From the NCBI GenBank assembly GCA_040285745.1, contig JAUFOR010000004.1, positions 62,001 through 126,000 of the forward strand: a stretch of 64,000 bases of DNA, given 5' to 3'. Below, one piece after another: positions 1 to 64,000 of this stretch. This stretch comes from Barthelona sp. PCE (lineage: Eukaryota). Made by a program: the position numbers and the translations under genes. Under the pieces are notes generated by a model, which was given only the letters and a program-made list of their open reading frames with translations, had not been told where the DNA came from and searched no databases. How positions within the stretch are numbered: position 1 is the stretch's first letter; every line of letters starts with the position of its first letter.

Positions 1-3000
1 ACTTCACTGTTCTTTTCACCAGTTGGATCTGATCTGATCTCCGTTCAGAAACTGCTTCACACAGGTGCAATCTTCCGTAACTTGGGTGATTTTGCTGCTC
101 GACCTGTTGATGGTGGTAGTAAGGATCCTTCAGTTATTCATGCAGAAGACAAAGCAATGATTGTGAATTCAGAATCTTCTACAATGGAGATCAAATCACT
201 CATGGCATTGTGGTATATTGGCGAATCTTCAACAGCCGTTGAAATGCCAATTTTCGAGAATGCAGGTACTCTGCTACTCAACACACAAGCTAAAGTAATT
301 GTAGATTTTGTCTTTAAGCAATCTGGTGATCTTCACCTTGAACTTGCAGAAATTGTTCTCCGTCGTGGTGGTAGCGCTACTAATGGACAATTGCATCTGG
401 ATCTTATGTCACAGATGTATGTTGGACCTTCTACGGAGAGTTTTGATACACACGATCTCAATGAAACCATTTATTTCACAATGTCAGAGAATGCTCATTT
501 CTTCTGTGATTCTATCATGATTTTGGAAACTGATACGGTCTTTACTGTGTTAGGCAGTGCTAAATTTGGTGAAAAATCAAAGGCGGATATTCGTGGTGGA
601 GGTCTCATGATTGTTGATAACGCTACTGTTGATCCTTGGGGTATCCTTGATGTTGCTTGTGAATTTGTATTCAAAAACATCAGTGATGATATGCACTTTG
701 ACTACCTTATTGCTGGACCCGGTGGTGATGTTCGATTCGAAACTGGAGTTAATCAATCAATTGAAATTCTTTATGTTGATGATGGATATCGTAGCGGTTT
801 TGATACTGTTCATGTTATAAGTGTTATGAAGGTTCTTGGAGGTGGATTTAAGGGTAACGGTGTTACCATCACTGATGACATTTCCAATATTGATCTTGCA
901 AGTATTGTAAGTTCTGAGAACCATCAACTGCTTTTCCCTGTTCAAATCAGCAAATTTGAAACTAATGACTTCTTCTGGCGATTTGACAGCAATTCATTCA
1001 TTCATAACTATGATAGTTTACGATTTAGATCAGATGTAATGACTATCTTAGCTACAGGTTGTGATGCACCTGATTTTGTTTATCCAATGTGGATTAACCA
1101 CAATAATATCTCTGTTGAAACTGAGAAGGTTGACTTTGGTGCCATTTACTTTGGTGATTACGATTCTTTCCTTTACATTGATGATGAGGGTACATGGGTA
1201 CCAGGTTTGTCACCATCTAAGACCAGAAATCCTACTATTCATTTCCATCACGGTGCTGCTGGTAATGGTACTATTTGGATTCCTAACGGTCAGAATATCA
1301 TGTTCAACGATATTTCATTCATGGATGTTAATTCTACACTTCATGCACAGAACTCTCTTGTGCAAGTTGGTGCTATGGATAATTTCGGCTACTATTCTAC
1401 ATGGTTCTGTCATGACAATGAACACACATTCGGAACAAAGGGTCACGTCTGTCTTCTTAACGTTACTGTTCGAGGTTATGGACGATTCCTGATGCAACCG
1501 AACTCCACTTTCTGTCTCGACTCACGTATTAAGTTTGATGTTAATGTTACAATTGATTCTGACGTTATGCTTAAAGAGCTCGTAATCAATGGTAACTTCT
1601 GTATTTACCGTAGTATCAAGGTTTTAGAGCACTTTGAGTGGATTTCTGGTGAGTTACAATGTGGAGGTAGTATTATTGTATTGGGCAATGGTCTTGTACA
1701 CACAGATGAATATAAGGGTGTTGTGAATGGCACAACACTTGATAACCGTGGAACCATGCTTTTTGATGAAGACGCTTGGATCGCAGCAGATCCTCGCGCT
1801 CGTATTGTCAATCGAGCGAATGCAACACTTGAATTTGCACATAATGTCACGTTATATTTGCATGATTCGTATGAATGGTATAATATGACGACAGAAACCG
1901 GTGGTTGGCCGTATTTGGTTAATCAAGGTCGCTTCGTACGACAATCTGGTGATGGTGATATTGGATGGGCATTCCAACAGGACGACACTGGTGTATTTGA
2001 TATTTCCAGTGGTGCTGATGTGTATATGAGTGGCGTAGCAAACATTTCTGGTCTAGTTAATATTCTCAACACTGGCTCTGAAATGATATTCCTCAATGAT
2101 ACTCAGTTTATTGGTAACGGTACGATATATCTCGATAAGGGTCGATTTGCAGTGGATGATGTTGGTGCATCAGTGTACTTCCGCAGTACTGGTGAATTGT
2201 CAGCCTCTCCTGAGAGCAACTTCGTACATCGCAAGGGTCGCATTGTAGTAGATTCCCCGAATTTCAGCATTACGATCCCCAATCTAAAGGTAAGTGATGT
2301 TGGGTCACAGGTTGTGTTCAACACAGTCAGTTGTCCTTTCTACATTCCATCTCTTGAAATTGTGAACAAGGCTGAAGTTATGTTTGACACTGATTGTGAT
2401 AATATTAGGGTTGCTAACTTTACAATTAATGACGCAATTCGTTCAGGCAACGATGATGTCAAGGCTCTTGAGAATTTGATTACATCTGATATGATGTTTA
2501 AGGATGGCGGTTCTATTACCATTCTTGCTAATGCCTCATTCAGAGCTACCAGCGATCTCACAATGATTGATACTTCTTCATTTATCTTCAATGAAGAATC
2601 AGAGTCCACGTTTACCGCTTTGTCACTCATTATGAATGATGATACTCGTTTACATGTTAGTGGTGACATTAGCCATGTGGGAAGCGTTAACTATATCAAC
2701 ACAACTGACAGCACTGCTGAGATTCATGTGTATCCTACAGGTGAAATCAAGCAGGCTACAACAGCTGTTTCAAACATTTATGTTAACATTTGGACAAACG
2801 GTAGTATTCATGCTCTTGATGACAAGGTATACCTTCATTCTAACATCACTTGTCTCAATGGAAATATTACGGCTGATTCTGAGATGTACTTCACAGGATC
2901 ATCCAACGTTTATATTGGTGGTGATTGTGTTCTTCAAGGAAGCGGTGATCTGTACATTCAATCACATACCTTGATGGAAGATGGTATCCTAGACTTCAGT

Positions 3001-6000
3001 GGCTGTATTTATATTGAAAAACCTGATGGATTTTTGGAAATTGTTGGTGGTTATGTTGAGAGTCTACACATCTGTAGAGTTGAGAACAATGTTCGCATAT
3101 TCAATATTTCGATGAACGCCTTTGACATTGATCTCTTTGTTGATGGTGAAATCAACGTTGAGAACGTAACTGTTACATCAATTATTATTGATGATGTCAT
3201 GGGTTCAGATTCCAGTCATGATCAGGTTTTCAACATTTTGAACACAACAGTTGATCTCTTAACACTTCCAAAGTCACGTGAGGGTTCCTTCAATATCTAC
3301 GATTCTGATGTTGATAGCGTTGATACTCTTAACTTTATTTTCGGTCACTCTTACAATGACGGTCACTTCCTTAACTGTTTCTCTGGTTATCTGAACCTTA
3401 ATGGTACTGCTATTGAGATTAATCGTGGTGGTATCAACGTCCATAGTGCTTGTTCAGTGCTTTTTAACAACACTGATGTCAGATTATTGAGCAAGGGTGA
3501 TATTGATATTGCTAATGGTTCATTAGTTGAAGGAAGTATCATTGACAACATCTATTGTCAAAACGGTATGCTCCGTTCGAATGACACTACTCTCCTCACA
3601 ATCAACACAACTGATATCAGAGGTTGTGCAGTTGGTGGTGTCAATGTAGATATTCCATATCTTGATATTCGTGAGGGTGGTTTGTTTGGTACATTAAATC
3701 TTACTAATTCGTTCCACATTCATGGTACTAGCGCGATTCACATTTCAAATGATACATTCATCACTCTTGACAATGGTTTATGGGAAGATGGTAAGGTATT
3801 CATTGGTGATAGCGCATACATTCACTGTCCTGTTGATTGTGCATTCGTTATGGATAGACCTGCTGGTATCTTTGAAGAAGACGATGTATCCAATTATGCT
3901 CATATGCAAATTGATGGCACTCTGAATATCACAGCTCGCTCATCCACTGAGTTTGAAATTGTGCTCAACAACACAGGTTCAATCTATCAAGACAATGGTA
4001 TTTGGGAGATTTATCGTGGTGGTGTTACTTACAATAATGGTTCAATTATTTTAACAGATAACAATGCGGAATTCCGTTTGAAGTCTCCTTATCTGTTTGA
4101 TGAAGAGTCTTATCTTTACTCAAATGGTACAATTGGACTTCGTCAGTTTAACGCCAACCTCACTTCTTATGGTTATGTTCACGTGTGCGACCCTGGTGAA
4201 ATTTACATTAAGGGTGGTGCTTTACGTCTACACGGTGCTGTAGTTGAGTGCATTGACACTGAATACTATGATGGTGACATTGATTTCGAACCGACCACTG
4301 AGGGTTGTGATATTCTTTTCCCTTGGGTTGAGGACCTTGCAGATTTTGATGATATTCGTGAAATTTGCCAAATTTGGATTGGTGAGCTTCGTGATGACGG
4401 TGAAGTCACATTCTACAATGGTGATACAGAGTTATTCCATATTGAATGGATTAAGAAGGGTCCCATTTACTTTGGTATGGGTAGTTATATTGGTTCTATG
4501 CATGTCGATCGTATGGATGAAAGTACATGGATTCTTGGTAATGGTACGATCGTTGATGAAATCACAACAATGGTTTTAACTGAAAGTGTCTCACAATTTA
4601 TTGTGAAGGAAAACGCAACAGTCAACGCAACCAACGCAAGCTTTACTGTTACAGATGGTGTTGTTTTATTCGATACCAACGCTCAAGTTGTTGCTGATTG
4701 TCTTCATCTGATTCTTGATGGTTCCGCTGAATTTATAATTAAAGAAAACGGTGCACAAGATCCCATAAGAATTTGTAGTGCTGTGCTTAGTGATACAGCT
4801 TCTATCCAAATTTATGATGGTGCTAATGTGATAATTGAAGAGCTTGTCATGAACGATGAATCAAGTATCGATTCAACAACACTCGTCAATGTTACAGGTA
4901 CGGTAGATATTAGCGGTGGAAGTATTGGTAATGATACTGTGCTTGGATTTGATGGTTCTTCAACTGTTGGTTTCAGTTTGAGTGATCCATTCACATTTGG
5001 TTTTGGATCCTATGTTGAATTCCACAGTAACGTAACTGTTGAAGGTAATTCTCCTCTCATTTTCAGTGATGATGCTAGAGTTTTCAACTACTACAGATTT
5101 ACAATCGAGGAAGAGAAAGCTTTCGTTATGGAAGCTGTTGGTGTTGGTACTGGTAAGTTTACTAACAAACGTGGCGGTATATTTACGTTCAAGGGTAGTG
5201 ATAACCCTTCGAAATTCGATATTATCAGATGTAAGATCCGCAATGATGGTGAACTGAACATTGATGCTAATGGAACTACAGGTGGTTTATTCCTTGAAGG
5301 AGAACTTACAAATGATTGGATATTCAATATGGACTCCAATCTGCAGTTAACTGTTCGTAAGGATGGTTCTCTCATTAACAACAAGAATATGATTGATACA
5401 AACACAACGTTCAGTCAGGCAGTTATCTCAATCAAGGGTGACTCTTCACATACACCTTCTTTTATTCAGAATGACGTCCTCACCACTAAGGCAAATCTAT
5501 TTGCGTCAGATGCAACGGTTAACTTCACCGAATCGTCTGTCTCACAAGGTATTTCAAAGGCGTATATCCTGGATGAAGCAACTCTCGATATTTCTGGCCA
5601 ATATATTACCCCACTCAACCTTCATGACACATCTGGTGTTGTCAGTGTTGTTAACAACGGTAATATCAAGGTTGGTTATGTTCAGATCACTGATAATGAT
5701 GGATTGTTCCAAACTACTTCCGGTGGTACAGCTATTTGTGATGATTTCACTAGTTTTGTTCTTGATCACGGTAAGGTTCAATTGGGTGATTTTTCATCTG
5801 TTGAGTTACGTGGTTCAATCGAGTTGAATAACGATGGTGAGTTTTTCATTGGTCGGATTAACAATGACAGTATACTTCGTCCTAATGAAATCACACTTAA
5901 TGATGAAACAAGTTTCTCTGCTAACTGTGAACCTTCAATCATTGTTACTTTGAATGAAGTAACACAAAACGATGACAGTAACTTCGGTGGAACATCTGCT

Positions 6001-9000
6001 ATGGAGCTTGTTGGAGTTTTCGATATGATTGATGGTAATATAGTTGATTCTGGAGAAATGGCTGTGCGTACAGGCGCCAATTTCAATGTCAAACAAGGTG
6101 GTACAAAGACCATATCCAAATTTAACATTAATGTTGAAGGTGAGTTCAATATTGCTGATCGTTTTGATGGTAGTGATGATGCTCTCATTGTCAACACAAA
6201 CACAGGTTCAATCGTTATGACAGACAATGCTGAGTTCCAATCTTCTAATAATGATGCTTATATTCACAATAACGGTACCATGAATCAAACTTCAACAGAA
6301 ACGGTTCCTTTGAACTGGAATATCGATTCTTCTGGTGAATTCTATCTTGAGAATGGTACACTTCTGATGCAAAAGCCTTCTATGTTCCACAACTATGGTA
6401 GCTTTAGTATTTCTGACCCATCATATTGGATGATCGAGAATAACTTAGTTAACCATTTCCCTGCATTAATCAGTGGTGATGGTATAATATTCATGCAAAA
6501 CGATGCTGATGTTATTAACCGTGGTGACATTAACTTAGCTACTCCAGCTATTGTAATTGGTGGTGCAAAACTAACAATGCTTGACAGTGATCCTGTTGAG
6601 AAACTTCCTCTGGTAATTGATACAGATGGTAGTGTTGTTATTGATGGTGGTGTGATTTCTGATTTGAGCGCAAAACTCAATGGTACTACACCAACTTCTT
6701 CTCTTACTGTTACAACTGGTACTGTTTCAAACTTTACCAGTCTTGAGCTTATGAATGAAGGTAGCGTTATTCTCGAAGGTGGTTCTGTTATCTTTGACTG
6801 GTCCCGTATTGAAATGTGGGATAACACTGATATCATTGTTCGTGACAACATGATTGTTGAACTTGAGAACACTGATGTTATCCTTCATGATAACACGTAT
6901 TTCAAAGGTGCTGATTCACTAGACAATGTCAATGTTTGGACATTCGATGAAGTCATAATTAATGATAACGCTATCTTTGATCTTAGTGTTCCCGCTCTTC
7001 AAACCATTAACAAACTAACCATCTTGGATAGTGGTATTCGTGAAGGTTCTTCAACAATCAACATTGTTAATGATATGGAATGGGTAGCGGGTACAGTGCG
7101 TGGTGCTGGTGAAACTGAAATCATCTATGGAGCTGAACTCAACATTGCTGATACAAATGGTCGCGTTTACATTGGCGGTGATCATGAGTTACGTATTGTT
7201 GGTAAAGCACATGTTCTTAATGATGTCACAGTTGAAGCACTAAATTCTACAGATAGTTTAATCCGTGTTGTTAACGGTGGTGTGCTCAATATGACTGATG
7301 CAAATTTCGAAGGCGGTGCACGCATCTTCGTCGAGACATCGAGTGATTTGAGATTAGAGAAGGGTGTTCAAAGCCTAGACGCAGATATCCTTGTCAGTGG
7401 TATTGCTACTTGTGCAGATTGTTCTGCTACATTAAAGAATCTCTTTGAACTTAACGGTGATGCTTCTATAGAGGGTGTCGGTGATGTTAATGTTTGGGAT
7501 GATATGTCAATTACTTCATCTGGTAATCTATTTGGCGCAATTGGTACAGAAATCAACATTTTAAACAATGGTGTATTACGTACCGATCAGTCTAGTCATA
7601 TAGATGCAGTCATTAATGTATTCGATGGTCTTCTTCTTCTGAATAGTGGTGATGCAAACCGCTTGAATATCACTTTGGATGATGCTGCAGCAAATCTTAC
7701 ATGTGTTGCAGAAACTATTCTATCAATGGATCTTCTGGTAAACTCCGGTCAGGTATTTTTCCAACCTGGTTGTACAGTGCAACATCTATCTCCTGTCATC
7801 ATTAACGATGGTCAGGTTTACATTGAAGGTGCTACTATCAGCCTTGAGTATTCTCCTGTGACCCTCAACAACCCTACATCAGTATTTGAAATCAATTCAA
7901 GTAATATGAGAATTCAGAACACTGATTTAACGATCAATGAAGGTTTGTTCAATATTACTGGTGATACAGAAACATCAGATCGATTCAGGAACGTTAAAAT
8001 TTTCAACAACGGTCAGTTTAATATTGATGAACAATCACATGAATTGTACATTTATGAAACGTTACTTGATGATGGTACATTCTCAGGAGCTGCTGATGTT
8101 CATTCACACAACATTATATGGCGTGCAGGAACCATCACTGGTCCATCGACAATTCGCTCTTCTGCTGTTGTAACTCTTGAAACAGTAGCTCACAAGTATC
8201 TTAAGGATGGACGTACTTTGGAGACTGGAGAAACAACTCTTTTCAACGATGGTACTCTTCATGGTGGTTACAACACTACTTTTAGGAACTGGGGTATTTT
8301 CACAGTTAATAATTTGGGACAATTCATAAATGATGTTCCTGAAAATGAGACTTTAGTCTCTGGACCTCATTTCCTTAATAATAATCAGTTTAATATGAAC
8401 GCTGATGTTACTGATGATTTCTACATGAATTGGAAGTTCACCCACTCTGAACCAGCAACTATGTCACTCGACTCAGGTCGTATGCATTTCAATGCTATTG
8501 GTTTGGCTGATTTTATTGGAGATATTGTTGTTTCTGAAGATGCTGTCATGGATTTCGATGATACAAATGCTTTGTTTGAAGAACTCAGTAGCATCATTGT
8601 TCGTGGTGTTATTTCCACAACTGATTGTCTTGCTAACGTAACCTTCAACGGTGATGTTAATATTCCTGGTGATATGATGATTGTTTGTGGTAATGTATAT
8701 GTACAACATGCAACTGTTGACAATCTCAACGCAACAGTCAAGAGTGCAGGTACTATGAGCGTAGAGTACACAACAGTCGCCACGCTAAATTACAAGAATA
8801 TTCTCAGTCTTGGTTCTGTTACTATGCGCAATTCTAACATCAATACCATTCAAGACATTAACGTTCACGATGGATCATTCAGAATTGATGATTCAGAATT
8901 CAACCTTTCTAATGACACCTTATTCCACACAACCAACGAAAATGCTGTTTTTGTACTTGGTGACAACCTTATCTTACCAAATATCGATTATGCAACCATT

Positions 9001-12000
9001 CTTATTGAGGATGGTCATTTCACAATCAACCCAACATCACATACTGATGAGCTCTCATTCGGACTCATTCAGATCAAGGGTTCAACATTGGAGAAGGCTA
9101 CTTTAGAAGCTAATATACCACACAACCTGAGCGCTCTCATCATTGAGGTTAATCAGGGTTTGAGTGTTGGTGAATCCCGTCTTATTGCCTATGATGAGCT
9201 TCGTTGGACTGGTGGTGGTTTTGTTGGTCCTACCGAGACGTATTCTATGACTGATCTGACAATTGCTGGTACCGTTCCAATGTATCTGGATGAAGGTCAT
9301 AGTTTGTGGAACTTTGGTAATACTTCATTCACACAAGGTATCATCAATGCTGGTGAGTATACTAATATCATCAACCGTCCTTATGCTATGTTTGAAATTG
9401 GTGGTGGTGGTGATATTGTCATTGCAAATGGTACTGGTGACAGTTTCCCTTACATTTTCAATATGGAGAACGCAACACTTTTGAAGACAGGTGCCCCTGT
9501 GAAGTTTAACCTCTTACCTGCTTTACGCAATGAAGGTTTGATGCATGTTGAGAGTGGTATACTAGCTATTGGTACTGATTCATGGTCTAATGGAGATACA
9601 CTAATTGAAGACAATTGCATTCTTGAGCTTACAGGAGACTTTAAGTTCACTGCTGATTCTTATATTGAAGGTATTGGTGAGCTTCACTTAACGAAATCTA
9701 CTTCTAACGTAACTGTTTTTGGTGTTTTCAACCAAAGTGGTGATGTCATCATCTTTGATGGTGATATCTACTTTAACAATGGTTCTTCCATTGATTACAT
9801 GAGTCTACGTGTTCGTGGTGGTAACAGTCACTTCTTAGATGGATCAGTAGTTCCACATATGTCTGTACCTGAAGTTTCTGCGGGTGAGGTGATCATTTAT
9901 GATGGTGGTATCACAAACCAGATATCAAAGCTTGATGTAAGTGGAACGGGTAAGGTAGATATCCAATCAGGCTCATTCTTCAATATGACTGATGGTGAAA
10001 TGCGCATTGCTGGATCTGGTGAGATTCTGTTCGCCAATAACTCCAATGGTAATATTATTGATTCCGTATTTACTCTATCTGGAGGTAATCTCATTCTTGA
10101 TTATCATTCCGTTAACACAGCTAACTTCTCAGATTGTACGTTTTTGGGTGGTATTCTTGAAACTTACCTTCCTATTACCACTTACTGTGTGAACTTAACA
10201 ATGACAGGTGGTATTCGTAAAGGTAGCGGTGACCTAGTTATCCTTGAAAATGGTGAGGTCATTGGTGGACGTCTTCAGGACGGATCTGTAACTACCATTA
10301 TGGGTTATATGGATCTTCATCCAACAAACACTCTATTTATTGAGTTCAGTCACGTTCTTCAAAACAATGGTTCATCCATCTGGCACAACGGTGTAATCCG
10401 TGCCGATGAAACATCTGTTCTGCACAACCATGCAGGCGCCACTCTCGAGATTACAGATGTTGCAACTATAAGTGCAATTTCTTCTCAACCACCCTTGTTC
10501 CAAAATGATGGTTTGTTAAAGAAGACTGCCTCAAGTCCGTTCACCCTCACTGTACGCTTCTGGAACACTCTCGAAGCTTCTACTGAGATTCTTTCTGGAT
10601 CTATGGTAATTTTAGGTACTGCCTTGAATGATGGTTATTTCTTCCTCGATGATGCTACTGACGTCACTGTCAATGATGGTGTATTACGTTTTGGAGAGGA
10701 GAGTATCTTCCAAGGTCCTGGTTCTCTAACTCTTAACCATGTTAACGCTTTTGTATTTGCTGACGGTTTTATGAACGTTACAGGAAAGTACCAGGTTAAT
10801 AATGGTCACCTTTACTTTAATGGATCACTCCTTAATGTTTCAACCATTGATTTGATTGTGAACAATGGTGAGTGTCTGTTTGAGAATTGTTCTATCACTG
10901 AACTCCAAGTTGATATGAATGGTGGTTCCATTGAGATCCAACCTCTGGCTAACATATACCAATTGACTACATTAGACGTATCAGGTGGTGATACAACTGT
11001 GCAGAATGGTGCTTTTGTCAAGGCTTACAATAGTGTCTTCAAACACACTGGCGGAAACTTCTTCATTAGTCAAAATGCTACAGTTGATATTGTCGGTTCC
11101 AACATCACACAAAGTGGTGGATACGTTGAGTTTGATAGTTTTAGTTTTGTCAACGTCAACTTTACATACTGTGAGCTAACTGGTGGTGAGTTGAAAACCA
11201 TGCTTCATGTGCCCACATTCTGTGACACATACAAACAAACAGGTGGTACTCGTTCAGGTGAAGGTGATGTCATTGTACATGATTATCTTGAACTTGTTGG
11301 AGGTCGTATTATTGATAATTCAACAACGATTTCTGAGTCTGAAATGTTGGTGACAGCCACCAACACGTTATACATGGAAACTGGTCACCAAATCATTAAC
11401 CACGGCAATGCTTCCTTTTTGAATGGTGTAATCAGAGGACATGGTTCAACAGGAATCTACAATTCACCAACTGGTGATTTACAGATCAGTGATTCTATCA
11501 CATATTCTACATCAGATTCCACTCAACCTACTCTAATCAACGATGGTTTGTTGGTAAAGGTTGGACCAAATTCATTCATTGCAACAGTTAATGTTATTAA
11601 TAACAATGACTTTATTGTCAGCAAGGGTTCTTTCGATATTCGTGGTGATACCGTTACAAATGGAGAGCTATCTATTGAAGAGGATGCTGATGTGACGGTC
11701 AATAGCGGTGGCTCATTGATTGCCTCTGATACGAACAGAATTAGTGGTCTTGGTACTGTAATAATTAATCACTCAACTGCGACTGCATTCATAGATGGTA
11801 CTGAGCAATTCACCGGTGATTTTATCGTTAATCATGGTAACCTTTATGTGAATGGAACCAATATGAATGGAGATACTTTCAACCTCCGTCAGATTGGTGG
11901 TACAACTCACTTCGATGCTGTTGAAGTTAGCTACCTTAATGTTAAGGAAGCAACTGGTGGTATTATTGACTTCAATGAAGACAGTGTTATCATTAAACTG

Positions 12001-15000
12001 GCTAACTTAGATGTTAGTGGTTCTATTGTTAACTTCAACAACAAGTCAGACGTCTTCATTGATGATGGAAATATTACAATCTCAAGTGGTGCAATTCAAT
12101 TCCACGAAGGCGCAAGAGTACGTTCTTCAACTTCCCGTCTTAGCCAAACTGGTGGTGACGTCTCAATCGCTGAAAATTCATTCGTTTCAGAACCTCACTT
12201 TGACTACTGTGAGATGTTGGGAGGATTCATCACTGTCGACCAACAACTTCGTTGTGATGAAATGCTGCTTGACGGTGGCGTAAGATCAGGTAATGCTGAT
12301 GTATTCATTACAAATCTGCTCACTGTTGTTTCTGGTACACTTTCTGGCACTTCTCGTACTGTATCTGAAACTCAACTTCTGTTGAACTGTTCAGGTTCAT
12401 CAAACTTGCAAGACAACCACGAACTGACTGTCATTTCAGACGGTGATTTCTTTAGTGGCCAACTTAATATGCATTCATCTGCTTTGATCAACGTTACAAT
12501 TGGTTCAAAACTAACATTACACTCAAACGCTGTCTTAAATAATGTGGACGATGCTGCACACGCAACACTAGTCAATAATGGACAACTTGAGAAAGTTGGT
12601 ACTGGCGCATTTGAGGCTGAAGTTGATGTCATTAACAATGGTGATTTCAACATACTTGCTGGAGAATTTGTAATGGAGAATGATGCTGTTGTAATCAACA
12701 ATGATTACTGGAATACTCACGGTGGAGCAATTTCCCGTGTTCGTGATGCCAAATTCACTGCAATGAATACATCATTAATCAGTGGTAACGGTCGCTGGTT
12801 CCTTTCTAATACTGATGCCCTAGTTGAAGTGGATGGTGTAGTTGATACAGTCGGATGTTGGTTTGTAGAAAATGGTATTCTTTTGTTCAACGGCTCACAG
12901 CTCTCAATGAACAAGATTTGCATGTTTGTGTCTGGTGGTTTAATTGACATTGATTCAGCTGAAATAGTTGAACTTCTTGTCAATGATATGACTGCTGGTA
13001 ACTTCATCATTGAGAACAACGCTACAATCGATCAACTTTCTGTTTTGAAGCAGAGCGGTGGTTCATTCAACATTGAGAATTCTACAATTACATCAGATAC
13101 TGCTGAATTCGTATTCACAGGTGGTGATTTTGTTGCAGATGAGGGTAAACTTGCTATTCATGATTCAACGATGGTTGTCAAGGGTGGTGATGTCACATTC
13201 CTAGATGATTCAACTCCTCTTTTCAACATCACAGATCTTGAACTCACTAGCGGCAAGCTGACTGTAACTGATACTAATATGGATCACTACGTAGATCGCA
13301 TGATAATGAAGGGTGGATCACTCAACGGAGATTCTACTCTTACTGTTTACAATTTGACACTCATTGGTGGTACACTTGCTGATGCAGGTGTAACAGATGT
13401 ACTCACAGTACTCACACTTGATTGTTCTAATACACCAATTCTTACCCATACACACATTGTGCGTAATCATGATGAGGCATATTGGAATTCTGGCACTTTG
13501 CAAGTTGATGCAGATGCTCTCCTTCATAATGCTGACGGTGCTCAGATGTATTTGAGTGGCGGTGCTAACTATGAGAAGAATGGCGTTACTGAACCTGTTC
13601 TGCTCAACAATGGTGATCTGTTTAAGATCGACGATAACACATTCGCAACTTCAACAACATTTAACAATACTGGCAACGGTGTTGTTCATATCCAAGAAGG
13701 TATATTCCAAATCGATGGAACTACTAACCAGGATAATGTATGGATTTCAGATGGTGACACACGTATTATGGGAGACATGATCTTTGATAGAGACTCATTT
13801 ACTAATGGAACAGGTAATTTTGTACTCGACACATCAGCATCATTCACTAAGGTTTCTGGAACTGTTGATACAGATGGTGTTTGGATTGTCAATAATGGTC
13901 TCCTTAATTTCACTGGTGATGGATTAGATATCAATGACCTTCAACTCGATATCAATTATGGCACAACTAACATTGATGGTGCTAATATTGCAACCACAAC
14001 AATTACCGTTGATGATGGTGATCTCCATATCATTTCTTCTACTATTGATCAGTTAGACGTTCTTAATACTACACACACTAATTCCGTCGTTGACGTTGTT
14101 GGATCAACACTGACATCTGATAGAGGTGCATTTAACATTGAAGATGGTGAAGTGCAACTTTCTGATGATACAACCTTTGAGTCATCTGACTCTGTATTAA
14201 CTCAGGAAAGTGGTGTTATCACTCTGCTGAATGATGGTGCCACAATGCACATGAAATCAGTCATTCTCAACGATGGTGTTTTGAACGTTTCTTCTCGTGT
14301 TCCTCTCACGGTTGACGAGTTTGAAATGAATGGTGGTACTCGTACTGGTACAACCAACGTCAATGCTGATGAGCTTCGTTTCTATAACGGTGTTCTTGAT
14401 GGTAATGCTGTCACACAAGCTATTGATATACTTGACATCAATACTGCTTTAAGTCCTGAACTCAAGAATGATCACACACTCCACATGTTTGGAATCGCTG
14501 ACTGGAATGATGGAACACTACGTGCTTCAAATGACTCCCTGTTCTTAGTCGATTCTAGAGGTACGCTTAACATCACAGGTGACTCACATTTCCTCAAATC
14601 AGGACCACAAGAGCCTACACTTCAAAACAATGGAAAACTATTCAAGAATGGTAATGAACCATTCATTATTTCCGCCAACGTGGTAAATAATGGTGGTGTT
14701 AATATAGTTAACGGATCATTCGTTATTGAGGGACGTGCTGATAATAATAACAATTGGAAAACTGTATCTCCTGCTGAAACGATTGTGATTGATACTTTGA
14801 ATCTAGCTTCAACCAGCACATTAAGTGGAGATGGTACTTATCGTATTCAAGATCCTGCAGCTGTTGTTAACGGTGATGGTAACATATTCACTGATCAATG
14901 CTGGATGGTCGAACATGGTTCTGTGCTCCTTGATGGTACCTCATTATCTACCAGTATTCTTTGCATGAATGTCACTGCTACTGACTCACTTGTCAACATT

Positions 15001-18000
15001 TCAGCAAGTTCTGTTGCCAATCTTAAGCTACATCAATCCAACGGTGTTGTTAACGTTAATGACGGTGGTGTTGTTGACAATCTTAGTGAACTCGTTATGG
15101 ATGGTGGACTCCTCCACTTGCATCCTTCATCAACAGTCACTGCTACAAATAGCGACTTTACTATCAATAATGATGGTATATTCCAAGTTGATGAGAACGC
15201 TATTCTTTCTGTGTCAGATCCTGTCTTTACATTGAATGATAACGCTGAACTTGTGCTCGAGAACAACTCTTTGGTCTCACCATTTAATATTGAATCAATT
15301 ACCATGAAGGATGCATCCCATCTTGATCTTGGCACAAACAATGATCTCGTTATCAACACTGTTACTGTAAGTGATGATTCTGTTCTAGATGTTATGTCAG
15401 ATGTTGTCATCAACAATCTTACAACCACATCCGGATACATTAACAGTGATTGTGATTCATTCAGCCAGATAATCATGCAGTGTCATATTAGCAATATTTT
15501 CACTCTTGATTCTGTCAATCTGATTATTGAAAGCGACCAGTGTGTATTTGAGGATGTAAGCATTGAAGCTACAAACACAACCATCCGCTCACAACGTGGT
15601 GGTGATATTGTGCTCAACAATTCATCACTTAACTGTGTTAATAATTGTGATCTTGAGATCGCTCAGCTTTTTAATACTGAAAATAGTAACTTAATCAACT
15701 TTAACACAACATTCGAAGCCGGATCTACTTCAACAATTGCTACGGACAGTTCAACAACATTGGCTGAAAACGCAAACCTTCAGGGTTCTATGACGATCGA
15801 AGGTGCACTTGCCTTTACTGGTGATAACACAGCCACAATCGATGGCTCAGTTTCAATGAAGGGTATCATGACGATTGAAGATACAATGCAAGCTTCTCTT
15901 GGAGGTGAAATTTCATATAGTGGAGGTGAACTTCGTTGTATGAATAACTCGATTACAACCTTCACTGAAAGACAAGTTTCAGTTACCCCTACCATTGATA
16001 TATCGGACAATGCTCAAGTGTATTCACATTGTGATACTGACTTCAGAAATGCTGTTGTACTTAATCTCAGAGGTGGTTACGTCGAGTATAGACCTGATAC
16101 ATTACTTCTTGCTGTAACTAGTAACAATGGCCTGCTTAACATCACTGAGTGTTCAACCATTAGTGCCTTTGAGGTTGACTCTCTTGAAGAATCAATGCTT
16201 ATTTTTGGCGATGGAACAGACGTCACTGTATCTGATTCTATTACCATTGCTAATTCCACTGTCATTATTGAAGGTGGATCAACTGTCAATGCTCTGTCTC
16301 AGGACATCAGCATCGATGATGGTTCACTAAGCATTAAATCAGGAGCATCTGTTAATTTGGACAATGTTAATGTTATCGTTAATGGTGGTTCACTCATTGT
16401 AGAATCAAGCGCATTGACTGGTAATGATATCAACAGCGTACATCTTAAGAATGGTGTTATTACTCTGGACAATAATGTTAATATTGAAAAGATCATTATT
16501 GATGATGGTGTGCTCAACGGTACAGCTTCTATTCCAGAGTGTAACCTCACTTGGAGATCTGGAACTATCGAACTCACAACCCTCACTTGTGATACAGTTA
16601 TCTTCCATTGTGTTGACAGATCACTGTCTGACGTTCAGCACTTTGGTACATCATTCAAACTCATTCCTTTGAAATCACTTCTACTTGATGGTGAATGCGT
16701 ATCTGATATGAGCGATAACTCAAACCTCGAGATTAATGAGAGTATCGATTTCACTTTCAACACATCGTGGGTCGTAAATGATTTATCATCTGGTACATCA
16801 TCAGTATCTATTAATAGAGACATTATTAGTCGTACCAACGATTATATTTTCATTGAACCTGAGACCATATGTAGCGGTGACGTAATTGTCAACACCAGCA
16901 CACAAATTGGTTTTGGTAAACTGAGTATTGATGCTGATTCCAACATCTTCATGAATGGAGGACGTATTGATTTCATTGAGCCGATTCACTATACTAATAC
17001 AATTCTTACTGGCCATGGTCATATGAACGGTACAGTGCTCACACACAATTCTACAATTGATACATTTGAGGGACTCCGCTTCCTCAACCTCAACATGGAC
17101 GAACTATCCGGTTTCGATGCTAGAATCATTAATGAAACGCATTACTCATCGATTCGTATTGATGAACATGCTCATATTAATGGTACATTCTTCCTGAGAT
17201 TCTCGCTCACTAGCTCTTTTGCACGTGGAACACCATTCTATTTCATAGAAGCAGGTGACCGTACGGGAACCTTCAACGAGACAATTGGTGACTGTTTGAT
17301 TAACTTCAACTTTATTTACACCAACTATCTCTTTTATGCTGAAATTGGTCGTTCTGTTACACAAGCCCTTGGAATTGAAGTCCACGTTTCAGTGAACGGT
17401 TTCGATTCCCTTTGTTGTGGTGATCTGGAGACACCTTGTCGTACATTCACTGCTGCCATGGGACGTGCCACACAGGGTGATGATATCATCGTTCATCCTG
17501 GTGAGTATTCTGGCTCTGACTACCTGCCACTTTCTCTTGACGGAGACTACTCTGCTTCAATAACTGCCTATGATCCTAATGATCGACCAATCTTCGATTG
17601 TAACGGTGCACGTGTTGGTATTGCTTATAGTAATGCCTTAGGTATTGAAGATGAAAACGGCGATATCATGTATCCGTCAATCAAAAATATTGAAATCCGT
17701 AACTGTGTATCACATGCCCTGTATATCCAAACTTCAGTTATATCTGTTGAAAATATTCATCTTGAAGGTAACTCTGGATCGATGGGTGCTGGTGTCTACA
17801 TTGCCCAATCAACGCTTTCAATGGTTAACACCCTTATTGTTGATCATGATGCTCTTCTGGGTGGTGCAGCTTTCCATATGACAATGTCCAATGTTACGCT
17901 CGATAATGTTCGCGTATCAGAAGTAACTGCACCAGAAGGTGCTGTGATTAGTGCAGATGAATCTCAGATTTCGATCAACGAACTCTCATGTACTTCGATT

Positions 18001-21000
18001 AATGGTAATGCACCTATTGCACTTTTCCACTCTCAGATAGAGGGTTCCATTTATCTAGTCGATTCAACAGCAAATGTTAACGGTATCTTTATGGCTTCTG
18101 CATCATCAATAGTGCTCGATGTCAAGATGCTTGATATCTCTGTTAAGGATGGTCCTGCATTTTTCCAAGCACAGGATTGTAATGTAACATTATCAAAGTT
18201 GTTGTACAGTGGTGCGGTTTCAAACGCTGGAGATATTAACGAAGTTCATAAACCCAGCGGTCTCTTTGTTTCAGAGCGTTCAATAGTTAACATTGATACA
18301 ATTGATGTTGAAGGCATTGAGGATTTTGTATTCTCAGCTCTCGACTCAGATGTGCATCTCACTAACTTACATGTTGACGATGTATCATGTACAAGCGATG
18401 ATTCAATGATCCAGATTCTTCATTCAGATGTACATGTTAATAACATTGAATTGCTTAACGCTAATCTTGACTCGGCTTCAATCGTAGTAGATGACTCGTC
18501 ACTTACAATCAAGAACTCTCGCTTTGAGAATATTGCAGTTAGTGACAGTTATGGTCTTATCAACATCATTGATGGTGAAAGTGTGACAATTTCGAATGTG
18601 ACATTCAAGAATGTTTCTTCTAGTGGATTTGGTGGTGCAATCAGTGTTCAAAGCTCATTCAATGGTGAAATAACTGTTGTTGACAGTACATTTGAAGATT
18701 GTTCTGCAAACGTTGCCGGTGGTGCTATTGTTGTCTTCAATAATAATGATATTGTTATATATAATACTGATTTCCGTTCCAACAAAGCACAACTTTTTGG
18801 CGGTGCAATTTGTCTCCTTGATAGTGATACTGCTGAGGACGTGTACAATATTGGAACTCTAGATGCTTCTTGGAAGGAGCACGCCCAAAAACTCATTACA
18901 AGACAGAGCGATGACATTCACATTGAAGGGTGTACATTTGCTGATAATGTAGTTCTTGATGCAGGTGGTGCTATCTACACAAACCTGGTTCAAGTTCCTG
19001 ATCTAGAATCAAACACTTTTGAGAATTCTAATATGGCTCAAGGTTACGGATCCAATATCGCAACTGATCCACGTTCTCTACGTGTTGACCTTGTGGTTGA
19101 ACCTCAAGACGGTGACTCTGTTGATCGACCCAAGACGCTGGTGTTCTCTGTTGTGGACCGTTTCAACAACACTGTTGTGCTCGATAACGATCGTGTCATA
19201 ACGATTGAAGCTTCTTCTGCCAAGTTCGCCCTCCGTGGTCAGCTCACAAACCCCACAACTGAGGGTCATGTAACGTTTGAAAACATTACTGTCATTGGTG
19301 GTCCATCCGTCTATGACATATACGCAGTCACTCCTGGTCTTGCTTTTGCCACTGCTCAAGTTACGAAACTCCTTTGTTCAGAAGGTGAAGGTTTTGAAGG
19401 TGGTACTTGTCAACCTTGTGCTGTAGGTACATATAGTCCCGCTCCCACTACTGGTGCATGCCTTGCATGTCCTGATGGTGAGTGGACAACTGAGCAGGGT
19501 GCTCTATCATGTTCACCTTGCCCTGTGGGTATGTATTCAAACGCTTCAACAACTGGTTGTACCCGTTGTGATACATATTCTTTTGCTGCTTATCAAGGTT
19601 CAAATCACTGTGATTCTTGTCCACTCAACACAATGGCATCCGAAGCTGGTGACAAATGTATCTGTCAGGGTGACTTGTTCCCCTTCATTGCTTCTAATGG
19701 TACCATTGTGTGTGATTTATGTCCCACAGGTCTCATTTGCTTCGGTGACTCATTCTGTGTAACCGAAGGTTACTGGATGGCTTCATCTGGTGAGGTTATC
19801 AAGTGTACTACTGATGGTTGTCCAGGTAACTGTACAGTCACCAAAGAGGGTGGTAACGCAACCACCACTGATAATCAGTGCTCTGATGGATTCTCTGGTG
19901 AACAGTGTATTCAGTGTGAAGTAGGCCGTGTATTTACCAACCCCGCATGCCAAACATGCCCCGGTATTTGGTTTACCATCACTGTACTTATGGCATGTGT
20001 TATTGTTTATACTGGATTATTCCTATTCATGGCTAACGATGTCAAAAACGGAATGCAGAATAGTGGTGCTATTGTGACATTCATAAGGTTTATACAAATG
20101 CTCGCCTCAGTCCGCTCAACTTGTTCGTATTTCTTCCCTGATAGCTTCCAGTGGGTCATGTACTTCCTTGACATTATCACACTTGATATGTCGAAGCGCC
20201 ATCTCTGGCGTTGTTTTACTGAGAGTGTGACTATGCCTTTAGCTTTCATAATCACTTTTGCTATTCCAGTCATCGTCTGGTTCATTACGAAAATGTACGG
20301 AAAACGTGCTAAACACGATTTCAACAAGCCTGGCATGACACCAAAGTTACGCGGACATCTTTACTTCAACTACTTCATGTTGTTGTTCAGCGCTATCATA
20401 TACCATCTGGTCTTCCAACCTCTTGCATGTCGTCAAATTGCAGATGATGTTTACCTTACTGCTGATCCCACTCAGAAGTGTTTCCAGGATAATTGGACCA
20501 CCTTAGCCTTCATATCGTTTGCTGCGATTGTTGGTTTTGTCGTTATTGAAGTGTATATGATCATTAAGCGTCAGCCTCCAAAGTCCTCGTATTCAGCTGA
20601 TAGCACTGGTATCATGCTGAACCATCATATGGAGGCAATCACTGCTGCGTATCGTAGCAAGAAATACCTGCCGGAAATCTTGGAGCAGGTCTATATCATC
20701 ATTATTGTTGGTATTCTATTTATGCTACCTCGTGGTTCATTGGTACAAAGTATTGTTGGTCTCGTCACATGCTGTATCTTTATGGGTATACATGCGGCCA
20801 TCAAACCATACAACGGAGACGTCTCAAATATGCAGTATCTTTACGACTTCTCTCTTGTACTAATCTTCTTCTACGGATTCATCATCACTTTGGATCCTGA
20901 TACTGCTGCTAACAGCGATACTGGTGTCGTCACAGGTTGGATACTCGCTATCTTCTTACTATGTGTCGTCGTTTATGCTATCTTTGTTAACGTACGCATT

Positions 21001-21189
21001 GCTATGAAACGCCAATTCTCTGCTCCTAAGCACAAGAGCGCTGGCGGATTTAGACCCAACCTACTACTTAATCCTCTTGTTTCCATTGGTGAAGGAGGAA
21101 GAAACCATAGGTCGTCAACGAATTCTCTTAGCAGCTTCCAAAATTCATCCACTTTGGATTTCGATGATTTTAGTGATTTTACTTACTAA
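1..21189 (+). CDS. Giant cell-surface/membrane protein, 5'-partial (>7,060 aa): ~345-aa beta-solenoid-like tandem repeats, right-handed beta-helix region with GGAI (Pmp-like) motifs, Cys-rich (GCC2/GCC3-like) repeats, C-terminal multi-pass TM domain
   Basis: Frame 1 is open from base 1 (ACT TCA CTG TTC...), so the TTG start at 82 is not the real start. Recurrent GGxRxG..V / WxxGxI / NxGxLxK motifs. VHVSVNGFDSLCCGDLETPCRT..IIVHPGEY (~17380) is a typical beta-helix lead-in. GGAISV/GGAIVV/GGAICL/GGAIYT at ~18630-18980. CxxCxxGxY repeats at ~19370-19960. Several hydrophobic helices at ~19965-21000. Stop TAA at 21187-21189. Confidence 0.9.
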   Translation, partial: TSLFFSPVGSDLISVQKLLHTGAIFRNLGDFAARPVDGGSKDPSVIHAEDKAMIVNSESSTMEIKSLMALWYIGESSTAVEMPIFENAGTLLLNTQAKVIVDFVFKQSGDLHLELAEIVLRRGGSATNGQLHLDLMSQMYVGPSTESFDTHDLNETIYFTMSENAHFFCDSIMILETDTVFTVLGSAKFGEKSKADIRGGGLMIVDNATVDPWGILDVACEFVFKNISDDMHFDYLIAGPGGDVRFETGVNQSIEILYVDDGYRSGFDTVHVISVMKVLGGGFKGNGVTITDDISNIDLASIVSSENHQLLFPVQISKFETNDFFWRFDSNSFIHNYDSLRFRSDVMTILATGCDAPDFVYPMWINHNNISVETEKVDFGAIYFGDYDSFLYIDDEGTWVPGLSPSKTRNPTIHFHHGAAGNGTIWIPNGQNIMFNDISFMDVNSTLHAQNSLVQVGAMDNFGYYSTWFCHDNEHTFGTKGHVCLLNVTVRGYGRFLMQPNSTFCLDSRIKFDVNVTIDSDVMLKELVINGNFCIYRSIKVLEHFEWISGELQCGGSIIVLGNGLVHTDEYKGVVNGTTLDNRGTMLFDEDAWIAADPRARIVNRANATLEFAHNVTLYLHDSYEWYNMTTETGGWPYLVNQGRFVRQSGDGDIGWAFQQDDTGVFDISSGADVYMSGVANISGLVNILNTGSEMIFLNDTQFIGNGTIYLDKGRFAVDDVGASVYFRSTGELSASPESNFVHRKGRIVVDSPNFSITIPNLKVSDVGSQVVFNTVSCPFYIPSLEIVNKAEVMFDTDCDNIRVANFTINDAIRSGNDDVKALENLITSDMMFKDGGSITILANASFRATSDLTMIDTSSFIFNEESESTFTALSLIMNDDTRLHVSGDISHVGSVNYINTTDSTAEIHVYPTGEIKQATTAVSNIYVNIWTNGSIHALDDKVYLHSNITCLNGNITADSEMYFTGSSNVYIGGDCVLQGSGDLYIQSHTLMEDGILDFSGCIYIEKPDGFLEIVGGYVESLHICRVENNVRIFNISMNAFDIDLFVDGEINVENVTVTSIIIDDVMGSDSSHDQVFNILNTTVDLLTLPKSREGSFNIYDSDVDSVDTLNFIFGHSYNDGHFLNCFSGYLNLNGTAIEINRGGINVHSACSVLFNNTDVRLLSKGDIDIANGSLVEGSIIDNIYCQNGMLRSNDTTLLTINTTDIRGCAVGGVNVDIPYLDIREGGLFGTLNLTNSFHIHGTSAIHISNDTFITLDNGLWEDGKVFIGDSAYIHCPVDCAFVMDRPAGIFEEDDVSNYAHMQIDGTLNITARSSTEFEIVLNNTGSIYQDNGIWEIYRGGVTYNNGSIILTDNNAEFRLKSPYLFDEESYLYSNGTIGLRQFNANLTSYGYVHVCDPGEIYIKGGALRLHGAVVECIDTEYYDGDIDFEPTTEGCDILFPWVEDLADFDDIREICQIWIGELRDDGEVTFYNGDTELFHIEWIKKGPIYFGMGSYIGSMHVDRMDESTWILGNGTIVDEITTMVLTESVSQFIVKENATVNATNASFTVTDGVVLFDTNAQVVADCLHLILDGSAEFIIKENGAQDPIRICSAVLSDTASIQIYDGANVIIEELVMNDESSIDSTTLVNVTGTVDISGGSIGNDTVLGFDGSSTVGFSLSDPFTFGFGSYVEFHSNVTVEGNSPLIFSDDARVFNYYRFTIEEEKAFVMEAVGVGTGKFTNKRGGIFTFKGSDNPSKFDIIRCKIRNDGELNIDANGTTGGLFLEGELTNDWIFNMDSNLQLTVRKDGSLINNKNMIDTNTTFSQAVISIKGDSSHTPSFIQNDVLTTKANLFASDATVNFTESSVSQGISKAYILDEATLDISGQYITPLNLHDTSGVVSVVNNGNIKVGYVQITDNDGLFQTTSGGTAICDDFTSFVLDHGKVQLGDFSSVELRGSIELNNDGEFFIGRINNDSILRPNEITLNDETSFSANCEPSIIVTLNEVTQNDDSNFGGTSAMELVGVFDMIDGNIVDSGEMAVRTGANFNVKQGGTKTISKFNINVEGEFNIADRFDGSDDALIVNTNTGSIVMTDNAEFQSSNNDAYIHNNGTMNQTSTETVPLNWNIDSSGEFYLENGTLLMQKPSMFHNYGSFSISDPSYWMIENNLVNHFPALISGDGIIFMQNDADVINRGDINLATPAIVIGGAKLTMLDSDPVEKLPLVIDTDGSVVIDGGVISDLSAKLNGTTPTSSLTVTTGTVSNFTSLELMNEGSVILEGGSVIFDWSRIEMWDNTDIIVRDNMIVELENTDVILHDNTYFKGADSLDNVNVWTFDEVIINDNAIFDLSVPALQTINKLTILDSGIREGSSTINIVNDMEWVAGTVRGAGETEIIYGAELNIADTNGRVYIGGDHELRIVGKAHVLNDVTVEALNSTDSLIRVVNGGVLNMTDANFEGGARIFVETSSDLRLEKGVQSLDADILVSGIATCADCSATLKNLFELNGDASIEGVGDVNVWDDMSITSSGNLFGAIGTEINILNNGVLRTDQSSHIDAVINVFDGLLLLNSGDANRLNITLDDAAANLTCVAETILSMDLLVNSGQVFFQPGCTVQHLSPVIINDGQVYIEGATISLEYSPVTLNNPTSVFEINSSNMRIQNTDLTINEGLFNITGDTETSDRFRNVKIFNNGQFNIDEQSHELYIYETLLDDGTFSGAADVHSHNIIWRAGTITGPSTIRSSAVVTLETVAHKYLKDGRTLETGETTLFNDGTLHGGYNTTFRNWGIFTVNNLGQFINDVPENETLVSGPHFLNNNQFNMNADVTDDFYMNWKFTHSEPATMSLDSGRMHFNAIGLADFIGDIVVSEDAVMDFDDTNALFEELSSIIVRGVISTTDCLANVTFNGDVNIPGDMMIVCGNVYVQHATVDNLNATVKSAGTMSVEYTTVATLNYKNILSLGSVTMRNSNINTIQDINVHDGSFRIDDSEFNLSNDTLFHTTNENAVFVLGDNLILPNIDYATILIEDGHFTINPTSHTDELSFGLIQIKGSTLEKATLEANIPHNLSALIIEVNQGLSVGESRLIAYDELRWTGGGFVGPTETYSMTDLTIAGTVPMYLDEGHSLWNFGNTSFTQGIINAGEYTNIINRPYAMFEIGGGGDIVIANGTGDSFPYIFNMENATLLKTGAPVKFNLLPALRNEGLMHVESGILAIGTDSWSNGDTLIEDNCILELTGDFKFTADSYIEGIGELHLTKSTSNVTVFGVFNQSGDVIIFDGDIYFNNGSSIDYMSLRVRGGNSHFLDGSVVPHMSVPEVSAGEVIIYDGGITNQISKLDVSGTGKVDIQSGSFFNMTDGEMRIAGSGEILFANNSNGNIIDSVFTLSGGNLILDYHSVNTANFSDCTFLGGILETYLPITTYCVNLTMTGGIRKGSGDLVILENGEVIGGRLQDGSVTTIMGYMDLHPTNTLFIEFSHVLQNNGSSIWHNGVIRADETSVLHNHAGATLEITDVATISAISSQPPLFQNDGLLKKTASSPFTLTVRFWNTLEASTEILSGSMVILGTALNDGYFFLDDATDVTVNDGVLRFGEESIFQGPGSLTLNHVNAFVFADGFMNVTGKYQVNNGHLYFNGSLLNVSTIDLIVNNGECLFENCSITELQVDMNGGSIEIQPLANIYQLTTLDVSGGDTTVQNGAFVKAYNSVFKHTGGNFFISQNATVDIVGSNITQSGGYVEFDSFSFVNVNFTYCELTGGELKTMLHVPTFCDTYKQTGGTRSGEGDVIVHDYLELVGGRIIDNSTTISESEMLVTATNTLYMETGHQIINHGNASFLNGVIRGHGSTGIYNSPTGDLQISDSITYSTSDSTQPTLINDGLLVKVGPNSFIATVNVINNNDFIVSKGSFDIRGDTVTNGELSIEEDADVTVNSGGSLIASDTNRISGLGTVIINHSTATAFIDGTEQFTGDFIVNHGNLYVNGTNMNGDTFNLRQIGGTTHFDAVEVSYLNVKEATGGIIDFNEDSVIIKLANLDVSGSIVNFNNKSDVFIDDGNITISSGAIQFHEGARVRSSTSRLSQTGGDVSIAENSFVSEPHFDYCEMLGGFITVDQQLRCDEMLLDGGVRSGNADVFITNLLTVVSGTLSGTSRTVSETQLLLNCSGSSNLQDNHELTVISDGDFFSGQLNMHSSALINVTIGSKLTLHSNAVLNNVDDAAHATLVNNGQLEKVGTGAFEAEVDVINNGDFNILAGEFVMENDAVVINNDYWNTHGGAISRVRDAKFTAMNTSLISGNGRWFLSNTDALVEVDGVVDTVGCWFVENGILLFNGSQLSMNKICMFVSGGLIDIDSAEIVELLVNDMTAGNFIIENNATIDQLSVLKQSGGSFNIENSTITSDTAEFVFTGGDFVADEGKLAIHDSTMVVKGGDVTFLDDSTPLFNITDLELTSGKLTVTDTNMDHYVDRMIMKGGSLNGDSTLTVYNLTLIGGTLADAGVTDVLTVLTLDCSNTPILTHTHIVRNHDEAYWNSGTLQVDADALLHNADGAQMYLSGGANYEKNGVTEPVLLNNGDLFKIDDNTFATSTTFNNTGNGVVHIQEGIFQIDGTTNQDNVWISDGDTRIMGDMIFDRDSFTNGTGNFVLDTSASFTKVSGTVDTDGVWIVNNGLLNFTGDGLDINDLQLDINYGTTNIDGANIATTTITVDDGDLHIISSTIDQLDVLNTTHTNSVVDVVGSTLTSDRGAFNIEDGEVQLSDDTTFESSDSVLTQESGVITLLNDGATMHMKSVILNDGVLNVSSRVPLTVDEFEMNGGTRTGTTNVNADELRFYNGVLDGNAVTQAIDILDINTALSPELKNDHTLHMFGIADWNDGTLRASNDSLFLVDSRGTLNITGDSHFLKSGPQEPTLQNNGKLFKNGNEPFIISANVVNNGGVNIVNGSFVIEGRADNNNNWKTVSPAETIVIDTLNLASTSTLSGDGTYRIQDPAAVVNGDGNIFTDQCWMVEHGSVLLDGTSLSTSILCMNVTATDSLVNISASSVANLKLHQSNGVVNVNDGGVVDNLSELVMDGGLLHLHPSSTVTATNSDFTINNDGIFQVDENAILSVSDPVFTLNDNAELVLENNSLVSPFNIESITMKDASHLDLGTNNDLVINTVTVSDDSVLDVMSDVVINNLTTTSGYINSDCDSFSQIIMQCHISNIFTLDSVNLIIESDQCVFEDVSIEATNTTIRSQRGGDIVLNNSSLNCVNNCDLEIAQLFNTENSNLINFNTTFEAGSTSTIATDSSTTLAENANLQGSMTIEGALAFTGDNTATIDGSVSMKGIMTIEDTMQASLGGEISYSGGELRCMNNSITTFTERQVSVTPTIDISDNAQVYSHCDTDFRNAVVLNLRGGYVEYRPDTLLLAVTSNNGLLNITECSTISAFEVDSLEESMLIFGDGTDVTVSDSITIANSTVIIEGGSTVNALSQDISIDDGSLSIKSGASVNLDNVNVIVNGGSLIVESSALTGNDINSVHLKNGVITLDNNVNIEKIIIDDGVLNGTASIPECNLTWRSGTIELTTLTCDTVIFHCVDRSLSDVQHFGTSFKLIPLKSLLLDGECVSDMSDNSNLEINESIDFTFNTSWVVNDLSSGTSSVSINRDIISRTNDYIFIEPETICSGDVIVNTSTQIGFGKLSIDADSNIFMNGGRIDFIEPIHYTNTILTGHGHMNGTVLTHNSTIDTFEGLRFLNLNMDELSGFDARIINETHYSSIRIDEHAHINGTFFLRFSLTSSFARGTPFYFIEAGDRTGTFNETIGDCLINFNFIYTNYLFYAEIGRSVTQALGIEVHVSVNGFDSLCCGDLETPCRTFTAAMGRATQGDDIIVHPGEYSGSDYLPLSLDGDYSASITAYDPNDRPIFDCNGARVGIAYSNALGIEDENGDIMYPSIKNIEIRNCVSHALYIQTSVISVENIHLEGNSGSMGAGVYIAQSTLSMVNTLIVDHDALLGGAAFHMTMSNVTLDNVRVSEVTAPEGAVISADESQISINELSCTSINGNAPIALFHSQIEGSIYLVDSTANVNGIFMASASSIVLDVKMLDISVKDGPAFFQAQDCNVTLSKLLYSGAVSNAGDINEVHKPSGLFVSERSIVNIDTIDVEGIEDFVFSALDSDVHLTNLHVDDVSCTSDDSMIQILHSDVHVNNIELLNANLDSASIVVDDSSLTIKNSRFENIAVSDSYGLINIIDGESVTISNVTFKNVSSSGFGGAISVQSSFNGEITVVDSTFEDCSANVAGGAIVVFNNNDIVIYNTDFRSNKAQLFGGAICLLDSDTAEDVYNIGTLDASWKEHAQKLITRQSDDIHIEGCTFADNVVLDAGGAIYTNLVQVPDLESNTFENSNMAQGYGSNIATDPRSLRVDLVVEPQDGDSVDRPKTLVFSVVDRFNNTVVLDNDRVITIEASSAKFALRGQLTNPTTEGHVTFENITVIGGPSVYDIYAVTPGLAFATAQVTKLLCSEGEGFEGGTCQPCAVGTYSPAPTTGACLACPDGEWTTEQGALSCSPCPVGMYSNASTTGCTRCDTYSFAAYQGSNHCDSCPLNTMASEAGDKCICQGDLFPFIASNGTIVCDLCPTGLICFGDSFCVTEGYWMASSGEVIKCTTDGCPGNCTVTKEGGNATTTDNQCSDGFSGEQCIQCEVGRVFTNPACQTCPGIWFTITVLMACVIVYTGLFLFMANDVKNGMQNSGAIVTFIRFIQMLASVRSTCSYFFPDSFQWVMYFLDIITLDMSKRHLWRCFTESVTMPLAFIITFAIPVIVWFITKMYGKRAKHDFNKPGMTPKLRGHLYFNYFMLLFSAIIYHLVFQPLACRQIADDVYLTADPTQKCFQDNWTTLAFISFAAIVGFVVIEVYMIIKRQPPKSSYSADSTGIMLNHHMEAITAAYRSKKYLPEILEQVYIIIIVGILFMLPRGSLVQSIVGLVTCCIFMGIHAAIKPYNGDVSNMQYLYDFSLVLIFFYGFIITLDPDTAANSDTGVVTGWILAIFLLCVVVYAIFVNVRIAMKRQFSAPKHKSAGGFRPNLLLNPLVSIGEGGRNHRSSTNSLSSFQNSSTLDFDDFSDFTY

Positions 21190-21438
21190 GAACTCATCCC
21201 ATTTACTTGCAACGTGAATCATCTTTTCTTCTCATTTAATCGTTTGGGAATATCCTAACATTTCCATTACGCTTTTTTACTTCTTATTTGTTTCTAATCT
21301 TTCTGTGTACCACGTTCATCAATCATCATCATTGTATTAATCATATCTTGCCAAAAGGCAAGTTTGCAAAATTAATAAATTCTAGATATACGTTAATTTG
21401 TGAATTATCTAATGACACCTTTCCAAATTACAATTATT

Positions 21439-24400
21439 TTATTCAGTGGTGTTTTCCTCATGATCAGGGCGAATGATTGGGCGAATGTAAGGCTCGATAT
21501 CCTTCTTGGATGCAATCCTCTTGGTGCCGATGCGGAAAGCTGAAACCGAATCACGAGACATACTGGTGTAATAAGTACCTGCGCGAATCATATCCAAGAA
21601 TCTGGTCAAAACATTGAAATATGAAGTGTCTGAGACACGAGCACGTAAAAATGTCTCAAGAGGGATGCGATCGATATAAGAAGAAGGATATAGATAAGTA
21701 CCACTGTAACCAATACCACCATCAGTGAACACCTTAAGCATAATCGTCATCCATCTTAGCTTTAAGCATGACTTCAAATCAGAGTCCTCGATCAATTTCA
21801 TGGCCTTGCACATATTATCTACCGTCTCAGAACGAACTTCAACGTACATGAGTGCACCTAAGAGAGAAAAGTGATTGCCGTTGTAAGAAATGTGAGGTAG
21901 CTTCAATTCGCCACTGTAAAGCTTGAGAACTGCCTTAATGGCGGGAATGAGCTCATGGTAACCAGCGATAAATGTCTTCCACCAAACCTCTCCGATATGG
22001 AAGCCATCGATCTCGTTGTAACACTCAAGCATGAAAGTAGAGATGGTTCTGAAGAACTCCCGTGTGAGAGCAATATCGTCCTTCAGATAGTACTTGCACA
22101 CATCAGTAAGCTTCTGAGCAACCAAATTGTTGTTCAAGAAAGGCACATACAACTGGTGGGTGCGATCGCGGGCCTTTGCCAGGTGCTGCTCGATAGAAAC
22201 AGTGAGGTTCTCGCGGAAAGTGTCCTTGAGAGGCTCGAGCATCTTAAGGAGGCGCTTGCTATCACGACGCTGAGAGAAGACGAGGCAGATCATCTCGGTG
22301 AAGCGGCTGAAGTAGCGGAAGATGGGCTGGGCGTACTGCTCACAGAACTGCAGGAAGCGGTCAGGGAGCGATACATTAACAAGAGAGTAACCTTGGTTGT
22401 GAAGAGAGGCATTAATGATGGAATTAAGGACGATCTCGACGTTCTTGTAGTCGGTACGAGTGTCACGGAACTCCTTCTCCATGATGGGGCAGAGCCAGTG
22501 GCCAACAACACAATTGAAGGCATCGTTCCAGTGCTCGGTGCCGATCTTGTTGTAGAGGAAGGTGATGAACTCAACGATGCGCTCGACAATCACAACAACA
22601 CCGTAGAAACGGCGTGCAGCGAGACCGACGAGCTGCCAGTACTCACTCTCGAAAACGGAATCGCTCCATCCCTTGTTGAGCATGAGAGAGATCTGATCAA
22701 CGGCGAAGTTGAGCAGAACAAGACGGACATCGACTGCCATGGTCTCCTGGTCCCACATAACCTTTAGGAAGGCGGCGGGGTTAACGCCAGCGTTCTGACG
22801 GGATAGTGCCTGGACAACACCGATAATCATCTTCATGGGAGTGATGCCGAAGCGCCACTCATCGGAATATGCGAGAGCAATGAGATCATCGAAAAGACGC
22901 TTCTGCTCCTCGACAGACGTGTGCATGACATATCCCTCGAGAAGAGTGCGTACGAAAGGAGCAGACTTGGGGATGGTGAGGGCAGTGAGAAGCGCGGAGC
23001 GGGCCATCTCAGCGAAAGAGAGATCGGTGAGGCACATAATGCGGCCGAGGATGAAGATGACGCGCTTGAAGAGTTCAAGGATGTTTGAGTTGGTGAAAGC
23101 ACGGTTGGAAAGGTGTGTGAAGCCAATGATGCGCTTGACGAACTCTTCATTGAGGAAGGTTGTGGAGAAGCGAAGGGAGAACTGCAGAGTACGGAGCATG
23201 TTCTTAATCTCGTTCAGGTCCAGGGTGCTGTTGATCAGATCAGAGATGCTCTCGACGAGGTCACGGCGGGACTGAAGCATCTCCTTGTACTCAGCTTCGG
23301 CCTCCTCATCCTCGATGTCGCGGTCGCTCATCTCGGAGATATCGCGGTCGAGCTCCTCGAGATCGGCGTAAAGACCGAACAGCTTGTCGAGGGGATCAAA
23401 GTAATAAGCAATCTCATCGCGAACCTGGATAGCAAGGGAATCGAAGCGCTCAACGTTAGGGATGTCATAAACGGAGCTGATTCTGTACATCTTGCTAACG
23501 AAGTCACTACGAGTAATGATACGGCTGTTCGTTAAGGGGTCTTGGTAACCCTTGACAACCTTGTGGCGGGCCTTGGGGCGAGCAATGGGATAAACCTTGT
23601 CTGGTCCGGGCATATCAGTGGCGTCGACACAGAGCATCCTGAGGGCAGCGAAGGTGCTGCCGTTACAGAGGGAAATGTACTGGTCAAGAGAGTATTGACG
23701 CACAAGTTCTTGGTTATCAAAGCACAACTGTTTCTCCGCATAGTTCCAAACACGGCGGATGTTAAGCATATGAATTAGACTATTGAAGATGCGCTGAAGA
23801 ATAGACATATCAGTGCTGGCTGTGGCTTGACGAGCAAGAAGGCCATCAATGACGTAGCGATAGCATTCTTCAGACACGTAGTTGACGATCTTGTTGTACT
23901 TATCGTGACGCTCATGAGTGCTGTTGTTGCGCTTATCATCGAGGTTATAAATAGTGTAACATTTACCACGCTCGAACCTGTGAGGTAAGATAACGTAAGG
24001 TAGTTGTGTGTAAAATTTGTGATGGTTGATAAGAGCGTATCTGATGAAAGTGTCTGCGGACTCATTGCGCTTCTCAACCTTCTCATCGTAGATATCAGCA
24101 ATCTCCATCATCTTGTCAAAGAAGTGCTTCATGTGCTCAAGAGGGAAGAAATTAGGAGCAATCTTGTGGTTGACCATAAACTGGTACAAATTCATTGACT
24201 TGTAGATGTTGTGCATGATCTTATGATCAATGTTGGCGATGAAGTACTCGGCGAGGTTGTCGACTGTCTCAGGCTTGTAGAAGAAGGGACTGTGATCATA
24301 ATCGATATTGATGTAACAGTAAGAATCCTCAGGAACACGACCGATAATGTGAGGAGTAACGGCCTTGAAGGTATCCCACTCTGTCCAGTCGCCGGTGCAG

Positions 24401-25854
24401 ATGAAACGCTGGAGCAAACGGTAAAGCGTAGCGTGGGCATCGGTGTGGAGAAGTCCGTTCTTGCCAATGAAAAGGTACAAAATGTGGGAAACCTCATAGG
24501 TTTTACCAGAAAGACGAACTGTGTATTCGGGTTTGGGGGTGGTGGCACACCCAAGAGTGACAAAATTCAAGATGGTGCCAACCTGGTTGCTGAGATGCTC
24601 AGGCTTATAGTAACGGTCCCAATACTCTTCCTTCTCAAGCTGAACATACAGGTGGTTGGCCAATGCATGTCTGAACTTATCAAGACCTGGGAAATAGCTG
24701 TGAGGATTCTTTGATGAGGCAAAGTATTCACTGATAGTATACCATTCACTAATAACGTTACCTGTTTCCTTGTTGTAAGTATCCTTGACAGCAGTGTATT
24801 TGTACAAATTGGATTCGTCGAAATAACACTCAAGCAAACGCATGAAAAGACTGCCAGGTTCGGTTGAGAAAGCAATACCCCTCTCACGATACTGCCTTCT
24901 GAAAGAAGATATTGACATAAAGCTGCGATATTGAGCTGATTTGAATGCCTTAACAGCAATATCATCACCGTGATACTTGATGAAGTAAGGCATCATCTCC
25001 CAGTAGGTTGAATAAGTGTAGACCTCAGCCTTGAAGAGCTCATCAATGAAAAATTTCGGCTCTTCGACTGCGAATTTGTGCATAATACGATTTAAAAGTT
25101 GTGATTTATGCATCTTGGATGAACTGTAAAGATATGCAACAGAGTGAATGTTTTGTCCAGATTTAATGCGGTCCAAAAAGATCTCACGAGACTTTTCAGG
25201 GGAATTAAGCACGTAGTTGTTGAAGCGGTAATGATTATGGGTTGAACCATAAAGCTGACTATCGTTATTCTTGTGCATAGCATCAGTATAAATATCATAG
25301 ACAATTTCATAGAAACGAGGCTGAATGAACTCAAAGGGAATACTCTTGCTGACGTTGAACTTATCCAGAATGTACTTCTTGGCAACGGTGGGTGAAGCGG
25401 CAATGTAGAGAGTACGCAGCTGCTTACCGCTCAAGAGCTGGTTCCATGCAGGATCGCTGATAATTGCATCAGCAATGGCTGTGTAGCGTCCGTTCTTACC
25501 GTAACGAGACAACTGAGAGAGGTATCTTGCTCGAAAAGCAACAGGTGCTGTTGAGAATACCTCAAGCAGGTTCTCCTTGGTGATCATGTGGTGAAAGAAC
25601 TTGGGCTGTGTCTTGAACAGATTGGCAATGTACTTTCTGACCCAGCTGGTCTTTGTGCTGGCTGACATTCCAATCTGGTAGACTTCGTCGTAACGTTTCT
25701 TGGCGATGCTGAGATCCAAGTATATGCGCTGGGCCTTGAGAGACGGGATGTCTGAGAATGTAATAGCATCTAAATCAATAGCGGAACTAAAGAGTTGACT
25801 GAAAAGCTCGTTATAGCGTAAATCAGCAGAGATGAGGGTTAAAAAGTTATCCAT
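21439..25854 (-). CDS. Large uncharacterised, probably alpha-helical (HEAT-like) protein, ~1,471 aa
   Basis: Long uninterrupted ORF; first ATG (MDNFLTLISAD) at 25854 after an A-rich leader; strong third-position C bias in the central part. No catalytic motif recognised. Confidence 0.8.
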   Translation of the reverse strand: MDNFLTLISADLRYNELFSQLFSSAIDLDAITFSDIPSLKAQRIYLDLSIAKKRYDEVYQIGMSASTKTSWVRKYIANLFKTQPKFFHHMITKENLLEVFSTAPVAFRARYLSQLSRYGKNGRYTAIADAIISDPAWNQLLSGKQLRTLYIAASPTVAKKYILDKFNVSKSIPFEFIQPRFYEIVYDIYTDAMHKNNDSQLYGSTHNHYRFNNYVLNSPEKSREIFLDRIKSGQNIHSVAYLYSSSKMHKSQLLNRIMHKFAVEEPKFFIDELFKAEVYTYSTYWEMMPYFIKYHGDDIAVKAFKSAQYRSFMSISSFRRQYRERGIAFSTEPGSLFMRLLECYFDESNLYKYTAVKDTYNKETGNVISEWYTISEYFASSKNPHSYFPGLDKFRHALANHLYVQLEKEEYWDRYYKPEHLSNQVGTILNFVTLGCATTPKPEYTVRLSGKTYEVSHILYLFIGKNGLLHTDAHATLYRLLQRFICTGDWTEWDTFKAVTPHIIGRVPEDSYCYINIDYDHSPFFYKPETVDNLAEYFIANIDHKIMHNIYKSMNLYQFMVNHKIAPNFFPLEHMKHFFDKMMEIADIYDEKVEKRNESADTFIRYALINHHKFYTQLPYVILPHRFERGKCYTIYNLDDKRNNSTHERHDKYNKIVNYVSEECYRYVIDGLLARQATASTDMSILQRIFNSLIHMLNIRRVWNYAEKQLCFDNQELVRQYSLDQYISLCNGSTFAALRMLCVDATDMPGPDKVYPIARPKARHKVVKGYQDPLTNSRIITRSDFVSKMYRISSVYDIPNVERFDSLAIQVRDEIAYYFDPLDKLFGLYADLEELDRDISEMSDRDIEDEEAEAEYKEMLQSRRDLVESISDLINSTLDLNEIKNMLRTLQFSLRFSTTFLNEEFVKRIIGFTHLSNRAFTNSNILELFKRVIFILGRIMCLTDLSFAEMARSALLTALTIPKSAPFVRTLLEGYVMHTSVEEQKRLFDDLIALAYSDEWRFGITPMKMIIGVVQALSRQNAGVNPAAFLKVMWDQETMAVDVRLVLLNFAVDQISLMLNKGWSDSVFESEYWQLVGLAARRFYGVVVIVERIVEFITFLYNKIGTEHWNDAFNCVVGHWLCPIMEKEFRDTRTDYKNVEIVLNSIINASLHNQGYSLVNVSLPDRFLQFCEQYAQPIFRYFSRFTEMICLVFSQRRDSKRLLKMLEPLKDTFRENLTVSIEQHLAKARDRTHQLYVPFLNNNLVAQKLTDVCKYYLKDDIALTREFFRTISTFMLECYNEIDGFHIGEVWWKTFIAGYHELIPAIKAVLKLYSGELKLPHISYNGNHFSLLGALMYVEVRSETVDNMCKAMKLIEDSDLKSCLKLRWMTIMLKVFTDGGIGYSGTYLYPSSYIDRIPLETFLRARVSDTSYFNVLTRFLDMIRAGTYYTSMSRDSVSAFRIGTKRIASKKDIEPYIRPIIRPDHEENTTE

Positions 25855-25938
25855 CTTATGTTTGCCAACAAAAATAAGTGATAAGGGATAGAAAAAGAGT
25901 ATGAGTTTGTAAGAATTTTGAATTCTCCTCAAGATGGT

Positions 25939-26221
25939 AAATGTGTTTGGTTCGCCCGGGCAACACTCAGCAATGGAAGAATTTGAGCATTGGCCAAGCT
26001 TTGAATGTGGATACTCATCAAGATCAAACGTTGTTTCACTGTATTAGAACGCAGGGCCGCTTGCTCGCCCACAAAACTCGGTGGGGCAGACACGAATGTG
26101 CCGTAAAAGCACAACACAACGTGAATTTTTTTCCTTACATCCCTTTTGACAAGTGAGTTTGTACAGTAGACAGGTCATCAAACTACGTGAGTATCAAATA
26201 TATGTTGAATCAAACAAATTT
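25939..26221. ncRNA. Candidate structured ncRNA (~280 nt), family unassigned
   Basis: Nested stems: TGTTTGGTTC 25944-53 / GAATCAAACA 26207-16; GATACTCA 26010-17 / TGAGTATC 26188-95; ACGTTGT 26028-34 / ACAACGT 26116-22; plus internal hairpins. No family signature recognised. Confidence 0.4.
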
Positions 26222-26266
26222 TCAGACATTAAAAATTTCTCACTTTTCTCATTTTGAAACCCTTAA

Positions 26267-27400
26267 ATGGATTCAGACAAAAGGGCAATTTTAGAACGCA
26301 ACATCATGTTTTGTGGGGAGCAAAGAATGGAACTCGTCCACAACTCATTTGTTGCAATTTTTGGTCTGGGAGGTGTGGGATCACATGTTGCACTCCACCT
26401 TGCTCGTTCTGGAGTTGGTAGAATGCTCTTAGTTGATGCCGATGACTTAAGTGTCTCCTCTATCAACAGAAATGCAGTTGGTCTTCTAAAAGATGCACAT
26501 CATCCCAAGGTTGAGGTATGTAAGGAGTACTTTGAGCAAATTCATCCTTCTATCAAGGTTGAATGTATTAAAGATTTCGTTACAAAAGAAAACGTTGAAG
26601 AGTTTCTCGAAGATAAGCCTGATTATGTTATCGACTGTATTGATAACATGGATACAAAGGTGGAACTCGTTAAATATTGCCAAGAGAACGATATTCCAAT
26701 TATTGTTAGCGGTGGTGCTAGTTGCAAATTGGATCCATCAGCTGTTCAATTTGGTACCATTAAGCGAGCCCCTTCATCTGATAAACTTCTACTTCATCTA
26801 CGCCGACGATTGAGAAAACTGCGAATGTCATTGAATATTCCTTGTGTTTTTTCATTGGAGCAACCCCTTGCTACTTTAATTGAGAGTACTGCCGAAGTGA
26901 AGACATCGGATGAGCGAAGAGAACAGTACGGAATTAGCTTTAGGCGACGAATTCTGCCAAGTATGAGCTTTGTGCCTGCTGTCAACGGAATTGCGCTGGC
27001 CAGCTACGTATTCAGATCACTAGCACAGATGGAACCACGTGCTATGAATCTGCCCGATGTTATATGCGGTGGTAATACGCCAAATCTGTTTTTAAAAGCA
27101 CTGGAGAAGTTATTCAAGGATGAAAACATTGAGATGCCACGACCACGCTATGATCTTTTTGATGTTCAAGAGTTTATTTGCTGTTTTAACGGAAACTGTC
27201 TTGTCTGTGATGAAAACAAACGAGTTCTTCCAGTTTTATATGCAGAACCAACTTCTCCTATTATATATAGTATTGCGCCAATGTGTCGCAAACATGCTGA
27301 AGCACACTACGCAGAATCAAAGATTCCTGAAGACTATGGTGACTATATCAATGATCGCTACGTGGAAGCTATTGCTAGATTAAGAAATATGCATGAGTAA
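26267..27400 (+). CDS. TCD1: ThiF/E1-like tRNA threonylcarbamoyladenosine dehydratase (TcdA/TCD1-like)
   Basis: VAIFGLGGVGSH, LVDADDLSVSSINRN, KPDYVIDCIDNMDTKVEL, GGASCKLDPS, CVFSLEQP and RRILPSMSFVPAVNG follow the TcdA/TCD1/2 pattern. Confidence 0.85.
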   Translation: MDSDKRAILERNIMFCGEQRMELVHNSFVAIFGLGGVGSHVALHLARSGVGRMLLVDADDLSVSSINRNAVGLLKDAHHPKVEVCKEYFEQIHPSIKVECIKDFVTKENVEEFLEDKPDYVIDCIDNMDTKVELVKYCQENDIPIIVSGGASCKLDPSAVQFGTIKRAPSSDKLLLHLRRRLRKLRMSLNIPCVFSLEQPLATLIESTAEVKTSDERREQYGISFRRRILPSMSFVPAVNGIALASYVFRSLAQMEPRAMNLPDVICGGNTPNLFLKALEKLFKDENIEMPRPRYDLFDVQEFICCFNGNCLVCDENKRVLPVLYAEPTSPIIYSIAPMCRKHAEAHYAESKIPEDYGDYINDRYVEAIARLRNMHE

Positions 27401-27401
27401 A

Positions 27402-29501
27402 CTAAAATCCATCCGCAATATCAATGTACTCCTGAAGTTGATCATCAGACACAGAGGGATGCATACCTTCAAATGCACGTTCAAAATCTGATTGAAGAAC
27501 ACTGTCCCGTTCTTCATCAATACAGAAGTCTGTTGCATTGTGAATCAGCTGCGCCAGATCTGCACCAGAATATCCTTCAGTACATTTACCGATACTCTCA
27601 ATATCTACTGAGTTATCTAGTGGTAGTTTGTTTGTCATCTTGAGCAGGATATCATGGCGCTGTACATCGTCAGGAAGGGGAACATACACTTTTGATCCAA
27701 TACGCCCTGGTCGAAGAATCGCTGCATCAATCAGGGACGGTCTATTGGTTGCTGCAATGATAAATACACGACCGCGGGATACAAGACCATCCATCTCGGT
27801 GAGCAACTGATTAACAACACGGTCTGCTGGTGAGTTTCTCCCCTGCTCACGCTGCTTACATAGTGAGTCAATTTCATCGAAAAATATAACACATGGTTGA
27901 CTTGCCCTTGCACGCTGAAAAAGTTGCCTAACAATGCGCTCACTCTCACCAAAATACTGATTAAATACTTCAGGTCCCTTAACACTAATAAAATTTGCAC
28001 CAGCTTGTGCGCTGATAGCCTTTGCTAAAAGCGTCTTACCACATCCTGGTGGCCCATACAATAGAACGCCAGATGAAGGTTTTCGATTAAAATGCTCATA
28101 CACTTGCGGTTTAGTAATGGGTAGCAGAACGTATTTGATCAGTTGCTTCTTAACATCCTCAAGACCACCGATATCATCAAAGGATACGTTGGCGACCGTT
28201 GTGAATCCCTCGCGGAGCATTGCAGGTTGAATTGTTTTGACTGCACTTACAAAATCCTCCATAGATACACTGTTCACAGTTTCATCAACTGGCTCACCGC
28301 TCACGAGTATCTTTAGTGCAACATCTGGTGCAACTCCCACATTCAGTTCATATCTCCGTCTCTTGGCACTCTTAATCGCACCCTTACAAAGGGAAAACAG
28401 ATCTGCACCTACAAACCCTGGGGTGAGAATACTCAACTTACGTAAATTAACATCATCTGATACAGGCATCTCGCTGACTAATTTCTCAAGGATAGACTGT
28501 CGGGCATGTTCGTTGGGGATACCGAGCGCAATTTCTGACTCAAATCGCCCAGGGCGACGAAGTGTTACATCAATAGTATCAATTGTATTTGTCGTTGCGA
28601 TAACGAAAACCTGTTCATTTTTCAGACTGTCCATAAGAGTACCAAGTTGTGACACGATTCTACGTGACATATCCTTGTCGGCCGTTGCCTTCTTTGGCGC
28701 TATTGTATCAAATTCGTCAATAAATATGATCGAGGGAGCGCTTTCCTTTGCCATTGTGAATACATCACGAAGCATAGCTTCACTGCCCCCTGAAATACCA
28801 CTAACAAGTTCTGAGCCAATTATTTCGAAATATGTAAGATTTTCAAAAACAGAACCGATCTCTCCCACAACGGAACGGGCCAGAAATGTCTTGCCACAAC
28901 CACTTGGACCGCAAAAGATAACTCCATGACTGGATTGATGTTCTTCATTGAAATCTGTACCAAATGATAGAGGAATGATAACCTCATCAACCAGTTGATC
29001 GTATATTATGTCGAGACCAGCAACATCTGAAAGACGTTCAGAAGGAATCTCTTGAACAAAAGTTTGAACGCGTGAGGAACCAGTGTTTAATGATGGTGTT
29101 CTTCCATTTGCAGTACGCTTACGCCCGTCTGGGGTGGGTCTAATGTCCATTACTAATTCTGATTTCTCTGTAGCGGGCTTAATCTTACCATCTGATTCTT
29201 GCTCTCTAATGAAACGGCGTAGGGCTTTTTCTGATCGTTTAAGATTTGTGTTGATTCGCATCTGGAGCCTCGATCTAGTGGAGAAATCGTCAGGTTTGAT
29301 TACATTACGAAGAGAAGCATGTTTAGCAACCAACTGATCAAGTATCGCATTCGACACAACCCTATTACCCTCGCTCATCATACACAGAACCTGGTTATCA
29401 AACTGTTGAATAGCTGTTTTTTGAGGAACTTCATCTTCATCTTTAACCGCCACCATTTTTGTTGTATCAGCTTTTTTAACTGTATGACCTCTTTTGCCCA
29501 T
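27402..29501 (-). CDS. RIX7: Type II AAA+ ATPase, NVL/Rix7 (ribosome biogenesis) subfamily of the CDC48 family
   Basis: Two AAA modules (GPSGCGKT / IIFIDEFD and GPPGCGKT / VIFFDEID). ELVSGISGGSE, DMSRRIVSQL and QPAMLREGFTTVANVSFDDIGGL are NVL-like. No CDC48 N-domain is seen. Confidence 0.85.
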   Translation of the reverse strand: MGKRGHTVKKADTTKMVAVKDEDEVPQKTAIQQFDNQVLCMMSEGNRVVSNAILDQLVAKHASLRNVIKPDDFSTRSRLQMRINTNLKRSEKALRRFIREQESDGKIKPATEKSELVMDIRPTPDGRKRTANGRTPSLNTGSSRVQTFVQEIPSERLSDVAGLDIIYDQLVDEVIIPLSFGTDFNEEHQSSHGVIFCGPSGCGKTFLARSVVGEIGSVFENLTYFEIIGSELVSGISGGSEAMLRDVFTMAKESAPSIIFIDEFDTIAPKKATADKDMSRRIVSQLGTLMDSLKNEQVFVIATTNTIDTIDVTLRRPGRFESEIALGIPNEHARQSILEKLVSEMPVSDDVNLRKLSILTPGFVGADLFSLCKGAIKSAKRRRYELNVGVAPDVALKILVSGEPVDETVNSVSMEDFVSAVKTIQPAMLREGFTTVANVSFDDIGGLEDVKKQLIKYVLLPITKPQVYEHFNRKPSSGVLLYGPPGCGKTLLAKAISAQAGANFISVKGPEVFNQYFGESERIVRQLFQRARASQPCVIFFDEIDSLCKQREQGRNSPADRVVNQLLTEMDGLVSRGRVFIIAATNRPSLIDAAILRPGRIGSKVYVPLPDDVQRHDILLKMTNKLPLDNSVDIESIGKCTEGYSGADLAQLIHNATDFCIDEERDSVLQSDFERAFEGMHPSVSDDQLQEYIDIADGF

Positions 29502-29605
29502 CTGTTTTAAAGCTTTGTAAAGTAAAAATCAATGAATAATGTGTGAAAAAGAGACACCAGCAAAAAAATATGAAAATTTATTCACGATTAATGTATTGGA
29601 TCATT

Positions 29606-31210
29606 CTACTGTTCCTCCTTCGACTCTTCTTCGCCTTCCTCAAGTTCAACCTCGACATTCGTAATACGACCCTGTTCATCATGTTTAATGCGAATATTCT
29701 TATCCATGACAGATTTTTCACCAGCTTCGTTCTCGAAAAACGGAACCAACACATCCTTAACAAGACCGACGCGACCGTATTTCTTGCGAAGATCATCTGC
29801 AAGCTTCTGAAGAGCACGACGTTCATCTTGCATCTTATCTTGACGATAGTCCAACAGCTCTTCCTTCTTTCTTAACTTCTCCATCTTTTCATCAAGCTCT
29901 TCCTTTGTTGGCAACTCATTTATACGTGCCTCCATTTCTTCCAAACGCTTTTTCAACTCCTCATTCTCATTCTTCAGCTCTTCCTTCTCTTTCTCACTCT
30001 CTTCGCTTTCTTTCTTCAAAGTATCCATTTCATCTGTTTGCTGTTCCATAGCATGGAACAATTTCGAAAGATCCGTCTCCAAATCAAATCTGTTGTGCTT
30101 CAAGACATCAAGATACTTGCGCAATGTATAATACAGACTCTCAGCAGAATATGTGTTGAAAAAGTATGTTTTCTTAAGAGCTGTAAACGAGAAACCATTT
30201 AATTCATACATGAATCGATCTATTTGATCATAACTATAAAAGGCTTCCGTTACATAGTTCAAACAGTTGAGGATACTAACACCTTCCTTTTTAATCTCAA
30301 CAAGAACTGGTTTAGCCACGTCATCTTCAATACTGTTGACAAAGAACAACGTCTTGCCGTAATCGGGGAGCTTGTGGACCATATCAATGTAGTTGATTTG
30401 ACAATCAACCGGACTCTGACCGTTCAATTTGCTCCATGCAGCAATGATGCGGTCAAAAGTATCATGCTTGTTGATGTAGAATGGGCTGATGTCTTGAGTG
30501 AGATCGTATTGCCTGGAACGTACGTGCATTTCCTTCTCAGAGTCGCAGTCTCCTAGGGCAATCTGAACAGACAATGCGCCCAGACGAATGGCGACTTCAG
30601 CAACAGGAACATATATGTAACCATTGCTTATGCTCTTCTTACATTCGAGGAAGTGCAGCGCGGCCTGGCGCTGGCTCAGCTCAAGTGCATCAATATCCTT
30701 TGTATAAGTATGACGAGTGAGGTATAGATGGGAATCAGTGCTAATATTCTGCCACGCCAACGTAAATTCAGTGCTCAAAATGATGCTACTTCCCGTATCA
30801 ATAGAAACAGCCTTCAGTGAGTAATCTTCAAGAAGATCTTGTGAGAGCTGAGTCTTCTTTGCAACGAGCTTCAAAATTTCACCAACAGTAGCGTTTCTAG
30901 GAGCCATAATTGAACGAACACTGCTGTCTGGGAGTTGCACTGAAAGAGGTGCAATTTTAGATGTGAGGACACATTGTGATTTGGGTCGAATACCATATTC
31001 AAAAATCTGCTTCTCTCTTTCAAGGAATATGCGATGATTTCCTGTAACAAAAGCCAGAATGTAATCATCTAGACCATTGTCCAACTCTATCCGTGATGCA
31101 ATCTCATCTAAAATAGCTTGAACTGATGTTGTAAGTTCAAAAAATAATCGAACAAACTTGCTTTCCTTATCTTCTACAGTGATTTCGAGGCAAACGTGAT
31201 TTCTTGACAT
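29606..31210 (-). CDS. FERM-domain protein (talin-head-like) with C-terminal coiled coil
   Basis: Ubiquitin-like lobes, F2 motif AIRLGALSVQIALGD, YIDMVHKLPDYGKTLFFV, a PH-like F3 lobe, then an E/K-rich coiled coil. Probable start MSRNHV at 31210; an upstream ATG at 31330 is possible. Confidence 0.75.
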   Translation of the reverse strand: MSRNHVCLEITVEDKESKFVRLFFELTTSVQAILDEIASRIELDNGLDDYILAFVTGNHRIFLEREKQIFEYGIRPKSQCVLTSKIAPLSVQLPDSSVRSIMAPRNATVGEILKLVAKKTQLSQDLLEDYSLKAVSIDTGSSIILSTEFTLAWQNISTDSHLYLTRHTYTKDIDALELSQRQAALHFLECKKSISNGYIYVPVAEVAIRLGALSVQIALGDCDSEKEMHVRSRQYDLTQDISPFYINKHDTFDRIIAAWSKLNGQSPVDCQINYIDMVHKLPDYGKTLFFVNSIEDDVAKPVLVEIKKEGVSILNCLNYVTEAFYSYDQIDRFMYELNGFSFTALKKTYFFNTYSAESLYYTLRKYLDVLKHNRFDLETDLSKLFHAMEQQTDEMDTLKKESEESEKEKEELKNENEELKKRLEEMEARINELPTKEELDEKMEKLRKKEELLDYRQDKMQDERRALQKLADDLRKKYGRVGLVKDVLVPFFENEAGEKSVMDKNIRIKHDEQGRITNVEVELEEGEEESKEEQ

Positions 31211-31346
31211 TTTGACGATGATGACAATGTTGAAAAGGGAAAAATTGGCAAAAACGCCAAATTCAAAAAATGCTGAAAATATCTCAATTTTACAACTCAT
31301 AGTGACCATTCCTTCCATTTTACATTCCACTTAGAAAATAAAATCC

Positions 31347-33767
31347 TCAAAACTTATTACTAGAGCAAGCATTATGATATTGATCTATTAACTTCCCAAA
31401 TTGTTCTCTTGTACCTTTATGTTTATCATAAAACATGTGGTGCTCGTCTTTTTTATCACTTGATTGAGTAATATAAATACTAGTGAATGTCTCACAAAAT
31501 TTCCCAATTATATCCAGTTCAAACATATTTCTCTCACTCCAAACATCACTGTTAAGCAATAAAACTAAAACTTCTGACACACGACGAGTGTCAATTAAGA
31601 ATAAAGGAGCGATAGACATTTCAACTGTAAATATTCGCAAAGCACAAACATGTACCATTATGTCTTGCGTTGATAGTGCTCCAAATAACAAAGGGAAGTA
31701 GTCTGCAAGCATTGGGAGTACAACACGTGGGCTTGCATAGTTGAGACATACAAGACATGAAAGAGTTATTGTGAGGGCAGGATTAATCAGTGATGAATTA
31801 AACCAGTAAAGGCACGATAGTTCGTATAACCTGGCTAAAACCTTTGCGTGCTGCTTAGATAATTTATAAACACACTCTTCCTCCTCTATATAACGGGATT
31901 GTGCTTCACAATCGAAAAACTGATGTGAAGTAATCTGAATCGACAGACACTCACATAAAGCAGCCATGCAATCAGAAAGAAGTTTAACCAGCGGGCCAGA
32001 GTCTCTGTAAACTCTCATTAACCCCATATAACTCTCAATAATGCCAATTAATGATTCGAAAATTGATTCACAGTCTTTTCTCAGTGGAAATATCCACGAA
32101 ATGAGGGCTGACGCTATACTAATTGATGCAGTATGTTTTTCAGGCAACGGACTGTTGTTTAAGCGATAAAGAAGGTTGAGAACTGAAGGAAAACAATCCA
32201 CCAAAAAAGATTGGAGCTCCTTGTAATCACATACAAACGCCATGTGCCTAAGTGCGTTCCAACATGCCTGTGACATGTACTTTTCGGATATAGATGTTAA
32301 AGCAACAAGTTGAACAAGTCCAAGATACCTTTGTTTAACAAATTCAAGGTCAAAAAGTGGAATACAACCAACAAACACATTGCGATCACATGGATCGAGT
32401 GCTTCAAAGCTTCGCAAATCTAAATGTTCTGCAATAATACTTTCATTTCCGATCAAAAACTGTGCGCCGACATTCTCATCAATGAAATCAACCAGAAGGT
32501 TTGGCTTCAGAAGGCGGAGAAGCCTATACCGCTCCGAAGATAAATCACGATTCTTGGAAAACGGAAACGTTGAAAATACCTCCTCCAACGATACTTGGTT
32601 TATGTCTGTTTCCAATACATATGTCTGTGGCGGATCCACAACTCCCTTTGCCTCGTGTGTGAATGGACGTAATAAGGAAGTTAAAAGACCAGCGCGTTCC
32701 GTTGAGGTGAGAACGAGTCCGGATGATTCAACAATCATTTTAACTGCCTTCAAATGCAAAATTGAACTATCGTCAATATCTGCAAAATACCTCATCAAAA
32801 GAAGCTTCGCCTCCTGCTCTGGATATCCTGTCAGAGGAGATAAATTAAAATGCACATAGGATACGTTGCACTTTGAAAATAGATAAAAAAAATTTATCAC
32901 CAGAGATTCATTCAATTTAAAGACTGAACAGAAGAAATCAGCGCTCATAAAATCCAAACTTTCAATAAAAAACTCTGCATTCAACTCGCAAACCTTTCGA
33001 GCATTAATTGAAACGTTCTCAGTATTTTCAGCAAACCAACCCGCTTGAACAGATGGCGCTGACAATGCCCCAACTGCTTCCCTCAGCCCATCTGCATCAG
33101 TTTTGTTCACAATAAATGGAATGGGTTCAACATCATTCACTAAATTAAATATTCGTGTTAAATTATCAAATAGCGATAACCAAAGACGTAAAAAGACGGA
33201 CTTTGCCCTCTTCTGGACGGTCTGGCGAGTTGAAATGTCAAACAAAAAGGATGAGGTTCTTGAAAACCATCCAGGAAAACAGAAGAGAAAAAGCCCATTC
33301 ATACCCTCTAATGAATCACTAATCATCATCACAGAAGATAAAAGAGAAAGCCATTCGATAACAATCAATAAGGATTCGTGTGAAAAACGACTTTTAAGCA
33401 ATTTTATACTCAAGTTGACTATACTCAATGCATATATTTGATTTTCTTCACTTTCAAGTGCTGAAATAAAGCCTTCCTTCGTCATCCATAAGAGACTGAA
33501 TCGAATAAACGTTACAAGAACTTTTTCCGAAAAAATGACATCAGAGTTAATAGGAATGAATTTCAGAAAGAGTCGCATCCATAACTCCGTAAAAAAACTG
33601 TGTTGCATGGCTTTGCAGCCATCCAACTTTGCAATAGACCCATTTAAAAGAAATAATACTCTTGGCTCAAAAAGATCCTCCGTTATGAGTTCTTGCAGTG
33701 TATCAACAATCTCTAAACATGTTACAAATAACTCTCGATCATCAACACAATCAATATCAATGTTCAT
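31347..33767 (-). CDS. TTI1: TELO2-interacting protein 1 (TTT complex) homolog, HEAT-repeat
   Basis: FCFPGWFSRTSSFL (cf. FLPGxxSxL), WFAENTENV, ACWNALRHMAFVCDYKELQSFLVDCFPSVLN (cf. GYxSxxELIxxNxDY) and VLPMLADYFPLL (cf. LLPxVHxxWP) occur in TTI1 order; highly diverged. Confidence 0.6.
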   Translation of the reverse strand: MNIDIDCVDDRELFVTCLEIVDTLQELITEDLFEPRVLFLLNGSIAKLDGCKAMQHSFFTELWMRLFLKFIPINSDVIFSEKVLVTFIRFSLLWMTKEGFISALESEENQIYALSIVNLSIKLLKSRFSHESLLIVIEWLSLLSSVMMISDSLEGMNGLFLFCFPGWFSRTSSFLFDISTRQTVQKRAKSVFLRLWLSLFDNLTRIFNLVNDVEPIPFIVNKTDADGLREAVGALSAPSVQAGWFAENTENVSINARKVCELNAEFFIESLDFMSADFFCSVFKLNESLVINFFYLFSKCNVSYVHFNLSPLTGYPEQEAKLLLMRYFADIDDSSILHLKAVKMIVESSGLVLTSTERAGLLTSLLRPFTHEAKGVVDPPQTYVLETDINQVSLEEVFSTFPFSKNRDLSSERYRLLRLLKPNLLVDFIDENVGAQFLIGNESIIAEHLDLRSFEALDPCDRNVFVGCIPLFDLEFVKQRYLGLVQLVALTSISEKYMSQACWNALRHMAFVCDYKELQSFLVDCFPSVLNLLYRLNNSPLPEKHTASISIASALISWIFPLRKDCESIFESLIGIIESYMGLMRVYRDSGPLVKLLSDCMAALCECLSIQITSHQFFDCEAQSRYIEEEECVYKLSKQHAKVLARLYELSCLYWFNSSLINPALTITLSCLVCLNYASPRVVLPMLADYFPLLFGALSTQDIMVHVCALRIFTVEMSIAPLFLIDTRRVSEVLVLLLNSDVWSERNMFELDIIGKFCETFTSIYITQSSDKKDEHHMFYDKHKGTREQFGKLIDQYHNACSSNKF

Positions 33768-34396
33768 AATAAGAGAAAAGACAATAAAACTTTAAAACAA
33801 TTCAAAGAACAATTTATTAAAAGACAAACTTATGAGAAACCAAAGATTGCTTTTATGGTTATGAAAATATATATTAAAATCCCCGTTCAAAAGTCACCTG
33901 CACAAAGCCCCATAAATTATCAGCACAAAAAAACCCGTATACTGCAATAGACTGTTCAAATCAACTTATTCTAAATATTAGAGTATGCAACAAAAAAAGA
34001 TGGGCATCAACTGTGCCGCACAGCGCAGTGATATGTCATATGAGTGGTATTCGTCATTAAACGGTTCAAAGAACCGTTGTTGAATTCCGTACAGGTCTGT
34101 TTATCATCATTCACCATCTTAAGCCATTAACATACGCATTAAAAAACTAAATACTGCAACTATCATTGCTTTCATAACTTCAACAACTGTTTTCACTGAC
34201 AAACAAAGAAAACACTTGCTGTTGCACCCTTTCCATAATGTGAAAAAGGATAAGAAATGCAATGTGTTTTTTGGTAACGTTAAAGGATATGCAGTTATTT
34301 ATAGCAGTTTCCCGTGGTTTTATATGTAGCGCGCCCTCAACTACAACAAATAAAAACTTGTATAGAGTACAACAATCCACTTTGCTAAATATTAAA

Positions 34397-35473
34397 ATGC
34401 AACCTCTTCAGTTGGGCTTTCCAGGTAAAATCTTGTTAACAGGTGGTTACTGTATCCTGCACCCACAATTTAGTGGCCTAGTTCTTACTACTTCCAACAA
34501 ATTTGAGGCTACAGTCACAAGAAACTCAAATTCAGGTGATTCAATCGTTATTTGGTCGAAACTGTACAACAAAGAGTATGTTATTGACAGTAACAACTGC
34601 AATACATGTCATCCTTTTATTGATGCAGCGTTTAAGGTAATATACCTGCTCTACCCAGATATAGAGTTGTGTGGTGGGCGTATAGATGTCATGGGTAGCG
34701 ATTTATTTATTAAGGGTACCACAAAGACGGGGCTTGGAAGTAGCGCTGCATTTACTGCATGTATAGTAACAGGAATCGCTTACATACAAAGGTTAGAACT
34801 TCCTCATCATGTATTACACAATATATGCCAACTAGTGCACTTTATTGGACAGAACAAGGTTGGAAGCGGGTTTGATGTTGCGGCAATGTTCTACGGCTCT
34901 GGTATTTTTTCAAACACCCTATCACAGCTACGCAGATTAGCCACCGAAATAATGTGTTGCACGGAGGCAGTCAATGCAAATGAAATAATTTCAACGGAAT
35001 ACTCTCCCATTTCTTGTTTTGATTCACCTTTTCCTTTCAGTGTTTATCTTCTTGATGTGAAAGATGGGCCGACACACACCGACACCCGAATTAATGTTCG
35101 TGCGTTCAAGGAGTTTATGACAGCAGAACATGATGAGTGTATGTGCCTGCTCTCTGAAATTAATCAGAACAATCAAAATTTTGTTGAAGCAATCAAAGCA
35201 CAATGTGTAACGTCACTTCATTCACTAGCTATCCGCGATGCATACCGCAGACTAGGTGAACGAATCAACCTTCCAATCATTCCTGAAGATCGTAGATCAT
35301 TGCTAAACTCCATTGAAAACCATGATTGTATTGCTTTTATTCCAGGTGCAGGTGGCTATGATGCGATTGCTATCATTGCACTGAGCAGCAGCTGTAAGCA
35401 ATACCTACATGATATTGAAGCTAAAATTGTCTATGAATCACCACATCCTGAGCAGTCAACAGGCCAATTATGA
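34397..35473 (+). CDS. ERG8: Phosphomevalonate kinase, ERG8-type GHMP kinase
   Basis: PGKILLTGGY, KTGLGSSAA, HFIGQNKVGSGFDVAA, PGAGGYDAI. Probable start at ATG 34397. Confidence 0.88.
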   Translation: MQPLQLGFPGKILLTGGYCILHPQFSGLVLTTSNKFEATVTRNSNSGDSIVIWSKLYNKEYVIDSNNCNTCHPFIDAAFKVIYLLYPDIELCGGRIDVMGSDLFIKGTTKTGLGSSAAFTACIVTGIAYIQRLELPHHVLHNICQLVHFIGQNKVGSGFDVAAMFYGSGIFSNTLSQLRRLATEIMCCTEAVNANEIISTEYSPISCFDSPFPFSVYLLDVKDGPTHTDTRINVRAFKEFMTAEHDECMCLLSEINQNNQNFVEAIKAQCVTSLHSLAIRDAYRRLGERINLPIIPEDRRSLLNSIENHDCIAFIPGAGGYDAIAIIALSSSCKQYLHDIEAKIVYESPHPEQSTGQL

Positions 35474-37005
35474 GAGCAGTGTCCAAATCCGTAGTTCTCA
35501 TAGTCAGCACGAGTCGTGAACCTCTCCTTTAAAGCATCATATGTGCTCATAACTTTTCCACCAAGCCACACCTGCTGCAATCCAGTATGTGTGATAGGTG
35601 ATATTGGAGATACTGCAAGACTGCTATGCAACTCATTCACTCTATTTTTCAACTCCGTGGAAAGCGTGTCAATATGAGCTCCCGCTCCAATAATAAAAAC
35701 GTGTGATGTGAGCCTCTTTCGTAACCCTACACGACCTGTTCTTCTTAACAACTCATATACAGTCAGGTCCAGTGGGAGCGTCTCATCCATCACTAGAGGT
35801 TCGTTCTCTGCAAGATGCGTTAAGGAACGGTGACCAGACCCAATAAGGTCAAAGTCGCTGTACATGTGGGGTATGTCACTTGTGTGCAACTTCTTTCGAA
35901 GCATCTTCTGCCCTCGTTCATCCTGCTTGGGGCGTGGCCACTCGAAAAATCGCAAATAGTGATCAGTCTCGAAACGATAACCAAACATTGTGGGATTGAA
36001 AATCACATTGGGTATCACAAAACGTGCCAGATCAACGTTAAAGTGATAGGCCTTATCGTTTCTGTTAAAGACAATACGGTCAAGACGGCCTAGATCATTG
36101 GTGTTAAACGTCATAAGTCGCATGAAGTGGAAAAGTGATTGTAGGTAATCTTTTGGATGTTTAAGACTGATGTAAGGTAGGGAGTGTACAAAACCTTCAG
36201 GATTCCACAATAGAAACTTCAGAAACATATTCATAAGATCATCTAGTCCGTAATTCATGTGGAATGTATGATACTGCATTGGTGAACCATCTTCTAGGGC
36301 AGTAACCTTAAATTTCTCAAAATCTAGATTAACAACAATACCATGAGGCACACCAAACTTGTGAAGCACTGTGCTTGATTCGGATACAAACAAACAAGAT
36401 TCGAATTGAAGATGACCCAAAATAACTCGCAATAACCGATGGTAAACAGTGGGTTGTACGTCGTCGGGGACAATAAACAGACACCTTGAATTCGTGAAGC
36501 CAATCTCACCTGCCTGTGAAACATCTCGCTTCAATAACTTTTTCCAAAGGGTACCGAGCAAATCAAATACTTCCTGAGATGTGTTTCCTCTCAATAGCTC
36601 TTGAAACGGCCAGCATACACTTGCTGTCTCCGCCTCAACCGTTTCTGAACTGTATTCTGTGCAAAAGAAGTGGTGTGCTTGATGCTGTAAAAGCATACTA
36701 AAACTAGACGGTGTTGTTTCTGTAACTAGACCATCTTTAACTGCGTCATCTTCGGATTTAACCACATTTTTTGGATTTCTTCGTCTCAATTGCGTATCTT
36801 CTCCCTTAGAGGAAAATTTACTCATGACAGAGTTCAGACCTCGTTCCTCTAGCCCTGAAATCGCATAATTTGATCCTTCATCCACGCTATAAAGAGGATG
36901 ACTAGCATCTACATTGATGCAATGTAGACTTTCAAATGGTGCTGATGATGAATCAAGCCCATACACGAGAAATCGCGTGGTAGGATACACAACAATTGTT
37001 CTCAT
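35431..37005 (-). CDS. ARP8: Actin-related protein, most like nuclear Arp8 (INO80 complex)
   Basis: N-terminal TIVVYPTTRFLVYG (cf. Arp8 IVIHPGSxxLRIG). Actin-fold motifs CLFIVPD, FVSESS, VFIIGAGA, VWLGGKVM. Subfamily call is tentative. Confidence 0.6.
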   Translation of the reverse strand: MRTIVVYPTTRFLVYGLDSSSAPFESLHCINVDASHPLYSVDEGSNYAISGLEERGLNSVMSKFSSKGEDTQLRRRNPKNVVKSEDDAVKDGLVTETTPSSFSMLLQHQAHHFFCTEYSSETVEAETASVCWPFQELLRGNTSQEVFDLLGTLWKKLLKRDVSQAGEIGFTNSRCLFIVPDDVQPTVYHRLLRVILGHLQFESCLFVSESSTVLHKFGVPHGIVVNLDFEKFKVTALEDGSPMQYHTFHMNYGLDDLMNMFLKFLLWNPEGFVHSLPYISLKHPKDYLQSLFHFMRLMTFNTNDLGRLDRIVFNRNDKAYHFNVDLARFVIPNVIFNPTMFGYRFETDHYLRFFEWPRPKQDERGQKMLRKKLHTSDIPHMYSDFDLIGSGHRSLTHLAENEPLVMDETLPLDLTVYELLRRTGRVGLRKRLTSHVFIIGAGAHIDTLSTELKNRVNELHSSLAVSPISPITHTGLQQVWLGGKVMSTYDALKERFTTRADYENYGFGHCSHNWPVDCSGCGDS

Positions 37006-37091
37006 CCCACTGTAAGAGTGATAAAAGTGAATACGAGGGAATAACAGTGAATCACTTGCAACGGCATCTTCATCCTTTTTTCATTTTCAAG

Positions 37092-38246
37092 ATGGTCAGA
37101 AAGCCAGGAGATCCTGAAGACTCTGTTTTTAAAAACTTTGACTACAATTCAGTCACTCCTGAATTATGTCACAGCATTATTCAAGAATATGGGCTTGGTA
37201 AGTTATTGGATCTACAAGAAACTGGTCCACTGGAATCTACATTTCACTTACAGGAGAGGTTTAATACTGCATGGACAGTAGTTGGGGATTATATTCAAAC
37301 CAATGATGTTCTTAGTTCTTTGCAAATCTTGTTTGAACATCTGGGCAAGGTCATGATGATTCACACAGAAATAAGAGATGCTCTGTTACAGAAACATGTC
37401 ATAGATGATATTGTGAGATGGTGTTCTCAACTAGATATTTCTGTTTTAGCCAGGAGTTCTTTTGTAGCATTTTGTGAGCAAATAACATCACTTATTCCAG
37501 CACCCAACTTCAAGATTGTGAACCTCCTCACACCACTTCTCACATCCTGCTACGATATTAGAAGAGATGATGAACAGATCTGCATTGCTATTGGTCATTT
37601 TATTGATTTTGACGATCATCAACATGATGAAAACTCCACAATCTTCTGGGAAGCATGTTCTGTTGATCTTCTATCCATTGTTTTCCATAACATTGAACAT
37701 AATATAACATGTTTTCCTTCACTAATACTGCTGGGTAATCTTGTAACACACTTACCCATTGCAAAGAGAGCTAATGATGAGTTTAACGTACATGAAGTCC
37801 TGTGTTCGTTGTTTCAGACAAATGAGATCCGACAAATTGATGTTGTTATGTTTGTATTTTCAAATCTATGGTCATTCAAAGAAACTGTTACTGAAGAATC
37901 TTTTCGTGCTGTCGTAGCAATCTTTAAAACATTTGAAAGATCCCATAATCACTTTGCACAGATGGCAATGAGTTCAATATCTAACTTCCTTGTGATGGGC
38001 ATAACCATTTCGCAAATAAGATCGATCATTGGCCGATCAAGTTTCGCACCTGTTTTTCATTCGTTTGCGGAAACGCTGGGGATAGAAGCTGTTCAACAAC
38101 ACATTGACAATATGCGCTTCTCCCCAGAAGACTTAAGGCTTGTTTTTGGACGCAACTTCAAACTAGGAGTTATTAATGTTGGTTGTGACAACTATTCATC
38201 TGATTCTGAGGAAGAAGATTTAACTGCTACTGGACAATGTAAATAA
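37092..38246 (+). CDS. Hypothetical protein, ARM/HEAT-like helical repeats
   Basis: ORF from ATG 37092 (MVRKPGD); LILLGNL, FVFSNL and SSISNFL resemble ARM-repeat H3 motifs; acidic tail. Confidence 0.65.
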   Translation: MVRKPGDPEDSVFKNFDYNSVTPELCHSIIQEYGLGKLLDLQETGPLESTFHLQERFNTAWTVVGDYIQTNDVLSSLQILFEHLGKVMMIHTEIRDALLQKHVIDDIVRWCSQLDISVLARSSFVAFCEQITSLIPAPNFKIVNLLTPLLTSCYDIRRDDEQICIAIGHFIDFDDHQHDENSTIFWEACSVDLLSIVFHNIEHNITCFPSLILLGNLVTHLPIAKRANDEFNVHEVLCSLFQTNEIRQIDVVMFVFSNLWSFKETVTEESFRAVVAIFKTFERSHNHFAQMAMSSISNFLVMGITISQIRSIIGRSSFAPVFHSFAETLGIEAVQQHIDNMRFSPEDLRLVFGRNFKLGVINVGCDNYSSDSEEEDLTATGQCK

Positions 38247-38268
38247 TTTATTATAAATTGCAATTATA

Positions 38269-39552
38269 TTATGTAAAGACGCGATGAAGCTCCTTCATGA
38301 CAGCTTTATCATGAACCATATTGTTGTGATCCACACCATTGAAGGCCTTTACGTCACATTCCTCGTATCCGTAATTACTGCACCATTGATTACCGAAGTA
38401 ACGGACTCCCATTGCAGGAAGGCAGTTATCTCCGTCGACGAATCTCTCAAAATTCCATTTGTTTGCAGGCTCAGGTGCTCTGTCATCCTTACTGATTTTG
38501 AAACGCAAAGGAGTCTGCACCTTATCACCATACCAGACATGGATCCTTCTATGTGGGAGTGGATCGATCTGAGGGTGTGGGAGGAACGGGTACTCTTCAT
38601 TCAGAAACTCAAACATACGACCGTACTCAGGTCGTTTATGTTTGCGCATGATCTCAGGAGCATTCGAAGTTGTAAGACAATCATCATTCTTAGTGAAATG
38701 AATGTAGCAAGCATCACCAAAGACTTGAGGGTCGGGACGAAGACTAGCAAGACCAATATTTCCACGCATGACATTGTATGATTGTGTATGAGGGATGGCA
38801 ACGTGTTTTGCAATGAAAGCACCCGTAGCAATAGCACCATACGCTAATGGTGATCCTGCCAAAACTGGTGCAAGGAACACAACTTTTCCAATACGTTCGT
38901 CCAGGTATGCCTTTCCCTCAGTGTCTCTCAGCCAGTACAGCAATCTTGAAACTACAGCACCACCGAAAGAATGAGCGACTAAATTAGGCTTAATACCTTC
39001 CCTGTTAAACTCTTCAATCTGAGCTTTGATCTCAACAAACAGAGTATCCTTCCAAAGAGTTGGGCTCTTGCGGAAATCATATGGGGCTGCCTTGAGTTCA
39101 TGACCAAGACCGGCTAACAGCTTGATAATATCTGACATGTACGTAGTCTTCTCATGGAAGAAGGGAAGGTCTGGGTCCAGGTAAGCAACTCCCTTTAACC
39201 CAGGAACAACGCGAGTTTCTACACCTTTTGGTGGTTCACAAACGCCTGTCAACTTTCCTTCACTTTCCTCACAATTTAATAAGAATAGGTCATCGAAACA
39301 CTGCAAAAACAGTCCCAGATTTGCCCATAAAGGTGTAAATTTCTTCTTTGAATAACCAATAGCACAAACAACCTTATGATCAAGGTGTTTTGTTGATTTA
39401 ACAAGATATTCAAGCCTAGAACCCATATATCCGGGAACTAAAATGGTTCCTTGCTTCAAATTTCCATTATGTTGCACGAAGCAGAAAGTAGTTTGAATGA
39501 ATGCGAATAAGCAAATGATACCTACTATGCTCAAGTGTAAAGTAAATACCAT
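38269..39552 (-). CDS. Secreted LCAT / group XV phospholipase A2-like acyltransferase
   Basis: Signal-peptide-like N-terminus. ILVPGYMGSRLE, AAPYDFRKSP, nucleophile AHSFGG, DGDNCLP (Asp) and VDHNNMV (His). Confidence 0.87.
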   Translation of the reverse strand: MVFTLHLSIVGIICLFAFIQTTFCFVQHNGNLKQGTILVPGYMGSRLEYLVKSTKHLDHKVVCAIGYSKKKFTPLWANLGLFLQCFDDLFLLNCEESEGKLTGVCEPPKGVETRVVPGLKGVAYLDPDLPFFHEKTTYMSDIIKLLAGLGHELKAAPYDFRKSPTLWKDTLFVEIKAQIEEFNREGIKPNLVAHSFGGAVVSRLLYWLRDTEGKAYLDERIGKVVFLAPVLAGSPLAYGAIATGAFIAKHVAIPHTQSYNVMRGNIGLASLRPDPQVFGDACYIHFTKNDDCLTTSNAPEIMRKHKRPEYGRMFEFLNEEYPFLPHPQIDPLPHRRIHVWYGDKVQTPLRFKISKDDRAPEPANKWNFERFVDGDNCLPAMGVRYFGNQWCSNYGYEECDVKAFNGVDHNNMVHDKAVMKELHRVFT

Positions 39553-39630
39553 CGATCTGTATCCTGAAAAAGTCAATAAAAGGTCTTAAGTTTAAATACA
39601 GGAATATCAATATACTCCCTCTTTCACCGC

Positions 39631-40443
39631 ATGTCACATATTCACATTGCCGGTAGGGTCTTAGATGCTAAGTTTCAAGCTGCTAGAATTGCAGCAGAAG
39701 CTGTTGTTGCTGAAAACACAGATTTTTCAATTACTGTAACCGAATTATTCAGTTCAGATAGTGAAATATATCACCGTGAGCTTTGCAGGGATCATAAAAA
39801 CGTTGAATTTGAGGAAAAAGGTCCTTGGATTACGGTTAATGGAAAATTTTACACCAACCTTCAGTCTTTCACCGAATACCTTTCTGAAGTTCATGCATAC
39901 GATGAACAGTTAACAACAAACGAGCTGGGAAAAATTTCAAAAGCTCGTTTCAATGAAAAAGTTAAAAGTCTTGGACATCATGCTGTGGCATTCAAGATAA
40001 AGTCAACACCAGATGGGCCAAGGGGCATGATGGTGCTGGAGATGTTTGGTGATCGTGTTCCTAAATCATGTGCTGTCATGGAAGAGAATTTCAAAAGCTA
40101 TAAACGTGCCTCCGTTATTCGTGTTGTTCAGGGTGCATGGTGTGAGTTCTTGCCTCTGGACGAATTCTTGACAGACGGATATATTCAAGATGAAGATTTG
40201 GGTTTCGACCACAATACAAACGTAGGTCTTGTTGGCTGGGTTAATAATGGTAGACCCCATACAAACACATCACGCATCTACGTCACCGCAAACCGTATAC
40301 CAGGTGGCTTCGAGAACATGCAAGTTTTTGGTAGAGTTATTGAGGGTTTATCTATCATTCGTGATATCTGTAGCTTAGAGACTACATTCGCACAAGTACC
40401 CCTGGGTAGGACTGTATCCGTAGAAGAAGTTGTCTTAATGTAA
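39631..40443 (+). CDS. PPIL6: PPIL6-like (probably inactive) cyclophilin with N-terminal thioredoxin-like domain; cilia-associated
   Basis: N-terminal IHIAGRVLDAKFQAAR domain. Cyclophilin motifs LEMFGDRVPKSC, RVVQGAW, VGWVNNGRPHTNTSRIYVT and VFGRVIEG, with canonical active-site residues altered. Confidence 0.72.
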   Translation: MSHIHIAGRVLDAKFQAARIAAEAVVAENTDFSITVTELFSSDSEIYHRELCRDHKNVEFEEKGPWITVNGKFYTNLQSFTEYLSEVHAYDEQLTTNELGKISKARFNEKVKSLGHHAVAFKIKSTPDGPRGMMVLEMFGDRVPKSCAVMEENFKSYKRASVIRVVQGAWCEFLPLDEFLTDGYIQDEDLGFDHNTNVGLVGWVNNGRPHTNTSRIYVTANRIPGGFENMQVFGRVIEGLSIIRDICSLETTFAQVPLGRTVSVEEVVLM

Positions 40444-40544
40444 CATTGAATGTAAAATTTAATATTTCTTGGTTTCATTCCTTCCACTCTTTCCCTTTAT
40501 TTTAGTTCATTTAATATTTATTGGGCTGATTGGGCTTTTATAAC

Positions 40545-41756
40545 ATGGTACACATCACAATAGAACTACTACGAAAAAGAAGTGAGCATAATGACAAAGT
40601 TTTGTATAATCTGAAGGAAATAACACTACATCAACAACATTTACATTGCATTGACAAGGTATTGCAGCGCATGTGCCCTGAACTTGAATGGCTATACCTC
40701 CAAAGCAACACTATCCGAAAATTCGAAAATCTAAGAAGGTTAAAGAGGCTTAAAGTCCTCAACATAAGCGTAAACCAGCTTGTCCGCTTTGAGGGTATGC
40801 AAACTCTTGAGTCACTTGAGAAACTAGACGTAACAGCCAATCTAATTGATGATCTCCTCAGTGCAGAGACTCTTTTCAACTGTTACAACCTGTCAGATAT
40901 TACAATGATAGGAAACCCGTGCACAAAATATGAGGATTACAGACTTTATCTGATCAAAACTCTCCCACAGTTATTGGTTATAGACGGTGTTGATATCACA
41001 CCACCTGAACGTCAGATCGCCCAAACACGCGGCGAAGATATTGTAGCGAACATCGTCCGAGCACAAGAAGAACGTATAGCTGCCGGAGTGTTTGGAAGTC
41101 GACCTGCATGGATGGATGAAGAGTATGAGGAAGATATTGGATACGTTGAACCTGAGGGTCGAAAAATGGGTGGCGACGATATCATGGATAAGGGTGAGAA
41201 AGAGGTCCGTCGAATGAAGAGTGAAACGCGTCAGCGTATTCGAAGCAATCCAAACGCACAATGTAACGAAGGTAAACTTGATTTTAGAATGTTTGAATGC
41301 GATGAAACGGGTGAAGAATGTCTGCAAGGTTCACACTTTATGTTGGAGGTACACACTGGTAAATACCTGAGCATGAATTTTGTAGATTGCGAAGTATATT
41401 CCGATCGCGTAGAAGTGGAGGTCAAGGGTCATCTGTTGCGACTTCTATACGGTGAGGAAGTAGACGCTGCCGGAGCCAATGCAACAATGTTGAGCGCCGT
41501 TGGAAAGCTGCGTATCCTTGCTCCCAAGAAAAATGATGTCAAAGTTGTCAGTGTTCGAGCATCTATAGCTCCTAAAAGAGTTCCATCGAACTCAACAACT
41601 GTGAAGCGCGTTAAAAAGCATGCTGATGAAGTGCTTGATTTTGAGAAAGAATACATGCAAACTATTGAAACAAAAGGTGAGCTCGATTCTTTCAGTGATG
41701 TGGATTCTGATTTGGACTTGGAAACTGACGATGAGGAAATGCCTGGTTTAATATAA
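40545..41756 (+). CDS. DNAAF11: Dynein axonemal assembly factor 11 (LRRC6/TilB)
   Basis: MVHITIELLRKRSEHN..LKEITLHQQ N-terminus, LRRs, LRRcap GNPC..YRLYLIKTLPQL, QCNEGKLDF, CS-like domain and terminal EEMPGLI are characteristic of LRRC6. Confidence 0.92.
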   Translation: MVHITIELLRKRSEHNDKVLYNLKEITLHQQHLHCIDKVLQRMCPELEWLYLQSNTIRKFENLRRLKRLKVLNISVNQLVRFEGMQTLESLEKLDVTANLIDDLLSAETLFNCYNLSDITMIGNPCTKYEDYRLYLIKTLPQLLVIDGVDITPPERQIAQTRGEDIVANIVRAQEERIAAGVFGSRPAWMDEEYEEDIGYVEPEGRKMGGDDIMDKGEKEVRRMKSETRQRIRSNPNAQCNEGKLDFRMFECDETGEECLQGSHFMLEVHTGKYLSMNFVDCEVYSDRVEVEVKGHLLRLLYGEEVDAAGANATMLSAVGKLRILAPKKNDVKVVSVRASIAPKRVPSNSTTVKRVKKHADEVLDFEKEYMQTIETKGELDSFSDVDSDLDLETDDEEMPGLI

Positions 41757-41782
41757 TTTATCAATGTAAATAAGCACTTTAT

Positions 41783-41790
41783 CAAAATTC
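41783..41790. repeat. Target-site duplication, left copy (CAAAATTC); right copy at 46289-46296
   Basis: Exact 8-bp direct repeat abutting both TIRs; 8 bp is the hAT TSD length. Confidence 0.93.
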
Positions 41791-41845
41791 CAGACATGGA
41801 GCAAGCAGACTTCACACTAGGGGGGTGGAAAGGTTAATGGTATGA
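41791..41845 (+). repeat. Left terminal inverted repeat (55 bp)
   Basis: CAGACATGGAGCAAGCAGACTTCACACTAGGGGGGTGGAAAGGTTAATGGTATGA. Confidence 0.95.
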
Positions 41846-42242
41846 TTCACCATAGTTCCTTCCCTTATATGCAGCGGTAGTAAAGCCTGAAACTTTGATG
41901 ATTTACAGAGATCTAAGTTTGGGTATGGTGCCACGAAGGGGTCACCGAGGTCGGTGTGCGGAAGTCCACAAATCCGACTCTCGATACTAATAAATAGGTA
42001 TAAAATATACAAAAGAAAATAGGAAACCTTGATATAAGTGAACTAAGCAAATTCAACCCTGCTTCGTGTTCCATTCTCTAATTGTTCATCAATCTGGGAT
42101 CTTGAGGATCGGTTGCATGATCAACCACCCCACACTGTGGGTATTGTAAAAACTATAACAAACAAAGAGATCTTGTGGAATCCAGTAGCGCATATCTCAA
42201 TTTTTTACTTTTTTCACAGGTAGTCTCAACGATATCTTTTTA

Positions 42243-45200
42243 ATGTCCAAAGAAGGTACTTTTCAATCGTTCAATGTGAGTATTCCAATGGATAAAATAA
42301 GACTAAGTGATCCAAAAGAACAAAATAATGAAAGTTATCATGTCCGTGTTCACTTATACTCTAATGTGTGTCTTGAAGGTGGCTTACGTTCAGATTACCA
42401 TGAAGTAGGCTGTTTGGAAATACAAAACTGTGTTCTACCAAACTCTAATGATTTTAATGCTTATAAGTACGCGATATTAACTCACGAAGAGCTTTTAGCT
42501 ACTTATAACAATATTAAGGGGCCAAGACTGGCTCCTATATCACGTGATATGGTTTCAAAAGCTTCTTGTCATGTAATTGGCTTGTGTATCTTCACAGGTA
42601 AACACTATCTTCGCAGGATACTCAACGATGAACATATCAAGATCATCTGGAGTGCTTTGAAGAACAATTGGATAAAACCTGAGTTCGAAAAGGATGATTT
42701 TATACGCATGATTCGAGCAAGTAATATCAAGATTACGGACGCTGAACTGGCAAAAATGTTGAATGATGTGTATATTACGACTCCATCAAAACGCAGTTTT
42801 ATAACAGAACGTAGTTTAAAGTATGTGACTGATAATGCTAACACCAAATGTCAAGGAAATATTCATTATAACAAGGACACGTGTGAGTGGACTTGTACAG
42901 ACATTGGAATAATCCAGGATTCAATATTTCCACTTCGTTTCCAACAATTAACACTTCAAGAACATCAAATCACTAAGATGAAGGTATCACTTGCTAGAGT
43001 TAACGATGCTAGGGGCTTTGCTTTGCCATTTGTATTTTTAGTTATGGATAAAAGTTTGAAAAACATTAGATCTGAATACAGTCCAGGTTCTGAGAGGGCT
43101 TTCAGGGATTACACAACATATTACGGTGAGGTTGTACACCCTTACATTCTGGAAACCATTTTTAACTCTGCTTATGTTCAAGCAGCAAACAATTCAGAAA
43201 ACGTAACTCTTTTTATGGAATTTGATCTGTCAAGCGATGGATACAGTGCTGCACTTATTATGTTGAAGGTACCAACCGATCTGGAACTTGTTTGGGTCGA
43301 GCATCCATTTTTGGAGAGCTCTACGAAAATGTACACAAAAGATCATCTAATAATCACACTAGAGCAATATTTGGATTCTTTAAAAGGTAAGTTTATCATC
43401 TTTGATGTATTTACAACCGAGTTCACTGTTTCCCACGCAACTGAAGTTGTCATTAATCCTCTTGATTACCCAGATTTCACTGTGCGTAATTTTGAAGTAC
43501 CTGAAATCGACAAGGATGCGAAATACAAGCGTGCTCAGGATCTGTGCGAACAGTTTTTGTCTCGGCTTAAAAAATACAAAATCATCCAGTCATATTCAAT
43601 CATCGAGAGGAAAAACAGGGATCGCTGGTGCTTAGAAGATGTTATTATTGACATGGGTGATTCTGAAGTTAAGATTGTTGTTGGAACTGATAATGGCACG
43701 CCAGAACAGCTCGCCTTTCAAAAGATATGTGATGCATGCTCGTCAATATCACGAGTTCCATGTATTTGTCATGTTTTAAATAAGATTATGGCAAAAACCA
43801 GTGGGTTTGAGTTCTTTCCTAGTCATATTCAGCATCAATCCTTCATTCCTTATTTAGATAGGTTTAATTTGTTGAGAGTCTCCAATGAAACCGTCACTAT
43901 GGATATCATCGATCAAGTTTCACAAGAATCAACTGTTGAAGGGTTGTCTAAGAAGCTAGATTTATCAAATTTATTCACCAACCGTACCATTTCACGTTCT
44001 GCTGCTGCTCGACTTAACAGCGTTGTTTCTCTCCATGAAACTCATCCAATCTTTGCACTTTCTGAACCTGCAGCAGAGAATGAGAGTGTTACAGATGATA
44101 TTTCTGGTGCAACTATCAACAATTTAACAGAAGAATGGATCGAGTCATTTGTTCATTCTGACACTGAAGGTGGTTTGATTGCTGACGATAAGCTCATGTT
44201 TACCTTTGCATATACATCATTTCACGAATGTCAACACCTTCAAAACTTGTTAAGACAGAGCAATGCTTGCCTGTTAGGCGTTGATTTGACCTTAAGTAAC
44301 TCTCTTTCAAATGATGCCTATCGTTTCAATGTACTTGAGCATTATACTGAATTCCTTGATCATCTTGCCATGATTTCTTTAGAGAAATATGCAAAAATGT
44401 TGGATGATCAGCAGAAATCTCTCGCCAATTTTTCAAAGATACAGACGCTGTTAACAGTTGATACTATGCGTGTGTTTTATAAATACCATACAGTCTGGTG
44501 TGAAGTAACGGGAAGATCCATATCTCTTTCGAATGTTCGTTGGGATACACTGGAATGGATTTATGATGTATTGTGTGGTGGACTGTACATGGACATCCCC
44601 AAGATACTATTTTTACCTGAGGGAACAGAAACAATTCCTGATGATTTTGCAATAACATGGTCTCATTTTAAGATCACTAAAAAGTTTCTTCGTCTGAAGT
44701 ACCACGAAGTTAAGGATTTGGCGATTAAGCGGATGTTAAAGAGCAATAATACTGTTTGTGACGAGGATCATTATCGGCATTTTCTTTCTCCTTTTTATGA
44801 GGCCATGAAGGATGGGAATAAGCAGCCTCATGGATTTTCTCTGGGCCCTGATATGTGGGTATTGGCAAGGAATTATTTTTCTACTTATTCTCGTATGATC
44901 TTCATTCAACGTATGAGCAGTAAGAATGATTTTTCAGTTTTACAATCATATTTCCAAGTTTCCATACTTTTACTTGAATTGCGAAAGTGGCGCTCAGATT
45001 TCAAGGTTAGAAATGCAACAAGCCTTGCTACAATATACCATGATGGTCTTTTTGAGTATGTTCGTCATTATTTTTGCAAATTCCTCATCATGCCCGAACC
45101 TTTGGTGGCTTTTCTTCTCTCAGATTTAAGCACTGTTGAGCTCCAGGATCATAATATGGAGGTTAAAGATATCACAAATGATAAACCCCGAAAGAGTTGT

Positions 45201-45986
45201 TTGAAGGAAGAATTATACGAACTGTATGTTGATGCAAAGATACCCAATATTAACAGAGCAGGTTTAGTTGAGGTTACAGAGAAGGAACTTGTAAGACTAA
45301 AAGGTATGATGGTTTTTTCATTTTTACCCACCAAGTTCAAGCGCTGTGGAAGTGAATGTCCCGCATTACATCTTATTAGTGATCACGTTTATGTTAATAT
45401 GGCAAAAGATTTTAATGATCCTTTGTTGTATAGAGGGTTAGTGGGGTATATAATTTCTATTCTTTGTACCAATTACTATTTAGACTTTTCACCATCCAAT
45501 GAAGATCGAAAGAAGGTCGTAATGCGCTATACACCAGAAGTGGAACCCCAAACAATTGTATTACCATTATCGACAGGCTTTCTCAGTCCTAGTCGCCGTT
45601 CTTCCAATCGTATGGAGAGTGAACTATCTCCAAGTGCCCAAAGTGTGCATGAGCCCCCTTTAAGTGCTCAAAGGGTGGCCGATGAGTTCGATTTCAATGA
45701 TACAGGTATTAGAGAAAGAGATGTTCGTGCAGCACTTGTTCATGGCCACACCCACGAATCTGTGAAGGGTTTACCCGGTTTCCGAGCTATAATTAGACAA
45801 CACAGCAGTGCATCTGCCAGCAATTCTGGAGTTGAGCGTGAATTTTCTATGTTAAAAAGACTGCATTCCAAGAATCAAACCAAATTATCAACTCATATAC
45901 GTTTTAATTGGTTTTTATTAAATGAAGCTTCTGCAGCCCCAAGGATTACGTATGATGAACTGAAAGAAATAGTGAAGACTATCTAA
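42243..45986 (+). CDS. hAT-family DDE transposase, unusually long (1,247 aa)
   Basis: Candidate D1 FIIFDVFT (D codon 43404), D2 VGTDNG (43689), CxxH PCICHVLN (43761), RW motif NVRWDT (44538), and the catalytic E in the hAT C-terminal motif SASNSGVEREFS (45834). The ORF lies between the TIRs. Confidence 0.88.
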   Translation: MSKEGTFQSFNVSIPMDKIRLSDPKEQNNESYHVRVHLYSNVCLEGGLRSDYHEVGCLEIQNCVLPNSNDFNAYKYAILTHEELLATYNNIKGPRLAPISRDMVSKASCHVIGLCIFTGKHYLRRILNDEHIKIIWSALKNNWIKPEFEKDDFIRMIRASNIKITDAELAKMLNDVYITTPSKRSFITERSLKYVTDNANTKCQGNIHYNKDTCEWTCTDIGIIQDSIFPLRFQQLTLQEHQITKMKVSLARVNDARGFALPFVFLVMDKSLKNIRSEYSPGSERAFRDYTTYYGEVVHPYILETIFNSAYVQAANNSENVTLFMEFDLSSDGYSAALIMLKVPTDLELVWVEHPFLESSTKMYTKDHLIITLEQYLDSLKGKFIIFDVFTTEFTVSHATEVVINPLDYPDFTVRNFEVPEIDKDAKYKRAQDLCEQFLSRLKKYKIIQSYSIIERKNRDRWCLEDVIIDMGDSEVKIVVGTDNGTPEQLAFQKICDACSSISRVPCICHVLNKIMAKTSGFEFFPSHIQHQSFIPYLDRFNLLRVSNETVTMDIIDQVSQESTVEGLSKKLDLSNLFTNRTISRSAAARLNSVVSLHETHPIFALSEPAAENESVTDDISGATINNLTEEWIESFVHSDTEGGLIADDKLMFTFAYTSFHECQHLQNLLRQSNACLLGVDLTLSNSLSNDAYRFNVLEHYTEFLDHLAMISLEKYAKMLDDQQKSLANFSKIQTLLTVDTMRVFYKYHTVWCEVTGRSISLSNVRWDTLEWIYDVLCGGLYMDIPKILFLPEGTETIPDDFAITWSHFKITKKFLRLKYHEVKDLAIKRMLKSNNTVCDEDHYRHFLSPFYEAMKDGNKQPHGFSLGPDMWVLARNYFSTYSRMIFIQRMSSKNDFSVLQSYFQVSILLLELRKWRSDFKVRNATSLATIYHDGLFEYVRHYFCKFLIMPEPLVAFLLSDLSTVELQDHNMEVKDITNDKPRKSCLKEELYELYVDAKIPNINRAGLVEVTEKELVRLKGMMVFSFLPTKFKRCGSECPALHLISDHVYVNMAKDFNDPLLYRGLVGYIISILCTNYYLDFSPSNEDRKKVVMRYTPEVEPQTIVLPLSTGFLSPSRRSSNRMESELSPSAQSVHEPPLSAQRVADEFDFNDTGIRERDVRAALVHGHTHESVKGLPGFRAIIRQHSSASASNSGVEREFSMLKRLHSKNQTKLSTHIRFNWFLLNEASAAPRITYDELKEIVKTI

Positions 45987-46233
45987 TTTCAATTTTTTCA
46001 TTTTTATGATGGAGAAACATTTTTGTGGATTTATTGTAGGGTATCTGGTTCACAAGGTACATGAAAGCTTTCACATGTATTTCTGAGCACTCTAATATTG
46101 CGATATGTTTGTAAATTTGTACTGGAAAATTTCGGTAGTAGAAAGCGGAACAACTGCTGCCAACCAACTACTGCCAAATTTTTTTTCTTTTATGCTTTTA
46201 CAATGACAACGTTAATAGCTTGGATCCGTCTCC

Positions 46234-46288
46234 TCATGCCATTAACCTTTCCACCCCCCTAGTGTACAGTCTGCTTGCTCCATGTCTA
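46234..46288 (-). repeat. Right terminal inverted repeat (55 bp)
   Basis: Reverse complement reads TAGACATGGAGCAAGCAGACTGTACACTAGGGGGGTGGAAAGGTTAATGGCATGA; 4 mismatches to the left TIR. Confidence 0.95.
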
Positions 46289-46319
46289 CAAAATTCCTGT
46301 TTTTCAATTTTCCATTGTT

Positions 46320-49300
46320 ATGGCCTTAATTTTGCTTAAATTTCTTCTTTTTACACTCTTTGTTACATTTTCACAAGGAAAAAGCTGTTATTTTGATGAA
46401 GTGATCAGCTTATCACCTGGTCTCAACACATTTGCAAAACTTCGGGATGACTGCACCATAACACTTAAGAATCTGAAGGATGAAGGACATTATTCTTTAG
46501 CTTTTGTTGAAAGCAATATCACAGTAGCTTTTTTTGAGAATGAAAACCATCCATTATTTAATAAGATATTGCTTGAAAATTCGGATGTTAAATTCATCCC
46601 TGTGCTCGATGCTCAGCGAATGTCTCTCATAAAAGCAGATAAAATCAGCATATCAAATTCTGTAGTTGCAGATCTTAATATTAAAGCAATAAGCTCAACA
46701 TCTAATGTTACAATGTATAATTCGACCACGCTTGGTGAAGTGAAATACTATAATTTTTTGAATGGTTGTTTTAATAACATAACAAATGATGGTCGAGATC
46801 TTAAGTTTAAAACACAAGTTACAAATTCCTTTGTTTCACTTTCTTCATCAAAATTTAGCTTCAACTCTTGGACCGAATTACATTCGGATACTATTAATGT
46901 GACTGATCTGGTCCAATCAGACCTAAGGTTATATTTCGCCAACGCAATATACTTAAATCTTCACGAGATTATAACTGATCTTTCCTTTCATATATACACT
47001 GATAGAATAGATTACATTCATCTTTTTAATTGTAATAACAGCAAATTATATGTTCGTGGATCAACGAGAAAAAATCATGGTTTTAAGATGATTGAATCGG
47101 ATTTTCAAAGTATTGAGTTGTCTAAAATGTATGTGTCGTATCTACTATTACATGATATGAGATTTTCACACTTAAATTTGAACGGTACTACAATAGGATT
47201 GCTGCAAGAATCATCAATAGACCATTTTTACATCAGTAATGTAGATTTTCAAAATCAATTTTTACATTTTTATGATACCAGTGATAAAATGTCTATATTA
47301 AACTTTGTATTGAAAGATTGCATCATCCATGATATTGATTACACAAAGAGCAAACCTCGAGAAGATGTTGGTAATTATCTGATGCCAAACGCTAACAAAA
47401 TTCAATTAACAAATTCAACCTTTAGAAATATAACACTAACAAATGATCTATACATGAAAAAACAACTGACCATGCAAGCAATTATTTCTGATTGCACCTT
47501 TTTTGATTGTGATTTTCTGTTGAAGGTTGATAATGGGGTAGATATCATAAACAGTGGATTGCATAATGTTAGAATTAAGGATAAAATCACATTAATAAGA
47601 TTTCAAGACAGTGTTTTCGATCACATAGCCTTTACCAAAATGTCTACGTTCTTATACAAGCACTACTCATTTGTCTCCAACTGTTCGTTTTTTAATATTG
47701 CAAACACTTTAAGTTTGTTTTATATTCAGGAACATTCTAGTGCATATGCAGTGCAAGCTCAAAAATTAGTGTTCCGTAACATTGATATCAATGGATTCAT
47801 TTTTGCAGTTAGCCGTCACAGTCCTGGATTTGTAGAAGCCTCTCTTGAAGATATCAGTATTTCAAGATTTAGTGGAATTGGTATTTGGAATATCGAGAGT
47901 GATGTTCAATTACCTCTATTCAGTGTGAATAACCTTATTGTTACCCATTCTATAATGAATTCAGTATTTTTACTGTCTTCAGTTAACAGCTCACCAATGA
48001 GTATCTCAATGACAAACGTTTCGATTGACGTTTCTGCAGATGTATTGTTAACTGCACAGGAACATGTCAAAGCAATTAATCTGACGAATATTTCAGTTAT
48101 TTTTCAGAAGCAAAGTGTATTGCTTCTGCTTTCAACCGAAGAAAAATATGCTTCAGTTTCACTTTTCAATACCACAGTTACCATGGACAGTAATTCTGTT
48201 CTCATATTGGAGGATTCTTGGCATGCAAGCTTTGAGTACTCGTTCCGATATGTAACAGTGCGTGACACATATATAGGCGATGGTTTCCAATCGTTAATGT
48301 ATTTAAAAGAAGCCATCTTTGAAACAATTGAGAACAGTTTGTTCGAAACTCAACGCAGAATTGCTTCTGTGAGCTATCTTTTCCTAACAGAACAAAGTCA
48401 GTCCATTGTTGATCGGGTTCAGGCACTGCACTGCATTGGATGTGATGATTCACGCGAGATTCTGTATGAAGCATACACAAGACGGGTTGGCATCAACACA
48501 CTTCTTGAAGGACACGTGTCGGTTGTTTTTGGTGCACACAGTAGGCAGGCCATTGATCAACCGTGGGAGATCGTGTACATGACACGTCCTTCGTTCTCTT
48601 TAAATCATACGAAACTGTGGAATGTTCCAACTGCGCTGCTCAGTATTGACATCGATCTTATCGATTATCCAGGTTTGATGATTTCGATTTTTGACGCAAA
48701 CGGGCTTGTGACCCGATCTTTGACAGAGAATACATACTGTAAGGCTGGATACGGCTTTGATAAATTCGATCGGACTTGTATTGGATGTTCATCAGGGCAT
48801 TATCAGTTCCAACTTTCTAATGAGCCGCAATGCTTCACGGCTGAAAACTTGCAGAGCGACTTCCTACGTGTTCGGTTATCGGGTACTATGTACTCAGTTG
48901 ACCCAGGAAATTTCATTGTTGAGAGCGATAACACGACGTACCTCATGGACTGTATGAACTCTTTTTGCACCGGTCTTCTTGTAGAAGCAGGCCTCAGTGG
49001 AAAATCATTTTACAACATGCATGTTCCCAGTGCAGAATTTGATGTGTACAGATATAGCGACAAATTCATTTATGAAGTTTCAGGATGTGCGTTAGGCCAT
49101 CATGGGACAGCGTGTACCGAATGCGTGAATCGTTTGATGATCAAGGATGATATGTATCAGGGATTTTACAACTTCTTAACACAGGGGTGTATTCTTGTTC
49201 GTGAAAAGCACCGTAATCTCGCCTATTTTGTACTTCCGATCCAACTAATACTGCTGACTCTGGGAATCAAGTACTACCATGTGCTGCAGCGTATCCCATG

Positions 49301-50498
49301 GCTTTCCATTGTTGGTAAACGGGATGATAACGATCTGCACATTACTGATTTTGAGGTATTCAGTCTCATGTCCATCGTAAAGGACTATATGCTCGTTCTC
49401 TGGCCGCTTGTGTTCAATACAGATTCGTTCGACACTATTATACAATCGAAAACAGGAATCCGTGCCTTTTTTTCGCTGCTGATTAATCCTCTTGCAACAG
49501 TTTGTATGGCAATCGACTTTAAATGGGGAAGTAGCCTTGTTTTGACAACTTTTATATCAGTATTTTACATGGTTGGTTTCTTTTATTCGTTCCTAAACTA
49601 TCTCACAAGCAAAAAAGCTACTCGTTTTCTTTTTATTCTTTTGCCAGCGTTTGTTTTGGTTTTCGTTTCACGAGAATCACTTTGGGAAATGTTAATATGG
49701 GGTGCTTTTGCAACAGTTTTTCTCATCATCCTTGCAACAGACTACCAATTAAACGCACTTTCTTCTTTTTTCTTGTTGATTGCACCGTTTGCATTCTCAC
49801 TGTTATGGTGGGACTCTCGTGGAGGACTGACTTATACATGTAGTATTATGTTTGTTGTGATACTTATGTTTGTGATTGTAAGGAAGCCCAAAGTCAGCGT
49901 CATGACTGGTCTTAATTACTATTTCCTCCCGTATATTTTCAAAGGAATCCTGCTTGTTGCAGTGCCCGTCAAGTTTAGTGACATTTATGGCCTTAGTAAT
50001 CTTAGTGGCTATCATTCAATTGTGGACTTTGAAAATCCTTACAACAGTTACAGAGTTGTTCTTATCGTATTAATGATACTTTTTTGCTTCATGAGCTATT
50101 CCGTTGCTCGTAAGCTCACAAAAACTGGTGATGCAAGCAAAACTGGTTATGATCTCTTTATATTCATCCTAGTAATAGGCAGATCTCTGTATACGTTCCT
50201 GTCATATATAGTGCATGATTACCTACCGAATTATATATTTCTGTTGAGTCTTCTTACCTATGTGCAGTTTAAAAAACCCTTCAAGACAATCAATAACCTG
50301 ATGCTGAGAATATCATTTTTTGTTACCTTTTTCAGCGCTGTTTCGGGCTTTTTCTTTAAAATTGACAACCTTCAAATCTCACTTATTGTAGTATTACCTT
50401 GTCTTCTGGTAGCTTTGAATGGTATTCTGATGAAATCGTCCATTGACATCAAGAGTAGTTTTGTCGAGAACAGTGCCTTTCTTTTGGAAGATCTTTAA
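46320..50498 (+). CDS. Surface membrane protein: signal peptide, beta-helix-like ectodomain, Cys-rich region, multi-pass TM C-terminus (~1,392 aa)
   Basis: MALILLKFLLFTLFVTFSQG signal peptide at ATG 46320; I/N/S/F-rich repeats; CKAGYG..CIGCSSGHYQ and GCALGHHGTACTEC; more than 8 hydrophobic segments in the last ~430 aa. Confidence 0.8.
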   Translation: MALILLKFLLFTLFVTFSQGKSCYFDEVISLSPGLNTFAKLRDDCTITLKNLKDEGHYSLAFVESNITVAFFENENHPLFNKILLENSDVKFIPVLDAQRMSLIKADKISISNSVVADLNIKAISSTSNVTMYNSTTLGEVKYYNFLNGCFNNITNDGRDLKFKTQVTNSFVSLSSSKFSFNSWTELHSDTINVTDLVQSDLRLYFANAIYLNLHEIITDLSFHIYTDRIDYIHLFNCNNSKLYVRGSTRKNHGFKMIESDFQSIELSKMYVSYLLLHDMRFSHLNLNGTTIGLLQESSIDHFYISNVDFQNQFLHFYDTSDKMSILNFVLKDCIIHDIDYTKSKPREDVGNYLMPNANKIQLTNSTFRNITLTNDLYMKKQLTMQAIISDCTFFDCDFLLKVDNGVDIINSGLHNVRIKDKITLIRFQDSVFDHIAFTKMSTFLYKHYSFVSNCSFFNIANTLSLFYIQEHSSAYAVQAQKLVFRNIDINGFIFAVSRHSPGFVEASLEDISISRFSGIGIWNIESDVQLPLFSVNNLIVTHSIMNSVFLLSSVNSSPMSISMTNVSIDVSADVLLTAQEHVKAINLTNISVIFQKQSVLLLLSTEEKYASVSLFNTTVTMDSNSVLILEDSWHASFEYSFRYVTVRDTYIGDGFQSLMYLKEAIFETIENSLFETQRRIASVSYLFLTEQSQSIVDRVQALHCIGCDDSREILYEAYTRRVGINTLLEGHVSVVFGAHSRQAIDQPWEIVYMTRPSFSLNHTKLWNVPTALLSIDIDLIDYPGLMISIFDANGLVTRSLTENTYCKAGYGFDKFDRTCIGCSSGHYQFQLSNEPQCFTAENLQSDFLRVRLSGTMYSVDPGNFIVESDNTTYLMDCMNSFCTGLLVEAGLSGKSFYNMHVPSAEFDVYRYSDKFIYEVSGCALGHHGTACTECVNRLMIKDDMYQGFYNFLTQGCILVREKHRNLAYFVLPIQLILLTLGIKYYHVLQRIPWLSIVGKRDDNDLHITDFEVFSLMSIVKDYMLVLWPLVFNTDSFDTIIQSKTGIRAFFSLLINPLATVCMAIDFKWGSSLVLTTFISVFYMVGFFYSFLNYLTSKKATRFLFILLPAFVLVFVSRESLWEMLIWGAFATVFLIILATDYQLNALSSFFLLIAPFAFSLLWWDSRGGLTYTCSIMFVVILMFVIVRKPKVSVMTGLNYYFLPYIFKGILLVAVPVKFSDIYGLSNLSGYHSIVDFENPYNSYRVVLIVLMILFCFMSYSVARKLTKTGDASKTGYDLFIFILVIGRSLYTFLSYIVHDYLPNYIFLLSLLTYVQFKKPFKTINNLMLRISFFVTFFSAVSGFFFKIDNLQISLIVVLPCLLVALNGILMKSSIDIKSSFVENSAFLLEDL

Positions 50499-50818
50499 CG
50501 TGTCAATGGGAAATTATGTATTTCATGTGGTAAAAGAATGAAAGCATAATGAAGAAAACTGCATATGAATAATCTCAATTCTCCTTTTTAGATCCTTTTT
50601 CAGTAAGCAGTTCGAAAAATACGACCCTTAATGATGATAATGGCGTCTAAATACCTTATTCTAAAAGCTGGGATTCTATTTTCTTTTTTCTTTTTTTTCG
50701 AACTGCAAAAACATGTAAATAAATAACAATGTGGTTTTTTTTCGGTGGTCAAATAGTCATACAACGAATAGAGTTTCGTTTGCAATCTGTACCATTGTTT
50801 TTTACCTATTCATACTAA

Positions 50819-53194
50819 ATGAGATCTTCACAGATAAAAGCTTTGTCGTATAAGACAGTAAGGCAACTTAGAGCACACTGTTTACGTCTCGTATGTCTCA
50901 TTATTCTTCCGGTGCTAATATTGGTTCTAATGATTACGTTTTCAGCTCCAGATGCCCCATGGTCAGGAATAGGTGTATGGAATTCATCCATTCATGGCGA
51001 TTATCCCTTTAGTAATCAGGGTATGTTCGGTTTTGACAGTGCTGATGAATCAGTTGTGGATGGTATGACAGCTTGGGGTCGTCCTGAAGCATTTTCACAT
51101 TACAACCACTCTTCAAGTGATACTGAAATCTTCACTTCTAATCTTGAGAAGATTGATTTGTATGGACAATTTGCTATAAACTACAAAAATTTAGATATTG
51201 ACACCAACAATCGCCTGAGCCTTAACCTAGATGTTCTTCGCGCACCAACAACGGATGCAAGAAAGCCAGCAATGACAACACGAGCAGAACCGGCAGTTGC
51301 TTCAACTAATGCACTGTTCTATTACATGAAATCAACATACAATACGACGGTTGGGTACATCAAGCAAAAATTCGGCAATGTACCATACTTGATGATTTAC
51401 CAAAACAAGAGCGGAATTGATGGCTTCACATTTATGATTATTCTAACATTGCACCTTATGTTTATTGTGGACTGTCTTAATATATACAGTGACATCAAAT
51501 CCAACATGATTGACCTGCTCAAGCTCAGTGGCATGGATCACCAAAGCTACATTATGTCAAGCGTTCTTGTTTTTGCAATTTTCAAAGTTGTTGTGTTTTT
51601 CGCATTGATTGTGTACATGTATTTTTCCAAATTTAGACCCTTCTATACCACTGTCCTTCTGTATTGGCTGGTTGGCTTTATATTTGTGTCAATCGCCCTC
51701 TCAATGTTTTCTCTTTTCTTCACAGTTTTAACAGGTAAGATGTGTTTAATTTTCGGCTTGTTCTTTGCTTTCATTGTACCTTCCATCTTTGATTCTTTCT
51801 ACGATGAGGGGGATATCTTTAAGATGCCAATTTACTACAGATGGATCTGGCTACCGACTTATCTCATCAAGGTGTTCTTCCAAAACGGTATTCTATATTC
51901 GTTATACGAGAGTAAGGAAATGACCTATGGGATCTTTCTTGAGGGCCCCTTCCTCTTTGTGGCTGGAGGTACTGTTGTCTGTTGTGTTTTATACTATTAC
52001 TTTATTAAAGGCGTTATGTCTGATGGTTGGAAGCTGTTTTTTGATAAATTGAGTTCCTTTTCATTTCTCAAAAAGAAGAAAAAGACTCCCATTGGTGCTA
52101 TCGACAAGGAACTTCGTGTTTCTTTTCATTTAGATGCAGATGATGAACAATTCGTTGATCCAGATTGCGAATATGAGCATCATAGAGCAGAAACCTGTGT
52201 TGATGATAATGTTATATTACGCGCATCACACATTGTTAAGATTTTCAACGAAGGTCAAGAAGACGAGAAAGTTGCTGTTGATGATGTCTCAATTTGTCTT
52301 GAAAAAGGTAAGGTCATGTCCTTCTTGGGTCCTTCCGGTGCTGGAAAAACCACCTCAATCCACTGTATTCTTGGTATGTTGGAAAAGAACCACGGTGAAA
52401 TATACTTCAAGAACGAGAGAATTACAAAGAAAAATATCCATGATTTCCGAATGAAATGTGGTGTTGTCCCTCAGGAAACTACCGTGTGGGAAGACCTAAC
52501 CGTTGAGGATCATCTTGTTATCTTTGCAATGCTTAAAAACGTCAAGACTGATATTGGTTCAAAAGTCGAAGCAACGTTGCGCGTTTGTAATCTTCTTCAA
52601 CAGAGATATAAATTGGCCAATGCACTTTCCGGTGGCTTCAAGCGCTGTCTGATGATTGCTGTCGCACTTTGTAGCTCACCTGAGGTTGTTCTCTTCGACG
52701 AATGTTTTGTTGGTATTGCTATTGACCTTAAGTCAACTATTCAGAACATCATTCGTTTGCAATCTCAAAGGTGCGCTATTTTAATCACTTCACACTCACT
52801 GCTCGATCTCGAACTCGTTGCTGATAAAACACTGATCATTAACGATGGTGCAATGCAGGCTGTTGGTGATATCAGTGATCTGAAACGTAAATTTGATAAG
52901 GGTGTGCAACTTTCTATTGCACTTAAGGAGGCAGAATCTTCAGTTGCAATCACTCCTTCTGAACTTGTTCATCGTGTTTCCCAAGTGCTTGGACCACTCC
53001 TTGAAAAAAGTAACCTAATTTCTCAGCAAAATCTTGTCTTTAAATGGAAAATGGATATCTCCCATCATGAGCTCGCTGTCTTGTTTGGTAATATCAGGAA
53101 ATTGTGCGAAGATGAGCTAAATGAAGAGATCAGATACTGGTCTATCTCCCCTAACACTCTTGAGGATGTGTTCCTCACTGTAACTGAGGGTTAA
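50819..53194 (+). CDS. ABC transporter, ABCA-type half transporter (TMD-NBD)
   Basis: N-terminal TM followed by an exoplasmic loop and further TMs. KVAVDDVS, Walker A GPSGAGKTT, VVPQ, signature LSGGFKR, Walker B LFDE, H-loop LITSH, C-terminal TLEDVFL. Confidence 0.88.
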   Translation: MRSSQIKALSYKTVRQLRAHCLRLVCLIILPVLILVLMITFSAPDAPWSGIGVWNSSIHGDYPFSNQGMFGFDSADESVVDGMTAWGRPEAFSHYNHSSSDTEIFTSNLEKIDLYGQFAINYKNLDIDTNNRLSLNLDVLRAPTTDARKPAMTTRAEPAVASTNALFYYMKSTYNTTVGYIKQKFGNVPYLMIYQNKSGIDGFTFMIILTLHLMFIVDCLNIYSDIKSNMIDLLKLSGMDHQSYIMSSVLVFAIFKVVVFFALIVYMYFSKFRPFYTTVLLYWLVGFIFVSIALSMFSLFFTVLTGKMCLIFGLFFAFIVPSIFDSFYDEGDIFKMPIYYRWIWLPTYLIKVFFQNGILYSLYESKEMTYGIFLEGPFLFVAGGTVVCCVLYYYFIKGVMSDGWKLFFDKLSSFSFLKKKKKTPIGAIDKELRVSFHLDADDEQFVDPDCEYEHHRAETCVDDNVILRASHIVKIFNEGQEDEKVAVDDVSICLEKGKVMSFLGPSGAGKTTSIHCILGMLEKNHGEIYFKNERITKKNIHDFRMKCGVVPQETTVWEDLTVEDHLVIFAMLKNVKTDIGSKVEATLRVCNLLQQRYKLANALSGGFKRCLMIAVALCSSPEVVLFDECFVGIAIDLKSTIQNIIRLQSQRCAILITSHSLLDLELVADKTLIINDGAMQAVGDISDLKRKFDKGVQLSIALKEAESSVAITPSELVHRVSQVLGPLLEKSNLISQQNLVFKWKMDISHHELAVLFGNIRKLCEDELNEEIRYWSISPNTLEDVFLTVTEG

Positions 53195-53529
53195 GTTACC
53201 TAAATATTTGTACATATTTGAAAATAAACTGTTTACAATATTCACCCTGCTTATCATCTTTTTTTATTATTAAATGATTTTGCTGCTCAGTTATTGTGAC
53301 AACGCTTTTGTGTGACTTTTTGACAAATTAAAAGGCTATTAAACATTCAATTGAGGAGTAACACTATCTTGCTGCAAAATCAGCAAACATGAAATTTATA
53401 CACTACACGGGTTATAAAAATGCCATACAAACTTATTTCAACATATAAAAATCTATTTCCTTGACTTTTGCAACTGTTATAGTAATATCTCCCTTTTCAA
53501 CACTCGTACTAAGTAACTAGCGATAGTAC

Positions 53530-56007
53530 ATGGCACAAAACGAGGAAATCTGCATGTCTGACGAAGGCAGTCTGTTGCTAGAAGACGAAGTAGAAGATTT
53601 CTGCCAGTACTTCTCACAAGGCTTTCCATCATTGAGACACGGGTGCTCTTTGGACGAATTAAGACTTGCTTTTTGGAAGGAATATAGTGAACATGAGGAA
53701 AGCAGCTCAAAACTGGGTTTTAACTTTACACTTGCAGCATATCATGTATTGAGTAATGCAAGAAGTCGTGTGTTCTATGAGGTAGACAGGCTAGAGCACT
53801 GTCTCCCCATTGATGAACCAATGAATACAGGTACTGTCTTACAAGGACTTCCTGAGGAAGATTGCAACTCTCTAACATACTCATTTGGGCAATGTGAACC
53901 GACGGCTTTCCTCACAAAGCTGGAGGCTGGACAACCGGTATATTTTGGTCTATTTTTCAATTTATTGTTGGTCTTTAACCCTCAAACAGAAGCCCAGGTT
54001 GAAAGTATTAGCCAATGCGTGAGCAGCATCATTGCTCTGCACTCTTGGACAGAGTCCAACATACGGCAAGTCAGTCTGAACGAATATATGTGTGTCTTCG
54101 ACAACAAGATTTTTACATCGGAAAACAAGGCTCATCAACATCTTCTGGGTAACTACCAAGATAAGGCGAAGGCTTTCGTTAATAAGCTGAAGAACTATAA
54201 AGATTTTGAAATTGATGAGAAACTCTACTTCTTTACAAAAGTCCTTTTTAGCAATTTCCAAAGGGTGAAACTCAATGAGACGGATTTAAACGCTACAAAC
54301 AACATGACTTTGGCGAAGAAATTGCATCTTCCCCGTCTGATGGTACCACAATTACTACATACTATTGAGGAGATGAACGTACATCATCACAAAAAGCAAA
54401 GGAAGAAGAAGAAGAAGGGAAGAAAACAGCAAAGCGCGTTCCCGTTGCCTGATTCAATTTTTTCGGAAATTCTAAGCGATAAGCACAATACAAAGTATCT
54501 TCAGTCAGCAATATTATCCTCAGACATGCCCAACCATCAGAAGAGCGCGCTGAGAACCATTCTGAACGGGTTGTATGATGCTCCCGTGCGGATACCCGAA
54601 ATATGGCAACCCCCAAAGGAGATGAAAGGGGAGGAAGAAGTTCAAGAAGCTGTTGAATCGGAAGATATAAAGGAGACACCTGTTGAAGAGGTGGAAAAGA
54701 GGGATTCCCCGAAGAAAGAGGTCAAAGAAGTCAAAGAAGAGCCAAAGCCGGCTCTTCGTCTAGATGATTTAGACCCACTGACACGCATTCATTACGAACG
54801 CAATGCAATGCCGGAGGAAGAGCGCGCTGAGGATATGGCGCTTCAAGATGATGTTGTTGTTGATGTTGCTACAGAAGTGTTTAACACTGCGATTTTTGAG
54901 CTGTTTATTCAGCCAATTTGCGAACGCTCGCATAAGAAGACATTAAGTAAGTATATGAAGGCAAAGCAAGAGGAAATACTACGCCACGAAGAAGAGGAAC
55001 GAAAGCGCATTCAGGAGCAAAAGCGTAAGAAGAAGCAAAAGCAAAAGCTGATGCGACAGTTAGAGGAGAGCGTTGTCGATATGTTACTGCAGAACTTCTT
55101 AAGTTGGGAGATGGGAATAACTTGTAATGAAGCGCTCTTTGAGGCACGTGCAAAAACGCACTCGCTTAATCCGGAATGTCTTGAGTACAAGAGTAGTGGT
55201 GGTGTCACTGCAGATTCTCTATTGAGCGAAGAGCTCGGTGAATACGATTTCGACAAGTATGATGAGGAAGCCAAAGCAAAAAGAGAGCAACGCATTAAGG
55301 AACTCAATTTCGACGAATCTTTATCTGTTATTGATGAAATTTTCTCATTTGAAGAATTGGATCGAGTAATGCGAGTTACAAAGAAATCAAAGCGAAAACC
55401 ACGTGTGTTGAGCACCATAAAAGCTTGTAGAGACTTTGTTTGTCTCAATAAGCTTCCAGAAACGCTTGAATGTATCGATCATCATATGAATGATTATACA
55501 CATCTTAACATTGAAAATAACTTAAACGATGAGCCAGAGAAGACGAAGAAGCAAGAAGATATAGCAAACGACACGAACAAAAGTGTTGATAAACAGAAAC
55601 AGAGAAGTAAGGAGTACGGTTTTGAACTGCAGTGTTCAAGTGCAAACATTTCCACACACAGGCTCACCACAGCAGTACAGGCAGTTTTTAAGACAACAGC
55701 GTTCCAAATTGAGTCTCGTAAGGGAAGTCGAACACATATCGTGTTTAGAGATGATGATATCAAACACGAGATCGAAGGAAATTCGGCTAAACACTACACA
55801 TACACACACCAAGATCTAAAGTTCAATTTTGTTCCGTGGAAGACAGGCCAACAGAGCGAGCGAGAGTCTGAAAGAGAAAGAACAAAGGCGTTGAGCGCAC
55901 CAATGAGTCCTGGACCTTTGTTGAACAGTCGTTTCAAGAAGAGTAGTGCAAGAACATCATTATCTTTTTCAGATACTCCACCAGGAGTGAGAAGAAAAAA
56001 GAAGTAA
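53530..56007 (+). CDS. Hypothetical charged/coiled-coil protein with degenerate J-like N-terminus and degenerate C2H2-like motif
   Basis: 825-aa ORF. CSLDELRLAFW...AAYHVLSNARSRVFYE resembles J-domain helices II-IV without HPD; YMCVFDNKIFTSENKAHQH; K-rich NLS-like runs. Confidence 0.65.
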   Translation: MAQNEEICMSDEGSLLLEDEVEDFCQYFSQGFPSLRHGCSLDELRLAFWKEYSEHEESSSKLGFNFTLAAYHVLSNARSRVFYEVDRLEHCLPIDEPMNTGTVLQGLPEEDCNSLTYSFGQCEPTAFLTKLEAGQPVYFGLFFNLLLVFNPQTEAQVESISQCVSSIIALHSWTESNIRQVSLNEYMCVFDNKIFTSENKAHQHLLGNYQDKAKAFVNKLKNYKDFEIDEKLYFFTKVLFSNFQRVKLNETDLNATNNMTLAKKLHLPRLMVPQLLHTIEEMNVHHHKKQRKKKKKGRKQQSAFPLPDSIFSEILSDKHNTKYLQSAILSSDMPNHQKSALRTILNGLYDAPVRIPEIWQPPKEMKGEEEVQEAVESEDIKETPVEEVEKRDSPKKEVKEVKEEPKPALRLDDLDPLTRIHYERNAMPEEERAEDMALQDDVVVDVATEVFNTAIFELFIQPICERSHKKTLSKYMKAKQEEILRHEEEERKRIQEQKRKKKQKQKLMRQLEESVVDMLLQNFLSWEMGITCNEALFEARAKTHSLNPECLEYKSSGGVTADSLLSEELGEYDFDKYDEEAKAKREQRIKELNFDESLSVIDEIFSFEELDRVMRVTKKSKRKPRVLSTIKACRDFVCLNKLPETLECIDHHMNDYTHLNIENNLNDEPEKTKKQEDIANDTNKSVDKQKQRSKEYGFELQCSSANISTHRLTTAVQAVFKTTAFQIESRKGSRTHIVFRDDDIKHEIEGNSAKHYTYTHQDLKFNFVPWKTGQQSERESERERTKALSAPMSPGPLLNSRFKKSSARTSLSFSDTPPGVRRKKK

Positions 56008-56033
56008 AAGATAAGATTTTATTTATAACTAAA

Positions 56034-56864
56034 CTACATTTGGAACTGCATGTTGAATCCACCCTGAGGAGGCTGTTGACCAAACTGCATCTGATGTTGT
56101 TGGTGTTGATGTTGGTGTTGGGAGTTAACACCTTGGTTGAACCCCTGAGCCATTGCGTTGGCCATGTTGGCGGTAGCACCCATAGCGGCACCCATAGCTT
56201 GGCCCATAGCAGCGAAGGGGTTACCGTTCATTTGAACGTTAACGTTGGGGTTCATCTGAGGGTTCATCTGAGGGTTCATACCGGGTTGAGGAGCAAATCC
56301 TGGCTGAGGTTGGAAACCAGGTTGAGGTTGGGGTGCGAAGCCTGGCTGAGGCTGGAAACCAGGTTGAGGTTGAGGAGCAAAACCGGGTTGAGGAGCAAAT
56401 CCCGGTTGAGGAGCAAATCCAGGTTGAGGAGCAAATCCAGGTTGAGGAGCAAAACCGGGTTGAGGAGCAAAACCGGGTTGAGGTTGACGACTATTTGCAA
56501 AAAGAGCCATAACCTTCTTTTTATCATCACTGAAATTGAAGCAGTCAACTGCACGTTGGAAATCGCTTCGGTTACGGATCTTGGGAATTACCTGCTCACA
56601 TATTGTAACCTTCTCATCAGAAAATGAAACAGTTGAAAGAATTGCCACAAGATCATCCATGGTAAAGTTGTTAAATGAGCGTACCAAAATAAAGGCAGCC
56701 TTCACCTGATCATCAGAGAAAGAAAAACAGGAGAAAAGCTGCTGTAATTGGCTTGCAGATGCAAAGGGAGGTCTAGTGATCTGTAGTGAGGTCTCCAAAG
56801 CTTGGAGCTTGTCATCGCTGAAGGAAGCACCTTGAACGGCAGTAATTACAGATTGGAAACTCAT
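56034..56864 (-). CDS. DUF4476-like (SFSDDK repeat) protein with PQPGFA tandem repeats and Q/N/M-rich low-complexity tail
   Basis: Four FSDD/E-K helical repeats ([29 protein letters not shown]), then about 11 PQPGF(A/Q) units. Confidence 0.75.
56281..56486 (-). repeat. Coding minisatellite, ~18-bp unit (e.g. CCTCAACCCGGTTTTGCT) encoding PQPGFA
   Basis: GGTTGAGGAGCAAA(A/T)CC repeated on the + strand with synonymous variation. Confidence 0.9.
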
Positions 56865-57467
56865 GTTAAAGTAAGAAAAGTATTTTCAAGTTCCAAACAA
56901 TATATACCTTATCGTTCTGGATAAAGTGCAGTTATAATATGCATTACTTGCTTTTCCACTGTAGAAAACCCAAAAATATGAAGCAAATCAGAAAATCTTG
57001 TTAATACATCATACAATCACAAAATAAGATTATAAAAATGGCAAGGATATACAAATAGACATAGGTCCATGAGTAAGTGAACATAACAAACAAAAAAAGA
57101 GTTCTTGTTAAGTTGAAAGTAAAACTATGATTTGTAATTTTTAAAAAAGATATTAAAACCATAAAATATCATTAAAACCTAAAATTTTGTGATAGTTTAG
57201 GAATATTGAATCAATTGATTGCCTGATTGCAACACAAAGTAAGAAAATATTTTTACAATGGTTGAAAGACCATTAATCAATCACCAAACGTAGTTTATTA
57301 ACATATTATTAGGTATAGCGCTTATTGAGTATCAAAAATATGATATTTAGCTCTGCAAGGAATGCAGGTATACATTAAATGATATAAACTCTCAAAATGT
57401 GTTGAAAATGCTGTCAAAATATACAACTAACATGAAAAGGTAGGTTGAAATACTTTAACAACATCAA

Positions 57468-57475
57468 TGACGTGG
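57468..57475 (+). promoter_or_regulatory. TGACGTGG (UPRE/CRE-G-box hybrid bZIP site) ~48 bp upstream of the bZIP start codon
   Basis: ATGACGTGGCA in an otherwise very AT-rich upstream region; matches the known UPRE core TGACGTGG. Confidence 0.4.
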
Positions 57476-57522
57476 CACCCGTTTTCATTTTTTTCTACCA
57501 ATTCATCCATACAACTTTTTGC

Positions 57523-58719
57523 ATGTCTTTCCTTGGTTTTGGAAGCTTGGGAGGGAGTTCCAGCTTTATTGAACCCTTCAATATGACATCATCTGATGCT
57601 TTTGAGTTGACTACACCTGAAGAAATGGCTACTTCGCCAGAAGAGGTACTCTCACCTCCGTCACCAACCTCTGGAGAGTCCCTTATGTTTAATTTTGATG
57701 CCCCAATCAAAAGCGAATACGAGACTTCTCCAGAACATCGTTCTCTTGCTGTTCCTATGCCTCATCCAATGAATGTTCAGTACTCTATGATGCCCAATGT
57801 TGTCGTTGGGGCCAATGGTATTCCGCAACAACTGCAATTACCTCCCCAACACTTGCAAATGAACAACATACAAATGAGGAAGCGTGATGCAACAACTTTT
57901 GACAATAGCATGGCAGGAAAGGCAAGCAGTAACGCACATTTATCCGAGCTGCAGTTTGAAATTCAAGAGATTGAGAGAAAAATTTCCTCCAAGCGTTATA
58001 GTGGAGAACGGCTTTCTGATTTGAAGAAGCAGCGCCGGCGTTTGAAGAACCGAGAAAGCGCACACGCATCACGTGCCAGAAAGAAAAAAAAGCTTCAAGC
58101 ACTTGAATGCGAAGTTGATGAATTGCGTGACAGGAACTCAAAACTGGAAAACACAATTGCAATGCTTCAACAACAATTATTACAACAACAACAGCAGCAG
58201 CAGATGCAGCAGCCTGTGCAGCTGTCTGCCGATAATGATCGCTTCCTTCCTAAAGTAATGGGTGCTTTCTCGTCAGTCCCACAGAGTCTTACTTTCCCTT
58301 ACAACGGAATGGATACACGTCGTGGCGAATCCACACGTGTTTTTGGCGTTGTCTTCCTCTTCTTCTTCCTCTCTCTTGCAATCTCAAGCACACCTTTTTA
58401 CACATCACGTTCAGACAACAGCGTAGGAATGCACTCCATCTTCTCTCATTTTTCCAACGGGTTCGCATTCAAGCGGGACCTTGTTGACAACACTGCATTT
58501 GTCCGTCAGATTAGCACTATAGAGAGCAATTGGCAACTTCTGGGTATACCAGAGAAACGGGAGGAAGAAATGTTTATTCTAACACACACAGAGATGGATA
58601 CGCGCAACAACATACCCAGTATGGAGATCGATGATGACATTGATATTGACGATGATGATTACATCGATGTCAGTAAGCCAGATTTGAGAGAGAGAATCGT
58701 ACAGCCTGCTGCGCCGTAA
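57523..58719 (+). CDS. Membrane-tethered bZIP transcription factor (ATF6/CREB3/bZIP28-like architecture)
   Basis: Basic region KKQRRRLKNRESAHASRARKK, leucine zipper, poly-Q, single TM VFGVVFLFFFLSLAIS and a short putative luminal tail. Probable ATG at 57523. Confidence 0.82.
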   Translation: MSFLGFGSLGGSSSFIEPFNMTSSDAFELTTPEEMATSPEEVLSPPSPTSGESLMFNFDAPIKSEYETSPEHRSLAVPMPHPMNVQYSMMPNVVVGANGIPQQLQLPPQHLQMNNIQMRKRDATTFDNSMAGKASSNAHLSELQFEIQEIERKISSKRYSGERLSDLKKQRRRLKNRESAHASRARKKKKLQALECEVDELRDRNSKLENTIAMLQQQLLQQQQQQQMQQPVQLSADNDRFLPKVMGAFSSVPQSLTFPYNGMDTRRGESTRVFGVVFLFFFLSLAISSTPFYTSRSDNSVGMHSIFSHFSNGFAFKRDLVDNTAFVRQISTIESNWQLLGIPEKREEEMFILTHTEMDTRNNIPSMEIDDDIDIDDDDYIDVSKPDLRERIVQPAAP

Positions 58720-59200
58720 TGGTGAACTGTTAATATTAATAAAACTTTTCATTTTTTTACCAGTAATAAAATCCCATTTGTTTTTGTTTTCTTTAAATGA
58801 GTTGTTGGCAGTTTGTGTGTAATATTAAATCCACAGTATTTATGAAATACCTGTAAATCTGTATTTAAGTAGAATATACTTTCCTCCTCTTATGATCGAT
58901 TCATTATTGCTATCGTGCTTCAAATAACATATATATTACAATAAATACACATAATATGATTATGTCTCTCACAGATAAGCTTTATCAGAACTTCTTACAT
59001 TTCTAATTTTGCAATATAAAAAGTTTTGAAGGTTATGTATTTAAATTTGCTTATAAAACACCATAAAATTCCACAATATACAAATGTAATGTCGAAATAA
59101 ACAAAGGAAAAAAAAAGTGTGAAAAGTAAAAATTTTATTAGAACATAGTGTATTTAGATATTAACTGAAACATTTATCACATTACGTTTGGTCTATTTCA

Positions 59201-59404
59201 ATTTCGTAGGAGGTTGTAAATTTACTTCGGAGTTAGACACTTGTACGGGAGTTGCGAGCTCCCTCGAGTGCTGTGCTTGCACTGAGAATTGTTCTAGAGC
59301 CCTTTTTTTAAAATAAAAGGGGAGAAAGAAATGATGTAAGTACTCACAGAGTACAAGAGGGAAGACCGCGTGTCTACTCCTCAGTAGATTTACTCCTACG
59401 AAAT
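59201..59404 (+). ncRNA. Candidate structured ncRNA or fold-back element (~205 nt), family unassigned
   Basis: GC-richer island in AT-rich intergenic DNA. Long interrupted closing helix: ATTTCGTAGGAG/CTCCTACGAAAT, GTAAATTTAC/GTAGATTTAC, GGAGTTAGACAC/GTGTCTACTCC, CTTGTAC/GTACAAG. It encloses three hairpins. Confidence 0.5.
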
Positions 59405-59605
59405 AGCGTGTTATTCACAAGCGTGCCTGGCCTGTAATTGATTTTGAACACAGAATGGAATAGAACATATGCTGTATTTCAATTTCTCACCATTTTAAGT
59501 TTCCCATTTATTTTATTGTATTATTTATTAATTAAAATACTACTATTTTCAGATGTATGGACTTCCAAACTCTGAAAAAGAAGGTAGCCCATGCGGTTTG
59601 ACAAC

Positions 59606-61795
59606 TTAGTTTAATTTTTCAGTAGGGGTTTCCTTCTTCACTTCCTTATCTTCATTCTCATTCTGTTGCTGTTCTTTCAAGGGCTGCATTTCTTGTACCT
59701 TCTCCTTCAAATTACTGGGAGAAATTCCCAATTTTCTCCTACTGATAGCCTTAAAAATCAACTTACGGAAATTGGGGAGCTTTTGCAAATCAATATCGAA
59801 GTTCATTTGAAGGAATTTGAATAAAATATAAGCAAAAATGCTGAAGATGAGAACTTTTTTGTTCTGCCTGAATCTTAAAGTCTTCCACACGAAAATAACA
59901 ACAAGGAAAAAATAAGAAGTTCTATTTTGGTTTTGTCTTAGTTGAATATGTTCTATTTCGTTGTATTTTAAGTCACGCATTTTCTCAATCAAATCGCGCT
60001 TCACAACCTCAATGTCTCGTTCACTCAAGAGAACAAGCTCTTTGAAATCAGAATTAAACATGAGTGCTTTTGGAACACTCAAACGAGAGTTAGCGGAAAC
60101 TTCTTCCACAAGTTCATTAACGAGCATCTCAAACAGGTCCTCACACGCAGCGATGTTCCAGTGCTTATAACGAGTTGTCTTATATGAGTGCCATCTCGCT
60201 TCGAATTCATTATGTAGAGCCTTCACCTTCCGTTGGATACTCTTTTGCAAATACTTGTCAGCGAATGTCAGCGCACTCATGTTAAGCTTTGAGATAATTC
60301 CACGTACTGGTGACCTTATAGTGTCACTGATACGATCTTCAAGAATATCATCAATACAGTCGAGCTCCTCACCGATCTCCATATATTTCTTTGTTTGCAT
60401 TTCACTGACAACATCAGCTGTCTTGCTTAAAACGGTATCGAGCGGAATACCACTGTATGTATTTGTTAAAACCCTTTCCATTTCCAATAAAGTTTTCTTT
60501 TCGTACACAGTGCAAAAGTGTTTCGCAAGTCTTTCATTTGCATGCTTTAAGTCATTAACTCCCTTCATAGCAAGGACCTCACTCTGTTCAATGAAGCTCT
60601 GCTTAGCCTCGCAGCCAATATTTTCGGGAAGAGTCAACAAATCCCTGTAGAGTTCATTAATTTCTTCACAACACTTGTTTAAAGTCGCCAGGATCGTGGT
60701 TCTATTGCACGGGTACTCGAGTGCCATGCATGTTTCCATACATTCACTGATAAGACCATCAACAATACTATCACTGCATTTGAACAATTGTGCAGTTGCA
60801 TAAGAAAACAGCTTTTCAGCAAATAAAACACGGCGCTTACGGGCCTGTGAGCCATATTTACGAGTTAGATCATCAAATTTTCTGAGTAGATTCACCATTT
60901 TCATCATAAGATCACAAACGCTCTCATCATTAAAGGAAACATTCTCAAGAATCTCATTTTCAATGTCACCAACGAGTTTGTTGATCACTAGACTGCGCTC
61001 AGTGGGTAAATCCAAATCCTTATTCGCAAGTACGTCAGTCCACAACTGGTTGAGATATGAGAAGAGGGTGGCGACCGGTAGAGCATCAATGTCCCTGATC
61101 TTGGGGATCTCCTCCAGTAGATAGTTGCGCAGGCTGTCTACCTCTGTGTTGAATTCGTCCCTACAATGAATGTAATGAGAGAAAAAGACAATTTTTAGAC
61201 GGAAAAAGGAAGAAAAGGAAATATGACTGGTTCCGCTATTCTCTTGAACTGTATCCTGCCACAAATTCATGATTTCAGCTTCTAACTGCTTCTCCAAAGC
61301 AATTTTTTCAATCTCAACATCTGTATCACGAACACATATAACCAACGTTGTGGGACGCGAACCAATGATCTTAAAACCTGCGCTAAACACCTCCTTGAGT
61401 AAAGCAATACCTGAAGCTTTATATCTACCAATATCAGTGTTCCAAATGTTAACAATGAGAACATCACTTATTGCAAGACTCAAAAGAGAAAAGCGCCTAT
61501 CCCACACGTTGTCCACGCTGCCATCCACACCCTCACAGTCCATTACAAATAGATTTCTGTTGAGATTGGGATTGTCAGTGTTGCTAATAAATATACCGTG
61601 CGTTGTTTTACCGCGACCAACGTTAGCATCCATTACATCGAAATTACAATCAAAGAGAGCATTCAAAAGTGTACTTTTACCTGAACTTTGAGGACCTAAA
61701 ACTGATAATAGTGAATAGGAACCTTGCATCTCCGAAATATAATCATCACACTCATCGTTGACAAGCCCCTCCTCGTTTATAAGCTGTGTTTTCAT
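59606..61795 (-). CDS. SEY1: Sey1/RHD3 dynamin-like ER-fusion GTPase
   Basis: SVLGPQSSGKSTLLNALF, FDVMD, GRGKTTHGIF, VMDCEGVDG, LIVNIWNTDIGRY, ICVRD, NKDLDLP; C-terminal TM hairpin. Confidence 0.9.
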   Translation of the reverse strand: MKTQLINEEGLVNDECDDYISEMQGSYSLLSVLGPQSSGKSTLLNALFDCNFDVMDANVGRGKTTHGIFISNTDNPNLNRNLFVMDCEGVDGSVDNVWDRRFSLLSLAISDVLIVNIWNTDIGRYKASGIALLKEVFSAGFKIIGSRPTTLVICVRDTDVEIEKIALEKQLEAEIMNLWQDTVQENSGTSHISFSSFFRLKIVFFSHYIHCRDEFNTEVDSLRNYLLEEIPKIRDIDALPVATLFSYLNQLWTDVLANKDLDLPTERSLVINKLVGDIENEILENVSFNDESVCDLMMKMVNLLRKFDDLTRKYGSQARKRRVLFAEKLFSYATAQLFKCSDSIVDGLISECMETCMALEYPCNRTTILATLNKCCEEINELYRDLLTLPENIGCEAKQSFIEQSEVLAMKGVNDLKHANERLAKHFCTVYEKKTLLEMERVLTNTYSGIPLDTVLSKTADVVSEMQTKKYMEIGEELDCIDDILEDRISDTIRSPVRGIISKLNMSALTFADKYLQKSIQRKVKALHNEFEARWHSYKTTRYKHWNIAACEDLFEMLVNELVEEVSANSRLSVPKALMFNSDFKELVLLSERDIEVVKRDLIEKMRDLKYNEIEHIQLRQNQNRTSYFFLVVIFVWKTLRFRQNKKVLIFSIFAYILFKFLQMNFDIDLQKLPNFRKLIFKAISRRKLGISPSNLKEKVQEMQPLKEQQQNENEDKEVKKETPTEKLN

Positions 61796-61958
61796 TTTAA
61801 ACGTTATTGAGAAACGTTAAGGAAGGTTAAATAATGTAAAACAAATTTTTTGCACAATTCTATCCAGCCATTTGTGGGCAGCATCCATAATATACATGAT
61901 TTGTCATATCAATTATCTTGAAGATGTGTTGTTCATTTTTTTACTTTGTTAGGGCTTT

Positions 61959-62558
61959 ATGAGTTTTGAAGGGCTACCCCAGCTTGAGGTCAGTGATCCT
62001 CCTCCCAAATCTGCACGGCGTAGGAGACTATCAACTCCAATAACACCGGTATTATCACGTAAAGCAGTAATTTCTCGAAATTTGCGAAAAATTGAAGAAA
62101 AGCAGATGGATACTCTTATCCCAAGAACACCATCAGTGTGCATTGAATGTGAAAGTCTTAGGGAAGAGCTCAATATCCTTAAAAAAAGGCAGTTGAAGCA
62201 ATCCCTTCAATTAAAGGAAAAAGAGGAGGACAATCAGGATCTCCGACTAGATTTACACAATTTACAAGAACAATTTGGTGAATTAGAAAACAAACTGATA
62301 AACTTGTGTGATTATATTAAAAGGCAACAAGATCTCAATAACACACATAATTTAACGTCAGACAAGCACTTTTTCTTTCGTATTGAGGAGCTAACCAATA
62401 TGATAAATGATAAAGATGAGCATATCTCATCATTGCAACAGGATTTGGATCATCAAGAATCCAAAATTGCATTGTTGACCAATCAACTTAATTCCTTTCG
62501 TCAAATGCATGCAACAATTGGATTTCAGGACTTTTCAAAAAATGATGTTTATACATAA
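61959..62558 (+). CDS. Hypothetical coiled-coil protein (199 aa)
   Basis: ATG-initiated ORF with heptad-rich C-terminal two thirds and a CIEC motif. Confidence 0.6.
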   Translation: MSFEGLPQLEVSDPPPKSARRRRLSTPITPVLSRKAVISRNLRKIEEKQMDTLIPRTPSVCIECESLREELNILKKRQLKQSLQLKEKEEDNQDLRLDLHNLQEQFGELENKLINLCDYIKRQQDLNNTHNLTSDKHFFFRIEELTNMINDKDEHISSLQQDLDHQESKIALLTNQLNSFRQMHATIGFQDFSKNDVYT

Positions 62559-62773
62559 AATAGTTCTTAGCTTGTAAATAGAATCAATTCTTTTTTTTCT
62601 TCCTTTTCTTCATGCCTCGACCCAAAATTTATGAAAATGGGCTGACAATTTCTGCATATCCAGAGGGCTTCATTAAATTTTACACTAAAGATGTGATGCA
62701 CCCCAATGACAAACTTATAATTTATAAAAGTGACTTTGAGAATGTATCTATTACACATCCGTCATCGTACGTA

Positions 62774-64000
62774 ATGGCTACTGATGTGTCCCGATTCAAT
62801 GAGAGTATTCTACAGACCGTTGTTTTTGAATCAGGTTTTTACAGTAATTTTTTCAAGAATGATCTTTCTCAGATCTCTGTTGTCGTTTATTCGGCACTAA
62901 ATGATATCAGCAGTAAGATTACACTTGCTTTTAATTTAGAACTTGGTGAGGGATATAAGTTTAGAAGTCTGGTTCTTCTTTCACGGGATTTAGTCGTATA
63001 CCAATATTCAAACTTGGTGGAAGACGGCGTGGCATTTCAAAGGATATCAAGTGGTGAAGTTCATAAGGTTCCTGGATTAAAGATAGTTGAGTACTTTTGT
63101 ATGAAGTCACTTTTTTTTTATGATAGAAATCATGTAATACACGGTTATAATCACAGTAATAACTTGTTTGAAATGGGTGCTGAGCGGTGCATTGACGAGT
63201 TACCGTTCTCTTTCAGACGACATTCCATAGTTCCTGTGGTAAATTCTGATTGCGTCGCATTTGTTCAGAATAATATTGATGGTATTAAGTATCTGAGCTT
63301 CGTGCGGGGATCTGAGGTAATTAATGTGCTGGATGCATTTGACTTGGCTGAAATTAAGTTGAAAAGCGCATTCACGAGCATTGTTGTTGTACAGTTTTCA
63401 GTTGATACTCAGGTGTGTAAGTTGTGTTTCATCTCAAATACATGTGCAATTTTATGGTCTCTTGATGAGGAAGAATCAACGGTGAGTATAGATCTGCCAA
63501 TATGCAGCAATCTCTTGCATTGTGATGAAAAAGTTAATGTGATGCATGGTGTGCATGGTTACAAATTCACACAATTTTGGGGTATTTACAATAAGCAGTC
63601 GATTCACTTTAATTTCTATGACAAAAGCCATATACTTTTAAGTATTGATAGTTTAAATAAGATAAACCAGCGATGGGGGCCGTACATTGTCGAGTATAGG
63701 TTGTCAAACGGTATGTATGCAGTATTTTTTTTAAAAAATGCCTCTGTTCTTCTATTAAATATACATAATTACAGTGAAATTGATGTTATTGATGAGCATA
63801 TAGTCATAAAAGGTATAAGTAGTGTTAATGGTGAATGGGTGCAAATCATCTATACCGTTTATCGTGACGGAACGGTTCAACATAAATTAGCAGGAAGTGT
63901 ACCGGCATCTCAGTTCATATACAAAAGAGTCAACTTGGCACATAGAGTCTTATACAATTTAACATTCTGTGAAGAAATAACTAAACATCTTCCTCGATTC
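62774..64000 (+). CDS. Hypothetical protein, 3'-partial (>409 aa); missing from the supplied ORF track
   Basis: ATG GCT ACT GAT GTG at 62774; read by hand with no stop to the window end (MATDVSRFNESILQTVVFESGF...EEITKHLPRF); beta-rich composition. Confidence 0.75.
   Translation, partial: MATDVSRFNESILQTVVFESGFYSNFFKNDLSQISVVVYSALNDISSKITLAFNLELGEGYKFRSLVLLSRDLVVYQYSNLVEDGVAFQRISSGEVHKVPGLKIVEYFCMKSLFFYDRNHVIHGYNHSNNLFEMGAERCIDELPFSFRRHSIVPVVNSDCVAFVQNNIDGIKYLSFVRGSEVINVLDAFDLAEIKLKSAFTSIVVVQFSVDTQVCKLCFISNTCAILWSLDEEESTVSIDLPICSNLLHCDEKVNVMHGVHGYKFTQFWGIYNKQSIHFNFYDKSHILLSIDSLNKINQRWGPYIVEYRLSNGMYAVFFLKNASVLLLNIHNYSEIDVIDEHIVIKGISSVNGEWVQIIYTVYRDGTVQHKLAGSVPASQFIYKRVNLAHRVLYNLTFCEEITKHLPRF

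Follow-up and report, generated by a model that had tools for sequence, protein, structure and literature searches.

Why is a transposase that resembles those of the hAT superfamily about twice as long as Hermes (1,247 versus 612 aa), and could its extra residues serve another way of recognizing transposon ends? These questions are raised by an open reading frame (ORF) at 42243..45986 (+ strand) of the window, a 64,000-nt stretch of the genome of Barthelona sp. PCE. A preliminary description proposed a double-sized hAT transposase without a BED finger, with roughly 200 extra residues in each of three regions, and inferred that these extra modules could provide different end recognition. The ORF is real and uninterrupted, without internal stop, and a hAT-like transposase of about twice the length of Hermes, without a BED finger, is supported. 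We consider it quite probable that it belongs to a cut-and-paste DNA transposon of hAT-like action that has moved recently, from a deep lineage known to date from this one organism.

The element and its copies

The element spans 41791-46288 (4,498 bp), and the long terminal inverted repeats (TIRs) described earlier are indeed present, as 55-bp inverted ends flanked by an exact 8-bp target duplication, CAAAATTC, with the same letters at 41783..41790 and 46289..46296. The left TIR (41791..41845, + strand) starts CAGA and matches the right arm at 51/55 positions; the right TIR (46234..46288, - strand) reads TAGA from the tip. A nested 275-bp insertion (41843..42117, + strand), which lacks a duplication and is not found in sister copies, splits the outer left TIR from the inner block of the left end. 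This insertion is a dispersed repeat, which elsewhere makes up the terminal repeats of a reverse-transcriptase element. The remaining 5′ sequence, with the inner left end and the leader (42118..42242, + strand), is 99-100% identical to copy L002, whose ends are intact, and to copy L037. Outside the element, two intact host genes give the context, a DNAAF11/LRRC6-like gene upstream (40545..41756, + strand; PF23602, LRR_9) and a gene of 1,392 aa without a Pfam family downstream (46320..50498, + strand).

In its own genome the family comprises six deep lineages with 17-42% identity (the tree, a quick version with long-branch warnings, holds family members only), and 37/37 scored candidates gave protein-level matches. 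Target duplications flank 16 of the 20 two-ended copies (13 exact 8-bp, two with one mismatch and one exact 9-bp) and are missing from four. Each exact 8-bp duplication has a chance of about 5e-5, and 37 own-genome matches with 13 such duplications exclude chance. Several copies have arms that are 100% identical over 117-133 bp; copy L013 has kept an exact 8-bp duplication, and its outer arms match at only 19/37 positions. Reciprocal duplication swaps among 14 unpaired ends yielded only two one-mismatch A/T-rich pairs, which we do not take as evidence. In databases, every named copy carries the label 'hypothetical protein'.

An artefact of retained introns, a fused neighbour gene or an assembly error would also give an overlong protein, and several copies are indeed frameshifted. 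However, stop-free full-length ORFs of 1,110-1,251 aa with the same motif spacing occur in 10 copies over the six lineages, and the expansions, which are internal, keep the reading frame and are conserved as protein. Such an origin is thus highly improbable, and judged by this conservation introns or gene fusion can apparently be rejected as the cause of the length.

Conserved residues and fold

Among six lineage representatives, 44 alignment columns are invariant, including D328, T482-D483, C507, H510, W767, E1198, F1201 and S1202. The first catalytic aspartate had been placed at about residue 388, but D388 is K or L in 5/16 covering rows and lies in the middle of strand 3 of the model, and was rejected on both grounds. 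The putative first aspartate is instead D328 (43224..43226, + strand), which ends strand 1, is invariant in 6/6 lineage representatives and is D in 16/17 covering rows (G in one broken copy). The putative second aspartate, D483 (43689..43691, + strand), stands in GTDNG, within the stretch that resembles DUF659 in paralogues. The C507xxH510 motif (43761..43772, + strand) is conserved across lineages; R766-W767 (44538..44543, + strand), the equivalent of R318-W319 in Hermes, has W invariant in 6/6 lineages; and the putative catalytic glutamate E1198 (45834..45836, + strand) lies in ASNSGVEREFS, whose E, F and S are invariant in 15/15 aligned rows. The spacings claimed for these last three motifs hold (C to W 260, W to E 431), and D1-CxxH is 179.

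In our structure models the strands follow the RNase H order, and a helical insertion domain interrupts them. Confidence is low for both models (mean pLDDT 49.8 and 47.1), and every fold-search Z value falls within the range that the tool calls common. In the modelling and fold search suggested in the preliminary description, no transposase fold matched either half better than Hermes, and Foldseek gave no match at E 0.001 for either model. Hermes ranked first of 48,161 chains for residues 1-530 (Z only 4.8, 110 aligned, rmsd 4.0) and third for residues 48-1247 (Z 7.8, 217 aligned, rmsd 4.9), where its alignment was the longest among the 50 rows listed. RIG-I-type helical bundles scored above Hermes for the long model (Z 8.7); we did not read the RIG-I/Dicer helicase-insert matches (Z 7-8.7, about 120 aligned) as pointing to RNA binding, because the helices they match also align with Hermes.

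The window protein matched no Pfam family, PF05699 included, and no sequence in PDB; PF05699 gave no HMM match in 21 family rows and none above cut-off across the genome. The motif ASNxxVERxFS is visible 40-50 aa from the C-terminus of family proteins, and we take it to be like the motif of the C-terminal hAT domain. The DUF659 profile (PF04937) matched the stretch of strand 4, D2 and CxxH in 4/21 rows, all paralogues and not the window protein itself (E 0.009-0.1, at most 15.6 bits against a curated cut-off of 34.7). Language-model look-alikes (score 0.84-0.88) were hAT-type families, with 9/10 best named matches in one family or clan, which is a lead only.

The N-terminal region (residues 1-320; 42243..43202, + strand) diverges fastest. 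In agreement with the preliminary description, no conserved CxxC..H..H was found in residues 1-330, where C218 is the sole invariant cysteine of the six lineage representatives, and neither Pfam nor Atlas gave a match there. Residues 1-250 had no fold match in a model that is poor there (pLDDT about 40). Residues of about 250-317 are helical in the model, of which 277-317 align with Hermes from residue 140, and HTH/Myb-like rows for residues 248-300 (Z about 3) offer a lead only.

Four expansions over Hermes

With Hermes D180, D248, C265 and E572 (background values, partly as given in the preliminary description) and the published 612 aa, H268 and W319, the excess is +148 at the N-terminus, +87 between D1 and D2, +206 from CxxH to W and +178 from W to E. 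As D1 is D328 and not about 388, the N-terminal excess falls to about 150 aa, and a fourth expansion of roughly 87 aa, overlooked before, lies inside the RNase H core. An insert between core strands 2 and 3 (residues 343-383; 43269..43391, + strand) is modelled as a hairpin and a helix (10-residue pLDDT blocks 58-82) and found in all six lineages. The expanded CxxH-to-RW segment (43773..44537, + strand) is modelled with low confidence at 521-700, with an acidic stretch near 605-650 that is probably unfolded, and with long helices at 701-765. In the helical insertion domain (residues 768-1155; 44544..45707, + strand), the bundle 766-970 is modelled well (mean pLDDT 76), and an S/P-rich loop of about 1076-1155 is probably unfolded. 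The extra 635 residues are four in-place elaborations, mostly helical and kept across six lineages, and no single grafted domain.

Are these expansions functional? A refuting observation named beforehand was disorder, which applies in part: about 605-650 and 1085-1155 are predicted to be unfolded in 6/6 lineages, so that about 100-140 extra residues probably form disordered loops, and the rest is mostly helical. Nearly as plausible as not is an ordinary, very divergent large hAT, in which the length reflects neutral accretion of loops and helices, the tip and nearby subterminal DNA are read conventionally, and a degenerate DNA-binding domain replaces BED. Large hATs are in print already. Yeast Kat1 has 958 aa with D1 at 310, D1-CxxH 92, CxxH-W 174 and W-E 319, all shorter than in our family, and Rover transposases have 629-1,170 aa. 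The two unfolded stretches, and the absence of about 60 aa (780-845) from lineages E and F, fit neutral accretion too. However, mean identity across the six lineages is 22-42% in expanded regions, comparable to 27-34% in the core, and Kat1 and Rover, as described, retain the BED finger and 18-20-bp TIRs. The dN/dS among recent copies, about 0.86 overall and close to 1 in the core, therefore shows no constraint on the expansions.

Ends and insertion sites

Within the family the shortest TIR has 4 bp and the longest 133 bp ungapped (139 bp gapped), with 55-133 bp in lineages A-C and 4 bp (TAGG) in lineage E, while protein size stays at 1,110-1,251 aa. Published hAT TIRs are 5-28 bp (PMC4316626), and those of lineages A-C and E lie outside this range, the long ones resembling the ends of MULEs. 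Each end in lineages A, B and C starts with TA(G), continues with about 40 bp of variable spacer and then reaches a conserved inner block, at 41-100 bp from the tip; lineage E showed no variable spacer. Identity in lineage-A ends (n=8) is 81-88% in the inner block against 49-63% at positions 5-40. At the right end of the window copy the inner block, a candidate binding site, lies at 46184..46244 (- strand), about 45-105 bp from the tip. Short subterminal repeat arrays were not enriched (1/30 tests at 0.02). An inner block behind a variable spacer, together with the lack of such arrays, gives indirect support for different end recognition. What is new here, the TA(G)/spacer/inner-block ends in three lineages, suggests BED-independent recognition at a distance. 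For the conventional reading by a large hAT, it counts that hAT elements, as published, often depend on 100-200 bp of DNA at their ends, and that differences in the outer TIR may stem from end exchange and not from lost function; against it, the inner block sits at an almost constant distance from the tip, 40 bp without indels in 5/5 lineage-B ends.

The long TIRs and the insertion into a tiny intergenic gap had been offered as arguments for recognition or targeting by the extra modules. Neither tracks the expansions: TIRs vary from 4 to 133 bp at protein sizes of 1,110-1,251 aa, the empty gap of 57 nt is ordinary here (5/17 other gaps in the window are shorter), and 2/15 insertion sites lie deep inside host ORFs. 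Target duplications show nTnnnnAn half-sites in 20/30 cases (P 0.0004-0.003), leaning the same way as the target preference of Hermes (PMC10368747). No tRNA targeting was seen, with three tRNA genes in 24 loci, none interrupted and the nearest 95 nt from an end. Our family, with its TIRs and with these tRNA genes left intact, differs from Dada elements, which insert in small-RNA genes and have no TIRs. Rfam gave no match at gathering level (best E 0.27), and nothing points to RNA guidance.

Relation to other transposons

Hermes (Ac group; PDB 8edg, 8sjd) shares with the family the order D-D-CxxH-RW-E, the helical insertion domain and the 8-bp duplication. It differs in size, in having a BED finger and a short subterminal repeat array, and in its 17-bp TIR against 55-133 bp, without detectable sequence similarity. 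Kat1, Rover and Roamer also make 8-bp duplications, and are described as retaining BED, PF05699 and 18-28-bp TIRs; no sequence link to our family was found. The family thus shows a DDE triad in an RNase H fold with helical insertion, C/DxxH, W and an 8-bp duplication, as hAT elements do, and lacks the BED finger, which is typical of hAT and not universal.

A Mutator-like (MULE/IS256) or P-like element is improbable. MULEs are marked by long TIRs and 8-10-bp duplications (PMC5225508), C/DxxH is common to hAT, MuDR, P, Kolobok and IS256 (PMC3706591), and the MULE/IS256 group (Muta1, ISCth4) shares with the family long TIRs, CxxH, a conserved W and 8-9-bp duplications; the family has one 9-bp duplication, and ISCth4 appeared in the fold search at Z 3.2. 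However, 15/16 duplications are 8 bp with the nTnnnnAn lean, whereas Muta1 is reported to give an 8/9-bp mix without preference; Aedes MULE transposases are listed at 416-554 aa with FLYWCH or SWIM. Searches of 21 family rows (Pfam at E up to 1) matched neither a MULE transposase domain nor FLYWCH, SWIM or THAP, Hermes scored above ISCth4 (Z 4.8 versus 3.2, weak model), and the language-model look-alikes are of hAT type. The P element has a THAP domain and a P-type fold; P transposase was not among the fold rows listed, an absence that still allows for such a fold.

Slightly less improbable is that the family forms a DDE superfamily of its own in the C/DxxH group, as a sister of hAT. Among 1.84 billion representatives, only 11 proteins of the same organism label matched. 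Word-index searches with the full protein, the RNase H alignment and the C-terminal alignment likewise found no outside homologue and returned no reference hAT sequence, and viral contigs held none (0/32 stretches). The single metagenome match (1/50 stretches) was rejected as a chance peptide in an unrelated bacterial ORF. Same-length homologues in a known hAT family, envisaged in the preliminary description as a refutation, were thus not seen, and TIR length and N-terminus lie outside hAT norms. Yet all conserved motifs fit hAT, as do the length of the duplications and the lean in target sites, and the lineage's proteins are probably fast-evolving, with under-sampled relatives.

Proposed mechanism and implications

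The mechanism that we favour for this hAT-like element is drawn by analogy with Hermes and Kat1, and builds on directly observed element anatomy, copies, duplications and conserved residues. D328, D483 and E1198 would hold two metals in the RNase H fold; the transposase would nick at the TA(G) tips, use CxxH and W767 to close a hairpin on flanking DNA, and insert with an 8-bp stagger at A/T-rich sites leaning to nTnnnnAn. Deleted copies of 1.3-1.7 kb may move in trans. Because the BED finger and short-repeat arrays are missing, we propose a zinc-free module as the most likely source of lineage specificity, which would bind the block 41-100 bp inside each end; the best candidates are residues 1-320, the divergent N-terminal part, or the insertion domain with its extra length. 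The outer 40 bp of each end would mainly be a spacer. Long perfect TIRs probably arise when one end is copied onto the other; the bias towards intergenic sites is probably due to purifying selection and A/T preference.

A bolder and rather unlikely extension is that this is a new deep hAT-like branch, in which a zinc-free module built from the expansions replaced BED-finger binding to short-repeat arrays and reads one inner motif at a fixed distance (about 40 bp) from a TA(G) tip that carries hardly any information, with lineage-specific motifs keeping six co-resident families apart. This ruler-type recognition would be RAG-like and separately evolved. The tip-spacer-inner-motif layout recalls the heptamer-spacer-nonamer order of RAG signals. 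RAG/Transib elements have 5-bp duplications and CAC ends, compared with 8 bp and TA(G) here, and the RAG1 core appeared weakly in the fold searches (Z 3.6 and 3.1); hence the analogy is for ends only, and no membership is claimed.

If the expansions are neutral, the family is a modest addition to the catalogue. It widens the size and TIR range of the hAT class, and illustrates that entire transposon families escape profile searches where protists are poorly sampled. Hermes builds its active complex by means of the BED finger and the short subterminal repeats (PMC10368747). A mobile hAT-like family without either, and with tip-spacer-inner-block ends, would show a second solution of end recognition on the same core, for which the co-resident lineages are natural protein/end swaps.

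RESULTS

The transposase ORF at 42243-45986 runs for 1,247 codons without interruption and lies in a 4,498-bp hAT-like element (41791-46288), which has a DNAAF11-like gene on one side and a large gene without annotation on the other. The element has tips CAGA (start) and TAGA (read from the other end), 55-bp inverted arms matching at 51/55 positions and an exact 8-bp duplication, CAAAATTC, on both flanks. In the 10.2-Mb genome of the organism, 37/37 scored candidates match this transposase. Ten full-length family ORFs (1,110-1,251 aa) keep the same motif spacing throughout and fall, in a quick tree, into six lineages (A-F, the window copy in A) with 17-42% identity. Twenty copies are two-ended, and their duplication is an exact 8 bp in 13, 8 bp with one mismatch in two, an exact 9 bp in one and absent in four; one scan took 8-bp repeats only, and a 4-14 bp scan of the same copies also yielded 8 bp. 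Since arms are identical over 117-133 bp in several copies and internally deleted derivatives of 1.3-1.7 kb are present, the family has moved recently. The copies L004, L037, L031 and L033 have two recognisable ends and no duplication, with ends of different type in two, and are possible recombinants marking rearrangements.

A 21-row profile of the family, searched against 1.84 billion representatives, matched 11 proteins, all from the same organism and all named 'hypothetical protein [Barthelona sp. PCE]' at NCBI; relatives outside Barthelona sp. PCE were found neither there nor by word-index searches with family sequences. Within the genome, the locus L100 (G000:C6:230742-232769; protein P0013) encodes a single-copy 676-aa relative (hhalign 98%) that lacks D1 (the first catalytic aspartate), CxxH, RW and the C-terminal E; no TIR pair was found around it, and from its sequence it is a candidate domesticated, catalytically dead derivative. 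In L034, a lineage-F copy without recognisable TIRs, a tRNA-like stretch at about 5400-5480 directly follows the stop codon and is not called by ARAGORN.

Forty-four columns are invariant across six lineage representatives, including D328, T482-D483, C507, H510, W767, E1198, F1201 and S1202. The preliminary description had placed D1 near residue 388. However, position 388 is not invariant, 5 of the 16 rows carrying K or L there. In the structural model covering residues 1-530, strand 1 terminates at D328, D388 lies mid-strand 3 and D483 comes after strand 4; hence we take D328 as D1. The spacings proposed from CxxH to RW and from RW to E agree with our measurements (C507-W767, 260 aa; W767-E1198, 431 aa).

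Neither a Pfam family nor a PDB sequence matched the window protein; DUF659 gave a weak match over the D2-CxxH stretch in 4 of 21 rows, and language-model look-alikes were hAT-type clusters (0.84-0.88), a lead only. AlphaFold models were weak (mean pLDDT 49.8 and 47.1), and Foldseek found no significant match with either. With VIA-align against 48,161 chains, residues 1-530 ranked Hermes first (Z 4.8; 277-487 against Hermes 140-263), and residues 48-1247 ranked it third (Z 7.8), with 217 residues aligned over Hermes 247-567, although RIG-I-type helical bundles scored higher for the latter (Z 8.4-8.7, 122-129 aligned). Such Z values are weak proof alone; their useful part is that Hermes comes first among transposases in both halves, collinearly. 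We consider it likely that the family works like a hAT transposon.

Three large expansions had been described, and a large excess over Hermes is indeed present; with D328 as D1, however, the N-terminal excess is +148 and a further +87 lies between D1 and D2, beside +206 in CxxH-W and +178 in W-E. Introns and fusion are ruled out as their source, the expansions being internal, in frame and common to six lineages. None of them yielded a known domain, and they are mixed in kind. Disorder is predicted for part of this sequence: about 605-650 and 1085-1155 are called unfolded by charge-hydropathy index in 6/6 lineages, and the models of 571-700 and 1076-1155 are poor (mean pLDDT 29 and 26). Residues 766-970 are modelled with confidence as a bundle of helices (mean pLDDT 76). 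The roughly 40-aa insert that separates strands 2 and 3, a hairpin plus helix, is fairly well modelled, and two lineages lack some 60 aa at 780-845. Mean identity across the six lineages is 22-42% in windows within residues 551-1100, 27-34% in 301-500 and 14-18% in 51-250. In residues 1-330 no Cys pair is conserved among the six representatives, so that the BED finger is absent, as had been proposed; no Atlas look-alike was found for this region.

Among recent copies of lineages A, B, C and E, dN/dS is near 1 (0.86 overall), even in the core, and thus gives no verdict either way on constraint. Many ORFs of these lineages are still open at 3-14% protein divergence, and stops seem rarer than expected under neutral decay.

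TIRs measure 55 bp in the window type and 117-133 bp in lineages B and C and in the copy L003, and are reduced to TAGG in lineage E, where two of four two-ended copies nevertheless have a duplication. TIR length does not vary with protein size, and the argument from long TIRs for a role of the expansions is weak. Lineages A, B and C share an end layout of TA(G), a variable outer part and a conserved inner block: among sibling ends (8, 5 and 5, respectively), identity is 49-75% at positions 5-40 and 68-94% at positions 41-100. The lineage-B spacer measures 40 bp, free of indels, and the inner block there begins with the palindrome AACTCGC-N5-GCGAGTT. The locus L013 has an exact duplication though its outer arms match at only 19/37 positions. 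In 10 ends, the terminal 200 bp showed no enriched short motif (1 of 30 tests at 0.02).

Recognition by a ruler, with the inner block read at a distance from the tip, is a rather doubtful reading of this layout; lineage E has no variable spacer, and the end samples are small and related. Exchange of ends could also produce a variable outer and conserved inner part, with no ruler needed. Between the window copy and L003, identity at the right end is 58% over the outer 44 bp and 76% over the next 80 bp, compared with 91% in the untranslated 125-300 stretch and 93-95% in the coding part. Because identity rises from the tip inward, the ends have been exchanged or rewritten, beyond what drift would explain.

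Duplications are 79% A/T, against 70% in intergenic DNA of the window, and 20 of their 30 half-sites fit nTnnnnAn (P 0.0004-0.003), which is also the target preference given for Hermes (PMC10368747). Insertion sites lie outside ORFs of at least 100 aa in 11 of 15 cases, far above the window's 7% non-coding share; the other four are inside host ORFs, two within the first 13 codons and two at 63 and 128 codons. Strict intergenic targeting is therefore absent, and selection is enough for the intergenic bias. The two deeper insertions belong to lineage-B copies with 117-bp identical arms (L011 and L041, codons 63 and 128) and are very recent or heterozygous. The small gap occupied by the window copy, cited earlier as fitting a targeting mechanism, is not unusual: its empty length is 57 nt, and five of the 17 other gaps in the window fall below that. 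No family copy was found to interrupt a tRNA gene, and no RNA family was found within the window element.

In the window copy alone, the left end carries a 275-bp repeat (41843-42117) that belongs to a different mobile family, was inserted without duplication and is dispersed elsewhere in about 10 near-full copies. At L044 (G000:C3:956410-962524) the repeat occurs as split terminal repeats on both sides of a long ORF, which has a reverse transcriptase match (PF00078, E 5e-14) and whose C-terminal stretch resembles a tyrosine recombinase; this looks like a DIRS/Ngaro-like retroelement with solo repeats. At L049 and L050, copies of the repeat flank paralogous kinase genes (1,413-1,470 aa), one of which also matches IBR. 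The copies are direct in L049, those in L050 lie on the strand opposite to the gene, and the repeat possibly mediated duplication of these genes. Elsewhere in the window, an intron-less 7,010-aa ORF (157-21189) combines a beta-rich, repetitive body with membrane segments at its C-terminus, and the gene at 46320-50498 ends similarly; they are probably a surface-protein family. The 1,471-aa ORF at 21439-25854, where G+C rises to as much as 52% (versus about 39%), is possibly foreign.

DISCUSSION

The transposase had been called double-sized, which is correct relative to Hermes (1,247 versus 612 aa). However, Kat1 has 958 aa, with D310, C402/H405, W576, E895 and a BED finger (PMC4763223), and Rover has 629-1,170 aa with TIRs of 18-20 bp, against 5-28 bp for hAT TIRs overall (PMC4316626), so the size is at the edge of the known range, not far beyond. 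Unusual is the combination of an absent BED finger with long three-part ends; Hermes, of 612 aa, is described with BED and subterminal repeats (PMC10368747). Because short TIRs and BED, both typical of hAT, are missing, we keep the family out of any named hAT family; for PF05699, the C-terminal hAT domain, the 21 rows gave no HMM match, but an ASNxxVERxFS motif is visible 40-50 aa before the C-terminus. Other reports treat Ac, Buster and Tip (PMC12637253), C/DxxH superfamilies and Dada (PMC3706591) and MULE ends (PMC5225508). The consulted text of the paper on the genomes of Barthelona sp. PCE (PMC11316075) has 'transpos' three times, none on these elements, and titles and abstract starts of the open literature, a scope outside Repbase and subscription journals, yielded no description of the family.

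The family's anatomy, copies, duplications and conserved residues are direct observations; its reaction may be pictured by analogy with Hermes and Kat1. The element tips would be nicked by a two-metal mechanism, a hairpin would form on flanking DNA with CxxH and W767 assisting, and insertion would take place with an 8-bp stagger. Less surely than these catalytic steps, the ends suggest that a zinc-free module may bind the inner block and provide specificity. The divergent N-terminal region would be the first candidate for this module, because it is, like the inner blocks, most variable between lineages.
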